In this document: positions 1-64,000 of the stretch, piece by piece | Layout: every line of letters starts with the position of its first letter | Position numbering within the stretch: the first letter of the stretch is position 1 | Source of the DNA: Elsinoe ampelina | Lineage: Eukaryota | DNA length: 64,000 nt | Direction of reading: 5' to 3' | Assembly: GCA_010093995.1 (NCBI GenBank) | Contig: ML992512.1 | Coordinates: 405,736-469,735 of the forward strand | Notes under the pieces: model-generated | Database searches by the model: none | Seen by the model: only the letters and a program-made list of their open reading frames with translations | Told to the model about the DNA's origin: nothing | Translations under genes and position numbers: made by a program

Positions 1-1062
1 ATACGATACGACCTATCTCCAAGCGCATCATCCACGACATCTGGAGAGTATGTAGATGCGATTCGTCCTGCGCCGTCCGCAAATGCGAGCCGGACATCGG
101 TAGCAAGACCTGGCACTAGTGGCGGCTTGCCAGCGCATACTCTGTCGACAAAGGCCAGCTCTCGAAGTCTACCATCCCTACGCAGACCAGAGACAAGACT
201 AGCTCAGAAAGAAGCACATCCATGGCAACACCTCGGTATCACGCTTGGCTTACCCATGATCCTCTTATTCGATCTAGCAATACCCTGCATCGTCTACTAC
301 ACATGGTACAATAGATCAGTCTCACGGTGGGAGGAAGACTGTCGGAACCAATTCCAAGACCGCCCATGTGAACTGCCGAAGCCTGAACTGGACAAGACGA
401 TCATGGGGGCCGCCGTGGCCTGCTTCGGGTTCGGAGAAATCTGGATCTTGGGAGCCAGAGTTTGGCGGCTGTTCTTTCGACAAGAAGAATGTGCACCGTT
501 ACTGTCGAGAAGCAGATGGGAATTGGACGCCACTAGCTGGGTCTACCTTGTAGCCGTGCTGATGGCTCTCATACCATTTGTCGTCGGATCCGAGCTTGTC
601 ATTCCCAAGCTGTACCTCTACGGACCAAGCTTTATCATGGTCTTTCTCGGGATACTAATGATCATATCCTTCTTTCCCTTCAGATTGCCTGTAGGCATTA
701 ATTCACAACCACGCGGGTCTCGCATGCGACCTTTCATCTACTACGCAGCCGAAGACTTTATCGCTGTAGACGGACTGCAAGACCGAGAGTTCAGAATACG
801 GTATAATGAACGATACGAAGAGAACAAGTCCTTCCGGAGATTCTTCTACTTCCTCACCGTCTGGTGGATATTGGGCGTCATGTTATATGAAGGGGCGGTC
901 TCGGCGATAATCTGGTTGTTACCCTTCCATTACGCATTTGGGGCGAGTCTCGGCGTTCTGTTTGGATGGATCGCCACATGGGCGTTATGCACTTATGGTT
1001 TTGTAGAATGGGAGATGAGGAGGGAAAATAAGGCGTACGAAGCAGCGGCTCTTGAGGCTTGA
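1..1062 (+). CDS. Uncharacterised multi-pass membrane protein (5' partial)
   Basis: The frame is open from base 1 to TGA 1060-1062, so the start lies outside the window. Six or seven hydrophobic segments and a soluble loop RPFIYYAAEDFIAVDG..FRIRYNERY that looks like a conserved fungal motif; no function assignable. Confidence 0.75.
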   Translation: MRYDLSPSASSTTSGEYVDAIRPAPSANASRTSVARPGTSGGLPAHTLSTKASSRSLPSLRRPETRLAQKEAHPWQHLGITLGLPMILLFDLAIPCIVYYTWYNRSVSRWEEDCRNQFQDRPCELPKPELDKTIMGAAVACFGFGEIWILGARVWRLFFRQEECAPLLSRSRWELDATSWVYLVAVLMALIPFVVGSELVIPKLYLYGPSFIMVFLGILMIISFFPFRLPVGINSQPRGSRMRPFIYYAAEDFIAVDGLQDREFRIRYNERYEENKSFRRFFYFLTVWWILGVMLYEGAVSAIIWLLPFHYAFGASLGVLFGWIATWALCTYGFVEWEMRRENKAYEAAALEA

Positions 1063-1633
1063 CCGACATTGAAGCTTGTAACATACATAGACTGCCTCGG
1101 TACATATGTATCATAGATCTATTTCCTCCAATCGCGCGTGCTTCGCGAGCTCCACTCCAGGGGCTGACACAAATCTTCTTCCGAGCCCTATAGTAGATCT
1201 TACTACTGAAAATGCCCATTTGGTGAAGAACCCACAACACGGACATGGTTCCCGACCACGTCAGGAAGGTAGAGGAAGTGGAGGAGATCTTGTCGGGTAA
1301 CATACTCCGCCCTTTGTACAATTCAGAGTATGATCCTCCGCCGCTGTGGCTGCTTGGTCGGTTTCAAGGCGTTCTCGAAACAGCTGGCGCCGGGATGCGG
1401 AGCTTGACAAGAAGCTTGAAATGAAAGGGTTCACCTTTCCACCTCCAACGCTCGCGATCACATTCGCTGGTTGGCATGAAAGATTGTTCCGCCCTGTGTC
1501 ATGTTTGTAACGAATGTAGCTCTGAAGCTGAGATGTTCTAGAGGTATGTATAAAGGTAGTATTCCCATCCTAACATCCTCAACCACGACACCACTACCAT
1601 ATCACCTCTACCGCTGCTTTGCACAATTTCACA

Positions 1634-2576
1634 ATGGGCCTCCTCAGTACCATTGGCGCCATTGCGTCTGCCGCGGCCTTTGCCTCTGCCAACTCGGACT
1701 TCGTCACGCTCGCCACTCGCGGCTCCGCTTGGATTCAGGAGGCGGATGCTACTGTGATTCTTCCAGCCCTACCCAACCCGGTCAATGGCCATACTTCGCT
1801 GTGGAGTGGTATCTATACCGACAACAACTTGTCATTCATGCAAGGTGTCAGCGCTGTTGGCCCTGGCGAGTACGTTGGCACTGAGAAGACAGTCGTACAT
1901 GGAACACTGATGGTCATGGTAGTAATTTCTGCGGTCGTGCTGGAATTACTGCCTGGTGCAACAATGCATACACACTCACTGGGCAAGCGCCGAGTAAGCT
2001 CTGATCGTCTCATGCTCTGGACTAAGCTAATGTCCTTCCAGACTGGAACGTCCACAATGGCAAGTCCGTCTTAGCCGGTCCTGGGGCCAAAGTCAGGACA
2101 CACTGTATGCTCCTTGGTCGAGACCTTCTTGTATCTCTCTCTGACGTGCTTCATAGACAAGCTCAACCCTTCGACACAACTGTGGGACCAGAACATGTAC
2201 GTCAACGGCAAGCTTGTCTCGACTGTGTCCATGAGTATGTAGCACACCCTAACCTAAAGGCTGCATTATCACTGACTCCTTACTAGGCAAGGGCGAGCAC
2301 GGCAACATCTTCTACATCTCGATCGAGTGTGCCGCTGGTGACTGCGCTGCTCATCCAGCCCACTGTAAGGTCTACCCATGTCCCAACTGAACCCAATCGC
2401 TGACACGCTTTCTAACATGGCAAGATGTCTCGATCGTTCTCAACCAGCCCGATATGAACTTCAAGCACAACGGCGCCTGGGACTATGGAGCTACGGGAGG
2501 GGTCATGTCAACACCTGACTCCGGAAAGACTTGGAACTTTACTACCTTGAATATGCCGGCGCAAAAGGCTCAGTAA
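1634..2576 (+). CDS. Small secreted beta-rich protein, 6 exons
   Basis: ATG 1634, signal peptide MGLLSTIGAIASAAAFASA. Introns 1870-1922, 1994-2041, 2105-2156, 2235-2286 and 2365-2424 (see findings) give a continuous frame to TAA 2574-2576. TATAAA near 1549. Confidence 0.8.
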
Positions 2577-2987
2577 AGGTGGGAACAAGGGCTATCCTGT
2601 CGTTGGAAGAGATTTGCGAATCATAGACGGTCAAGAGATCAGAAACTTTTTCGAGGTCAGGAACTTCAAACTGTATATATTCGATAATCATCACACATAT
2701 CCATTCCATGTCGAATAGTAGGGACTCTGAGATGCGAGCTTACACAACCCGTCCCAGTTCGATTTGGAACAGCAAACCATCAAGGGAAATGACTTTGGCG
2801 GATCCCAGTAGACCGTACTTGTTCGGAGAAGAATGATCGAGAAGTATGGTACGTGCAAAAGTGAAGTTATAAAACCCAATGCATCCCGCCGCTCTCGGAG
2901 CTCGCCATATCAAAATCTTGGCAAAGTGACGACTTTCTCGACCTCTCCCCTCCACAATTTCTTCTTCCACCTCCCGTCACCTCCACC

Positions 2988-4178
2988 ATGCGCGCCTCCA
3001 CAGTTCGCCGCTTCGGCGCCACCGCCCTGCGGTCAGCCTCGCTCCAAGTCACCTCGCACCCGGGCGGCAAAGGCATTCCCATCTCCAAAGCCCAAGGAAT
3101 CATGCAAGCCGGCTTTGTCGACGGTACCCTCCCCTCCTCTCCCCTCCATCGCCCCTCCCACTAACGGGCCCCCTCCCCAGCAATCGGCAACACCCCTCTC
3201 ATCCGCCTCAAACACCTCTCCTCCGAAACGGGCTGCGAAATCCTCGGCAAAGCCGAATTCCAAAACCCCGGCGGCAGCGTCAAGGACCGCGCCGCCCTCT
3301 ACGTGATCAAAGACGCCGAAGAACGCGGTCTCCTTCGGCCAGGCGGCACCGTCGTCGAAGGCACAGCGGGCAACACGGGCATCGGCCTCGCGCACGTGTG
3401 CCGCTCCAAGGGGTACAAGCTCGTCATCTACATGCCCAACACGCAATCGCAGGGCAAGATCGACCTGCTGCGTCTGCTGGGGGCAGAGGTGTACCCTGTC
3501 CCGGCGGTGGCGTTTGAGAATCCCGAGAACTACAACCATCAGGCGAAGCGCCACGCCGAGAGGTTGGACAATGCCGTGTGGACGAATCAGTTTGATAATA
3601 TCGCGAATCGACAGGCGCATATCGAGACCACGGGGCCGGAGATTTGGGCGCAGACGGGAGGGACCGTGGATGCGTTTACGTGTGCGAGTGGGACGGCGGG
3701 GACGATTGCGGGTGTGACGAGGTATCTCAAGACGGTGAGTGAGGGACGGGTGAAGTGCTTCCTTGCGGATCCGCCGGGGAGTGTGCTGCATAGCTATATA
3801 CAGTCTGGAGGGGAGTTGAAGGAGAGGAAAGGGAGCAGTATCACCGAGGGGATTGGGCAGGGGCGGGTGACGGATAATTTGGCGCCGGATTTGGAGCTGT
3901 TGGATGGGAGTTTGCATGTGCCGGATGAGGAGAGTATTGAGATGGTGTATAGGTGTTTGGATGAGGAGGGGTTGTATCTGGGAGCGAGCAGCTGTTTGAA
4001 TGTGGCTGCTGCGAGGAACGTGGCGAAGATGTTGGGCCCGGGGAAGACGGTGGTGACGATATTGTGTGATGGGGCGTATAGGTATGCGGATCGGTTGTTC
4101 AGTAAGAAGTGGTTGACAGAGAAGAAATTGTTGGATGCGATACCCAAGGGTTTGGAGAAGTATATAGTGTTGCCATAG
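2988..4178 (+). CDS. cysB: Cysteine synthase (O-acetylserine sulfhydrylase) with mitochondrial-type presequence
   Basis: ATG 2988 ([19 protein letters not shown]), intron 3124-3180. Spliced product has [12 protein letters not shown]-lysine motif [17 protein letters not shown] and GTAGT loop. Confidence 0.93.
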
Positions 4179-4552
4179 ATGTGTATAACAAAAGTCACAG
4201 TAGACACGGATTTACAGGTGCGTTCAGAGAAAAGTTGATTCATGGGTAGCTTATGCTTGGTCTAGCATCTTTTGTACCCTCTGGTCTTCCCATTACCATT
4301 CGTACTCCCGCCGAGACTGTGAACTCGAAGCTCATGTAGCTGAGGAAAGACCCATAACGCCATGCAGAAAATCATGCCCGGCCGATGCTCATCATGTTTT
4401 GTTCCCCCCTTCCCATGTGCTAGGTGCAAGGTCGTGAAAAAGTGAATGGCCGTCGTAAGCCGGGTATCGTGAAAGACAGACTGTGTAGGTGGTGGTATAC
4501 CGAATGGATCTTTGTCGTCTAGACTGTAGATGCATTGTTTGTGGCGCTCCCC

Positions 4553-4867
4553 TCAAGTGGTCTTGTTGTTGTTATTGTTGTTGTTGTTGGCAGAGGTGGT
4601 GGCGGAGCTGCACACAGTGCCGGAGGAAGAGGTGCTCCTAGACATGACGGTTGGGGTGCTGTCGGCGCTGCGGGTGAAGGCTGAGAAGAAGCCAGCAAAG
4701 AAGCCGAAGCTGGCGCTGGGAGAGGCCATGGGAGTGTTGCAGGCGCTCTGTGGCTGTCCAAGGGCGCGGGCAGCGCGTTCCATCTCTGCCTTCCTAGCTC
4801 TTGCCTCCCTGATCTCCATCTCGCGCTCTTCAATGTAGCATGCTGGAAGGGCGTCTGCTGGGAACAT
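4553..4867 (-). CDS. Candidate small orphan protein (104 aa) with poly-Asn tail
   Basis: ATG in a strong context (CAAA-ATG) with a CT/CA-rich leader and a TATA-like element near 5046. Charged helical N-terminus; (AAC)n microsatellite encodes N8. No recognisable family. Confidence 0.5.
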   Translation of the reverse strand: MFPADALPACYIEEREMEIREARARKAEMERAARALGQPQSACNTPMASPSASFGFFAGFFSAFTRSADSTPTVMSRSTSSSGTVCSSATTSANNNNNNNNKTT

Positions 4868-6288
4868 TTTGACTATTTGTTGTTGAAGTCGTGTTTGAGG
4901 AGGGGTAGAGTCGAAGGTGCCTGAAGGAACTCGAGAGTTAGAGGTTGGTGATTTTGAAAGAGAAATATCCGACTGAGACTTGGTGGGGGATTATTGTATC
5001 AGGCGTGATCGATGGAGTAACGGTCGCGAAAATTGGGAGATTTGATTATAAAGGTTCCGGTCCAGAGGGCAGACGTTATGTCCACGTGAGGTCGGTTTGA
5101 AATTTGGTGTGGATGGCGGGCGGCGGCGGCTGAAGTCACGCGAAGAGTTTGTTCTCACCTTGTAAAGATCTTTGTCGCAATAAGTCGGTGAAGGCTGATT
5201 GATGGTTTATGAGTTCTTGATGGAGGCGAAAGATACGTCAGATGAAGAAGGTGGGCAGAGGACGTTGTTTTTGTCTTGGGAGGAAGGTAAGGGCGGTGAA
5301 TTGTAAGCGCGGCTGCTGCCAAAGCAAGAATTCAGCAGGAAAAGGGTCTGGAAACTCTGGATGAATGCAGCGCGCGGCCGCCGAGCTTCTGGAAGCGTTC
5401 CGCCGGCCGCCCAATCGTATCCACCCCCGCATTTTCAATCACACATTTCCGGCGGTGATTTCCCACCGGTCCGTTTCTCAAAAGCCTCTCATTCGCCGCG
5501 CCTGCGTCATTCCTAGACAAACCTAGCAGCACATCCCCCGGTCTGACCTTGTCCGGGCCTTGTGACAGTTTCTTGGAATTGCTGCGAACATGCTTGGGAA
5601 TCATGACGATCGGCGCAACACTGCCTCCAGACCGTCCAGGAACGTTGCGCTTCGTCACGCTCGTGTTGTGATACGGTCAGGAACAGCCCTGGATCTGCTG
5701 AAGCAGGCCACAGACAACACGATCAGGACAGAGTGAAAGTCATCACTCGCCGCCGCAGCAGCGCACATATCAGTAATGTCCTATCCCATCACGTTTTGGC
5801 CGGTGCTAAGCCTATCGATCGGAGATGGAAGGTAGGACAAGGCTGACAGTTCATAGCTCAGCCACGCAGACAGCGGGACAAGAATGGCCGCCATTTTCTA
5901 TTGCAAGCAACCTGACTCGTGGAGAACGATACGAAGGTTCATGCAAGATCGTCGGTCAGTACTTTCGAACACGCTTCTGCGACGGGAATCTCGTTATTGA
6001 ATGGTCCTGAATAGCAACATGAGATACAACGTCGCTGTAGGTCAGGATCGAGTCCTTGCCAATCTGGTAAAGTCCACTTGTTGTCAAAGGTGTGCCTGAT
6101 ATGGGAACGCGATTCCGAAGTTCCTGCATGACTTGCTGTAACCCCATTGGTCCGCTTGCTCGCTGATTGTTTTGTTTACCGTCGGATTTGTTGCGGGGCA
6201 GACGACTGTCACATTCCCGTCGAGCTTTAGATATATAAAGTCATCAATTCATCATACTGGTCAAATTATTTCGCGAGCGTTCCCAGCC

Positions 6289-9200
6289 ATGCCAGGTCGA
6301 GTTTCTGCGCGCGCATCACGCGCATCTACAGGACAAGCGGCACCAACCCGAAAATCGTCAACGCAAACACTCAAATCAGCGCGCAGCTCAACAGACCACC
6401 GAGCATCGTCCTCCCCAGTCGCAGATGTACCAGATGAAGGCGCCTCGACAGCGTTGCGCAAGCACATTGGCGCTATCTTCTCGGACAGCCAGAAATCAAC
6501 TACTGGCCACCGCAAGCTTGTCATCAATCTGCGCAAGATTCAAGAGGCATGCTGTTACGAGCCAACGAGCAAGAAGGGAAGACAAGATGATCAATTCGAT
6601 GAGGAGGACTTCAACAACGAGTTTCTGCGCTGTATCCTGCGGCTTCTACCAATCAGAAAGTCAGAAGCAGCAGGGGACAGGGTAGTCCGCTTCCTTGGTG
6701 TCTTTCTTCGAGTGGCTTCGGATAAGGATAACGCTCTTCTCGCGGACCAGCAAGATGAAGATACTACAACTCTGCCAGAGACTCCGACTTCTCGCCTGTC
6801 GAATCTGATCTTCTCAGCTCTGCTGCAATTCTTCAACGCAAAGGACAAGGTAGTACGATTCAGAGCAACGCAAATCACCAGCCACATGATCAACATCTTG
6901 GACGCTCTGGACGATCAGCTGTATCATGTTTTGCGTCTCGCTCTTCTCAAGCGAATTCACGACAAGGAAGCTTCCGTTCGGATGCACGCCATTTATGGTC
7001 TCACGCGCTTAGCAGCAGACGTCGAATCTTCTGAGCCCGAGGCGTCAGACAGCGAGGACGATAGCGGCGCCGCTGGAGTACTGGAGAAGCTGCTGATCTT
7101 GCTGCAAAATGACCCTTCTGCCGAGGTGCGACGGTCACTCCTTCTCAACCTCCCCTTGGTACCAAAGACTCTGCCTTATTTACTCGAACGAGCTCGCGAT
7201 CAGGATGCTGCAACCAGACGTGCTCTTTTCGCGCGGCTTCTTCCAGCACTAGGCGACTTCCGACATCTTTCTCTGACACATCGCGAGAAGCTACTTCGGT
7301 GGGGACTACGCGATCGTGACGAGGCAGTACGAAAGGCGACCGCCAAACTCTTCCGGGAACGTTGGATCGAGGATTGCGCGAAGCTACCCGCGGCAGGTGG
7401 CGCTGACGATGCTGAAGGTGCTAAGAAAGATGCAACCGCAGCAGCTGCACCTAGTATTGAGGCATTGCTGGAGCTGCTGGAGCGAATCGATGTGACCAAC
7501 AGCGCTGCTAACGGCGTCGCTCTCGAGGCCATGTTGGAGTTCTGGGAGGGAAGACCAGACTATGTCAGCGATATGGACTTCGGACCGACCTACTGGGAAG
7601 AGCTGACACCAGAGAGCGTCTTTGTCGTCCGCACTTTTAACGACTTTTGCCGCAAGTCAGAAAATCGAGATGCGCGAGAGCAGGGACGCCTCATGGATTT
7701 GCTGGAAGGCAAAATGCCAGAGGTGACCAGGTTTGGGTTCTTGTTGGAGAGGGAGATCAAAGCACTTGTCGACACAGTCCAAAGAGCGGCAAGTGGTGGA
7801 CCGGATGGCGATGGTGATGAAGACGCTGAAGAAGAGAGTGTCAGCAGAGAATTTGTGGTCGAGCAGATGTTGGCTATGGCTTCAACCTTTGACTACTCGG
7901 ATGAAGTCGGAAGGAGGAAGATGTTTGGCCTGCTTAGGGACGCAACGGCCATGCCTGAACTTCCTGAAGAGGCTACAAAATTGGTCGTAGAGGTCCTGCG
8001 ACTTGTCTGCGGTGACGACAACCAGGGCAAAGGCGAGAGGGAGTTCTGCGGAGTTGTTCTCGAGGCCATTGCTGAAGTCCACGACACCATTATGGGTGAA
8101 GATGAGAAAGAGAAGAGCGAGGAGGGCGACGAGAGCTTTCACTCTGCACGCAGTGAGCTCAGCGCTGGCTCTGGCAAAGGTCGCAAGAAGGTCGTGCAGG
8201 ATGCTGACGGTGATATGAGCATGGACGACGGGGTCGACGAAGAGAAGGCGATTCGAGAGATCATGGTCAACATGAAGTGCCTGCATATCGCGCAGTGCAT
8301 GCTTCAGAATGTCCAATGCGATCTAGAGGCGAATGTCCACCTGGTCACCATGCTCAACAATCTCGTCGTACCAGCTGTACGAAGTCAAGAGGCACCCATT
8401 CGTGAACGAGGTCTCATTTGCTTGGGCCTCTGCTGCCTTCTCGGCAAGGTATGTTCCACCTCTTCCACTGCAATGGCTCATCTAACATTTTTAGAACCTT
8501 GCCCAGGAAAACCTCACCCTCTTCCTACACTGCTTCGCCAAAGGTCACCCCGAGCTGCAAATCATCGCTATCCAGATCCTCACCGACATCCTCACCACCC
8601 ATCCCTCGCTCCTCGCCCCCTCCCCCTCCGAGACCGATGCCTCCACACTCGACGCCTCCCCCCTCCTCAAACCCGTCCTCAAAACCTTCTCCCGCGCCCT
8701 CAAATCCGAATCTCCCGAAGTACAATCCACCGGCGCCACCGCCCTCAGCAAACTCATGCTCAGCCAACTAATCACCGACACCGATATCCTCCGACAACTC
8801 ATCATCACCTTCTTCGACCCCGATACCTCGACCAACGCCCAACTCCGACAAGCTCTCTCCTACTTCCTCCCCGTCTACTGCCACTCCCGCCACGATAACG
8901 CCGTCCGCGTCGTCCAAGTCGCTACCGGCGTCATCTCCCGCGTAGGCGGCATGCGGGAAGCATTCATCGAGGAGATGGACGACGAAGGCGGGGAGATGGT
9001 CACTACTGCTTTCGTGGGGGGACTGCTGGTGGACTGGACCGATCCGCGCAAGATCGTCGGCCGCGAAGCCCTACTAGGCCTGAGTCGGGAGGCGGAAGGG
9101 GAGAAGACATGCACTCATTTGTTGCTGGCCGAACAGATACTCGAACGCATGGTGACGGGCCAGACGAGCAAGGACGAGAGGAGGGTCCTGTTCGGGATGC

Positions 9201-9691
9201 TGGGGAAACTTCACCTTGCTGGGAAAGGTCAGGGGCTCGAGGCGATCAAGACGGTGCTGGAGTTGTTGGCGGAGGCGACGGAGGGGAAAGTCGCGGGGGA
9301 TGCGACGGGTCGGAATGTTCTGGCGAAGATGCAGGGGAGTTTGTTGAAGTTGGTGCATGATGCTGTTGGGGTGGAGAGAGGGGTGGAGGGGACGGAGGTG
9401 GATGCTACTTCGCTGACGGCTATGGCTACTCCGGGACGGGTGAAGGGGAGGGGGAGGAGGAGTGAGGATATCAAGGAGGAAGAGGAGGAGGAGGAGGATG
9501 AGGTGACGATGCAGTTGAGGAGGGAGATGGAGGGGACGAAGATCGAGAAGGAGGATGGGGAGGAGAGTAAGTTGACGGTGATTGGGGAGGGAAAGGAGGA
9601 GGAGAGTGTGATCGATACGAGCCAGTTGCCGAGTGAGAAGAAAATGCAGAGTTTGATGGAGAGTCTGGATGATGAGGATGAGGACTTGTAG
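6289..9691 (+). CDS. YCG1: Condensin non-SMC subunit G (Ycg1/Cnd3/CAP-G), HEAT repeats
   Basis: ATG 6289; intron 8449-8494 (GTATGT..CTAAC..TAG) joins the two ORF-track pieces. Motifs KDKVVRFRATQ, LQNDPSAEVRR, WGLRDRDEAVR, DYSDEVGRRK, LRQALSYFLPVYC. Confidence 0.93.
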
Positions 9692-9789
9692 ACGTGGAGG
9701 GGATCGTGGGAAAGGGGCGCTTGGGAGATACCTTTGTTTTTATCTAAGTGTTCATTTCTTCGTCTGTCTATCGGAGGGTGTGCGTGAGA

Positions 9790-10620
9790 TCATTGTCGAC
9801 CATGGGTGAACTCCATGCGCATCTCCACGCCACCGAGCTTCTCAACCAGTGGTTTTCGTGACTCGCCTTCACCCTTTGTGTCAGTGAGCAGGGTGAGTTT
9901 CGCTATCGCAGCATGCTTCCCATCTTGCGCCTTATCCGCATTGATCCTGACCTTCGGTGAGTATACAGCCTCATGCTTGTTCACAGCTCCGACGCCCCAC
10001 GTTACAGAGTCGCCAGTCGCATCGCCCTCGCTATTCATCAGTGCAGAGTAGAACTTCTTGAATGGATCGAGCTTGTTGGCAGGTACCACCAGATCAAGCT
10101 GCTCCACGCCGAGCACACCGGACGGATGAGAAGTCAGCTTTTCATCTTTCGGGACTCTCAGCTCTCGAGGCGTGACGTCGTGGCACCAGAAGGGCACTTC
10201 CCCTCTCCTCACGTTCTCGGGAAAGGTGACCTTCCACTTGATCTCGACCCCATCAGGCTTGATCCTCCCGCCTGCTCTTGGGTCTTGGTACTTTACCCCC
10301 TCAAGACCGGTGTCGGCATGGTTGATACGCTCGTTTACTTCGTGGATATCCTCTGCGCTGTCTGATGTGAAGGCCCAGTCGATGTAGCCGGAGCCGTGCT
10401 GGCCCCACCAGTGGCCCTTTCTGTTCTCGGGTTCGTCGTTGATGAAGGCTATGAGTTCGATGTAGCTGCCGTCCTTGAAGACGATGAGCTTATTTTCGGT
10501 CTTGCCGTCTGCGTGGCGTCCTCCGGGAGCGATGGTGAAGTTGTTGGTGAGCCAGGTTGGGAGGGATTGTAGGTCGGAATAGGGGAGGCCGACGATGATG
10601 TGGTCAATCTCTGGTGCCAT
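9790..10620 (-). CDS. Glyoxalase-like (VOC superfamily, Glyoxalase_3-type) protein
   Basis: Intronless 276 aa. IDHIIV, GGRHADGKTENKLIVFKDGSYIELIAF, GGRIKPDG..KWKV, PFWCHDVTPRELRV, HPSGVLGV. Confidence 0.85.
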   Translation of the reverse strand: MAPEIDHIIVGLPYSDLQSLPTWLTNNFTIAPGGRHADGKTENKLIVFKDGSYIELIAFINDEPENRKGHWWGQHGSGYIDWAFTSDSAEDIHEVNERINHADTGLEGVKYQDPRAGGRIKPDGVEIKWKVTFPENVRRGEVPFWCHDVTPRELRVPKDEKLTSHPSGVLGVEQLDLVVPANKLDPFKKFYSALMNSEGDATGDSVTWGVGAVNKHEAVYSPKVRINADKAQDGKHAAIAKLTLLTDTKGEGESRKPLVEKLGGVEMRMEFTHGRQ

Positions 10621-11821
10621 CTTGATGTGAGTGATCTCCAGGGTGGAGATGTCTTTATCCTGTCGAGGACGAACGGGCGATGATAGTGTCCAAAGGTATT
10701 ACCAGATAGAAAATCGATAGTCTTCAGCGACGCTGGGATCACTGGGAATGACAAATGTGGCGTTGGAAAATCGCACTCTCATCGCATAGAAATCTGGAAT
10801 CGCAAACAAAGCAGAACAATACGATTACCTTGTGGAAGAAAGGTTACAATGACTCAATCACGAACCTCGATGGGGTGATCCACGACTGCCCCGCATTGCG
10901 GCTCTGCAAGGGTGTGTTCCCAATGATGCCATTATGTATTGTCCACCTACATACCTTTCATCAAGAAGTCTGGTGCAGAGACTTGTAGCTTGTACAACGA
11001 ATCATGCTGGTGTTGGACCAGGACTCATCTGTCGGCGAGGTCCTTATGAAACCGACCCAGTGCCTTGCCTCGTTGACAGAGACTAGCGAAGCGGCCCCAA
11101 TGGCATAGCAACATCTGCGGTCGCGAAGAAGGTTGACCGTCGCTGCAAGGTACCTGTACCTCGAATGCGAGAAAGTGGATATGTTGTGGAACTGAAAGGA
11201 TCCTGCAGCGGGTTGTCAAGGTCGAATTATGGGCCCCCTGTTGTGCGACCTCTCAGCTGTCCGAGCTTGGTATACGAGGCAGTATTGTTTTACGAGATTG
11301 GGATCCGGATGAGATGTCGGGTTAAGCAACGTGAGGATGCCCTGGATGGTCTCTTCGAAGGGCAATTGAGGTCGAAATGAAGTGATGAGATGATGGAAAA
11401 CGGTAATGACCTGGACAGGAAGAAAGCAGGGAAGCCCGAGGCGTGTGTGGCTGAAACTGGTGTGCGGCTCTGCGAGGAAAAAAGAGCCGAACTGGTCCCC
11501 AAATCCGGGGAATGTTTTTATGTCAACAAGACGTCGCAGCAACCAAAAGCAGAACTTCGCATGCGAACCGCACGGCACAACGACGACCCGCTATCCCTCT
11601 CAGTCACTCGCTGCATATTTGTATTCGATATAGCGCTCGCTGTGCAGCCATTTCGAACCTTCTGTCGCTCTGCCTCGTTCCGCAGAGGCTTTCAACCCAC
11701 GTCAAAACACACGCACGACCGCTTCGAGACATCATAACACTCTCAATGGAACTCACCGCCCTACCAACCTAGAACCACCATATATCGCAGTCGCATATAT
11801 CAGTCTTTGCAATTTGTCACA

Positions 11822-14800
11822 ATGGGGGCCCCTCCGCAGCAGGTCCCCACAAGGTTTCCTTGTTGGTGCAGAGCCGTCTATTCATGGGGAGGAGAGGTAC
11901 GCGACCTGGCGCATCATGATACTGCTGTGTGCTGACCAGTGCGACGCAGACCAAGCGAGATTTAGGATTCATTGAAGGCGACTTGATCGAATGTCTTAAC
12001 GCCGGCGACGGATCGTGGTGGACTGGGCGATTACGAAGAGATCAGCGAGCTGTCGGTCTATTTCCCTCCAACTTTGTCCAGGTCTTGGGCGAGGACTTTC
12101 AGCCAGCTCCCATATCCAGGAATATCTCGCCTATGCCTTCTGTCAACCACGGCACACCACAGAAATCGAGTAGCACTTTCCGCAAGCCATTCCAAGCATA
12201 CGAAAAGCTAGGGTATAAGGGATCAGAGAATTCCTTAAGAGAAGGAACGCCAGAGAAGGAGAAGCCAAAGTCCAAGTGGAAGCCGTATTCGAGCATGAAG
12301 ACTGCCCAAGCCCCAACAGGAACAATCAAGAAGAGCACAAGTTCATCCCCTCTGAAACAAGAGAACGAATTCAGGGTACCGTCTCCACCGGCAAGGACTG
12401 TAGCCCGCATGAAGTCGAGGCCGCATAGCCCTGCACCTCCTTCTGCTCGAGCCCGGTCTCCAGCACCTCCTAGCGCTTACCGTCCCGTCTCGCCCAATCC
12501 CATGATGAGGCCAGTGTCACCAGCCATTCCGAGAGCGGTATCACCTGCGCCGAGTCAGTACCGCCCACATTCTCCAAATCCACAGATGATGCGCCCACAT
12601 TCGCCGAACCCACACATGATTCGATCTCATTCTCCAAATCCGCAAATATACAGACCACAATCAGCCATGGACTATCACCAGTATCGAGCCCCTTCACCGA
12701 ACCTAAATCAGGAGCATTACCAGCAGGAGTACCATGACTCCCGAGCGCCATCTCCCCAGCCGTGGAAGCAGGATGACTACTACTCGAGAGCTCCCTCGCC
12801 TACCTTCGATGTCGGATCTTCGCCGCCGCCACCGGCTCCTCCACCACATCGAAGCATTTATCAGAACAGTCGGGCACCATCACCGGCGCCAGGTCGAATC
12901 CAGCAGCAGATCAATGATGGTAGCCATTCTCCCGCACCACCTCATTCTCCAGGCATGACACCTTCACCGCTTCGAGATGCCATGAACGAAGTCATGTCTT
13001 CTCTTCATGATATGAGCGGCATTGCTAGAGAGCCATCTCCCGCACCACGAGAGCCTCGTAGTGTTTGGGCACCAGACGCTTTTGAGGAACTCGCGGGTCA
13101 ATCACATCAGCCATCGCGTGCTCAGTCGGCACTGGGTCTGAGTCGACACTATCAGTCCAACGACAGCGATTCGAATCCTTCTCTGCCTCCTTCTCGAGAT
13201 GGTCCGCCTGTACTCAGCAACTATGTTCAACGTATGGAGCAAAGACTTCGCCACACCAAGTCATCTGCAATGGACTTCTCCAGTGTCACTGATGACACCG
13301 AGACGATATCTGACCACCCGCCGTTGCAACAAGTTATGCGCATGGGTACTGGCGCTAGACGTCCCGAGTCACGCACAAGTAATCGTTCCGAATCCCAACG
13401 CCAGCGAATGGCCATGCATCGCAAATCAGCATACGAGCTGGGAGCTCGCGGCGGTCTGGGACGGAAGGACACAACCAAGTCGAGCGCCACTTCTTCATCT
13501 TCTGGTTGGCAGAGCAATGCCACAACCAGCAGCAGCAGCACGAGTGCCACATCGCAATCTCTAATGTCCAAATCCTCGGCTGGCGCCGTCAGTGCTACAA
13601 GCGCTGGCTCTTTGTCAAGACGGAAGTTCGGTATGGGCAGTCTGAAATCGCGGCGACCTCTCTCCGTGCTTTCTTCTCGTTCTCAGACAGATCTACACGA
13701 GGATATGTCCCGTCCATCCCGACCTGCTTCGCCCATGTCAGGCCCAAGCTATCATGCAAGTCACGCAAGCCAGTCTGTTGCGCCTACCCCTGTTGCAGAC
13801 TGGACGACCAATCCGATGGAATCAGCAGGCATCTTGGGTGGACTGTCAGCACCAAAGGCAAAGAAGTCTGGTTTCTTCAAAAAGATGCTCGCCACTGCAA
13901 AGACAACAGCAAAGACTGGTGCTGCTAACGCAAGATCTACGATTGGTTCAAGCAATGGTTCACGTCCTTCATCACGAGCAGGACCAATGGTTCGCAAGTC
14001 GATGATTCCTGACGGCGTGACCGCAATCTCTCACGAGGACGCAAATCCATTATGCTCTTCTGCTCATCGGGATATGGGTCTCGGAGGTGGTTCAGAGTGG
14101 ATGCAAGTACGTCGAGACGTCAATCGATCCAACAGTCTCTCTCGAAATGAACGCGTCGAACGTGCGGAGAGATGTCAGATGTTAGATGTCCTGGTCATCA
14201 AACCTATCGAGGAGCTGCTGGACCAAGCTGAAGGTGACGAGTCTCTCGATGGTCTGCCTGTCAGCGAGCCCACGGATTTCCAGCAACCTAGTCTGGCATT
14301 GGTGGACAAGAGTACTCGATTTATTACAGCCATACCTCCAAGTACGACTCCTCAAGCTCTGGCGCAGACATATTTGTGCCGACCTTTCAGAAGCGACGTA
14401 CAAAGACTCCGAGCTATCTTCACCTGGGTTAGCGAACGAATTACTTGGGAAGAGGACTTTGTCGGGCCGATCGAGACCAAAAGAGTTCTTCAGACTAAAC
14501 GGGGTTGCAGCGAAGAGATTGCAAATCTGGTGCGGGACTTGTGTGTCGCCGTCGGTCTGCATGCTGAGGTGGTTCAAGGGTACCTGAAGGCACCTGACCA
14601 GCCATTTGATCAAGACGCCTTGAACCGACCAAATCATTGGTGGAACGCTGTACTGTGCGATGGCGAGTGGAGAATCATGGACTGCAGTCTTGCCGGACCC
14701 ACGAATCCGAGAAGGGGCGAGTATAGCAATGCGAACAACAACGTGGCGGAGAGCTGGTGGTTTCTGGCAAGGCCGATGGAGATATGCTACACTCATGTTC

Positions 14801-15903
14801 CTTGCAGATTTGAGCAGCAGCACATCTGCCCCCCAATCGCTCCAGAGATTCTTCTCAATCTTCCGTGCGCTTGCCCGCCTTACTTTCGACACGGGGTCGA
14901 AATGGTCGACTTTGAGACGAGCATGCTGCATGTCGAAGGGTTGGAGATGACGCACCTCAAGCTGGCCGTACCCGAGGACGTCGAGTGCGTAGCAGAGATC
15001 GAGGCCAGAGCATTCGCAAGAGACCACGACGGTGACCTCTTCGAAAGCGGTGATATTGTTCGCAAGCCCGCCTTTGCCCAACCACAATGGATCGGCGGCC
15101 GCAAGATCTTCACGGTCAAAGCTATCCTCCCAGGCGATGAAGGGACCGGCGTCCTCAAGATCTACGCTGGCAAGCGCGGTCTAATGGTAAGAGCCCTCCT
15201 GATTCTATTTCCATCTGACCCTACTGACCTTCCCCAGCACTCCATCTCCTCCAACCCTCACCCCCTCGCCCTCTCCCTCGCCATTACCCACTCCGGCACC
15301 AACCCCCCCTTCGCCTTCCACACCCGCCACCCCACCCCCCACGCCCAGCGCCACGACCTCTACGTCGTCCAACCCCAATGTCACCGCCTGGTCATCAACA
15401 ACACCTTCGTCTTCTGCATCCGGCAACACCCCTCCTCCCTCTCCCGCTTCACCCCGGACACCTGGGGCAGCTCCAACGGCACTAACACCTCTTCCTCGTC
15501 CCACTCCCGCAGCCAATCCTCGATGGGCATCCGCCCCGTGTCCCCCAACCCTTACGCCCGCCCGACGAGCGCAATGAGCATGCGCTCCACCTTCAGCGTC
15601 AACACGGTCTCCGCGAGTGTGGCGGGGAGTAATTTCTCCTCGGGCAGCGACACCGCCACGGGAGGGGGTATGAGCGAGAAGCAGCTCAAGCCGGCCAAGT
15701 TGGCGGTGCAGAGTCCGAGCGGGAAGATCATAAGGTTGACGAGGAAGCAGGAGTATCTTGGCAAGGAGGAGGAGGGGGGCCAGGGGTTGGGCAGTAGTTG
15801 GGAGACGGTCATCAAGGTCGGTGAGAGGGGGACGTGGAGGGGGTTGGTCCTGGCGGATAGGAGTGCGAGGTGGTGTGTGATGGCTGAGTGGGAGTGTATC
15901 TGA
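11822..15903 (+). CDS. CYK3: Cytokinesis protein Cyk3 (SH3 plus transglutaminase-like domain)
   Basis: ATG 11822 (..FPCWCRAVYSWGGE), introns 11897-11949 and 15187-15237 (51 nt, in frame). SH3 DLGFIEGDLIECL..WWTG..GLFPSNFV; TGase-like NHWWNAV..WRIMD. Confidence 0.92.
12562..12651 (+). repeat. Coding tandem repeat, 3 x 30 nt (RPHSPNPQMM / RPHSPNPHMI / RSHSPNPQIY) in CYK3
   Basis: Units start at 12562, 12592 and 12622 with the core CGCCCACATTCnCCnAAnCC. Confidence 0.85.
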
Positions 15904-16404
15904 TGGGACTACGGTCGTGCTGTCGAGGGGAGAGGGGGAAGGGGGAAGGGAAGCAGAGAATGGGGGCAGAGCAGGAAGGCGGAGGTTACTTGTGTATATA
16001 TATCTTGGAGTTTGGGCATGGATCAGGGTGATGATGATGCATGCATGCATGCAAGGAGCGGGTAGACTTTGCACCGTAGGCCGAGGGTATCGCATCATAG
16101 CGGTGCTCGTGATGAACGAATACGCATTTTCATCGTCCACCGACCTGTATACCAAATGCATTTTGCCTGTCGTCTGCCAACTCCAAAAGGGTATCAAGGA
16201 AACACCGCGCAGCCTGTTGAGAGGCCGCTACTCCGCCCTAAGCATCATGTATACCGCCAACACCAATCATGCTTTTGTTCTGGTTTCACATGTGTCCATC
16301 TGAGCTTGCTTCCCCATCCCTTCCAACCCACCCCCTCCCTCGCTATGACAAATATTCCACCTCACATCCGACAGCCCTCCCATCCTCTCACGATGATGGA
16401 CACC

Positions 16405-17483
16405 CTACCTCCTATTCAACAAATTCAAAAACTCCTCCCTCGTCTTGGCCGTACTCCTCATGCGGCCCAGCATGCAACTCGTCGTGGTCACCGCGCCCGT
16501 CTTCTGCACGCCCCTCATCACCATGCACAAATGGCTCGACTCCATCACCACCGCCACACCCTGGGGTTTGAGCACCTCGGAAATGGCGAGCGCGACCTGT
16601 TTCGTCAGGCGCTCTTGGACTTGCAGCCGCCGGGAGAACATTTCCGCGATGCGGGCGATTTTGGAAAGGCCGATGACGCGGCGGTTGGGGATGTAGCCGA
16701 TGTGCATCTTGGGGGGAAGAGGTTAGTGGAAGGCCAGAGGACGGAGGGGAGGTGGGGAGGGGGGAAAAGGCCATACCTTGCCTGTGAAGGGGACGAGGTG
16801 GTGCTCGCAGAGACTGAAGACTTCAATGTCTTTGACTATGACCAGCTCGTCGTGGTCTTCGTGGAAGACGGCGCCGTTGACAATGTCCCGTAGGTTCTCT
16901 TCGTAGCCTTTGGTGAAGAACATCATGGCTTTGGCGTAGCGCTCTGGGGTGCCGTAGAGGCCTTCTCGGTCGGGGTCTTCGCCGATGCATTCGAGTAGGG
17001 TGCGGACGGCCCCGGAGAGCTTCTTTAGTCGTTCCTCCTCTTGCTCGGGGGTTTGCTCTAGTCGGTTTCTGGTCCCGGTACCTGGAGAGGTTAGGTGGTG
17101 GCCGAGAAGATGAGAGGGCATAGCTTACTTGGCCAGCTGAGGCCGTCGAAATCTACTGTCGGGTTGTGCGTATATGGGCTTATGCTTCGTGAAGAGGTCG
17201 CTGGTGGAGTTGGCGGTACTGCGGTGTCCCGTGGATCCCTTGCGGCCTCTTCCTCTACTCGCTCTATCTTCTGCTCCTCCTTCGACTCCATGTTGGGTGA
17301 GATCTCGCCATACTCGAGGTCAATCGGGTACTTGCGTGGTCCCATGGAGGATCTGATCGCTGCAAAAGCACTCTCTCGTTCCCGAGTGTCCCGCGCGACT
17401 TGGTTGGCTGGGGTTGCTGGCTTGCCTTTCTTCATGTGGTGAGGTATCGCTTTCGGGCGTTCGTCTCTGGTAGAGTCCTCCAT
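16405..17483 (-). CDS. FOL2: GTP cyclohydrolase I
   Basis: ATG 17483, introns 17082-17128 and 16708-16776. [55 protein letters not shown]. Confidence 0.96.
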
Positions 17484-19189
17484 GACGGTCGAATTAGGTG
17501 GTGTGGTCTTATATGGTCGGTACCCCACGGCACTCCTGGGCTCTGCTTATATGTGGTAGAATGATTGCACGGATTGCCTGGATCTGTTCACTGGAAGTAG
17601 TTGGAAAATGCTGCTTGTATATGGTAGAACAAATAGTCCATGGTCGCTCGGAAATCTAGTGTGGACCTATTTGCAGCATGATCAGGCCTTTTGAGGGACC
17701 TGCCAGATGTCGCGATGGGATATATTAAGGGATTCGCTCGCCGGGTGAAAAGTTGCTCGGAGAATTACTGAAGACCGCGGGACAAACGAATCCCCATTCA
17801 AACTTTAAAGAGGACCGTGATTGCCCGCGGTTCGCCGAAGACCCTGCCAAGCTCCGGTGCTTTCACGACCTCACCTGCGCTTCTGCTTTTGACATTTCAC
17901 GCGGACAGAGCATCTTACACGAAGGAGTATAGACATGGTGCTCCCATCAGGTACGCATACATCTTGGGCTGGTGAGTGAGCTGGGAGAAGCGAAAATTGC
18001 GCAATACGCAGAGCTCGATGCGCTTACTAGCGTCATCGCCGGAATGTCGGGACACATCACAATTCAATCCCGAGACACGGCGATGCAATGTTCCATACCT
18101 GGCTTCTTGATGGTCATTTTGGGAAGCAGATTAACCACATGAAGTGCACAATGACGCCGAGGCAGAGGACACCGACACGGCTAACTGGCACGACGCTCAG
18201 GCAATGACCGTACTGCCCTCACGTTCGGAGCAACAACATACTTTGCCACAGCATTCATGAATCTTACTAAACGCAGAGACTGCACTCACTCGATTTCCTC
18301 AGTAGAAATGTTTGAAGGTCTGCATTGGGCCGCCTCTGGAAGGAGGTGTCAGTCGTTGCAGTAATCGCGAGCAGAATCGACACAATGAGCTGTCACCTTG
18401 TCGTCTCCTGTGGCGTGACAGCTCTATGGGCTTCGAGGACGATATCACAATCACGTCGAAACTGCATGGATACTTGCTCAACCCTGTTCTGGGGTCCGAC
18501 ACTCTGGCAAGCTGTACGGGAGACATGTCGGGGCGGCCTTCGAACACTGAAACTTGACAGACGTGGTGTGTCTGAGGTGGTTTATAGTTGTACTGTGATG
18601 TGATGTCGTCTCTCACATGTCTGTCATTGCGCTGAAGGACGTCCGAAAGGACGCACCTCTTGCCAAAGATGGAAGAGAGCTTGGAGCGAGAATGTTTGCA
18701 CACGTCTTCGACAGCTCGAGAGCGTACTGTGCTCCTGCTGCAATCACGAGCGTCTCGAAAGATGATTCGATGCGGCATCATACATGGGAGAAAGCGACCT
18801 TGAAAGCTGTGCGGTTGGCGAAATGCACGCGAGGGCAGGTTTCGAGGGTGGTCCGTGCCGAGTCAGCGCGAATGGAGAAACTGACGTGCACGTCAAGTCA
18901 AGTCACTGTCACTGGCCACGCCGAGCAGGACAATCAACTCTTCTATTCGCGACCCGCTACGATCATGGAGGATTTGCTATTTTTGGAGGGGTTCAGGCAC
19001 ATTCAAAGGTGAGAATACTTGCGCAACCCTCGGTCACTTTTTCTTTTCCCTGCCATTTTGTTATTTGCAGCTTGCGATCAGCCCAAGTCGCAGGCGAGCT
19101 GAGAGAGGGGAGTGTGGCTTTGCCGAGCGGAGGATCCGCCAGTTCAGTGACTTTCTGCTATTGATTACCTACCTCTGTCCTCTGCCCAT

Positions 19190-22051
19190 ATGGACAAGCC
19201 AGAGTCATTCAATCGTAACGTGCGGCCGAGGAATGGAGGGAACGGCAAAGTAAAGTCGTGGTCGCGCAAGGTGGAGGCCAAGAGGAAGCTATCGCCGGAT
19301 CTGCCTCAGAGGTCTGAAGGTCGTGGAGAAGATTCATCAAGACCCAAATTTCCTCCCTCCTCCCACACCGACCGCAGGCCGTCACCTGCAAGGTCTTCTC
19401 GTGCCGACACCATTACACACGCCAAACAAGCCTCTCGCACTTCTCCAATCGGCGCGGGCAATTCCGATCGATCATCCCGCCCAAACCCAGCTGCAACCTC
19501 ACCCAATCGACAAGCTCGAACACAGAAAGCAACCTCGCCAGATCGCCTTGACGCGCCCAAACACATCGAGAAGAAATCTCGCAACAACAAAAAGCGGAAG
19601 AGCAAGGCAGCCAAACAATTTGAAAAGTCCGCAAAGGATGAGGGTACTGCTCCGAGGCCCGTGACCACCAAGCAAAGTGCTGAGGCCTTGAGAGACGACA
19701 GAGGCTTTCCGACACGAGATCGATACTACCGCAACGAGGAAAGTCACCGATATCCCCCATCTCGCCGCGGAAGATCACCTGTAGATTCTCGACGGTACGA
19801 TTATCCTGTAGACCCCCGCGATAGGTACCCTCCAGAAGATCCGTACTACAGCCGCAGGCGCACTCCGCCCCCACCAGGACGCAGTGCCGACCCTCGCGAC
19901 CACTACTCGCGAAGAGAATACGACGATTACTACCGTGGTCAAGAGTCAAGACAAACCCGGGAATCATCGCGCCGTAGGTCGACTTCACCTGACGACGACC
20001 TCATATCAGCCCTTGCAACGAGCAAGCGCAAGCCTCCCCCACCATCAGCCCCGGCGCCTGCATCTGGAAATCGCTCGCGGCACCCGTCACGCTCGCCTCC
20101 AAGACCGCCTTCACGTAGGGATCCCCGCGACTGGCCCGAAGATCGCCGTGTAAGTGACCGCGAATCTCGCGACTATCCAGAGTATTCCGAGAGATCTCGA
20201 CGCGAGCACTATCGTGATCGAGAAGAAGAGAACGAGATGTACGGACGTGGTGGGGCCCATAGAGGGGGCTATTACAGTCACAACCAATCGCCACAGTATC
20301 ATGGGCAAGGATATTACAACCAACCACACGGCTATCCACCTCAAGGCCGTGGCTACCCACAACCGCCGTACGGCAGTCACCATGGCTCCCCCACTCATGG
20401 CTATCCTCCTCAAGGATACCAGGCATATCAGCAGAACGGATCTCCGTACTATCAACAAACACAGCATCAGCATCAGCATCAGCATCAGCAGAGTCATCCG
20501 CCTCGAGGACCTGCACAACCAACGGATGCACCTCGTGCACCTCAGAATCGATCGAGTGGTCCGCCGTCAGGTGCTCAAAAAACAAAAGCAGGTCACTTCG
20601 CCAACCTGTCGTGGACTCCGACCTCAAAAAAGTCCGAGTCGAACGCGTCTGTGAAGAGCTCATCACCTGCGCCTGCCGGCCCAGCATCTGCTATGGACGA
20701 AGACGAAGAAGACAACCCGTTTCGACCGCCCAAGGATTTCCGTGCTGAGGATGAGGCGGCGAAGAAAAAGAAGAGGGAAGAGGAAGATCGTAAACCTATC
20801 AGCTTTACCATCAAAGGCGCTGCCGAGAAGAAGAATCCTCCCAAGGCCCCCACAGCGCCTGCAGTACGGATGGTCAAGGAACTTGTGATACGAAAGCGGA
20901 TGAAACCTCGACCAGAACTCGACCCGGATCACGTCAATTCGGAATCGGTTTACTATCGAAAGGATGGCAACGAGTCAGTCGTTGGTTCAGGAACTTACGG
21001 CAAAGTCTACAAAGCTGTACACGTCTACACAAAGCAGCACGTGGCTCTCAAGAAGATCCGTATGGACGGCGAACGTGATGGCTTTCCAGTCACGGCTATT
21101 CGCGAGATCAAGCTACTGCAATCACTGCATCACCCCAACATCGTCGCTCTTCAAGAAACAATGGTCGAGAAGAACGACTGCTTCATGATCTTCGAGTACC
21201 TCTCCCACGACTTGACTGGTCTCCTGAATCATCCCAATTTCGACCTCACAGCAGCGCACAAGAAGGATCTCGCAAAACAGCTTTTCGAGGGTCTAGACTA
21301 CCTTCATCGACGCGGCGTCCTGCATCGAGACATCAAAGCCGCGAATATCTTGGTTTCAAAGTCCGGCCAGCTCAAGTTGGCCGATTTTGGTCTTGCTCGA
21401 TTTTATGCCAAGAGCCGCAAACAGGATTATACTAACCGCGTCATCACCATCTGGTATCGATCACCCGAACTTCTCCTCGGCGAGACTCAATACGGACCAG
21501 CAGTCGACATCTGGTCTGCTGCCTGCGTGCTCGTCGAGATTTTTACCAAACACGCCATCTTCCCTGGAGACGGAGGTGAGATCAACCAACTGGACAAAAT
21601 CTACAACGTTCTCGGCACGCCGTCGCGGAATGTCTGGCCTGGCATTGTCGAGCTACAATGGTACGAACTTCTCCGGCCACAGCAGAAACTTCCTTCCACA
21701 TTTGCCGAGAAATACCAGGATCGAGTAACGAAAGAAGCATTTGGTCTTCTAGAAGCCATGTTCCAGTTCGATCCTGAGCTTCGACCCTCAGCGAACGATG
21801 TTTTGGAACACCCTTACTTCACAGTTGAGGAGCCTCGACCAAAACCTCCTACCGAGCTAGCAGAATTGGACGGAGACTGGCACGAATTTGAAAGCAAAGC
21901 GCTGCGCAAAGAAAAGGACAGAGAGAAGCGACGCGAGGAGAAGGAGCGGAGGGATCGAGAGAAAGAGGGCGTAAAGGGTGAGAAGAGACCTGTACCTGCC
22001 GGAGCTGAGGAAGGAGAGGCCAAGAGGATGAAGCTAGAAGGGGATGTATGA
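19190..22051 (+). CDS. CTK1: RNA pol II CTD kinase subunit alpha (Ctk1/Lsk1, CDK12/13-like)
   Basis: Long R/S/P/Y-rich disordered N-terminus, then kinase domain GSGTYGKVYK, GFPVTAIREIK, HRDIKAAN, DFGLAR, YTNRVITIWYR, and C-terminal DWHEFESK. Confidence 0.9.
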   Translation: MDKPESFNRNVRPRNGGNGKVKSWSRKVEAKRKLSPDLPQRSEGRGEDSSRPKFPPSSHTDRRPSPARSSRADTITHAKQASRTSPIGAGNSDRSSRPNPAATSPNRQARTQKATSPDRLDAPKHIEKKSRNNKKRKSKAAKQFEKSAKDEGTAPRPVTTKQSAEALRDDRGFPTRDRYYRNEESHRYPPSRRGRSPVDSRRYDYPVDPRDRYPPEDPYYSRRRTPPPPGRSADPRDHYSRREYDDYYRGQESRQTRESSRRRSTSPDDDLISALATSKRKPPPPSAPAPASGNRSRHPSRSPPRPPSRRDPRDWPEDRRVSDRESRDYPEYSERSRREHYRDREEENEMYGRGGAHRGGYYSHNQSPQYHGQGYYNQPHGYPPQGRGYPQPPYGSHHGSPTHGYPPQGYQAYQQNGSPYYQQTQHQHQHQHQQSHPPRGPAQPTDAPRAPQNRSSGPPSGAQKTKAGHFANLSWTPTSKKSESNASVKSSSPAPAGPASAMDEDEEDNPFRPPKDFRAEDEAAKKKKREEEDRKPISFTIKGAAEKKNPPKAPTAPAVRMVKELVIRKRMKPRPELDPDHVNSESVYYRKDGNESVVGSGTYGKVYKAVHVYTKQHVALKKIRMDGERDGFPVTAIREIKLLQSLHHPNIVALQETMVEKNDCFMIFEYLSHDLTGLLNHPNFDLTAAHKKDLAKQLFEGLDYLHRRGVLHRDIKAANILVSKSGQLKLADFGLARFYAKSRKQDYTNRVITIWYRSPELLLGETQYGPAVDIWSAACVLVEIFTKHAIFPGDGGEINQLDKIYNVLGTPSRNVWPGIVELQWYELLRPQQKLPSTFAEKYQDRVTKEAFGLLEAMFQFDPELRPSANDVLEHPYFTVEEPRPKPPTELAELDGDWHEFESKALRKEKDREKRREEKERRDREKEGVKGEKRPVPAGAEEGEAKRMKLEGDV

Positions 22052-22232
22052 TACCATCCACCCCAGAGTCAGGAAAGGGGCGCACACAGCATCACGTGTA
22101 ATGTATACAGACATGCATAGCGAAAGGAACGCTTGATGACGACCAGCACAATACAGCAACCAGCGATGAATGACACAGAATTTCCACAGCGACCTCTCCA
22201 GCTCACATTGATGTCTGTATTCGTACACTGCC

Positions 22233-23099
22233 TCACGAAGGCTTCCCCTTCCTCGCCTCCGCCCCTGCCTCGGTCGCCAAATCCTCCTTCGTCTTCGTCC
22301 CCTGACTCCCCTTCACAGCCGGCAGTTCAAAAACCTGACTCCTCCCCCCCTTGATCCCCCTCCAGAAAGGGGTCAACCACCCCCCTTTCGCGCCGTTCGC
22401 CTCCTCCTCCAACGACCCCGCCGGCCTGGGTGGCCACACATCCCACTGCAACATACCCACCCACGGCTGCACGTTATACCTCAAATACAGGGTACAGTTC
22501 TCCAACCCAGCCAACTTCCCCGTCGGCGTGGTAACCTGGTACTTCGGCCGCTGATTATCCAACTTCAACACCCCCTCGCTCTTCCCCTTGGGATACGCCT
22601 TGAACTCATCCAGTTGTGGGTCGTGGGTGCGCAGCCGCTTACTCTGCTTCCCCACGGGCGAGGCGGAGCGCTGCCTCACGCGATCCCGGGACTGTTTCGG
22701 AGACTTTGTCGTGCCGGGATGGATGTAGGTATTCTCATGCCACGGCGCGAGGGAGGAAGGGACGATAGCGTCCCATATCACTGCCTCGGAAGGGGGGAAG
22801 TTGGGCCCGTGGTGGGATGGGAAGACGGCGACGATGTAGATGAAGACTTGCTTTGTGTTCCAGGAGAAGAGCGAGGTGAGGTCCGCGGACAGGTCGAATT
22901 TGATGTGGGCGTATTCTTCTTTGCGGGTCGAGTAGTAGTGTGGTCGGCCTTTGACGACGGACACGTTGGACATGTGCAGTTTCGCCGAGGGGGATTGCGG
23001 GTGCAGGAGCGAGGTGAGGGCGATGATGCCCGCGAGGGTGAAGGCGACGGAGGTGAAGAAGCCGAAGCTGTTTTGTAGGCGGACGAGGGAGGAGTGCAT
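22233..23099 (-). CDS. SPC3: Signal peptidase complex subunit Spc3 (SPC22/23)
   Basis: ATG 23099 MHSSLVRLQNSFGFFTSVAF plus signal anchor; DLSADLTSLFSWNTKQVFIY, VIWDAIV, YNVQPWVG. Confidence 0.9.
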   Translation of the reverse strand: MHSSLVRLQNSFGFFTSVAFTLAGIIALTSLLHPQSPSAKLHMSNVSVVKGRPHYYSTRKEEYAHIKFDLSADLTSLFSWNTKQVFIYIVAVFPSHHGPNFPPSEAVIWDAIVPSSLAPWHENTYIHPGTTKSPKQSRDRVRQRSASPVGKQSKRLRTHDPQLDEFKAYPKGKSEGVLKLDNQRPKYQVTTPTGKLAGLENCTLYLRYNVQPWVGMLQWDVWPPRPAGSLEEEANGAKGGWLTPFWRGIKGGRSQVFELPAVKGSQGTKTKEDLATEAGAEARKGKPS

Positions 23100-24091
23100 T
23101 TTGTGTGGTGGTGGGCAATTGCAGTTGCAATGCCGGTTGGTGGTGGTGGAGGTGGGAGGGTAGGTGGTGATGTAGGCTTGGAGGACAGATGTTCGAAGTT
23201 GCGGCTGAATAGAGCTTTGCGGCTGAAAATGGTCGATCCCCTGCCAGACCATCCACCCCCACTTGAACCACATGTGTCTGACATGCAATCAGCAGATATC
23301 TCTTCCGCTCTTCCATCATGCAACACTTGTCAATTTGTATACACTGGCTTAGCTTTTGCAGAATGTGATTCAAGGCGTACGGAGTGCGACTGTGAGTAAA
23401 TAACAGCGACGACTTTTGGGACAGCCTGGCTCTAAAGGCGAGATGGGCACGCAAAGTATGCCTGGTATCTCGCCGTGTGTCACATCATCCTTGCGACACC
23501 TGGAGACCATTTCCGTTGATTGCTCGTAGAGAGCATTAGCACTTCCATAGTTGAGCGCTGCAAGCCTTCCGCGGCGACCACCAAGAGGCAAATGTGAAAC
23601 GTACGCCTGGTACTCTTCACAGTCCAATTCCAGAAGAGTCTTCCGTCACTCCAATCCAGACCCTGGGCCTTCGGATGAAAGTGAATTATGTATTGAACCA
23701 AACGAGATCTACTTGGTCTGAAAAGTGACAGTTCTGGCCCTCCCAGGTTGATGATCGCTTCAAGTTGTTACAGCCGATGTGATGAGAGAGCACTATACCC
23801 CGCCAGGATCATCAGCGTCCGCTTTATAAGGCTTCGATGTTTGTCTAAGGTCACAATACAGCCAAATATGATATGAGCTATACTTGAAGCAGATCAACGC
23901 TGTCGGTGAACATTGACCGACGGCGGCGGCCAAGGCGGGCAGGTCCCGAGCCAAGCTTTCGGGGTACATTCTCAGCCGCATTTCGGTGAAACCCTTCTCC
24001 GAAGATTTTCTGGACAACCTCGTCAAACCACTTCATCATTGAGAAGAGAGCAGCAATCTCGGTAGCAGATTCGACCACGACAACGTACACA

Positions 24092-25324
24092 ATGTCGTCC
24101 CGACCAACAGTAACCATCATTGGTGCCGACGGCAAGCCGTCAGACAAGTCGCACCCTCTCCCGAATGTCTTCAAGGCGCCAATCCGCCCAGATATTGTCC
24201 AGTACGATTCAACCGCGAAAAGCTCGACAAAATCGACTGCTAACGCATTACAGGGCCGTCCACACCGGTATGGCTAAGAACAAGAGGCAGCCATACGCCG
24301 TGAGCGAGAAGGCTGGTCATCAGACCTCTGCTGAGTCCTGGGGTACTGGTACGTCGAATCCATCAAGAGCAAGGACAGACAAAAGGGCACATTCTGATAT
24401 CAATCTACAGGTCGCGCCGTCGCTCGTATCCCTCGTGTCTCTGGTGGTGGTACTCACCGCGCCGGTCAAGCTGCCTTCGGTAACCAGTGCCGTTCTGGTC
24501 GCATGTTCGCCCCTACCAAGGTCTGGAGGAAGTGGCACCAGAAGCTCAACCTGGGTCAGAAGCGTTTCGCTACCGCCTCCGCCCTCGCCGCATCATCAAG
24601 CGCCGCCCTCCTCCTCGCCCGCGGCCACCGCATCTCCAACGTCCCCGAGGTTCCTCTCGTGATCGCATCCTCTGCTTTCTCCGGTGCCGCCATCGCCAAG
24701 ACCTCCGCCGCAGTTGCCCTCCTTAACGCTGTCGGCGCTGGCCCAGACGTCGAGAAAGTCAAGAACTCCCGCAAGCTCCGCGCCGGCAAGGGCAAGCTCC
24801 GAAACCGTCGCCACAAGCAACGCCGCGGCCCACTCGTGGTGTACAACCCAGAGGAAGACGGACGCGAACTCGTACGCGCCTTCCGTAACATCCCCGGCGT
24901 TGAGACCTCCTCCGTCTTCGCCCTCAACCTCCTCCAGCTCGCCCCCGGCGGCCACCTCGGACGCTTCATCGTCTGGACCTCCTCCGCGTTCGCTGCGCTC
25001 GACAAAGTCTACGGCTCCACTACCGAGCCCTCGGCTCTTAAGAAGGACTTCCTTCTTCCTTCTAACGCGGTCGCTCAGCCCGACATCGCTAAGCTGATCA
25101 ACAGCTCTGAGATCCAGACCGCTCTCCGCCCGGTCAAGGGTGGCAACATCACCAAGCGCACGAATGTGCAGAAGAAGAACCCGCTGCGCAACAAGCAGGT
25201 GCTGCTCCGTCTGAACCCTTATGCGGCGGCCTACCACAAAGAGAAGCTGGGCCAGCAGAAGGCCGAGGGGGAGAAGCCAAAGGTGGTGACGGCTGAGTTC
25301 AAGGGATTGTTGCACGAGAACTAA
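24092..25324 (+). CDS. RPL4: 60S ribosomal protein L4 (uL4)
   Basis: ATG 24092, introns 24202-24253 and 24349-24410. [43 protein letters not shown]; strong codon bias. Confidence 0.97.
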
Positions 25325-25798
25325 GAGGGTTGGGTGAATGATGGGGTTTGATTTCAGCGTGGGAAAGAAATGTGCTGGGTGTAGTTCAGATGAATGCATC
25401 GGCAAGATTCAAGATCAAAGTATAGTTCCGTTTCGTGCTGTGATTCAAGTTTCTGTGCCCGTAAGGAGGACGGCGAAGATAATGTCGTTGTCTCTACTCC
25501 TTCACTTGATCGTGAATAATCTGTATTCGTAGCGCCTGTTACGCCTGCGCTAGTGGAGCTACCATTTTATAGCATGCTTGCTGTATTTCATGCTATCCCA
25601 TCTGTCCTACGGAAGCAGGTACTACCGGAAGCGCGACAGAAGGACGTCGGCCATGCTTGCCGTGAGCTCCTCGAGCCACTCCCTGCTATCCCTGTAAGCT
25701 CTGCTCGCGGCCACCTGGTAGGACGTTATCCTCAAACCACCAGGTTTCTAGACCCCCACATCTCGATCGCGGAATGTCTCCTGTCAACCCCTGCTGCT

Positions 25799-27380
<1,582 letters not shown>

Positions 27381-27487
27381 CTTGGAAGTATTCTGGTAGT
27401 ATTCGTATAGTCAAACTACCAGACGCTGTCTTCTCTGGTAGGATTTGAAGAGGCGACGTCGAATATACCTTAGTTTTGAGAGGCAGC

Positions 27488-27513
27488 ACGCGTGCAGGAA
27501 GCTCTGGACGCGA
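27488..27513. promoter_or_regulatory. MCB-like elements (ACGCGT, ACGCGA) in the divergent HAT2/XRN1 promoter
   Basis: ACGCGT at 27488-27493 and ACGCGA at 27508-27513, about 110-130 nt upstream of the HAT2 ATG. Short motifs, so function is inferred only. Confidence 0.4.
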
Positions 27514-27773
27514 TTTGACTACTTTAACCTTTCGGGACTAGCTTGATTTTGCCGTCAGCACCTTTGCTGCTGGTGGCCTGTGCACAAGCTGCAGTCATTA
27601 CGTTCTGTGTTCGCCGCTCAACTCCTTCTTTCTTACAAGGACTCCGTGTCAGTATCCCGCTGCCCTACGATTCTTCTCGCCTCGTTTCCCTTCTTCTTAT
27701 AGCTTTACGACAGTCACCCGAATCACCATCAATCCGGAAACCATCCATTACTCGCACTTGAAATACAGGCAAT

Positions 27774-30700
27774 ATGGGTGTCCCAAAGTTCTTCCGCTGG
27801 ATGAGCGAGCGGTATCCCGCCATCTCTCAGCTGATTGCAGAGAATCGCATTCCGGAGTTTGACTGTCTCTATGTATGTATCTTTTTACATACGAGTTGTC
27901 CCTGACTGACCCGAACAGCTTGATATGAACGGTATTATCCACAACTGCACGCACAATGACTCGGATTCTGTCACAAAGCGCATGACCGAGGATCAGATGT
28001 TTATCGCAATCTTCAACTATATTGAGCACTTGTTCGGCAAGATCAAACCGAAGCAGCTATTCTTCATGGCTATCGATGGTGTTGCCCCGAGAGCGAAGAT
28101 GAATCAGCAACGTGCTCGAAGATTCAGGACGGCGAGAGACGCAGAAGAAGCCAGGGACAAGGCGATTGCAGCAGGAACAGAGATGCCGAAGGAGGATGCC
28201 TTCGACAGCAACTGTATCACACCGGGTACAGAATTCATGGCACGACTCACTCAGCAGCTGAAGTATTTCGTCAACAAAAAGGTTTCCGAGGATTACGATT
28301 GGCAGAATGTGGAAGTGGTTCTTTCTGGACACGAGGTACCAGGAGAAGGAGAGCACAAAATTATGGAGTATATTCGCAAGGCCAAGTCGCAGCCAGGATA
28401 CGACCCGAACATGCGCCACTGCTTGTACGGACTGGATGCAGATCTTATCATGTTGGGTCTATTAAGTCATGACCCGCATTTCTGTCTACTTCGTGAAGAA
28501 GTGACTTTCGGGCGACAGGCCAAAGGCAAATCAAAGGAGCTTGAACATCAGAATTTCTACCTAATGCATCTTTGCATCGTCAGAGAGTATCTGGAGCTGG
28601 AATTTCAGGAGCTGAAAGAGCCCGGCGTTCTCTCGGTCCCATTCGACATGGAACGAGTTATAGACGACTTTATCCTCATGGCATTCTTTGTGGGCAACGA
28701 TTTCTTGCCCAACTTGCCACATCTACACATCAACGAAGGTGCGCTGGCGCTCATGTTCGCTGTGTACAAGAACGTTCTGCCCAAAGCAAAGGGGTACATC
28801 AATGAAGGTGGCGTAATCAACTTGGAGAGGCTGGGTCTACTATTGGACGAACTGTCGCATGTGGAGTATAGGCACTTCGAGGCGGACAATGCCGATGCCA
28901 GCTGGATGAAAGACAAGACAATGAAGAGAGAGGATGTCATGGACAGGCAGAAGAACAAGGGGCAGGTTGTCATGTCGACTGCCCAGAAAAAAATATTTGA
29001 CCAAGTCAAGAAGTATGTCAACTCTCGCCCGGCTGAAGGCGAAGCATCTCCGCTTGACCTGTCATCCGACCTTCCTGCAAGAGATCGCAAGTTTGTGGAA
29101 GACTTGGCAGGCGATTTGCACCTTCAGTGGAAGAGCGTTGCAGATGATGCTGGAAACAGACATATGCAGCTCGCTTTTCCAGCCCGAGCGGAGCAGGATG
29201 ACGAGGATGATGATGATGACGAGGAAGCTCAGATTGCGCTTCTCAGAGTCATGAAGAAGTACGACAAGGCGCAAATCGTGGACGTCACACCTGAAGAAGC
29301 GCAAGCGAAGATGCAGCAGAAGTACGACGATAGATTCCGAAAGTGGAAGGACCAATACTACAAGGAGAAATACGAGTGGGGACTCGACAATGAGGAACAG
29401 ATGCGCAAGCTGACCGAGAACTATGTTCAAGGTCTGCAGTGGGTTCTTTTCTACTACTACCGTGGCGTAGCGTCATGGCCATGGTACTATGGCTATCACT
29501 ACTCTCCTATGATATCAGATGTCAAGAAGGGGTTGAAGGCCGACATGAACTTCAAGCTTGGTCAGCCCTTCCGTCCATATCAGCAACTCATGGGTGTCTT
29601 GCCCGATCGAAGCAAGAAGATTGTACCAGAAGTGTACCACGAGCTCATGACGAACAAGGATTCGCCCATCATCGACTTCTATCCTCGGGACTTTGCTCTC
29701 GACATGAATGGCAAGAAGCAGGATTGGGAGGCTGTCGTCCAGATTCCATTCATCGACGAGAAGCGTCTTCTGTCAGCAATGGGTCCTAAAGACGCCCTTC
29801 TGACGCCGGATCAGAAGGCTCGCAACGACTTTGGGGTGACGCTCAAGTTTGCCTACCAGAAAGATCTGGACTATGTCTACCCTTCATCTCTCCCTGGCAT
29901 CTTCCCAGATCTGCCACACTGCAAGTGCGTCGAGAACATTTTTGAGATGCCCACGATGGAAGGTCTGCATGTCTACGTCGGTCTGGTAGATGGCGTGAAG
30001 CTAGGCAAGCACGCGCTGGCTGGATTCCCGAGCTTGCACACACTCGAACACTCCGGGCAGCTCGGCTTCCACGGTGTCTCGGTCTTCTCGCAAGAGAGCA
30101 GGAACGAGAGTATGGTTGTCACGATCATGGATGCGGAGTCCAAAAGCAACATAGAGCTTGCGAAGCAGAAATTAGGTCAAGCAGTTCACGTCGGCTATCC
30201 TTTCTTGCAAGAGGGCAAGGTCGTCAAAGTTTCCGACGAACTTTTCGATTACGTGCTTCAAGACCCGAGCAAAGGACCAGAAGCATCTAACATCGTACAA
30301 ATACCGCACCAAGGCATGCAGATTGCCGACTGGAAGAAGAAGGCCGATAGGCTCGAGAAGATGTACAGCAAGCGGCTTGGTATTATCTCGAGCGATGTGG
30401 AGTCCATGATCCACGTCGACATGCTGGTGGGACTAAGAAAGACCGATGAAGGCGCCACCATCAAAGAGTACGCTCAAGTACCTGGCCAGGAGACTGATTA
30501 CATTACGCAAATGGTAGTGGATGAAGTCATGTCCCCGGATGAGCGCTTCCTTGAGAAGGCTGCGCTCCCGTTCGAGGAGGAATTTCCTCTGAACACTCAA
30601 GCATTCTTCCTGGGCGACTTCAACTACGGACGGCCACTCGTCGTTACAGGGCATGCTGGCAACAAGGCTGAGATCTGGATTTCGACACTGAAAGGCAAAG

Positions 30701-32109
30701 AACCAGAATTCGGTCGAGATATTGCCAGACAACAAGAGAGGTTCACGCCATACACGCCGGGATTCGCAGTTGCTAAGATGCTGAATCTACACCCACTGGC
30801 TCTGTCCAAGATCACTTCGTCGTTCCGAGTACAATCGTCCGGCTTGCAGCTCAACTTGGGTCTCAATCTCAAGTTCGAGGCAAAGAAGCAGAAGGTCCTT
30901 GGATACAGTCGCAAGGGCGAGCGTGGCTGGGAATACAGCCAGAAAGCCATTGCACTAATTGCCGAGTACATGACTACCTTCCCCGACTTCATTGCCACTG
31001 TCTTGCGACATCCAGAGGGTGATGGATTCCAAGACACCGACTTCTACTCAGATCCTCAAGTGGCCAAGGCGAAGATGAAGGAGATTGGAGAGTGGCTCAA
31101 ACAAAAGCAGGCTAAGAACCTCGAGCGTGTGCCACTTGATGCTGAGCAAATGGACGGCGATACGGTCATGGCACTCGAGAAGGCGGCCGATCAAAACAAT
31201 GCCAATGGTATTGCCGTGGACGGCAAGCGCGTTGCTGGAGTCCCGCGCAATGCTTTGCTGAAACCCTCTGATGCTGAACAGCGTCTGGGTAATCAGAAGT
31301 TCTCACTAGGCGACCGCGTCGTATATGTGCAAGACTCTGGACGTGTTCCGATCGCACTTCGTGGCACTGTCGTCGGTGTAACTCGCACACCACGGACCGT
31401 TCTTCTCGACGTTGTTTTTGATAACACGTTCATGTCTGGTACCTCACTCGGCGAGCGATGCAGTCCCTTCCGAGGCAGTACAGTGCCTGTCACCAGCGTA
31501 CTAAATCTGACCGACAGACAAGTCATTGCCAACTCAAAGGCAGCTCAGAATCGTCAGCCTTCGGCTCAATTTACGCCGTTGCAGGCTCAGCAGAATGGGT
31601 ACAGTGCTGCTCATGGCAATTATGGCGCACCTGTCGCTGCTGGAGGATTAGGACAATTGCGTGAAGCCGCGGCACCAGGTCCTCTGCGGGGCAGCTTTCG
31701 CGGTGCGCTCGGTGGACAGCCTAATGGCAACCACGTCAATGGCAATGGCATGGCACGCGGCCGAGGACGTGGTGGTCTAGGTTTCCAACAGACCATCCCC
31801 ATTCATAACGGTCCTCCTCAGCGTGGAGGACGAGGCGGTGCCAATGGCTTTGCTCCTCGAGGTGGGCGAGGTGGCAACAGAGGAGGATATAATGTCGTGG
31901 ACAACAGCGATCCGATGGAAGGTGTCAAGACCAACAACCCGAACTTCAGGCCGCAGAATTATAGCAGTGTCCCACCTCCACAGAACCTCAATATGGATAG
32001 AGGACGAGGAAGGGGCAGAGGTGGGCCTGACAGAGGTGGAAGAGGGCGAGGCAGAGGACGTGGCGGGGCCCCTGCGGCTGCGGCTACTGCTCCTGCGGCA
32101 GCTCAATAG
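27774..32109 (+). CDS. XRN1: 5'-3' exoribonuclease 1
   Basis: MGVPKFFRWMSERYP, intron 27873-27918, LDMNGIIH, DGVAPRAKMNQQR, PGEGEHKI, YGLDADLIMLGL, VGNDFLP; RGG-rich C-terminal tail. Confidence 0.96.
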
Positions 32110-32611
32110 ATCTGGCCAGCTGTATGGGAGTTGTCGTGATCAATACGAGTAGATGAAAGACGATACAACGAGATAGACGGTATACAAAGCTATCGTTCGG
32201 TGTGACAGCATGAATACCTTTGCCCTATGAATGTCATGCACCTAACGCCGCCCTGTCCATTAGAGAGCTGGCAGCGCAGACCATCCCAATGTGACAGGTA
32301 GATGAGCTCTCCGTAGCTTCTGGACATCAGGGTAACCTTGGTATACCAAGCTGTCGGGCCAAATGCATTTCAGATCCGACGGACCAGTCGGAAGCACGAC
32401 ATCGACTCGTTATCGATAACAAATGGTACCTCTGACCCCGTTTCAGTCTTCGCCCTGCAGCATCACACGATTACCGGCATACGTCTCTCGTGTCACCATA
32501 ATTTCTTCCTTGTGCGCAATCTCAGCCTGCTGATCCCTCCAGCGCGCATATACGACCAAGCATCTTGCGTCTGTGCCCACGCGTGCTCGCTCTCGGGCAG
32601 TGTGAAGGCAC

Positions 32612-35600
32612 ATGCGACTACGCCCATCTATTTCCTTAAAGCATGCGAGCTGTCCTGCAACAGTTTCTCTTCGGCAGTCTCCTCTCACTTCTAACCGAGT
32701 AAGATCTCTTCTGTCTGTTTCCCACACCTTCTCGGCGACAACTCGTGCGCCACGAGTCTCCTGGTCATCACGTCCTGCTCAGTCAGCATCCTCTCTTCTG
32801 CCGCAGCAACGCATCAGGCACCCGTCATCTATCTCGCATCTTCGTTCTCCTTTTCGAAAGATTCATTCATCCTCGTTCAAGATGGCTGAGGGTACCTTGA
32901 ATAGCCGGGCCACCATGTCACATCGCATTGCGGACAAGCTGGAGAAGCCACAGCTCGACAATCGGACATACAGAGTCATCGAGCTTCCGAACAAGCTCGA
33001 AGTCCTCCTCATTCATGATCCTGAGACGGACAAGGCCAGTGCGGCCATGGATGTCAACGTCGGAAGCTTCAGTGACTCCGATGACCTACCTGGTATGGCA
33101 CACGCTGTGGAGCACTTGCTGTTTATGGGCACGGAGAAGGTAAGAAGAGGCTTGATACCCTGGAGAAGCGACAAGAATGCTGACTGCAACTAGTTCCCAG
33201 GTGAGAACGACTACAACCAGTATCTGCAGAAGTATGGCGGCTACTCGAACGCCTTCACAGCATCGACGGACACCAACTACTACTTTGAGCTTTCGGCGTC
33301 GTCGACATCCAGCGGCCAAGCTACCACGAACGGCGCAGCTGTCGACAAATCTCAAGCACCGCTCTATGGAGCCCTGGATCGCTTTGCACAGTTCTTCATC
33401 AAGCCGCTTTTCCTGGCAGACACTCTGGACAGGGAATTGCGGGCGGTGGATTCGGAGAACAAGAAGAACTTGCAGAGTGATAACTGGCGGTTACACCAAT
33501 TGAACAAGAGTCTGGCAAACAAGAAGCATCCTTTCAACAAATTCTCGACTGGTAATTACAAGGTATTGCATGACGATCCGATCGCACGCGGCGTTGCTAT
33601 TCGGGACGCCTTTATGGATTTTTACAAGAGACACTATTCGGCAAACAGGATGAAGCTTGCAGTACTTGGACGGGAAGACCTAGACACACTAGAGATATGG
33701 GTCACGGAATTCTTCGCAGAAGTTCCAAACCAAGACTTGCAAAAGTTGAGGTGGGACGACATCCCAGCCTACTCGGAGCATGAATTGGCTACTCAGATCT
33801 TCGCAAAGCCAGTCATGGAGATGCGTGATTTGGACATCTACTTTGTGTATCCGGATGAGGAAGAGTTGTGGGAGACACACCCTGGCAGGTACATCAGCCA
33901 TTTGATCGGACATGAAGGACCCGGGAGTCTACTAGCATACCTAAAGACCAAGGGCTGGGCGAATGGACTTGGGGCCGGACCTTTTCCCATTTGCCCAGGA
34001 GGCGCTCTGTTCAGCATCTCAATCCACCTTACCAAGGATGGTCTGACACACTATAAGGAAGTGGTCAAGACTCTGTTCCAGTACATTGCCATGATCAAGG
34101 ACCAGCCTCCTCAAGAGTGGATCGTGGAGGAGATGAAGCAGTTGGCTGAAGTAGACTTCAGGTTCAGGCAGAAGATTCCTGCTAGCAGAACGACAAGCTC
34201 TCTGGTAGGGGTCATGCAGAAGCCATATCCGAGAGACAAGCTTCTCAGCGCACAGAGTCTGATCTGGAGATTCGATCCGAAGGCGATCAAGAGAGGACTC
34301 GATCACTTGACGCCAGACAACTTCCGCCTCACTCTCGTTGCGCAGGATTTTCCAGGTGACTGGGATCAGAAGGAGAAGTGGTACGGCACGGAGTACAAAT
34401 ATGAGAAGATTCCCAAGGACTTCCTTGAGGAGATCAAGAAGGTCTACAAACAGCCAAAGTCTGACAGACCGGCTGAGTTGCATCTGCCAGCTAAGAACGA
34501 ATTCATCCCGACCAATCTCGAAGTTGAGAAGAAGACAGTGGAGAAGCCAGCGTTGACACCAAAGCTTGTCCGCAACGACGCTCGTGTCCGCACCTGGTGG
34601 AAGAAGGATGATCAGTTCTGGGCGCCAAAGGCCAATGTTTACGTGGTTCTTCGATCACCAATTGTCCAGACTTCCGCAATGACCGCCGTCATGACCCAGA
34701 TGTTCAAGAGTCTCGTTGAAGACTCTCTCACCGAGTATGCGTACGATGCGGAGCTTGCAGGCCTGGAGTACAGCATTCAGAATCATACTCAAGGTCTCGA
34801 TATTGTCGTCAGCGGCTACAATGACAAGATGCACGTTCTTCTTGAGAAGGTTCTGGTGTCAGTCCGTGATCTGGTCGTCAAGGACGATCGCTTCGAGATC
34901 ATCAAGGAGCGTGTCCTTCGAACCATGCGCAATTTTGATTACCAGCAACCATTTCACCAGATCAGCACATACAGCAGATACCTGGTCTCTGAGAAGGGCT
35001 ACGTCAACCAGCAGCTCCTTGATGAGCTACCAAGCATCACCGCTGATGATATCCGGAGGTTCGCTCCTCAAATACTGGCGCAGATGCACATCGAGATTCT
35101 GGCTCATGGTAATCTGTATCGGGAGGATGCACTCCGTTTGACGGACATTGTCGAGTCAACACTTCATGGCAAGGTTCTACCACCATCTCAATGGCCAATT
35201 CGCCGGTCACTCTTGGTGCCGCAGGGAAGTAATTATGTCTACAAGCGAACACTCAAGGATCCTGCCAACGTCAACCACTGCATTGACTATATCCTGTTCA
35301 CGAATCTGAACAGCGATCGCACAACTCGTGCTAAGCTCTTGCTCTTCGCTCAGATGGCCGATGAGCCAGTCTTTGACACTCTGCGGTCCAAGGAACAGCT
35401 CGGTTACGTTGTGTCTTCCAGCACAATCGCTCTCGCCACTGTTTCTGGGTGGAGGGTGTTGATTCAATCTGAACGCACCCCAGAGTACCTCGAGAAACGA
35501 ATCGACATCTTTTTGACCAAATTTGGCGACACCATTCGCGAGATGAAGCAGGAAGATTTTGATTCTTTCAAGATTGCTCTAATCAACAAGAGGTTGGAGA

Positions 35601-36309
35601 AGCTCAAGAACTTGAATCAGGAGACGGCACGATTCTGGCATCACATCACGAATGAGGTGTTTGACTTTGAGCTCGGTACGTAAAGATACCCTGCCATGAT
35701 ATTGAGATTGCTGACAAAATAATAGTCCACCGTGATGTCGAAGAGATCGAAAAACTCACCAAAGAAGACCTGACCCAGTTCTTCGACACCTTCATCTCCC
35801 CAGCATCAGACAAGCGAGCCAGGGCTGCCGTCCATCTCCTCGCTCAGACTTCCTCGGAAGAACTCGCCGAGAAGACTGATCCAGCTGAGAAGACAGCCAA
35901 GGTCAACGACGCACTCGACCAACTCCTCAACCAGCTCAGCATCAGTTCGGATCGCTCTCAGCTCCAGAAGCGCATCACTGACTTGCCCTCTTCTGATCTC
36001 AATACCAAGTCCATCACCACTGCTCTGTCCTCTCACCTGACGGAGGACGCGAAGACCCCATCCGCCGACGTGGAGGGTGTCATTGCTCAAATTACGCCCG
36101 CGCTCGAGCAGGCCCTGCCGCAACTTTGCGTCGCGAACACCACGGCCAAGGAAGGTGAAGCAGATAGCAGCGATGTGAAGCTGCCAAAGACCAAAGAGGC
36201 GACTGTCATTGAGGATGTGAGACTATTCAAGGCTAGTCTAGCAGTGACGGAAGGTGCTATGCCGGTTAGAGACATCAAGGAACTGGAGGACCGAGAGGCG
36301 AAGCTGTGA
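32612..36309 (+). CDS. STE23: Insulin-degrading-enzyme-like M16A metallopeptidase
   Basis: HXXEH motif HAVEH; introns 33140-33193 and 35676-35725. AVDSENKKNLQSD, LIGHEGPGSL, FDTLRSKEQLGY. Alternative starts at 32612 and 32882; ends -AKL. Confidence 0.9.
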
Positions 36310-36519
36310 GGGCTTTGCATTGCGCGGCAGGAGTAGGGTAGATTAGCATCAGCGCCGGCAACGACGCTTAGATATCGTCAGACGTGCAAACATCCTTTGA
36401 CCACATCGGAGACGCCTCCTTCCATCCCCCTTCGTCCTCATGATCACCTCAGCATCGCCTGCACTGCACTGCACACCAGAAGACTAGTCTCTTGATACAG
36501 AATTTCATTCCCACACTAC

Positions 36520-38021
36520 CTAATGCACCCCATTAACCCCATTCCCATTCACCGCCCGCCCATTGACCTCCTTCGTCTTATGTCCCTTTGTGCTCTCGAT
36601 CCACTCATACCTATCCCCCAACGCGTTCGCCGCCCTGACATCCCCGCTCCTCGCGTGCCCCTCAAAGTTCTCCGCCCTGGCCGCGCGACCGCATAGCCGT
36701 CCCAGTTCCCCGCTGGACTGTGGGTTGCGGACTTCTTGGTAGGTGCAGGTGCGCAGGTACTTGCCCACCCAGAGGCCGCCGGTGTATTTTGCTGCCTTGC
36801 GGGTGGGGAGGACGTGGTTGGTGCCGATGCACTGGGGGGTGTTAGCCAGGGGCTGGGGGAGAGGAGGGGAGGGGGGCAGGGAGGCAAAGGGGAGGGGAAG
36901 GGGAGGCAAAGGGGAGGGGAAGGGTAGGGAGGGGAGACAGGGGAGGGGCAACGTACCTTGTCACCGTAACTCACGCACGTCCCTTCGCCGAGGAACAGAG
37001 CGCCGTAGTGCTTCATCTTCTCCAACGCCTGCCTCGGGTTCCTGGTGAGGATCTCGACGTGCTCGCTCGCGAACTCGTCCGCGACGGAAAAGGCCTCGTC
37101 GAGCGTGTCCGTCACGATGACCTCGCCAAAGTCGCGCCAGGAGACGCCGGCGATGGGGGCGGTGGGGAGGACCTCGAGGAGCGCGTCGACGGCGGCGATG
37201 CTCTTGGTCGCGACTTCCTCGCTGTTCGTCACTAGCACGGCTGGGGTGTCGGGGCCGTGTTCGGCTTGCGAGAGGAGGTCGACGGCCACGGTGTAAGGGT
37301 CTGCGTGCTCGTCTGCTACGACGAGGATCTCGGTCGGCCCGGCGAAGAGGTCGATTCCGATCTCGCCGAAGAGTTGGCGTTTGGCTTCGGCGACGAAAGC
37401 GTTGCCGGGCCCGGCGATGAAGTCGACCTTTTGCATCGTCTCGGTGCCGACGGCCATGCCGGCTACGGCTTGGACGCCGCCGAGGATGAAGATTTCGTCA
37501 GCGCCGGCGAGGTGCATGGCTGCGACGGTGGCGGGGGGGATTTGGCCGAGGATGGGAGGCGTGCAGGCTGTGACGTGGGGGACGCCGGCGATTTTGGCGG
37601 TGAGGATGGTCATGTGGGCGGAGGCGAGGAGGGGGTAGCGGCCGCCTGGGATGTAGCAGCCGACGGACTGGATGGGATTGTTACGTTGGCCGAGGAAGAC
37701 GCCGGGTTGGGTCTCGATCTCAAAGTCTTTGATGCTGTCTCGTTGGGCGTGGGCGAAGACGGAGACATTTCGTTGGACAGTCTTGATGTCTTCTATGGTT
37801 TGAGCGGGGACGGTGGCGATGATCTTGTCGATGTCTGCTTGGGAGAGCTTGAAGGATGGCGGTGACCACTTGTCGAACTGCTCTGAGTATTTGCGGATTG
37901 CTGCATCACCTTCTGAACGGATAGCGGAGATGACGCCAGATACAATGGTGGCAACCTTTGGATCTGAGAGTGCGGGGGAGGTGGATGTGGTGATGGGACG
38001 CTTGAGGTGCTTTGGTGCCAT
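36520..38021 (-). CDS. Stand-alone histidinol dehydrogenase-family enzyme, HpsN-like
   Basis: ATG 38021, intron 36832-36956. GCYIPGGRYPLLASAHM, GPGNAFVAEAKRQ, IDLFAGPTE, DLLSQAEH, SEH, YGDK|CIGTNHVLPT, YTGGLWVGKY, EGHA. Confidence 0.88.
36879..36922 (+). repeat. Exact 22-bp tandem duplication (GGGAGGCAAAGGGGAGGGGAAG x2) inside a G-tract intron
   Basis: Units 36879-36900 and 36901-36922 are identical. Confidence 0.9.
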
Positions 38022-39323
38022 TTTGATTGTTTGTGGTGAGTATGTGTGAGAGACAGCGGCAAGGGAGGGAGTGCGAGTGAAGATGCGAGGGAGAATGTTA
38101 TGGGGCAATACTATACATACTCTTGGCCGCACCTACAGCTATAAGCTCCCCTCATTTGAAGCTTCGTAGTGGAGGGCCCGGTTGGCATTCGTCTCGATCC
38201 TGGGGATACAGATCTGGTTGCTATTCCCGAGACGTTTCCGGCGGACATTGTCCCGATCTGACAGCAAATGCGGGAGTTGTGAACAAGTGCCATGCTATTC
38301 GTCGGGTTGTTGACGAAGAGTGGTTCTGGATTCTTCTGGATTCGAGGTTCGAGTGAACAACCGTTCATAATGTCGGAATGTGGAGGAAAGTGGGCGACAT
38401 GTGGTCCCGGCAACGACGACATCTTCGCTCCTCTCCACCTATTGGAGTCATGTATCAAAGCGATGCCCGCTGCATCGAAAGAATAGCAGGCTTATATCTG
38501 TTCGTGGCCCCGAGAGCTTCGACTGGATCCCATGTCGGTTGGATTGACCCGAGTCTGTATTTATGCCCAAACCTGGTAGTTGACGGCAATGTAGAACAGC
38601 CATGTATGACATTGACGGCAAGATGGTGCTCTCCAAGTAAATATCCAACATCCGAATAGTCCCGTACAGCAATGTCGCGTAGAAGTACGCAATCGTAAGC
38701 AATCTGATTTGCCTTCGACCGTCAGGAATCAGCTCTTCCTCGGTGCGGGAAAACTCTCGTTTTCAAAAGGCAAGTACTCGTGCCGCACTGACAGCACCTC
38801 ATACAATATGCGATTCTGTGTGGCTCAGAATCAACCAAACGGCAAATTGACAGGTCGAGAACGTCTCGCAGATGCAGATGTTTGGCAGTGTTGACTTGTT
38901 TGTGCAGAAGGGAAGAGTTTCAAAGAGTTTCACTTCTAGCGAGCAAGCAGTGAGCGGGCCGTCGCGTCATCATCCGACCAATCAACCGCGACAAACACGA
39001 GATTGCCACGAACGCGATGTTACGCATCGGCCAGACCATTTGGTGCCTTGAGAGCCTATGATTTAGCTTGATGAACCCCATCACTGCCTCAATTGGTATC
39101 GCGGCGGCAAGTTTCTCGTGTATGCGCACACGTCCTGTCCTTCTTGTTTCCAGCTGGCCCCAGTCTTTCGTTCTTTCAATTCCCTCCTTCTGGCGTTCTT
39201 GTTGATCGAGTATACACAAGCCGGTAATTGGTATACTCGAGTCACTCTGACCCACGCTGTCTCGAGAGAACCCAGGCTCTCAATCTACGCGGTTCACGAC
39301 GTGTATAGCACGTGTCGGACGAG

Positions 39324-40439
39324 ATGGCAACTCCAATGTCGACTCCCCGCCAGCCTTTTGCTGAGCTGAGTGGCCAGAGGCTACAGCACCTCACCAGCGT
39401 CAAGAACCGCCAGAACGGTATGGCATTGCCACCGACGCTCTCCAGACAGCAATACTCATGACATACAGGCCTCTTCTCCACCCCCTCCAACGTCAAATCC
39501 CCCCTCTCAATCATGACCAAAGCCTCTCCCTCACCCGTCTCCACCTCCAAGAAACGCACCTACGACTCCTCCCCGGCCTACTCAGACGGCGACAGCGAGA
39601 ACGTCGACCCGACCATCTTCCTCTCCCCCTCCAAGAAAACCAAAGGTCTCTCCGGCAGCACCATCCTCAAGCCCTCAACCTTCTCCTTCTCCAAGCCCAA
39701 CCCCGCCATGCCCTCTTCCCTCCTCCGCCAATCCCTCGCCACCCCCCGCGCCAACATCTCCTCCCCTCGCACCCCCGCCACCGCTCCAGCAGGCCGCTCC
39801 CCTCCCCGCAAGAAACTCTCCCCCAAACGCCGCATCTCCGCGCCGTACACCCGTATCGACCCGCCTTCCTCCCACCGCAAGTCAAAGGACGCAGGCATCC
39901 CCTTCTTCTCCCTCGAGGAAGCCCTCGCCGGCTCCCTCAACAAACCCGTCGCTACCGTCTCGTCCGCGGCGCCGGCTCCTGCCGTGCCCAAGGTGGAGTC
40001 AGGCATGCCGAAGTGCTGGTTCTTCGCTATCCACGAGGATACACCGGACCAGGAAGCGGAGAATCTCATGGAGCATTCGACCAAGGTTTTGGATTTGTCG
40101 AGTGATGAGGAGGGGACTAAGCGGGCGGATCGGGGCAAGGAGAATGTGGCGCCTGCTGGTGCGGCGCAGGTGGTGAGGAGGGAAGGGAAGAGGACGAGGA
40201 GGAGGAGGGTCAAGGTTGATGTTATGGAGGAACAGGAGGGGGAGAGGAGTCCGTTGAGTGAGGTTGAGAGGGAGGATTTCTTCCCGGAAGGGGTCAGGGG
40301 GGATGAGGTTGTGGTTGTAGGATTGGAGGGCGTGGTAGAGGAGAAGAAGGAGGAGGTTTCAGTGCAGACTGTGCAGGCTGTGCCGACGCCCGTCAAGGGG
40401 GAGATGGAGGATATCGTTATCTTTGAGGATGCGGAGTAG
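39324..40439 (+). CDS. Disordered protein with ABBA/KEN/D-box motifs (candidate APC/C regulator)
   Basis: ATG 39324 (MATPMSTPRQPFAELSGQRLQHLTSVKNRQN); intron 39418-39468 joins it to the 39513 ORF. Motifs WFFAIHEDT, GKENVAP, RSPLSEV. Confidence 0.8.
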
Positions 40440-40777
40440 TGGTGGGTGGGTTCGTTGTCGGTGGTCATGATTGAAACGCTGTCTGGGTCTGTCGGGTTAC
40501 GATGTTCATGGCGATCAAGGCGCATTGAGGCTGGGTCGCTGTTCATGTCATGTATGCTTCATGTAGTGCTATTTAGCAACATTTGCTCTCTTTTGACAGC
40601 CTTGCTCCTCCCTCTCTTTGGGCTCCGTCCTCGCATTTGCTTTGTGCCGACACTCGCTCTCGATGCCAAATATGGTTATCATTCACACGTACGATCTTCT
40701 CACGGCCTGGTGTCAATTCAACGCTGATACATTCTGTAAAGCTATGCAACTTCTCGTCGTCAAATCCACGCCATCTC

Positions 40778-41577
40778 TCACACGTAACCTGTAGAGTGTC
40801 AGCATCCTTCCCATTCCGTGCCATTTTGACTATCCACTTACCCTTCCTTCCACCAGTGAAGAACATCCTCACAACAAACACCTGCAATCCAGCCATCCCC
40901 ACCATCAACCCACTCTCCATCAAGCTGAAATTCCAAATCCTCTTCTCCGTGCTCCTCACCGTGCTGAAATTCCGGTTCTCCCTCGTCCTGAAATACTTCT
41001 GACTCCTGCTCACACTGCTAAGCAGACTCGAGATCTTCATCACGCTCTCTTCCAGGACACTAGCCTGTTCCGGCGCCGCGCCTTGCTTGGTTGGGATAGT
41101 AGCCGCCCGTGGCTCGTTCTCGACTGAGATCTCGAAATCGATGAGTTTTTCCGCGAAACTGCTGATCGTGTTGTCGAAGCAGAAGCGGTACTCGCCCGCC
41201 ACGTTGGCGGTGAAGACGTAGTCGCCTTGGCGCTCCTTTTCGCCGTTGAAGATGACGCGGTCGCCGTGTGGGTTGTTTTCGACAGGGCCGTGAACGGAGT
41301 AGTCGACTGGAAGGGTTAGAGGAGACCGAGGGGAGGAGGGATGAGTCTACCATCGAAGGAGCCGCCGGATTGGACCTGTGAGTGTTCAGCTTTGTGGACT
41401 GCGCAGAGGAGCTGATTTTCTTACGGCAAAGTAGAAAGCCACCTTAGCTCCCTTGTTGTTCACTTGGGTGAAGAAGCACTCTCTTGCGTATGGTGGGAGG
41501 TTGTACGTGAGAGCTGTCGCAGTGGCTATCGAGAACAATGAGCTGGCAAGAGCCAGAATCTGGATTAGAAACAACAT
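40778..41577 (-). CDS. p24/emp24/gp25L family cargo receptor (GOLD domain; Erp/gamma-like)
   Basis: Signal peptide; introns 41376-41424, 41307-41350 and 40789-40841. VAFYFAVQSGGSFDVDY, GEYRFCFDN, QKYFRTRENRNFSTVRST, TM plus FF, C-terminus GYV. Confidence 0.92.
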
Positions 41578-42350
41578 GACTCCAAAGGGGTGCCACTCAA
41601 TGGCGGATCTGCGATGGGAAGGGCGGAATATTGAAGCTCAAAGTGAAAGCCTGACTGCTGAGACGTCGCGTGTCTTCAAGAAGCTCTGGCACTTTTGGGA
41701 GAGGCATTCTTGGCGCTTCAGCCCTACCACGGAGACATAAAGGGGCGTCGCCCCAGGTTGTTTACTCTGTTTCCTTCAACACCGCTCATATATCGATTGT
41801 GCGTAGCTTGTCGTATACGAGTAATTCATCAAAACGTTGGCAATAGATTGACTGAGGATGGAGAGTCCCAGCCCTTGTGACGAATTGATGATTTAACAAG
41901 TACTTGAGTGAAGATGTGAGCTTTGGATAGTAGCCGACAAGGAGATCAACACGTGACATACTTGTGCCTGGTCATTTCACATCAACATGAAATATGCTCT
42001 GGTAGTAACGCATTGCCGTGGAGGTGGTACAGAGTCGTAACCCCTCCGAGCATGTGAAGCTGTTTTGATTGTGCGTCTCAACCTGGCAACAACTTTGGGT
42101 ACACATCACATTTTCCTTAAATCCACATCAACATGAGCTGATGTGTCTTCCTGCTTGCTGGCTCTTTGTCGATGCGAAGTTTGAAGATTACGAGTTTGAA
42201 GACTTGACACCGAGACGGCGGCACAAGCAGATCACATACCGAAAGAAGCACAAAATGACCGTGGTACGTTGACCTCGCGCCTTCCTATAAACAACACGCT
42301 TTACCTCATCTTCTTCCTACACTTCTCATCGACCATCTCACTTCTGCTCA

Positions 42351-43148
42351 ATGCCATACATTGAGCTTGACCGAAACGAGATGCCCAAAAATCCTTTCAT
42401 CGTCGAGGACTCGAGCACGATCGCTTACGAAGATTATGTCGAACAGAAGAACAAGAGGTCGAGATCACCCGACGCCACCGAATCTGTGACTAGCGGCGCT
42501 TCCTTCAAATATCAGGTCGCGGAACCTGCTCAGGCAAGCTTGAAGGATCTGATCCCGCGCCGCGCCGCATTCTTGCTGACAATACACCAGCCGAGCTACA
42601 CCTGCTATGCGAATGGCCAACCCTATCCGCCGATCCAGCCCGCCGCCTATCAGTGCTACCCTCAGAACCCCACCTACATGCCTCATTATGCATACCAGCC
42701 TCAAGCATCTGCTTACTACCCTACCATGCCTCCGCCTGGCTACCAGCAATACGCCTGCTATCCAAACGTCATGGCCGGTACAACTCCAGCAGCAGTCACT
42801 GTCGCAACATCTACAAAGCCTGCCGCCTCCAGCAAGCCTGCAGCCTCCATCAAAGCTAAGGACGACGATGCTGGCGAACATTTCTGGATTGGTCGTACTC
42901 GCGCTCAGGTCGATGAGGACAATCTCAAGATCGCTGCTCGTGAAGGCGTCTTCAAATACGATCCGATGAAGCCTTCTGGAGCAGCACCAGATGCATTGTT
43001 CTGGGTCTCAGAGCTGGATGGGAGGACCACTTTGAGGATGTTCAAGACGATTGACGAGGAGCTTGGTCCGGGCAAGTGGGAGAGGGATGCAAGGTACGGC
43101 AATGCTTACTTTGTACGAGAGGAGCCCGAGGAAGAGAAGAAGACTTGA
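42351..43148 (+). CDS. Hypothetical protein with P/Y/Q/A-rich middle and compact C-terminal domain
   Basis: 265-aa intronless ORF, TATAAA near 42286 and CT-rich leader. C-terminal WIGRTRAQVDEDN..FWVSELDG..GPGKW..GNAYFVR looks globular. Confidence 0.75.
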   Translation: MPYIELDRNEMPKNPFIVEDSSTIAYEDYVEQKNKRSRSPDATESVTSGASFKYQVAEPAQASLKDLIPRRAAFLLTIHQPSYTCYANGQPYPPIQPAAYQCYPQNPTYMPHYAYQPQASAYYPTMPPPGYQQYACYPNVMAGTTPAAVTVATSTKPAASSKPAASIKAKDDDAGEHFWIGRTRAQVDEDNLKIAAREGVFKYDPMKPSGAAPDALFWVSELDGRTTLRMFKTIDEELGPGKWERDARYGNAYFVREEPEEEKKT

Positions 43149-43457
43149 GGGTTGTCCTATAAAGCACCAAGACGCACAGAGACAGGGTGTGATCATGAGC
43201 ATGCTCTGCGAGAACAGGTCTCGTGGCTTCACAGCGAGTTCGGCAGGCGTTTGGGTCGGCATAATTTAGGAGATACCCATCAGTGATACAAATGACGAAC
43301 CACCATCATACACATGCCCCGCCGCGAATGAAGGGCGGTAATGCCGCTGCCTCTCTCTATAATTCGCAGGCATCCCACTTCGTGCCCCACCACATGAAAT
43401 GACGTCGAATCCACCAAAGTCCACCATCAACCTCTTGTACCCTACAACAGACATTGC

Positions 43458-44251
43458 ATGCCTTTCCAGCCAAACGCAATCAACAGCTTCGCATTTCTCG
43501 CGATCTTCATTCTAGCCTTCTTTCCCGGCTTGTTCAACCAGCTCCTCTACCTTCCCCTGTACCCATTCAAAGTCGCCTTCTCACCTGCCCCACAACCCAG
43601 CTCAACCACCACCCCTCCTCCCTGCCAACATCATCGCCACCCGTCTCCAAACCCAATCGCAAACATGGCCTGGTTCCAAAAACAATTCACCCTCCCCACC
43701 AAATCCCGCGGCTCCTATCTCATCACCGACGAAGTCCTCAAACAAGTCCCCGAAATCAGCCAGTACAAAGTCGGCATCCTCAACCTGTTCATCCAGCACA
43801 CATCCGCGGCGTTGAGCCTGAATGAAAACTGGGACAGTGACGTCCGGTAAGCCATCTCCTCCCCCACCTCAATCTGGCACCAGCCGTCCTGCCTCCACCC
43901 GTTCTGCCCCGTCGGCGGCGTAGGTAGAGTTGCCACTTCCCACCTCCCGAAGAGAATAGAACCGCCACGAGTCACCGCGCTAACACCCCTACCAGGACAG
44001 ACATGTCCAACGCCCTCGACCGCATCGTCCCGGAAGACCGTAAAGGCGTACTGTACGAGCACAGCGCCGAGGGACTGGATGACATGCCTGCGCATATCAA
44101 GTCGGCGTTGATAGGCGCGAGTGTCTCGATTCCTATTTCAAATGGCAAGTTGGCGACCGGGACGTGGCAGGGGATTTGGTACTTGGAGTTTAGGGCGGCG
44201 AGGCATAGTCGGAAGGTGGTGGCGACGATTCAAGGGGAGAAGAGTGGGTGA
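43458..44251 (+). CDS. UPF0047/YjbQ family protein
   Basis: Core starts at ATG 43665 ([15 protein letters not shown]), [17 protein letters not shown], intron 43847-43995, [25 protein letters not shown]. In-frame upstream ATG at 43458. Confidence 0.9.
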
Positions 44252-44414
44252 GGGGGTGAGGATGTTGGTCATGGAGTGGGGGAGTGGAGGGGCGGGTCAG
44301 GCTGACGGATCATGGGGGTACTGGACAGACGAGCACGGGTCAAGAAGGCAGAGTGTGGGTGATGAGCTTCTGTGAAGCTACGAATGCATTTGTACAGCTA
44401 GTCTATCGAGACGC

Positions 44415-45221
44415 CTATCGATGCTCGAGTGGAGCACCAGTGTTGCTCTGAATCTGTGGGACTTCTTCCGGCGCGCCGATGGGGTCGAGAGGGTATGAGT
44501 GGTGTTCGAGGGCTTCGATGTGCTTCCGGTTCTTCTCGTGTGCCTGTCATGGTATTAGTCGGGGAACATGGATCTAGCTCATGTGAAGACTTACGAATGG
44601 CAGTCCGCAGTATGTGCACCAGCAGATCTGTGGTTTGTCGACGTTGATGAAGATTCTTGGATGACCGAGTGGGCCTCCTCCGCCGTCGCATGATGCTTTT
44701 CGCTCCTTGATCCAGTTGACAGGTTGTTTGTGAATGAGGTCGATGGCTGCTAGGGGTCGGGGCTAAACATGATCAGCTTTGTGCTCGAATGTATATAGGC
44801 CCCGCGCGACGAGTCTCCAGCTGGACTCGTGCCACATTATTCTGCTCCAGCTCCTGCAACAAGTAAAGAAGGGAAGGGCGTGGCCTACTTGGTCTTCCAT
44901 GATCGTCTGCTCAAAGCGCGGTCCAACCATGGCCTTTTCCCTCGGCTGCTGGCTCCTAGACCAGACTGACGACCTGTTCGGCGCTTGCATGACCCTCATC
45001 TCCTCTCCCGCCTGCACTGACTCTTGTAATGTCTTGTCGAAGCTTCCTTCCGAGCTCGTAGGGACTGCATTGGTGCTCGATACTGGTGATTGTGTTTTGG
45101 ATGGATTCGGGTCGTTGGCTGGGATGGGATTGTCGCGAAGAAGGGATGTGGAAGGGTGGAAGGACCGGCGTGAGATGAGGGAGAGACCGCTCCGTACGAG
45201 AGGTCGTGTTAGCGGTGCCAT
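44415..45221 (-). CDS. NDUFS6: Complex I zinc-binding accessory subunit (NDUFS6/NUMM)
   Basis: Mitochondrial presequence; QAPNR..WSRSQQPR..GPRFEQT; introns 44763-44888 and 44544-44594; zinc motif CDGGGGPLGHPRIFINVDK..CTYCGLPF. Confidence 0.93.
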
Positions 45222-45586
45222 GGTGTGTGGGCTATATCAGTGCAACAGTGCTGTTCCGACTGAGGAGGGTAAACTTGAAGACGTAGATAATGGAGGCAGC
45301 TGATTGGTCAATGGCTTGCGGTGAGGTGACCGGAATTCCGCATGGTGCGGGACAGTGAGATACTACACAACACTGCCTAGGACCTGTGACGGTAGCATAC
45401 ACATTCGGAACATATTCATTCTTCTCTCACGTCTCATGATATCCCTTGGAGCAACATTCTGATCAATCATTCGTCCACCAGAGGGCCGATCAATACCTGG
45501 ACAGCAACCTCGGCGACCCCGCTATTCACATCCTCCATACCACATACATCCATCTAGATCAGACATTACTGCGGTTGACATTCGCG

Positions 45587-46408
45587 ATGCTGCTACTCGG
45601 CCTCACTGGCTCAATCGCGACTGGCAAATCCACAGTCTCACAGATACTGTCCTCACCACCATACTCACTCCCCATCATCGACGCCGACAAGATCGCACGA
45701 CAGGTCGTAGAACCCGGCACATCCGGCTACAATGCCATAGTCTCACACTTCTCCTCAACCACGCCAGACCTCCTCGAACCACCATCAGAAACGACAGGCG
45801 GAGAAGCAGGACCCAATGGGAAAGGCCGGCCACTCAACAGACCAGCGCTGGGTAGAAGGGTGTTTGGTCAAGGGAAAGAAGCGGACAGGAAAGTGCTGAA
45901 CGGCATTGTACATCCGGCTGTACGAAAAGAGCTGTACCGGCAGATGCTGTGGGCATACATCAAGGGATCGTGGGCGGTAGTCTTGGACATTCCGCTACTG
46001 TTCGAGAGCGGATGGGAGGCCATGTGCGGGACCATCATGGTGGTGGCTGTGAAGGACAAGGAGGTCCAGATCAAGCGATTGAAAGACAGAGATAGCCATC
46101 TCACGGATGAGGATGCGCGGAACCGGGTCGCAAGCCAATGGGACGTGCGGGACAAGGCGAGGCGTGCTGAGGCGAGAGGGAACAGAAGAGGTGTGGTGGT
46201 GTGGAATGATGGCGGAAAGGAAGATCTTAAGAGGGAAATCGACAGAGTGATGACAGAAGTGAAGAAGGGAAGTCCGCAGTGGTGGTCCTGGCTCCTCCTG
46301 GTTAACCCTGGATTCATGGTGCTGGCGGCGTCTTGGAACTATTTCTTGGGTTGGTATTCCAAAAGACAGTGGGAGCAAATGAAGGCGCGGGAGAAGGCGA
46401 AGCTTTGA
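45587..46408 (+). CDS. CAB5: Dephospho-CoA kinase
   Basis: MLLLGLTGSIATGKSTVS P-loop, IIDADKIAR, LNRPALG, IVHPAV, DIPLLFE, C-terminal TM segment. Confidence 0.93.
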   Translation: MLLLGLTGSIATGKSTVSQILSSPPYSLPIIDADKIARQVVEPGTSGYNAIVSHFSSTTPDLLEPPSETTGGEAGPNGKGRPLNRPALGRRVFGQGKEADRKVLNGIVHPAVRKELYRQMLWAYIKGSWAVVLDIPLLFESGWEAMCGTIMVVAVKDKEVQIKRLKDRDSHLTDEDARNRVASQWDVRDKARRAEARGNRRGVVVWNDGGKEDLKREIDRVMTEVKKGSPQWWSWLLLVNPGFMVLAASWNYFLGWYSKRQWEQMKAREKAKL

Positions 46409-46929
46409 GTGCTGTGCAGGAGACGCAAGTAATCCAGACTCCTGTAAGGTCAATAGGTGAAGTCATGACTATGACAAAGTCCTCGGTGCAGACCGAATCA
46501 TTGCTGCATCTGCAATCTGGAGCACTATGCAGCTACCGGATCAATAACGCCATGGCAGCGAACCTGCATGGACCGAAGACGCGATATGCGAGCGATGCCG
46601 GTAATGGATCTTCTGACTCGAGTCCAGCTTGAGTCGCGCCTCGGCTTGACACGGTCGCATGGGCTGGCGAATTGCTGGAGATAGTGCGACCACAGGCATG
46701 CTAGGAGAAATGCAATGCGAGTCACCCACAACTGTCCACGTCGGTCGTAGACGAGACTGGACAAAATGTGTCGCTCGAGATTATCGACAGTGCGACACTG
46801 GTCTTCGGCCTCTTATGACCACGACAGAGGAAGACATCCTCCAGATTATGAGGTGGACGGTGCTTCCTGTGGTTGTGAAGAAGGCACTCTAGGAGACAGG
46901 GTATATGATATTTGCTGACAGCAGATCTT

Positions 46930-47136
46930 GTTGGCCTCGTGCCACAAGTCAATTTGAAACTATACAGAGAAGATTAGCATGGTGAGTTGGCTCCGCTCTT
47001 CGACACGTCTTGGCACAACGCTAACCCTTTCAGGCCCCTGCACTAAGGATGAGTGCGTTAAACCCTTGCAACGCGCCCGAATTGTCACTGACTGTTCGCA
47101 GCACATGCAAACAAAGAGATGCTCAAAAGTTTTTTT
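46930..47136 (+). ncRNA. snu6: U6 spliceosomal snRNA containing two spliceosomal introns
   Basis: Exon 1 ..AATTTGAAACTATACAGAGAAGATTAGCATG (to 46981); intron 46982-47033; exon 2 GCCCCTGCACTAAGGATGA (47034-47052); intron 47053-47101; exon 3 CACATGCAAACAAAGAGATGCTCAAAAG plus T7. The spliced ~106 nt has the ACAGAGA box, AGC triad and ISL. The 5' end is approximate. Confidence 0.95.
47130..47136 (+). terminator. RNA pol III oligo(T) terminator of U6
   Basis: T7 run immediately after U6 exon 3. Confidence 0.85.
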
Positions 47137-47152
47137 GCACTTTTTCTTGCAC

Positions 47153-47163
47153 GGTTCGACTCT
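47153..47163 (+). promoter_or_regulatory. Downstream B box (TFIIIC site) of U6
   Basis: GGTTCGACTCT matches GGTTCGAnTCC at all but the last base, 17 nt past the terminator. An A-box-like AAGTCAATTTG lies at 46946-46956 and a TATA-like TATATGATA at 46902-46910. Confidence 0.75.
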
Positions 47164-47622
47164 TGACGGCAGCCCATAAAATCCATGTTTTTGCAACACC
47201 TCAGGTGGCACTTCCTTTTGATGGAATGCTCGCGCAAGATCATTAGACAATTTTGCTGCCATGATTTTTTTTAGTACACTGCATGCAGATAGCTTCGGAG
47301 CTCTCGCGGAAATCACGCCGCGGTGGGTCTGATAGAAGAGCCGCATTCCGTCTCCCAATTCGTGCCCAACATAGTCCATGTCAGTAATGCTCTCTTTGTA
47401 AAATGAGAGGCAATCGCGCCGTGCCGTCAACTTCATGTCGACCTTTAACCTTTCGCCAGTTCTGCTATCAATGAGCGTTATTCGCAGATACCTCCCCAGT
47501 CTAACAGCCCGCGACATCGGCCGTGAGTGAATCACATGTCAAGCTTGACACCAAGATCGTGACTATATTGCATCCTACAGGCAAATCAGTACGCAGCTAT
47601 ATTTCTTCGCTAATGCGGTACT

Positions 47623-49211
47623 ATGGAGAGGACATACCGCGTACTATCACGCCGGCGTCACGCTGTGAGGGCATATTCTACAACGACTTCAAGCACGCAA
47701 CAGGGAACAGATAGCAGTACCATCCCGCCACCATGGCGACCTGCAACCGCCCTAGATGAGTCAGGAGAACTCGTCAATCCTTGACCACACTCGCTAATGC
47801 TGTGGTACAGATGGGTAGAACGAGAAGCTCGGCCAATCAGTCTGCGCCAGCTCACAGTGTTCGGCAGAACATTGAGTGAAGGTCGATTGCTAAGTTCCGC
47901 CAACTATGTTCGACTCGAGTTACCAACACGGTATGTACTCTATGGATGAATCCGTTCATTTTGCTGATGATGGGTAGTATCGCGCATCGATTACGGAACA
48001 TGCAAACTCTACCATACTCCGCTCTTACCAACCAGCACATCTCCCATGTGCACGAGCTATACTACTCTGCCTTTGAGAAGCTCCGAAAAGTCCCAGAAGT
48101 GCGGACGCTGGCTGATAATGATCAGCTCTGTGCTGTCATTCGAGAATGCCTACATGAGCATCTTTCGGTCATACCAGCCCTGGCCATGGGTGTGCTCGAA
48201 ATCCAGTCGGCCGTGCCAGCAGATGTCTGCGACCAATTAATGCGAACCATGTTGCGATCACGAATATCTCGGAGGGTGATAGCTGAGCAACATTTGGCGC
48301 TAACAGACACATATCATTCCCCACACTCGATGCGCAGATCACAATCAGCTGGCTCTGCGCCTGACGAAGACTTTATTGGCGAGGTCTTCCTCAAGTGCAA
48401 AGCTCGCGAGATCATCGACACCTGCTCTAGCACAATCACTCGACTTGCCCGCCGAGCTCATGGCAAAGATACGCCCTTGCCCGAAGTCAAACTATTTGGT
48501 GACGTTGAAACCACCTTCCCATATATTCCCAGCCATATTGAATACATCATCGGCGAGCTTCTTCGCAACAGCACTCAAGCCATTCTCGCTCGAGCTCGTA
48601 CAAACCCGGAATCATGGACATCTACGTCTTCCTCACCCGCCACACCCTCGGGTGCCGTCCCACCCATCGAAGTGCTCATTTGCGAATCAGCACAACACAT
48701 CATTATCCGCGTATCCGACCAGGGCGGTGGTGTCGCGCGGGATGTACTTCCTTATCTCTGGAGCTTCACGACAGGACCACGCAAGGAAAAGCGCTTGAAA
48801 GATCTGGAGCAGGTCCCGCGTCTAGCAGGGACACTCCAAGAAATTGCTGTGCCGCCGAGCATACCACCGGAAGACTCTAGTATTAGCAGCATCACCGATG
48901 CTGAGACCCTGAGAAGTAGCAAGCATACGCCCGAATCTGCTCAGGATTCTACGGAGGACTCCGAAACAAGCAGAAAATCACAAAGCAGGAAAGACAGGTA
49001 CGATAACAGCTTATCGACATTCACAGCCCGACCACCAGGACTCAGACTTGGTATCGGTCTACCAATGAGCAGGATATATGCCGAGTACTGGGCTGGAAGT
49101 TTGGAATTGCATAGCTTGGAAGGATATGGCGTCGACGCTTTCTTGCAGATCAGTAAACTTGGGAACAGGAATGAGGTATTGAGTACGAGAGCTAGCATGG
49201 ATGCTGTCTGA
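47623..49211 (+). CDS. Mitochondrial alpha-ketoacid dehydrogenase kinase (PDK/BCKDK family, Pkp-like)
   Basis: ATG 47623 with presequence (..RRRHAVRAYST); introns 47760-47810 and 47931-47977. ANYVRLELPTRIAHR, RISRRVIAEQH, N box ELLRNS, DQGGG, GLGIGLPMSRIYAEYWAG. Confidence 0.9.
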
Positions 49212-49290
49212 TTCGAAGCATGTTATGAACAGGCAAAGAGAAAGGTCTCATGACTCGTTAATACGTACAGTGATGTCGACGACTATGCCT

Positions 49291-50928
49291 TTATTTACAC
49301 TTTTTCACCCTCTGCATCATCCTCCTCAGCCGCTTCTGATGCCACCCACTTGTCCACGTTTGGCCATCCTTCCTCAAAGCATCACTCTTTCCATCCTTTA
49401 CACCGATGTCAATCTCTCCCATCTTTAGCTGATTGTCCATATAGCACCTTCCTGGCCTCCACATCCACTGCTTGCATTCATCCCATTCCTCACAAGCCCT
49501 TTCACAGCCATCTTCGTCCTCAGTCGCCTCCAGCTCCGCCCCTTTCCACTCTGCAGGATCAATCAACCCATCCTTCCCCCTCTCCTCTTCCATGAGCACA
49601 TCCTCCGCCACCAACCTCCTCTTCTCGGCCCCATTCTCCCACCCCCTCCTCCTGCCCCTCATAACCCCCAACATTAACCTCTCCACCACCTCCCTCCTCA
49701 ACATCTTCTCCCCCCACCCATACCTCCCCACCCACTCGCCCTGCAACGCCCACAAATCACTCACCAACGCGCTATCAACATGATGCATCGTCACCAACGG
49801 CTCACACAACTTGCCCTCATCCAACTCCACCCCCCCCAAATTCTCACTCTGCAAAAAACTCCCACCCCCCTCCAACTCCACCCCCGCCTCCTTCAGCGCA
49901 ACAGCCAAAATCGCATCCCCCATCGAATGCCTCGTCGTCTCCGCCTCCCACCTGGCATCATACTTGTCCACCCCCTCCTCCTCCCTCCGCCGCACGAGCT
50001 TCTCCACCGCCGGTCGCGAGAGGATATACCCGCTCCCGCCGTGCGCGAAGGATATATCCCCCACCACCCTGCCGGCGCCGATGTAGCGCGCCTTCTTCGC
50101 GTCGAGGGTGGCGAGCCACAGGAGCAGATTGAGCCACGAGACGGACGTGTCGGCTTCGATGAAGAAGAACCACTCGATGTGCGCCGGGGCGGCGGCGTAC
50201 GTCGCGAATGTCTGGGGGAGGAATTTCCACTTGTCGAGGTCCCAGCTGCGGGACCCGGCGCGGGGGAGGCTGGCGGGGGGGAGGCGGAGTTGGCGCGCGA
50301 GGTGCAGGTGGCGGTAGTGCGTGAAGTCCGGGTGGGAGGTTTTGTGGGTGCTGCTGATGTTGGACAGGGCGTCGTGGATGGTGTGCCCTGCGAAGGTGTC
50401 CGGAGCGTCGGAGAAGATTATGAGGTTGGCGGGGGAGATGCAGTGGGAGAGGGTGAGGAGGTGGGCGGGGAGTTTGGCGTGGAGTTCGGTGGCGCCGGTT
50501 TTGAGCGTGATGAAGATGTTGGAGGAGTCTGGGGCGGTGGAGCAGTGGTCGTCTGTTGTGGATAGGGTGCTTGAGGTGGTGGGGCGCAAGCTGAAGTCGT
50601 TGGTGTCGTGGTCTTTGGACGTGTCCTCTGTTGCTAGTCTCGATGTTGCTCCGTGCCTACCAGATGATCCTTCGAGGTCGACTTTGCCCGCTACCTCATC
50701 CTCATCGGACCAAAGGTCATCCAGATCGATGTGTTTAGCAGTATCTTGCTTCAGCTCACCCGTCGGCGCTTTTTCCAGGCACGACGTAGGCTTCCAGATA
50801 TTCGAAGCATGAGAGCGGACATGACTTGAACTATTGAGAAAAAGGACGCATCCAATGACGAATGCTACGACAGAAAGCAGCGCTCGACACGGACGAGTCC
50901 GCATCGAGCGGAGCGTTGGTGCAAACAT
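49291..50928 (-). CDS. Glycosyltransferase family 31 (fringe-like), type II membrane protein
   Basis: Likely ATG 50928 followed by TM; LKTGATE, WDLDKWKFLP, WFFFIEADT, FAHGGSGYILS, MGDAILA, PLVTMHH; Cys-rich C-terminal module. Confidence 0.88.
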   Translation of the reverse strand: MFAPTLRSMRTRPCRALLSVVAFVIGCVLFLNSSSHVRSHASNIWKPTSCLEKAPTGELKQDTAKHIDLDDLWSDEDEVAGKVDLEGSSGRHGATSRLATEDTSKDHDTNDFSLRPTTSSTLSTTDDHCSTAPDSSNIFITLKTGATELHAKLPAHLLTLSHCISPANLIIFSDAPDTFAGHTIHDALSNISSTHKTSHPDFTHYRHLHLARQLRLPPASLPRAGSRSWDLDKWKFLPQTFATYAAAPAHIEWFFFIEADTSVSWLNLLLWLATLDAKKARYIGAGRVVGDISFAHGGSGYILSRPAVEKLVRRREEEGVDKYDARWEAETTRHSMGDAILAVALKEAGVELEGGGSFLQSENLGGVELDEGKLCEPLVTMHHVDSALVSDLWALQGEWVGRYGWGEKMLRREVVERLMLGVMRGRRRGWENGAEKRRLVAEDVLMEEERGKDGLIDPAEWKGAELEATEDEDGCERACEEWDECKQWMWRPGRCYMDNQLKMGEIDIGVKDGKSDALRKDGQTWTSGWHQKRLRRMMQRVKKCK

Positions 50929-51530
50929 CTTGAACGAACGAAATAGCAAAACACGGAAAGATGACAAGACCACAGAAAGCAGACTTACGGGATAGAGAAC
51001 AAGAGCTATCAGTGATTCGCAGTCTGAATTTCTGTGGGTGTCAGGAGGAGATAAGCCGTTGGGGATGGAGTCGCCACAGAAGGCCGGTAGAAAACGTGGC
51101 ATGTACGACCGTTGATTAGGGCTCGGGCGGACCATCAATAATTGAAAGTCATTATCAACCTATACAGTGCGATTTTGCATGGGTGCATGCATCCGCTGCA
51201 TGATTGCATCCTTGCAGAGATGATGATGTTGAGTGTCGTCGAAAGTCACACGTAAGCTTCGTGGTCGATACGAATCAAGTGATGCTTCTTTGCTGGCACC
51301 TCCGTCATGAGCAAAAGGGTGTCGTTCGGAATGAAGCTCGTCGCATAGCAGTAGTGAGATTCGCTAACAAGTCAAGCCCAGCCAGTGCGGGTCACATTGC
51401 TGCGTCGTCCTCTTACCTGGCCGTGATTCGTTCATGAAATAGTATAATCAAATCACTTACCTCCAGCCCAGCCATTAGCTTTCGAAGGTATCGCACGCAA
51501 TACTCACCATCCCATCTTCACATTCCCATT

Positions 51531-52435
51531 CTAATAGCTCTTCCTCTTCCCACCACCCCCTCGTCCTCCTCTCCCCCCGCTGCCGCCACCACTGCTTATC
51601 CCCCCACCCCTCCCCCCTCTCCTCGGCGTCGAATTAAGATTCACCTCCCTCCCCCTCCTCTCCGACGCCATCCTACTCCCCTCCCTCCCCCTCTCCCTCT
51701 TCTTCTCCTTCATCTCCCTCCTCGCTCGCTCCGCAGCCTCGCTCCTCCCCCTCTGTATCAGAGCATCCACATCCTCAGGCTCGTCCTCCTCACTACTATC
51801 TCCACTCCCACCGTCACTCCCACTCCCACTCGCACTACTCCCACCCTCATCCCCCACCTCTTCCTCCCCCGCCCTCCCCCTCATCTTAGGCAAAGGCCTC
51901 CCGAACGTCCTCCTCCCCACGCCCTCCCCGTCTCCATCCTCCCTATCTATCTCCCCCAGCCCCACAATCCTAAATCTGCCCCCCACCACCCCTCCATCCC
52001 CATCCCCATCCCCATCCCCATCCTCCCCCTCCCCTTGCCCCGACTGCACCGTAGACAAAACCCACCTCGTCTCCCCCTTTTCCCGTCCCAGTCGCTCGAG
52101 CGCTTCATCCCTCTTCGCCTCCTCTGCTTGGATTGACTCGCGCACGATGCGTTCCTGGGATGTCTCGCGCCGGCGGTCGGGGGTGTACGAGGGGAGGGAG
52201 GAGCCGTTGGAGAGACGCTGTTTTTTGGTTGGAGGGGCGGAGGGGTTGGAGGGGGAGTTGGGGTGGGGTGCAGAGGGGGGATTGGAGGTGGAGGCGGCGG
52301 CGCGTTGCATGAACTGGGTGAGTTAGCGAGGGGCGGGAGGGGGGTGGGTAGGATTGGGAGGGGGGAAAGGAAGGTAGAAGGGGGGGGAAGCGGGTGGGGA
52401 AAGCTGACCTTCATGGTGAGAAGGCGGGAAGACAT
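51531..52435 (-). CDS. MPP6: Mpp6-like nuclear exosome cofactor
   Basis: MSSRLLTMK|FMQR across intron 52314-52408 matches the Mpp6 N-terminal SSRxxxMKFM motif; GRRTFG motif; low-complexity basic tail. Confidence 0.65.
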
Positions 52436-53086
52436 GATTGCTGATATGTTGACGCTGGTATAGGCGCGATTGCCAAAGGGTCCGCTGGGCGGTCGAAGGA
52501 GTGATCGGTCGTGGAAGATTGCTGATTGTGAAGGTGTGATAAAGGAAAATGCAAGCTGCGGCGAGTCAGGATTTATTGTTGCGCGAGTCATTCTTCACAT
52601 GCTTCGAGATGGAAGTCAACAGCTTTCAAGCTTTCAACCTCGCAGCGAGTCGCATGAGCTTACAATCCGACCATGTCGGAATGGTGAAAGCGTTACCGGA
52701 GAAGTATCGTCGAGAGCAAAGGCACAAAGTGAAGAGGCCACAATGGACTGCATGCTGATAAGCTCTATGCCCACATCTCAACCCTTTCATTCATGCTCTA
52801 CCAAGCAGTACCTGCTACATCATGTATAACCGGGCGCGACCGTCTACCCTACACCCTTCTCTGTCCGCGCCCTAATCATAAATACGTCCTCGTCATGTCT
52901 TCATCCCGCACCTCATCGCCTCGGATGCAGAACCTCTTTACCCTCCCGAAAACGCCTTGCCGATATCATTGCTTCTTGTTATCGTAGAAGGTCTGGACCA
53001 TGCATTGCATACCAGTCGTGCGGTCCCGCGCATCCCATGTCGTTCCTAGCCCATGGCTCAGCAGATCCTGATTGGGAAACTCTTCA

Positions 53087-56000
53087 TCATCTGATGTTCA
53101 GCCTCTCGTGCTGTGCCCACGTGTTCCTGTTCTTGTTGACGTGCTCCAGTCCTAGCTGATCGTCGCTCTGCATCTTCTCGCTCAGCACATCCTCATCGTC
53201 GATATAAGCTGGTTTGGCATATGCCTGACCGCCTCTGATGACTGCGAACTTGATCTTCTCGAAAGCCTTGCCCTTGATTCCAGTCCGCTTCGACAGTCGC
53301 TCCTTAGTCTCTGTGAAGATCTCTCCCTCTTTGAGCAGGAATACGAACGGAATGTTGTGCGTTTTTGAAGGATCCTTTTCGTAGTGGAAAGCCGATATTT
53401 GACGAGCAGCCGAGTCGTCTGTGATATCTGCCTCCTCCTCTGGAATGGGCTCTGCGTAGACAGTGCAGAACTCATTGATGGAAGCCACAGCGTAGGTGGG
53501 CGGGATGATGCGGTGGATTTTACCCGAGTGAGCCTCCAGGAAACGGACACGAGACAGAACGTCCTGTTCGATCGAAGCCTTTTTACCCAGTATCGGTAGC
53601 ACGTCTGAAATGGTGCCTTGCTTTGGAACAAGAATGTCATGTGGTTCCTGTTCACTGGTTAGCGGAGGCAAAAAGCAAAATGACGATTGTCACTGACCTC
53701 TTTGTTGATACCGTCTGGCAGCCAGAGCACTTTGACAATCTTGCGTTGCTCAAGGTCTGCCAAACTCATCTCCAACACCTCGTAGTATAGCGAGTCTTGC
53801 GATTGGTTTGTGTATCCATACGAAGCGTAGCCTCCAGCAGCGCCAAACAGGATGCTAGTCATGTTGACGGTTGGTGAGCGCTTGACAATGGCACGAGGAC
53901 GTTGTGACTGGACGTTGATCGTGGTGAAGCGCAGGTGGGTTGGATCAACGGGCGTGCTGGAAGCTTTTGACAAGTGCTCGGCCACTTTCACAGCCAAGTT
54001 ATCGTAGGAATCCTTCTTCGATAGGTATAGGCTGAACCTGAAATTGTCTTCTGGCTCAATATTGATGTTCTGAGGTGCTGTAGGCTTAGGTGCAAAGTGG
54101 ACTGTGATGCGGTTGAGGAGATAGTCGTAGAATGACGGGGCTTCTAGGTATGCCGATGGTGACTTCTGCTGGATCGCCTGAATCTCGTCTTCCGAGTAAT
54201 GCTTCTGGAAGCAGATGATGTCGCCGTCTTGAATCTCTGATTGCGTCAAGGTCTGCTTCGGTTTCATCGTTTCGACAAAGTTGGGCTTGATCTCCTCGAA
54301 GAGCTTGAGATTAGTCGTGCCAGCCTCCCAACCCATCATGTTGAGAATCGGTTTTGCAAGATCCGCAACCTTGTCGTTCTGATTCATGTAGACATGCCCA
54401 GCACCTTTCAGTTCCTGCTTCTCGACGTCGAAATGCTTGAGGAAGATGACGATTTGCTTCTTCTCGGCATTACCATTCACTTGAGCGTCGCTGTCCCAAG
54501 AAATTGTACCATCGGCAGACTTCTCCTTCTTCTCCAGCCAGAGCTTGAAGTATGCTTGCCGGTTTGCGTGCTTCAGTGCAGCATCCTCCAGGGTCATGTT
54601 CAGTGGTGAGATGGGCTGGTCTGGTCGCTTGGTGCCGTTCTGCCTGTTGACCACTACCCATGGTCGAAGGGTCTCCGCATCTTCACCATTCTCCTCTGCG
54701 TAGAGCTTGACAAAATCTGCGACCGTCATGGCCTTGAGCACCCGCATCGGTTTTGGCGCTGATGGATCTTCCTCGTCCTGATTCTCCCACTGAACGATAT
54801 CGAATCCTTGCCAGGCCTTGAAATTGTCGTTTGTGGCGACTTGCACATTCATGTATAGATGTGCTTCCTCTCGTTCCTTGCGCCGCTTCTCAAGAAGTGC
54901 TTTCTCCTCCGCCAGTCGTGTCGGGAGATGTTCAGGTGGTTGAATCTCGTCCGAAGCTGACAAGATCTTCTCCAATCTGGATTCTCTGATGTACACTAAC
55001 ATGTAAGCACTCATGGATCGTTTCGTCGACCAGGTCCGTGAGAACGGGTTCTGCATCTTCATGCCACCACCATTTACGTTAGGACCATAGTCGCCACCAA
55101 AGTTCTCCTCCATAGCTTCTCGCTTGGTGGCTCGCGTTACTCTGTCATCGTCAAACTTGTAGAAATCGCCTTCTTTGGTTGGCTTGATGAAAGCGTAATA
55201 GTGTCCGGCATTCATGTCTCCACTGTGTACCAGGACCCCATGGAGGTGATATACGTAAGGTTCTGACTTGTCCGCAGTCTCCGAAAGGTATGGTGCTGCA
55301 TCCCAAACCTCCGGAAACTCGTATCGATCATTGACCTTGACCATCATGTCCCGTTGGAAGTCGTACTCGAATCGCTTAAGTTGTAGGTGCAAAACTTGGG
55401 GGAAGCTCTCGAAGATGACACCCTTCTTCGCGTCTTGGAGTCCGAATCCTTCAGCATGGTATTTGTTGTCGCCTTCTAGTGTCTCAACCTCGACGTAGTT
55501 CTTGAAGCTGTCGTCTAGTGTCTTGCATCCGGAAACGTTGAGTTGGAGATCCCAAAAGTCCTCGATCCTCGATGATTCATAGTCGACATTGATACACTTC
55601 AGATACGTCTTCATCTTACCGACGAACATCTGTGCGAGGGCATTCTCCGCTTCTGTGCCTTTCATCTTCTCTTCCATCTTCTCCATCAAGATTCGGGACA
55701 ATTCCTGTACATCCTGCTGCTCGAAAATCTGCCGCGACTCCCAGCCGAAAGATTGTGTGAGCTCGGCAGTACCGACTGCGATCGGATCGGTCTGTAGACG
55801 ATAGAAGAGGCGCTGTAATGCCCAAGCGCTTGAATTCTTCGGGTCCTGCTCTTGCTCGGTGGGTATCTGGTAAACAGCTCTGCGGAATGCATTGGTGAAG
55901 TAGAGCGATTGCAGTAAGGAGTTGAGATAGCAGGTGGCTCCTTGGTTCCGCATGCCAACCATACCAGTCTCTTTTTTGGAGTCGTAGCTGCGCCGTGTTA

Positions 56001-56760
56001 GCTTCTGCGATAGCGCTGCTGGTGTGCCAAGACCTACTTATTGAAGTTGTGCCATAACACTCCTGTAGGATCTTTGATGACTCGGACGTATGCTGTGATC
56101 TTCGCCGAATCATTCTCGACCAGAGGCCTCTCCTTGTCGTCAAATTTTGTCGCAAAGATCCTATTCTTTTCGGCAAAGCGTGTGAATCCCCAATCTCCTT
56201 CCTCCACGGTGAAGCGATGGTTTGCCTCGTGGTGTAGATACATGGTCGGATCATTCGGGTTCCATAGAACCAGCATGAATTGCACACAAGCATACCAATT
56301 GTCGGGAACCTGTTCCGCTTCGAAGCCCTGCTCTAGGTAGAAACTGACAGATTCGCTCGCGTTGTTGCCTGCGGGAAAGAACAGTATTCTCCAGGGATGT
56401 CCACCAGCTTGAAAAACCGGCCCATGTGTTCTTTTCGGAAGTGTTCGCCATCCTTCAATCTCCCATGTGTGGACCTCCTCAGCTTGAATCTCGAGGTCGG
56501 GAAGTGGCGGCATCCATCTCTCTTTCATGGCGTCAAAGTCGTCAGCTCGTGGGAGCTGTTCCGCCTCGTCCATGGAGTCGTCGGGCGTTGAGATGACGGC
56601 GACGGCATCTTGCTGCTTCTCGTCATAATCGGAATCCACGAGCATGTCACTGCCAAGCTTGAAATGGGTCAGCGACCGTACTGTGCGAAGCATGGCGATG
56701 GTGGTGCAGAGATTCCTTGAGCACAGAAAAGCTCGCAGAGGCTTGACTTACTTGATCCAT
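53087..56760 (-). CDS. UBP15: Ubiquitin C-terminal hydrolase USP7/Ubp15 (MATH, UCH and Ubl domains)
   Basis: 9-nt exon 1 (MDQ); introns 56658-56751, 55988-56037 and 53648-53697. MATH DWGFTRF; Cys box GMRNQGATCYLNS; QQDVQE; His box GHYYAFI..KFDD. Confidence 0.94.
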
Positions 56761-57364
56761 TCTGGAGAAAGGGCAGGCAGAAGCTGGAGAAGGAGCGATC
56801 CTCCCAGCCGCGACTGTGAATGCCTGCTGCTATCTGACCAGGAACGATACTTGTTTACGAAGTTGCAGGCTGCGATGCTTTCTTAGCAAGGAAAAGAGCG
56901 GAAAAAGATGATGGTTGAGTCGAGCACACACGACTGAAAGTGTCCTATGAAGCTCTGAGGTGTGACGTGGGAATTGGAAAGCAATCCGGCACATTGCGCA
57001 CGGGCCCCCTCGCACATGTGCTTTGGCAAAAGAAGAAGAGAGCGGGGTGCTCTTTGGCTTCTGTGTCTATGTTTATATTCATCAGATCTTACAGTTTGCC
57101 TCGAAACGCATGCGCGACAGCAAGTGAATAGCATGTGTTACTCGCCGTCACTGGATTATGGCAGACTAGGGTTTGCAGTGTGCTCACATACAGAAAGCAT
57201 GAGCAGGCACCACTGATACCACGAGGAATGCACCTGTCAGACGCGCAACTGAGTGTAAATCATTTAGTCGATTACTCATTGCTCTCAAGAGCTATTTGAC
57301 GTTGCCAGTCATGGGTATATGCGAAAAACAACAGATCCCGCTATGCACATCCGGCCGATATCAA

Positions 57365-58898
57365 TCAAAACCTCTTGATCCATCCTTTTTTCTTCACTAC
57401 TACCCGCAAAGCCTCCTCTTCAGCGTCCTTCTTCTGTTGCTCGGCTATATTCCTCACGCAGATGCCATCCCTTCCCACCTTCTCGGCGAGGTACTCGATC
57501 GTCTTATCGTCACCCCACTGGACATTGCTCATTCTCGCGCCACAAACAATGTTCGGGGCTTTTGGCGAGTCAATGCCGGCGATCGGGACGGTCTTGACCA
57601 GCACCTTCTGCTTGTGCAGGATCTCTCCTGTATTGCTCTCGCGGTCGAGACTCATATCTCCCGCGTGAACTACTTTCCCATCTACGAGCCTCTGCTGTGC
57701 AGCGTGACGCGCCTTTGCCAACTTGTGCCTCGCTCTTGCCAATCGTGTGCCTTCGCCCTTAGGGGCTTTGGTGTGAATCTCCTCGTATGACTTTGGTCGA
57801 TCTGAATTATTGTGCTTGTGACTGTTCGTCTCGGTCGATGTCTCGTTGGCTTTGCGATCGACTTTGGAGATTTCACTCTTCCCCTCAACGTGGTGGAATA
57901 ACTCGGGATTTACACTCCAGCATTTGAGCCCAAGATTTCGGCAGCCCTCGAGCAGTCTCACATCAAAAGCCACGGTCCCGCCTTCTCTCTCCTTGGGCGC
58001 AATCTCCATCAAGAGTTTCTCTGCCGCGTACCTCGTGACCGCATAGGCGAAAGTGCATAGTGGCCTAATGGAACGGTGTACCACTCTCACATCCTCTGGC
58101 ATGTCGATCGCATTCAGTAATGCTCTTGTGTCGGCGTGCATGTCCTGCCTCCTCGGCATACTCTGATCCTCGAATCCAGCTCGTTTGACTCGGAAGTTCC
58201 ATTTGCCTGGGTTGAAATTCTCTCCACAGTGGCCCAGGTATAGCATATCCCATTGATCGGTAGGTCCCCAGTAGGTGTCCTCATCGACAGGTCCTTTTAG
58301 CTCGGCATCCCTCGTCTTGTCATCCTGTGACATCAAATACCGCATCGCAGCCGCTGTGCGTGGCGCTTGTAGGGTGCGAAGGTGAATATCCCAGTTCACG
58401 TCATCCTCCAGGATTAGAGCGGTCGTGAGATTAGTAGTGAGGAACCAGCGCAGGGTGTTAAGATGGCCTAGCCAGGCAAGGGCGGACCCGTGAGATATTG
58501 TGCTACCCTTTTCTGCCTTGATGGCTTTTGTATCTTCTTCACTCCAGGAAGGTTGAACTGGAATGGAGAGTTGGAGGCCAGTGATTTGTGCGGCCATGAT
58601 GAGCTCATTCTGCCGAGGCGAGGTGGGTACCGAGACTGCTGCGACTGCGCCGAACTGTACCTTGGTCAGACGAGGACTGTATGATGAAGTGGAAACTTAC
58701 TCCCAGAGTCAGGTTTGCTGCTGGCAGGACAGGAATGTCCAACATTCGGCCTGCCGTCGGGTGCCGCATAGCTCTTGACGAGCTATTCGCATAGCTCGAG
58801 CTGGAGTCGCGACTACTTATTAGGACATAGAAGAAGCAAAAGAATATGGTGAAGAAGGAGACTGGACGGAGCACGCGAGGGGGAGAGCGAGCGATCAT
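57365..58898 (-). CDS. Glycosyltransferase family 25 protein, type II membrane
   Basis: N-terminal TM, AANLTLG|FG across intron 58655-58700, AWLGHLN, ALILEDDVNWD, WDMLYLGHCG, PLCTFAYAVT, PELFHH. Confidence 0.87.
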
Positions 58899-59899
58899 CT
58901 TGACGACCAGACCTCAAGCTTCGTCCTCGCTCGAGATGATGAAAGAGAAGCAGAAATGACACCACTCCAAAGATTGTCGAAATCCAGAAACGTTTTTCAT
59001 GGTACTTACTGCGCCTTTGAAATATGCTAAAGGGAGCACCGCACGTGGAGAAGCGCCGTTGACAGACTATCAGATAAAGGAGACCACGTTCGATCGTTTT
59101 GGCTTGACCAGAGTCTCCTGCGGGCGATGAGCAACTAGAGCAGGGTCTAGTGGACATGGCAAGACGTCTGTTGTACGGGATGAGGAATGCTAGATTACAG
59201 AGGAAACGGTGGTGGGCTTTTTTGCCAACGGCGTACCTGCATCTATCCCTGGAATTGACGTGGCCACGGCAGAGTCGGGCCTCTAGACGGTTGAAGGCGG
59301 GATGTCCTCGCCGATACCTTTCAACAATGATGCTATGGAAATATGGGTTTTCGAGACTGAGAGCAGAGGTCGATATGCCTGTAATGCGCGAATACAAGTC
59401 GATAATTTGAGAATGCAGATGTCAGTGACAGGAGAAATAGCGCGGACTGGTGACCGGCGATCTTCAGACTGACGAGGGACATCCCGTCTAGCCCTTTCGT
59501 CTCGGCCAATCATATACATGTGATCGACAGCTATAACCAAGATCAAGTGGTCGCAAAGTGCAATTTGGTTTCACTTCAAGGCTCTCAAAAGCCATCCCTT
59601 CCTTTCTCCAAACGAAGGTCTCGGATTGTGCGCCGTCCGTGACGCTCAAACTCGAGACAGTGTGCAGATCTGCTGTTCTCGCGCTGCATCATCATTCTCA
59701 AAACATCTTTTCTCTTCGCATCCCGCCGGCCGTTTTTCAAACAAACATTTACATCACCGCGCAGGTGAACTTTCAGCCTCGTTTACACATTTACCGCCCG
59801 AGCAACCACGCTGCACGCGAGCCGCAACAACATTCGACACAGAGCAATGCTCGGTCTGAATCTTCTCCTCTATCATCTTGATCACCTGTAAGTTCCAAC

Positions 59900-62562
59900 A
59901 TGAATTCTTCCGACCAGAAGCCGTCGCGGTATCGCACCGTGAGGCATTCAAACAATGCCGCCCCCGCTGCTGCCCCCGCCGAGCCCGCTATGGATCCTGG
60001 ATCAAACGACGACAATGCTGCTGGAACAGTCAATCGCTCTCGGTCGCGCTACCACAGGAAGCCTCAGCAGCAGTCCTACACCCAAAGTCCTCCACCAATC
60101 GCATCACCTCCATTGAGCTCTGCGTCTCCCGACCCAACCGCCGGCCCATGGCCTGCGCCGCACCAAGGTGGAAAGCATCTCCGATCCGCACCTTCAAAAG
60201 AGCGCGTCCTGACACCACGCGCCGAGGCAGAGCGACAGAGACGGCTGGAAGACAATAGCGCGAGCAGACAGGGCAGCGCTGGGTCGCGTGGTCGAGGAGC
60301 TGAGGGCACGTTCAAGCCGGAGTCTGCCAACAGGCATGACAGCCCTATGCTTGAGACAAGCGCCCAGAGGACCAGACCCCACGAGTCGCAAGCACCTCAG
60401 CAGATTCTGGCAACGACTGTCGACGTCAAAGAGGAGAAGGCTGCGGGCTGTTTCAGTGGCTTATTCGGGAGGAAGAAGAGTCATCTTGTGCTCCAACAAC
60501 CAGAAAAGATCAAGGAGGGCGGCAGGAAGGAGCCGCAGTTCATCAAGCATGGAGGTGGAGGTATTGTGCCAGGCACAGATGCGCCCAAATCGGCAGTCAA
60601 TTCTGGCGAAAGGGTAAGATCGTAGCCAGTCAATGGATGAAGTGAGGCTGACATATCTAGCGCGTCCTGATCGAGTGTAACCGCAACAACATGCAATTTC
60701 CAGTCGACGTGACAACAACTGCTGCAGAACTCCTCCAGTCTGCTGCAAATTGCTTCTCGGATCCGATCGACCCAAAAACTTACGTTCTCATTGAATATTT
60801 CAGCAAAGTCGGCGTTCAACGACCTTTACGACGATACGAGCATGTTCGGGAAGTCATGAATTCATGGGATGACGACAGCCAGAATACTCTGATGGTAATG
60901 CCAGCTGCAGCCTCTGGAAGTGACCCAGTCTTGCTGCAAGCATCTAACGTTCCCTTGGTCAAGCCAAGCGAAAAGTCATTCGTAATCTACTATTCTCAGA
61001 AAGTCGGCAAATGGGACCGACGACATATCATAATCCGCACCGATGGTCAGGTTGTGGCGAAGAAGAACTCTACAGCGGCAGACAAAGACGCCGTCAACGT
61101 GTGTCACCTGTCCGATTTTGACATTTACACGCCTACACAGCGTCAATTGTCCAAGAAGATCCGTCCACCGAAGAAGCTGTGCTTTGCGATCAAGAGTCAG
61201 CAAAAGACGACGATGTTTGAAGCGACCACCGACTTTGTCCACTTCTTCTGCACAGGCGAGAAGGAAGAAGCAATTGCCTTCTACACTGGAGTGCAAACCT
61301 GGCGCAGCTGGTATCTCGTCAACATGAAAGGCGAGGGCAAGAAACAATCAATCCAGCAGCCGGATCCTTTCAAGGCTTCTCCGACCAGGGGTAAGAGCAC
61401 GAAAAAGGTCAATCACAACCGCGATCAGTCGATGGAGTCGGCTTACCAGCTTGGCTCATTCAAGCCTCTCATCGAGACCGAGAAGATGGACTTCCGACCA
61501 TCGTCGGCCGAAGAGGAGCCAGTGAAGCCTGTGGTACGAAGAGCGTCAAAGCGCGAGCGCCATCATCCTCCGCCGGCATTGCCTCCTCAACAACTCAGCG
61601 AGGACGAACCTCTGGTGAAGCTGCTCGACAAACGTGCCTCGGTGGATGAGCCTCGAAGCAGCGGCACTTTTGCCAATGGTGGTCTCCTCGGACGCAGCTA
61701 CTCACAGCGGAAGAGGGATGTCGCCGAAAACGAGGCCGGAACAGCTCAACCATTCACTAATGGTCCTTCACTCGTGTCCAACATTGAGTCCTATCGGCCT
61801 GCGACATCCGACAACCACCACGTCCGCCGCAACTCTGTTCGCCGCTCCAACGACTACAGCGCTGGAGACATCCGTCGACAGACATCTACTCGCCGCCCAG
61901 ACCGCGGCTCCGTCGACCTCGGCCGCAGCACATCCACGAGAGTGCCCCAAAAGCCCCTCGTCGACCTAACCCCAACCTATCGCAAGCCACCCCAACATGC
62001 CCGCAAAGGCCGCGGCTATAACCCCGCCACCACTTCAGGCGGACTCATCAACGCCGTACCGTCGCCTGAAGACCCGCTCGGCCTGCCCCCATCAACCGAC
62101 TGGCGCGGCCGCAACTCTCAAAGGGAAATGCATTCTACCAGCCAGACCTTCAGCCTTGAGCGCGGGACCAGCGCCACTCGCAACCGCGCCCGCAGCACAA
62201 GTCGATCCCGCGCCCCTCAGGCGGCGAGGTTCCAGAACTCGAGTGCGTACGCTGCTTTGACAGGGGCACCGGAGCCGACACAGCCCGTCGCGAGAGAGAG
62301 GGAGAGGGAGAGGCAGCTCTCTGGCGGCGGCGGCGGGGGAGGTGTTGAGGCGTTTGTGCCCGGCGGATTGTTGGAGCAGGCTGCTGGAGGATGGGGAGCA
62401 GGGGACAAAGGCCGCGGAGTGACAGGTACGTCTGGCAGAGGAGGTGCGGGGAAGCCGTTGGTGGACCTGAGTGAGGCGGGGATGTATGGGAAGGGGAGTC
62501 TGTTGGAACGACAGGCGAGGGCGGAGGGGGTGAGAGGGCCGGTGATTGATAGAGATGGTTGA
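59900..62562 (+). CDS. Ras-association-like plus PH-domain adaptor protein with long disordered tails
   Basis: Intron 60614-60660. PGTDAPKSAVNSGERRVLIEC, RPLRRYEHVREVMNSWD (ubiquitin-like/RA), KWDRRHIIIR..CHLSDFDIY..FAIKSQQK..FVHFF..W (PH). Confidence 0.8.
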
Positions 62563-64000
62563 GGATAGACAGTAGAGAGAAGTGAAGGAGTGATGGATGG
62601 GATGTGGTTATCATGAAGGAACGGCCATGAGGGATTGAGACATGCATTTCCGAGATGAAAGATACCTCGGCGTAATGTAGCCAGCTTCTATAATAGGACA
62701 TTCCGGTCTGAACAGGCCAATGCAAGACATGAACTTTTGATCTCGGTACCAGATGTCCCATGTTGACCTGCAAGACATGCTTTTCTCCACGCTGGGGGCC
62801 GCGGACGGCAGGGCTGAGCTGCAGTGTACCAGACGGGTAAATGCAAATGCACCGCAGATGCAGCCGCGGACGCAGATGCACTACTCCTCCGACCACAACC
62901 CCTCCCTAGTGCACCATGCAGTGCAATGCACTTCTCGAGATTATTACCCCTCTATAGCTCCTCAACCACCACTGTCACGGAGACACGTGCCCCTCCTCCC
63001 CTCCTCCGTCTCGCCGCCTTGGCCGCTGGAGCCGCACACAACTAAAGTTAGCCAAAACTCAGCGCAAATGTCCCCCCGGGTAGAGGCGTCTGGACCGACG
63101 GGTGCAAGTCAGGAAAGACGCGCTAGGTATGTGGTTGAGGACAAAGGGGCGTCCAGTGGGAGCATGAGAGGGAGGCAGAGGGGGGAGTTTGAGCACGGCC
63201 GTCGTCTGCAAATAGCTGGCAGGGTACGGATCCTGTACTGGAGGTGTCGATGCAGGGCTTGGATGACGCTGGACGAGTGCATCGGGGGGAATGAGTGATG
63301 TCGTGGATGGTGCGGGCCATGGCATCATGTTTGGTCCTGTACTACTGTACAAACCGGGCAGCGTCTCGGGCTGCAGTCACTTCGCTTCGCACGTCAGGAG
63401 GGAGTGAACGGGTATCCCAACCGGATCAATCTCGGAGCCGATACAGCGACAGAGAAGAGAGTGAAGCCGAAAATCTCGCATACCGCTCATGCAAATTCCC
63501 CTTCGCCTGGTTTGACGCGGGGTCTGTGCTGGGGTTTGACGTCTTGGTTCTGGTCATGCAGGCCTGGGCCTGGCGCTAGTGGGAGATCATTGGGCTGGAG
63601 GAGATCGTGTTTCATGGGCTAGGGCGAGGCTGCATGGTATGCATGTGCTTGGGTGAGGATGATGGTTTAATCGAGCGGTCGGGGGGAAGCAGGGAATGGA
63701 TTCAGGATGATGGAGATGTGGTTGATGTCGCGGGATCTGCGTGGAGGATGATGGCGATCATGAGTGACAGCTGCTTGTGTGTGATCTTTGTCCTTGTTCT
63801 TATTCTCGCGGTTCGCCGATGTTAGAGATTACAATGAGGCTATTACTGAACACGTGGAGAGAGAGGGCAAGTGGTTTGTTCCAGGAGGTTCTGGTCCTTG
63901 TGGTTCTGGTTCTCCTTGACATGCAACTCGACAGATCATCGTCGCCCACATGTGAGATCGGCGATTTGAGCCGCTGTGGAGTTCTTGACGAGACCAGAAA

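Follow-up and report, generated by a model that had tools for sequence, protein, structure and literature searches.

A histidinol dehydrogenase-like gene of Elsinoe ampelina belongs to a sister clade of HpsN and may serve a catabolic ring pathway

We analysed a 64,000-nucleotide stretch of Elsinoe ampelina DNA (the window). A minus-strand gene occupies positions 38021-36520 and encodes a product of 458 amino acids. Exon 1 (36957..38021, minus strand) contains codons 1-355 and exon 2 (36520..36831, minus strand) contains codons 356-458 and the stop. The single intron (36832..36956, minus strand) is 125 nt long, has phase 0 and lies directly after codons for the residues GDK. It carries a GTACGT donor, a CTAAC branch site and a CAG acceptor. 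The corresponding joint, 36831-36957, is present in contigs of four out of four sequencing runs, none of which is recorded as RNA. Because exact skipping of a GT-AG intron is expected of a transcript, we read these runs as spliced transcript despite the missing RNA record. Other splice choices were considered (12 in-frame GT-AG). Of these, the pair 36956/36832 alone offers a donor and a branch site that fit the consensus, preserves the motif and is seen in reads. At all seven other fungal loci examined, a GT donor follows the GDK codons at the same position, which suggests that the intron is old. Both the joint and the shared donor agree with the original prediction of a domesticated gene with one intron. 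On the coding strand, the intron interior (window 36849-36938) consists almost purely of a C/T repeat with CCCCT-type units.

A deposited 458-aa protein, which its source calls 'histidinol dehydrogenase [Elsinoe ampelina]', corresponds to the product. The sole family match of the product is Pfam Histidinol_dh (PF00815). In a run from a related organism, 22 of 24 differences were synonymous, indicating purifying selection. Five Elsinoe/Sphaceloma orthologues are 90-97% identical to the product. The gene is confirmed as real. GC3 is 0.65 over the first 120 codons and climbs to 0.84 over the remainder (window 36957-37660); values for neighbouring genes and HIS4 are 0.54-0.63.

Within the window the gene is an orphan flanked by housekeeping genes, with an EMP24 gene and a UPF0047 gene among its neighbours. 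We take the other flanking genes to be of XRN1 type and M16-peptidase (STE23) type. Neighbour proteins from 45 bacterial loci or from the four fungal cluster loci described below had no match elsewhere in the window. A mis-fused Sphaceloma gene model, P0123, joins the dehydrogenase to a homologue (62%) of window ORF 39462-40439. Hence, the position of the gene is common to this genome and a related species.

We aligned 93 sequences, including E. coli HisD and HpsN of C. pinatubonensis HN-2, which is encoded in an intact hpsRNOUP-suyAB operon. Residue roles were mapped from the C. pinatubonensis enzyme, CpHpsN (PMC11382572, available text). As the original prediction stated, the zinc and catalytic motifs are intact and every motif quoted is found in the product: SQAEH, SEH, YGDK-CIGTNHVLPT, YTGGLWVGKY, EGH, YPLLASAHM and IDLFAGPTE. 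Exon 1 (minus strand) encodes the mapped NAD-binding residues F49/D50/F209, the motif GRYPLLASAHM, Zn ligands Q252/H255/D354, catalytic E320/H321 and, by alignment, K355. Exon 2 (minus strand) encodes H361, YTGGLWVG, E409 and the trans Zn ligand H414, all placed by alignment, and a C-terminal tail (441-458) of low confidence. The counterparts in HpsN are Glu318 (E320), His319 (H321), Gln248 (Q252), His251 (H255), Asp352 (D354), His411 (H414) and Lys353 (K355). Across the alignment, every Zn, catalytic and NAD position of CpHpsN is retained, as are Lys353, Arg123, Tyr124 and Asp352. The shared features hence include the NAD-selective Asp and the tripeptide GRY. The product has a HisD fold, and its top Foldseek match is HpsN 9CP7 (TM 0.76-0.80). 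The single-chain model has an rmsd of ~20 Å to the solved dimers, probably because of a swapped C-terminal domain, and the protein is probably a homodimer. Judged from its sequence and fold, it is a member of the PF00815 structural family with an intact Zn/NAD site.

The database name implies a redundant monofunctional histidinol dehydrogenase. Consistent with the name, the product scores 446 on the TIGR00069 hisD model, for which the cut-off is 243.8. However, true HpsN also passes, with 429 bits, so this model does not discriminate. The product shares PF00815, the catalytic and Zn residues and equivalents of Glu414 and Leu138 with HisD/His4 (E. coli 1KAE and the HIS4 of this genome), as well as Pro-Leu at HpsN positions 125-126. 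In contrast, overall identity is 34-35%. The G-S-A-P-L-type motif and GDY pocket of HisD are replaced by GRYPL and GDK, and E. coli HisD Glu356 and Tyr361 become Val and Lys. These two are presumably histidinol-binding positions. A separate, intact-looking trifunctional HIS4 (PRA-CH, PRA-PH and HisD) is encoded on contig C16, as had been anticipated. It is 34% identical to the product and was the only other family member in a search of the genome. A grouping of the fungal sequences with the HIS4 of this genome was rejected (AU p=7e-10), and the tree did not join them to canonical HisD either. No his-operon genes were found among the annotated neighbour families of bacterial clade loci; the clade never occurs among his genes, and the E. 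ampelina gene coexists with HIS4. We conclude from these comparisons that the product is not a histidinol dehydrogenase of HisD/His4 type, as the original prediction held, and the function implied by the database name is most improbable.

HpsN is the closest characterised enzyme. Among solved structures, C. pinatubonensis HpsN gave the best score (370.6 bits), ahead of R. pomeroyi HpsN (336) and HisD (at most 269). HpsN (8V35/9CP7 from C. pinatubonensis and 8WWE from R. pomeroyi; PMC11382572 and PMC11131964, available text) has the same fold as the product and 44% identity. The motif G-R-Y-A/S-H defines HpsN. Its His126 is a Zn ligand in the open form, whereas in the closed form this residue and Lys353 together bind the sulfonate (PMC11382572, available text). 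The E. ampelina product instead reads G127-R-Y-P-L131, so Leu131 takes the place of His126. All nine HpsN sequences labelled by context (four plasmid operons and five fusions to a CuyC-family domain) have His126. None of the 120 homologues listed, the best 120 of 8000 scored, has it; 112 read PL and eight AL. A Lys at the Lys353 position occurs in 119 of these same best 120. Further differences are a clade-specific His136 and GGLWVG in place of GGLSVH. The original prediction took YPLLASAHM and YTGGLWVG for HpsN signatures. They mark the clade of the query; the corresponding HpsN patterns are Y[AS]H.ASA.M and GGL[SNG]V.

We placed the gene in a phylogeny of 48 of the 93 aligned sequences (IQ-TREE, LG+G4), with AU tests of constrained groupings. 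Eleven fungal and 19 bacterial sequences form one clade (100/99) and HpsN forms another (100/100). A tree containing HisD, His4 and HpsN thus went against the placement originally proposed, and grouping of the fungi with HpsN was rejected (AU p=0.0004). Of the claimed match to HpsN, what stands is that HpsN is the nearest characterised relative; membership of its clade does not. On this phylogeny and the motifs, the product is not HpsN and belongs to a separate sister clade.

All 11 fungal sequences form a single clade (100/100), which groups with Actinomycetota (100/99). The fungal clade thus lies inside an actinobacterial group, in agreement with the bacterial origin predicted. Its sister is an Arthrobacter plasmid gene (99/96, 67% identity). 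A position of the fungi outside all bacterial members was only just rejected (p=0.048), and one as sister to all ten actinobacterial sequences was not rejected (p=0.35). The tree supports one early transfer from Actinomycetota into Pezizomycotina, with the exact donor order not fixed. Apart from the gene itself, the 120 matches listed (best 120 of 8000 scored) are 68-77% identical and include one Streptomyces record. Those that are named presumably span genera of Dothideomycetes, Eurotiomycetes, Sordariomycetes and Leotiomycetes. By these matches, this is a common gene of Pezizomycotina and not an Elsinoe oddity. GenBank also holds Parastagonospora sequences named histidinol dehydrogenase, which look like a targeted survey. 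Bacterial members, recognisable by the same motifs including 'ASAHM', are 55-68% identical and fall in one clade with the query (100/99). They occur in Arthrobacter, Brevibacterium, Nocardia, Streptomyces, Pseudoalteromonas, Bacillus and others, and share SDR, CocE and FAD-oxidase partners with the fungal gene.

Gene company was assessed at 56 bacterial clade loci, each at least 10 kb long. The counts, to which duplicate loci and many closely related Nocardia and Streptomyces contribute, were SDR 48, LacI 37, HpcH/RraA aldolase 26, bicupin 24, alpha/beta hydrolase 23, double SnoaL 22, VOC-fold protein 10, aspartase 6 and MMSDH 3. The commonest operon contains the bicupin, double SnoaL, alpha/beta hydrolase and HpcH aldolase genes. 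When the bicupin and SnoaL proteins were searched against the PDB, none of the characterised relatives was informative. In E. ampelina, the bicupin and double SnoaL queries from these operons found no homologue; the HpcH (34%) and alpha/beta hydrolase (24%) queries gave only distant matches. In annotated plasmids, FAH, extradiol dioxygenase and monooxygenase genes adjoin the clade gene. At freshwater actinobacterial loci it sits beside a 36-38% CocE homologue and an FAD monooxygenase. As contexts vary by lineage, the clade may serve several substrates.

Other arrangements were observed in bacteria. A second HisD-like paralogue (GRFPL...AFM, YSDK) lies within 7 kb of the clade gene in bicupin/SnoaL operons (L009:1915-3273, L010:7117-8319 and L014:1391-2722). 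It adjoins HpsN in the tree (89/84) and lacks His126. Rhizobial loci L113, L115 and L116 hold a further GDK-type (YSDK) HisD-like clade, each beside a small cupin gene. In Bacillaceae (L103, L028), the clade gene shares an operon with an Fe-alcohol dehydrogenase and a CoA-acylating MMSDH, governed by a sigma-54 activator; L103 additionally has a GntP permease. This operon is a compact system for finding the substrate.

We next consider sulfonates. A fungal HpsN would provide sulfur or carbon by oxidising R-DHPS to sulfolactate, or cysteinolate to cysteate. Other enzymes could also allow desulfonation in fungi. HpsN is the closest solved relative in both sequence and fold, and the product keeps Lys353, Arg123, Tyr124 and Asp352. 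Weak DHPS cross-activity of HisD-family enzymes is described in the available text of PMC11131964. In addition, no His126 mutant is reported in the available text of the HpsN structure papers (PMC11382572, PMC11131964), so loss of this residue need not exclude sulfonates. LacI and SDR genes often lie beside clade genes, as in the hpsR-hpsN-hpsO arrangement of HpsN. However, His126 is absent, the AU test separates the fungi from HpsN, and suyA/B, comD/E, slcD, cuyA/B/C, tauE and yeiH are absent from all 56 bacterial clade loci (each at least 10 kb). Conversely, all four His126 loci carry at least one sulfonate-catabolism gene set; these loci supplied the sulfonate-gene queries and cross-detect each other at 39-68%. 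Whereas HpsN has hpsP, suyAB, cuy or com neighbours, the clade has ring-cleavage neighbours instead. The SDRs beside clade genes are 23-39% identical to HpsO, compared to 50-51% between true HpsOs, and two neighbouring ThDP enzymes score 288-296 bits on the Xsc model against a cut-off of 620. In the E. ampelina genome, the UxaA/SuyB family had no match (the control matched in 5 of 14 genomes) and no CuyA orthologue was found. The DHPS role first proposed for the gene is thus opposed by Leu131 at the His126 position and by the missing sulfonate genes, and we consider a fungal HpsN unlikely.

Bilophila HpsN oxidises L-cysteinolate (PMC12814064, available text). In many metagenomic proteins (P0173-P0221), a HisD-family domain is joined to a PLP domain of the DegT/CuyC family. 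The five that were aligned carry His126, so these fusions are likely single-chain cysteinolate racemase-dehydrogenases.

In fungi, a conserved cluster surrounds the dehydrogenase in metagenome contigs L055, L056 and L061 and, in part, L059. It encodes an MFS protein, an FAD-linked oxidase of EncM/BBE type, an SDR, a cupin, a CocE/NonD hydrolase, a Zn2Cys6 regulator, an ALDH-like protein, a LigB/DODA-type dioxygenase and an FAD monooxygenase with an ADC-like domain. L055 ends just past the dehydrogenase and shows only the MFS, FAD-linked oxidase, SDR, cupin and CocE/NonD genes. L055 and L056 come from one assembly and L059 and L061 are near-copies. Hence, the cluster rests on about three organisms and the present split genome. 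L058 is long enough to judge and has unrelated neighbours; L060 and L090 are too short. The nearest solved relative of the CocE partner is 3IB3, an uncharacterised CocE/NonD hydrolase, and a look-up of this partner in the Atlas yielded no more than the name of its family. In four plasmid contexts this partner accompanies a cyclase, FAH and an extradiol dioxygenase, with no substrate named there.

The cluster set is kept in E. ampelina but split over three loci: the window gene, C26 and C12. The part on C26 (29400-48300) encodes the FAD monooxygenase-ADC protein, FAH, MFS, ALDH-like, GNAT, CocE/NonD, cupin and LigB/DODA proteins and a Zn2Cys6 regulator. It has no dehydrogenase, SDR or FAD oxidase gene. 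Identities to cluster homologues are 72% for CocE and 66% for LigB. The FAD oxidase-MFS-SDR trio is at C12:996260-1001320, 4 kb from the contig end, with identities of 63-69% for the FAD oxidase and 69% for the SDR. The dehydrogenase is therefore not physically part of the cluster here. The original prediction that no partners are recognisable nearby describes the window correctly; it missed the ring-cleavage-type gene groups elsewhere in the genome. A mandelate racemase/enolase-family gene at C26:25642-26757 is 3 kb from the C26 cluster part; we take it to be rhamnonate-dehydratase-like.

The cluster might make or detoxify a metabolite, such as a DODA-type ring-opened pigment or a plant defence phenolic, with the dehydrogenase tailoring the product. 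The nearest solved relatives of the dioxygenase are 4,5-DOPA extradiol dioxygenases and YgiD, and the EncM/BBE type of the FAD oxidase also fits. Aspergillus nidulans AN2723, annotated histidinol dehydrogenase and a candidate orthologue only, is listed at 2.7-fold in a NapA-dependent table (PMC5371717, available text). Against this, neither the cluster loci nor C26:20-70 kb showed a PKS or NRPS backbone. Genes for FAH, a hydrolase, ALDH and an importer typically belong to catabolic pathways, and the gene contexts in bacteria are of this kind as well. A metabolite role is hence improbable.

Published work touches on the partners. An extradiol dioxygenase is listed as induced in the gallate-linked study PMC10512348 (available text). 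The term 'histidinol' is absent from its main text, 12 supplement files and Table_2; the latter also lacks 'extradiol' and may carry no descriptions. The term is likewise absent from the available supplement of PMC10512309. In the literature searched, a coverage that leaves out most subscription papers, we found no study of the sister clade or the fungal cluster.

It is likely, given these residues and gene contexts, that the enzyme uses neither DHPS nor histidinol and serves a catabolic ring pathway. HpsN chemistry is NAD+-dependent and Zn-chelated, with two hydride transfers via an aldehyde hydrate (PMC11382572, available text). Retention of the HpsN/HisD residues would be in line with the fallback of the original prediction, another alcohol-to-acid oxidation route. 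The product would be a Zn2+/NAD+-dependent HisD-fold enzyme acting late in the catabolism of a ring compound, where it would make an acid from a primary alcohol or from the corresponding aldehyde. By analogy to HpsN/HisD, His321 would be the base, Glu320 would activate water and two hydride transfers would occur. The substrate would chelate Zn via a 2-OH or 2-NH2 group and have an anionic group held by Lys355. Since the sulfonate-binding His126 is gone and the Lys is kept, the anion is most likely a carboxylate. The substrate class is thus inferred from the kept Lys, the lost His and gene context. A candidate form is ring-opened HOCH2/OHC-C(OH)(R)-CH2-COO-, the carboxylate analogue of DHPS or sulfolactaldehyde. 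For example, 3,4-dihydroxybutanoate or 3-hydroxy-4-oxobutanoate might yield malate. An amino analogue might yield aspartate (six bacterial loci have aspartase) and a branched analogue a citrate/CHA-type acid (26 have the HpcH/RraA aldolase).

Alternatively, the enzyme may act early, beside the FAD oxidase, on a hydroxymethyl or diol side chain of an intact (hetero)aromatic, pyrone or sugar-derived ring. Consistent with this, the dehydrogenase is part of a fusion protein in Trebonia (P0167) and in a metagenome (P0170), the other part being a 43-45% homologue of the fungal FAD-linked oxidase. The cluster already has a separate ALDH, and bacterial loci have LacI regulators and sugar-type transporters. 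Conversely, the pathways in which the clade occurs differ widely, and a small late intermediate common to them would be a better fit. Lys355, with its role taken from PMC11382572 (available text), suggests that the substrate is already anionic. Early action is possible though rather doubtful. To a late-acting, carboxylate-binding dehydrogenase in a catabolic ring pathway we would give an even chance.

For late action, the partners would fall into an order. Upstream, ring activation would fall to the FAD oxidase and monooxygenase, and ring opening to the LigB/DODA dioxygenase. The opened ring would be trimmed by the CocE/NonD hydrolase, cupin, ADC-like domain and FAH. Stereochemistry at C2 would be set by the SDR, the part that HpsO plays for HpsN. 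More tentatively, Pezizomycotina may share an undescribed, partly actinobacterial pathway, in which a HisD-fold carboxylate counterpart of HpsN leads to malate/citrate-type acids. The LigB/DODA dioxygenase and CocE/NonD hydrolase would then open a plant- or microbe-derived ring compound for entry into the TCA cycle. This same tentative proposal includes a bacterial mycosporine/gadusol role. There, the same enzyme in the bicupin/SnoaL operon would convert the hydroxymethyl-carbinol of a ring-opened mycosporine/gadusol core to 4-carboxy-4-hydroxy-2-oxoadipate. By the chemistry proposed, this product would feed the neighbouring HpcH/RraA aldolase.

Two activities are established for the HisD fold, on histidinol and on DHPS/cysteinolate. 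The present clade is a third, and large, clade. In bacteria, and in many fungi that live in soil or attack crops, its members wrongly bear the name histidinol dehydrogenase. Hence, genome models based on family models, and surveys of HpsN, miscount it. Extradiol ring cleavage is called undescribed or uncommon in fungi (PMC10512348, PMC12388069, available text). The fungal cluster is a defined, deletable gene set for finding a fungal extradiol ring-cleavage pathway.

What the first reader, a model, noticed from the sequence alone, without database searches (positions are those of the whole stretch)
46900..47163. U6 snRNA gene interrupted by two spliceosomal introns in the catalytic core
Seen: U6 is recognisable only after removing two canonical mRNA-type introns, GTGAGT..GCTAAC..CAG (46982-47033, 52 nt) and GTGCGT..CTGAC..CAG (47053-47101, 49 nt). 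They leave a 19-nt middle exon. Intron 1 sits 3 nt after the AGC triad (AGCATG^GCCCC) and intron 2 just after the bulged metal-binding U of the ISL (AAGGATGA^CAC). The two introns are not similar to each other, which suggests independent gains. Established: intron-containing U6 genes are known in Schizosaccharomyces, some basidiomycete yeasts and other fungi, and are attributed to reverse splicing into the active-site RNA. Inference: this pair of positions may be lineage-specific, and the gene is easily missed by unspliced ncRNA searches. The spliceosome would have to splice its own catalytic RNA twice, from a Pol III transcript.
Basis: partly seen in the sequence, partly recalled or inferred. 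Interest (0 to 1): 0.8.

Follow-up and report, generated by a model that had tools for sequence, protein, structure and literature searches.

The report
Fungal U6 gene split by two introns
This is a real gene for U6, the catalytic RNA of the splicing machinery, in a plant-pathogenic fungus, and it is itself interrupted by two ordinary introns; such split U6 genes are already known in fungi, so it is a tidy new example rather than a new phenomenon.

Summary
Window 46931-46982 (+) is the only Rfam match in the 64 kb: U6 (RF00026), model positions 1-57 of 105, 33.8 bits, ending at the proposed 5' splice site.

Two GT-AG segments interrupt the gene. One is 46982-47033 (52 nt, GTGAGT..GCTAAC..CAG). 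The other is 47053-47101 (49 nt, GTGCGT..ACTGAC..CAG).

Removing them in a script joins a 19-nt exon and a 35-nt exon. The joined piece matches the uninterrupted 3' part of a metagenomic fungal-like U6 (L005) at 39 of 41 positions, without a gap across the intron-2 junction.

A TATA-like motif lies upstream, a T7 run ends the gene, and the window's only B-box match lies 17 nt further on. These fit Pol III transcription.

The window encodes a protein 100% identical to one named from Elsinoe ampelina.

Fungal U6 genes with up to four introns, clustered near the ISL and the ACAGA box, are in print (review PMC5855946). This is therefore a new member of a known kind.

Splicing, expression and uniqueness of the gene were not shown. 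No usable RNA data covered the locus and no genome was held.

The parts
46902..46909 (+). TATA-like upstream promoter element (TATATGAT)
   Evidence: Read. It lies 22 nt upstream of G46924 and 29 nt upstream of the Rfam model start at 46931. L005 and L001 also have TATA-like motifs, 23 and 30 nt upstream of their Rfam U6 starts (sequences, my counting). Function is inferred.
46924..46981 (+). U6 exon 1: 5' stem-loop, ACAGAGA box and AGC triad. The true 5' end is uncertain, somewhere in 46924-46933.
   Evidence: Rfam RF00026 matches 46931-46982, model positions 1-57 of 105, 33.8 bits. The predicted 5' hairpin extends to about 46924-46927 (fold and my reading).
46982..47033 (+). Intron 1, 52 nt, GTGAGT..GCTAAC..CAG, inserted 3 nt after the AGC triad
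   Evidence: The same insertion site is occupied in L005 (69-nt intron) and in L001/L003/L004/L006/L007 (102-nt intron in L001).
47034..47052 (+). U6 exon 2, 19 nt: the apical hairpin of the internal stem-loop (ISL), including the bulged U
   Evidence: All 19 positions are identical to the contiguous U6 of L005. It folds as the top of the ISL when flanked by exon 1 and exon 3 sequence.
47053..47101 (+). Intron 2, 49 nt, GTGCGT..ACTGAC..CAG, inserted 2 nt after the bulged U of the ISL
   Evidence: It is absent from L005, whose sequence runs uninterrupted across this junction.
47102..47136 (+). U6 exon 3: 3' strand of the lower ISL, the 3' domain and a T7 terminator (47130-47136)
   Evidence: A second T5 run lies at 47141-47145.
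47153..47162 (+). B-box-like element GGTTCGACTC, 17 nt downstream of the terminator
   Evidence: It is the only match to GGTTCGANNC on either strand of the window (2.71 expected anywhere in the window). Its place just behind U6 on the same strand is what counts. Function is inferred by analogy with the downstream B block of yeast U6 genes (review).

Best explanation
This is a functional U6 snRNA gene of a dothideomycete fungus; by protein identity the window is Elsinoe ampelina.

Proposed mechanism:
1. RNA polymerase III transcribes the gene from a TATA-like element plus a downstream B block, as a precursor of about 210 nt that ends in a T7 run.
2. The spliceosome removes two ordinary short introns, probably one after the other, because only 19 nt separate them.
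3. The product is a mature U6 of about 105-112 nt.

The two introns sit across from each other on the two strands of the ISL helix, within one base pair. The 19-nt middle exon is therefore exactly the apical ISL hairpin with the metal-binding bulged U.

Shown here: the gene anatomy, the U6 identity of all three exons, and the canonical splice signals. Inferred: transcription by Pol III, actual splicing, order of splicing, and origin.
For: 1. U6 identity of exon 1. It is the only Rfam match in the window with E up to 0.1: model positions 1-57 of 105, 33.8 bits, ending at the 5' splice site.

2. U6 identity of exons 2 and 3. Joined in a script, they match L005's contiguous 3' exon at 39 of 41 positions, ungapped across the intron-2 junction. 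They also align to the 3' exon of L001, which Rfam itself scores as U6 positions 56-105 at 21.8 bits.

3. The joined ISL region folds into a 10-bp stem-loop of -8.5 kcal/mol, with the expected C.A/U internal bulge.

4. The introns look like this genome's own.
- Of the 14 strict intron-like segments in the window, 10 are 46-53 nt long.
- The one segment checked against a protein is 50 nt with GTAGGT..GCTAAC..CAG. This is the USP gene, placed by tblastn with P0001, with boundaries agreeing within 2 nt.

5. Pol III features are present: a TATA-like motif, a T7 run directly at the U6 3' end, and the window's sole B-box match 17 nt further on. No T run longer than 3 occurs in either intron.

6. The gene lies in a roughly 1-kb gap between two + strand genes, a dephospho-CoA kinase and a PDK/BCKDK-type kinase.

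7. There is precedent. The sole S. pombe U6 gene has a spliceosomal intron that is spliced, and a survey found up to four introns per fungal U6 gene, clustered near the ISL and ACAGA box (review PMC5855946).
Against: - There is no RNA evidence. The one lay of public runs covered nothing between 46600 and 47406.
- On genomic DNA the gene fails Rfam's gathering score (33.8 against 44 bits; 0 hits at gathering).
- The spliced form could not be given to Infernal here.
- The 3' part alone gives no U6 match even at E up to 10.
- The rest of the genome could not be searched, so an intronless U6 elsewhere is not excluded. The review cites an average of 2.3 U6 genes per fungal genome.
- The absence of T runs is not discriminating: only 2 of the 12 other intron-like segments have a run of 4 or more T.
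- A B-box pattern is expected 2.7 times per window by chance. Only its position argues for function.
Confidence: 0.85

Rival explanations
1. It is a silent or redundant copy (pseudogene or minor paralogue). One or more intronless U6 genes elsewhere in the genome supply the cell's U6, and this locus is not expressed or not productively spliced.
For: The genome could not be searched. Fungal genomes hold 2.3 U6 genes on average and up to 20 (review citing Canzler 2016). The same review says that experimental validation of intron-containing U6 genes is still needed. No RNA evidence was obtained here.
Against: - Every conserved element is intact after joining: ACAGAGA, AGC and the ISL. Agreement with L005 is 39 of 41 positions.
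- Both introns keep consensus 5' splice site, branch and 3' splice site.
- TATA-like, terminator and B-box elements are in place.
- A decaying copy would be expected to lose some of these.
- No second U6 lies within these 64 kb.
Confidence: 0.1
2. The U6 is real, but it is made from a Pol II transcript, or is processed in some way other than two spliceosomal splicing events. Examples would be use of only one intron, or alternative splice sites that give a variant RNA.
For: Spliceosomal splicing is usually coupled to Pol II. The TATA-like motif alone does not tell polymerases apart. The transcription start was not mapped.
Against: - The T7 run sits exactly at the U6 3' end, and a B-box lies downstream.
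- The S. pombe U6 precursor is an intron-containing U6 gene with a B block (there inside the intron), and it is spliced (review).
- Only the two proposed GT-AG pairs restore a contiguous U6.
Confidence: 0.04
3. It is a chance resemblance and not a U6 gene.
For: The score lies below Rfam's gathering threshold on genomic DNA.
Against: - E is 1.2e-4 for the whole window and 6.7e-7 locally.
- There is an exact 19-mer of the U6 core, against 0.03 expected.
- The 19-nt and 35-nt pieces continue the U6 sequence exactly where canonical introns end.
Confidence: 0.01

Closest known systems
Schizosaccharomyces pombe U6 gene (snu6) with one mRNA-type intron (Tani and Ohshima 1989; known to me through the review PMC5855946; the original paper was not seen)
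   Same: It is a U6 gene with Pol III promoter elements, interrupted by a short canonical spliceosomal intron next to the AGC triad. The spliceosome must splice its own catalytic RNA.
   Different: - S. pombe has one intron; this gene has two.
- In S. pombe the B block lies inside the intron (review). Here the B-box match lies downstream of the terminator, as the review describes for S. cerevisiae.
- I could not check whether the S. pombe intron sits at the very same phosphodiester as intron 1.
Multi-intron U6 genes of fungi: Rhodotorula hasegawae (Tani and Ohshima 1991) and the survey of 145 fungal genomes by Canzler, Stadler and Hertel 2016. Both are known here only through the review's summary. 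PMC4829304 is not held.
   Same: There are several unrelated canonical introns in one U6 gene, with insertion sites concentrated near the ISL and ACAGA box. Promoter make-up is flexible (TATA, A block, downstream B block).
   Different: I could not compare my two positions with the survey's table or supplements, which may already list them for other Dothideomycetes. As far as I recall, this species was not in that survey, because its genome is more recent; this is unchecked.
Metagenomic U6 loci found here (L005; L001/L003/L004/L006/L007)
   Same: They carry an intron at exactly the intron-1 site (AGCATG | GT..AG | G). L005's exons are nearly identical to the window's.
   Different: - None of them has intron 2.
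- Their intron sequences are unrelated in length and content: 69 nt in L005 and 102 nt in L001, against 52 nt here.
- The L001 group has a divergent U6 and no clear CTRAC branch motif, and its organism is unknown.
Saccharomyces cerevisiae SNR6 (intronless U6)
   Same: It has an upstream TATA box, a T-run terminator and a B block downstream of the gene (review).
   Different: SNR6 has no introns. Its B block lies further downstream (about 120 bp, recalled, not checked) than the 17 nt seen here.

Membership tests
U6 spliceosomal RNA (Rfam RF00026) | Score at or above the Rfam gathering threshold (44 bits) | tested here: not met
   On genomic DNA there are 0 hits at gathering. The best score is 33.8 bits, for model positions 1-57 only.
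U6 spliceosomal RNA (Rfam RF00026) | 5' stem-loop, ACAGAGA box and AGC triad in the conserved order | tested here: met
   In the alignment, positions 38-57 of the model are identical (AUACAGAGAAGAUUAGCAUGG). The 5' hairpin is present.
U6 spliceosomal RNA (Rfam RF00026) | Internal stem-loop with a bulged U and C.A mismatch, followed by the 3' domain and a U tract | tested here: met
   It is met only after joining the exons in a script. The fold appears. The joined piece matches L005's contiguous 3' exon at 39 of 41 positions. T7 lies at 47130-47136.
U6 spliceosomal RNA (Rfam RF00026) | Base-pairing with the organism's U4 and U2 snRNAs | not testable with these tools
   No U4 or U2 is in the window, and no genome is held.
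U2-type (GT-AG) spliceosomal introns of filamentous ascomycetes | GTRNGT 5' site, CTRAC branch close to a YAG 3' site, and a length typical of the genome | tested here: met
   Both segments match the strict pattern. They are 52 and 49 nt, and 10 of the 14 pattern matches in the window are 46-53 nt. A protein-checked intron in the window is 50 nt.
U2-type (GT-AG) spliceosomal introns of filamentous ascomycetes | Removal from the RNA (junction reads) | not testable with these tools
No holder on record as RNA was listed.
Pol III gene with TATA box, terminator and downstream B block (yeast SNR6 type) | TATA element about 20-30 nt upstream, T run at the 3' end, and a B block (GGTTCGANNC) downstream | tested here: met
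   TATATGAT is at 46902-46909, T7 at 47130-47136, and GGTTCGACTC at 47153-47162, the sole match in the window. These are sequence matches only. The A block was not tested.
Introner-like elements (multi-copy introns of Dothideomycetes) | Many near-identical copies in the genome, and a stable predicted structure | tested here: not met
   Within the 64-kb window there is no second copy: blastn-short matches are 13 nt or shorter. Folding z-scores are +1.3 and -1.1. The rest of the genome was not searched.

The most novel reading that the evidence does not exclude
This is the only U6 gene of the fungus. Every U6 molecule would then have to be spliced twice, in sequence, across a 19-nt micro-exon that is exactly the catalytic ISL hairpin, from a Pol III precursor. 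U6 supply would in that case depend on existing spliceosome activity, which is a built-in feedback. The two insertion sites face each other across the ISL helix, so they would be paired footprints of reverse splicing at one spot of the active site. The intron-1 site would be a recurrent hotspot shared with distant lineages. The intron-2 site would be a later gain special to the Elsinoe/Myriangiales lineage that is not yet in print.
Probability: 0.3. Interest if true: 0.5.

Novelty: new member of a known kind. Interest (0 to 1): 0.3.

Why it matters
**Annotation.** A standard Rfam scan at gathering threshold finds no U6 in this window. Such genes go unannotated, and their promoters stay unavailable for guide-RNA expression. 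The fungal CRISPR literature raises this problem (PMC7827515, passage read).

**Biology.** The locus adds a clean two-intron case in a dothideomycete plant pathogen to the evidence that U6's catalytic core is a preferred target for intron insertion.

**Geometry.** The two introns bracket the apical ISL hairpin, within one base pair of each other across the helix. The intron-1 site recurs in two other, unrelated metagenomic lineages. Both points are simple and testable, and they bear on the reverse-splicing model. None of this changes the established picture.

Tried and rejected
**RNA evidence**
- The look-up of sequencing runs listed no holder on record as RNA.
All of them begin only at 47407-47426. 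Nothing lay over 46600-47406, and no joints were found.
- The tool says that contigs resembling human DNA are dropped, which may apply to U6. This is therefore no evidence either way.

**Whole genome**
- None is held, so other U6 copies could not be sought.

**Rfam on exon 2 + intron 2 + exon 3 (47030-47145)**
- No U6 match at E up to 10.
- The other weak matches (SAM-II, U7, CRISPR-DR36, Corona_pk3, FuFi-1) have E above 1, lie far below their gathering scores, and are taken as chance.

**Scoring the spliced sequence with Infernal**

**Relatives with intron 2**
- An exact-pattern scan for exon 2 followed by GT gave 0 hits in genome contigs and 0 in viral contigs.
- The intron-1 pattern also gave 0 in each.
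- These collections hold prokaryotes and viruses, so the blanks mean little.
The intron-2 pattern was therefore never run on metagenomes.

**Other checks**
- Longer context of the metagenome loci: the records are not held.
- L002 was rejected as a U6 gene. It has only a 32-nt U6-like piece at 18.6 bits in GC-rich DNA, with no 5' stem-loop or 3' part.
- Introner-like origin, and similarity between the two introns: nothing beyond chance.
- The minus-strand ORF 46960-47535 that overlaps the gene has no Pfam match and is taken as spurious.
- Earlier notes of this scan: nothing near the locus, by sequence or by words, that bears on it.

**Literature**
- Not held: Canzler 2016 (PMC4829304), Frendewey 1990 (PMC330678), Takahashi 1993 (PMC360287) and Potashkin 1989 (PMC334889).
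- Seven full-text searches were answered. None found an open paper giving U6 intron positions for Dothideomycetes or for Elsinoe. That is not proof that none exists.

Full report
**What is there**

- An exon ends at 46981 with ..ACAGAGAAGATTAGCATG.
- A 52-nt segment at 46982-47033 begins GTGAGT. It has GCTAAC with the branch A 9 nt from its end, and it ends CAG.
- A 19-nt exon follows at 47034-47052.
- A 49-nt segment at 47053-47101 begins GTGCGT. It has ACTGAC with the branch A 10 nt from its end, and it ends CAG.
- A 35-nt exon at 47102-47136 ends in seven T.

At each junction only one GT-AG placement is possible.

**Is it U6?**

At gathering threshold Rfam finds nothing in the 64 kb. With E-value reporting, the only match in the whole window with E up to 0.1 is U6 (RF00026) at 46931-46982. 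It covers model positions 1-57 of 105 and scores 33.8 bits against a gathering score of 44. E is 1.2e-4 on the window and 6.7e-7 on a 351-nt stretch. The alignment is identical to the consensus from AUACAGAGA to GCAUGG and stops at the proposed 5' splice site.

The conserved 19-mer occurs once in the window, against 0.03 expected.

The 3' part alone (47030-47145) gives no U6 match even at E up to 10. This is expected when a 49-nt insert splits 54 nt of RNA.

I could not hand a joined sequence to Infernal, so I tested the 3' part in another way. A metagenome scan for the exon-1 end followed by GTNNGT returned 7 loci.
- L005 is a fungal-like U6. Its 5' half scores 41.8 bits. It has one 69-nt intron (GTGAGT..ACTAAC..CAG) at exactly the intron-1 site and no second intron.
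- Exons 2+3 of the window, joined in a script, match L005's uninterrupted 3' exon at 39 of 41 positions, without a gap across the intron-2 junction. L005 is cut off by its contig end after 41 nt.
- The same joined piece aligns to the 3' exon of L001, which Rfam itself scores as U6 positions 56-105 at 21.8 bits. I gave 3 of the 7 loci to Rfam: L005, L001 and L002.
- Against the consensus printed, the strongly conserved run from GGCCCC to GAUGACAC differs only in the loop, by one substitution and one extra base. This is my reading by eye.

**Are the inserts introns?**

A strict pattern (GTRNGT, NCTRAC, YAG, about 40-90 nt) matches 9 places on the + strand and 5 on the - strand of the window, and two of these 14 are the U6 inserts. 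That is about one match per 9,000 positions. Two of them landing exactly on the two breaks in a U6 sequence is therefore not chance (my arithmetic).

Ten of the 14 are 46-53 nt long. The one I checked against a protein is in the USP-type hydrolase gene, placed by tblastn with P0001. It is 50 nt with GTAGGT..GCTAAC..CAG, and the boundaries agree within 2 nt. The U6 inserts therefore look like this genome's ordinary introns.

They are no more alike than shuffled controls: 112 of 1000 shuffles reach the observed score. They have no other copy in the window and no unusual predicted structure, with z-scores of +1.3 and -1.1. Within this limited test they are not introner-like elements.

**Where the introns sit**

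Folding the joined ISL region gives a 10-bp stem-loop of -8.5 kcal/mol.
- The lower stem is GCAUG/CAUGC.
- The upper stem is CCU/AGG.
- Between them lie the C.A/U internal bulge and a six-base loop.

Intron 1 lies 3 nt after the AGC triad, on the 5' strand. Intron 2 lies 2 nt after the bulged U, on the 3' strand. In the predicted helix the first base of exon 2 pairs with the first base of exon 3, so the two insertion points face each other within one base pair. The 19-nt exon is exactly the apical hairpin.

In S. cerevisiae numbering, which I recall from memory and did not check here, these sites would be 64|65 and 82|83, with the bulged U as U80.

**Transcription signals**

- A TATA-like TATATGAT lies at 46902-46909. 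It is 22 nt before G46924, where the extended 5' hairpin can begin, and 29 nt before the Rfam start.
- T7 ends the gene, and a T5 run follows at 47141-47145.
- GGTTCGACTC at 47153-47162 is the only match to the B-box pattern on either strand of the window.
- About 2.7 B-box matches are expected somewhere in the window. The probability that one falls within about 150 nt behind U6 on the right strand is roughly 0.003 (my arithmetic).
- Neither intron has a T run longer than 3. This permits Pol III read-through, but it hardly discriminates, because only 2 of the 12 other intron-like segments have a run of 4 or more T.
- The layout resembles the yeast type described in the review, with a TATA box and a downstream B block. 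It does not resemble S. pombe, where the B block lies in the intron.

**Surroundings**

- The gene lies in a roughly 1-kb gap between a dephospho-CoA kinase ORF (45446-46408, +) and a PDK/BCKDK-type kinase ORF (47946-49211, +).
- The minus-strand ORF 46960-47535 has no Pfam match.
- There are no tRNA genes in the window.
- ORF 53659-55962 (-) is 100% identical to an NCBI protein named from Elsinoe ampelina. The next relatives are Elsinoe australis and Sphaceloma murrayae at 87% and Myriangium duriaei at 80%. The window is therefore from a dothideomycete of the Myriangiales.

**What could not be shown**

- Expression and splicing. No holder on record as RNA was listed. The one lay of four runs placed contigs only from 47407 onward.
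- Uniqueness. No genome is held.
- How widely intron 2 occurs. Scans of the prokaryote and virus collections were blank, as expected.

**Comparison with what is known**

I read passages and section 14 of the review PMC5855946. It states the following:
- The sole S. pombe U6 gene has a spliced intron next to the AGC triad.
- A survey of 145 fungal genomes found unrelated canonical introns, up to four per U6 gene, concentrated near the ISL and the ACAGA box.
- Some of these introns are shared by descent and many are species-specific.
- Experimental validation is still needed.

A fungal CRISPR paper notes that fungal U6 genes often have multiple introns (PMC7827515, passage). A table in PMC9518982 lists a Trichoderma reesei U6 promoter "with 1st intron".

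The survey itself and the original papers are not held, so I could not check whether these two exact positions are already listed. Their supplements may bear on that.

**Verdict**

This is a new member of a known kind. Its modest added points are these:
- The two introns bracket the ISL hairpin across the helix.
- The intron-1 site recurs in two other lineages, L005 and the L001 group, with unrelated intron sequences.
- Standard Rfam annotation demonstrably misses the gene.

Noticed in passing
L001, L003, L004, L006, L007 (metagenome loci; U6 match at 401-424 on the minus strand in L001): Five near-identical loci from microbial-mat metagenomes carry a divergent U6 gene. It has an intron of about 102 nt (GTACGT..TTAG, no clear CTRAC branch) at exactly the intron-1 site. 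Rfam scores the two halves at 24.0 and 21.8 bits in L001. The ISL shows paired changes relative to the window (CCCCU/AGGAUG against UCUCU/AGAAUG). The organism is unknown. If it is not a fungus, a split U6 gene there would be more unusual than the one in the window.
   Followed up: partly
L001 and relatives, about 60-250 nt downstream of their U6 terminator (gene orientation): There are two or three tandem partial copies of the U6 3' end (..GGCACRCATAAHCCGAAGAGAAASGAACC followed by a T run). They follow the complete gene as if the 3' portion had been duplicated repeatedly.
   Followed up: no
L002 (match at 401-424, minus strand): A GC-rich contig holds only a 32-nt piece identical to the U6 core (ACAGAGA to GCATGG), scoring 18.6 bits, with no 5' stem-loop or 3' part. 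It is a fragment or a chance hit of the pattern, not a split U6 gene.
   Followed up: partly
window 47407-47500 and onward: Contigs from three runs guessed to be RNA all begin at 47407-47426. That is about 520 nt upstream of the PDK/BCKDK-type kinase ORF at 47946. It suggests a long 5' leader, or an upstream exon, of that + strand gene.
   Followed up: no
window 53090-56660 (-): This is a USP7/UBP15-type ubiquitin hydrolase gene (1159 aa in P0001) with at least two short introns. It is 100% identical over the long exon to a protein named from Elsinoe ampelina, which identifies the organism of the window.
   Followed up: partly
window 46960-47535 (-): A 191-aa open frame runs antisense through the whole U6 gene. 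It has no Pfam match and is probably not a gene.
   Followed up: partly
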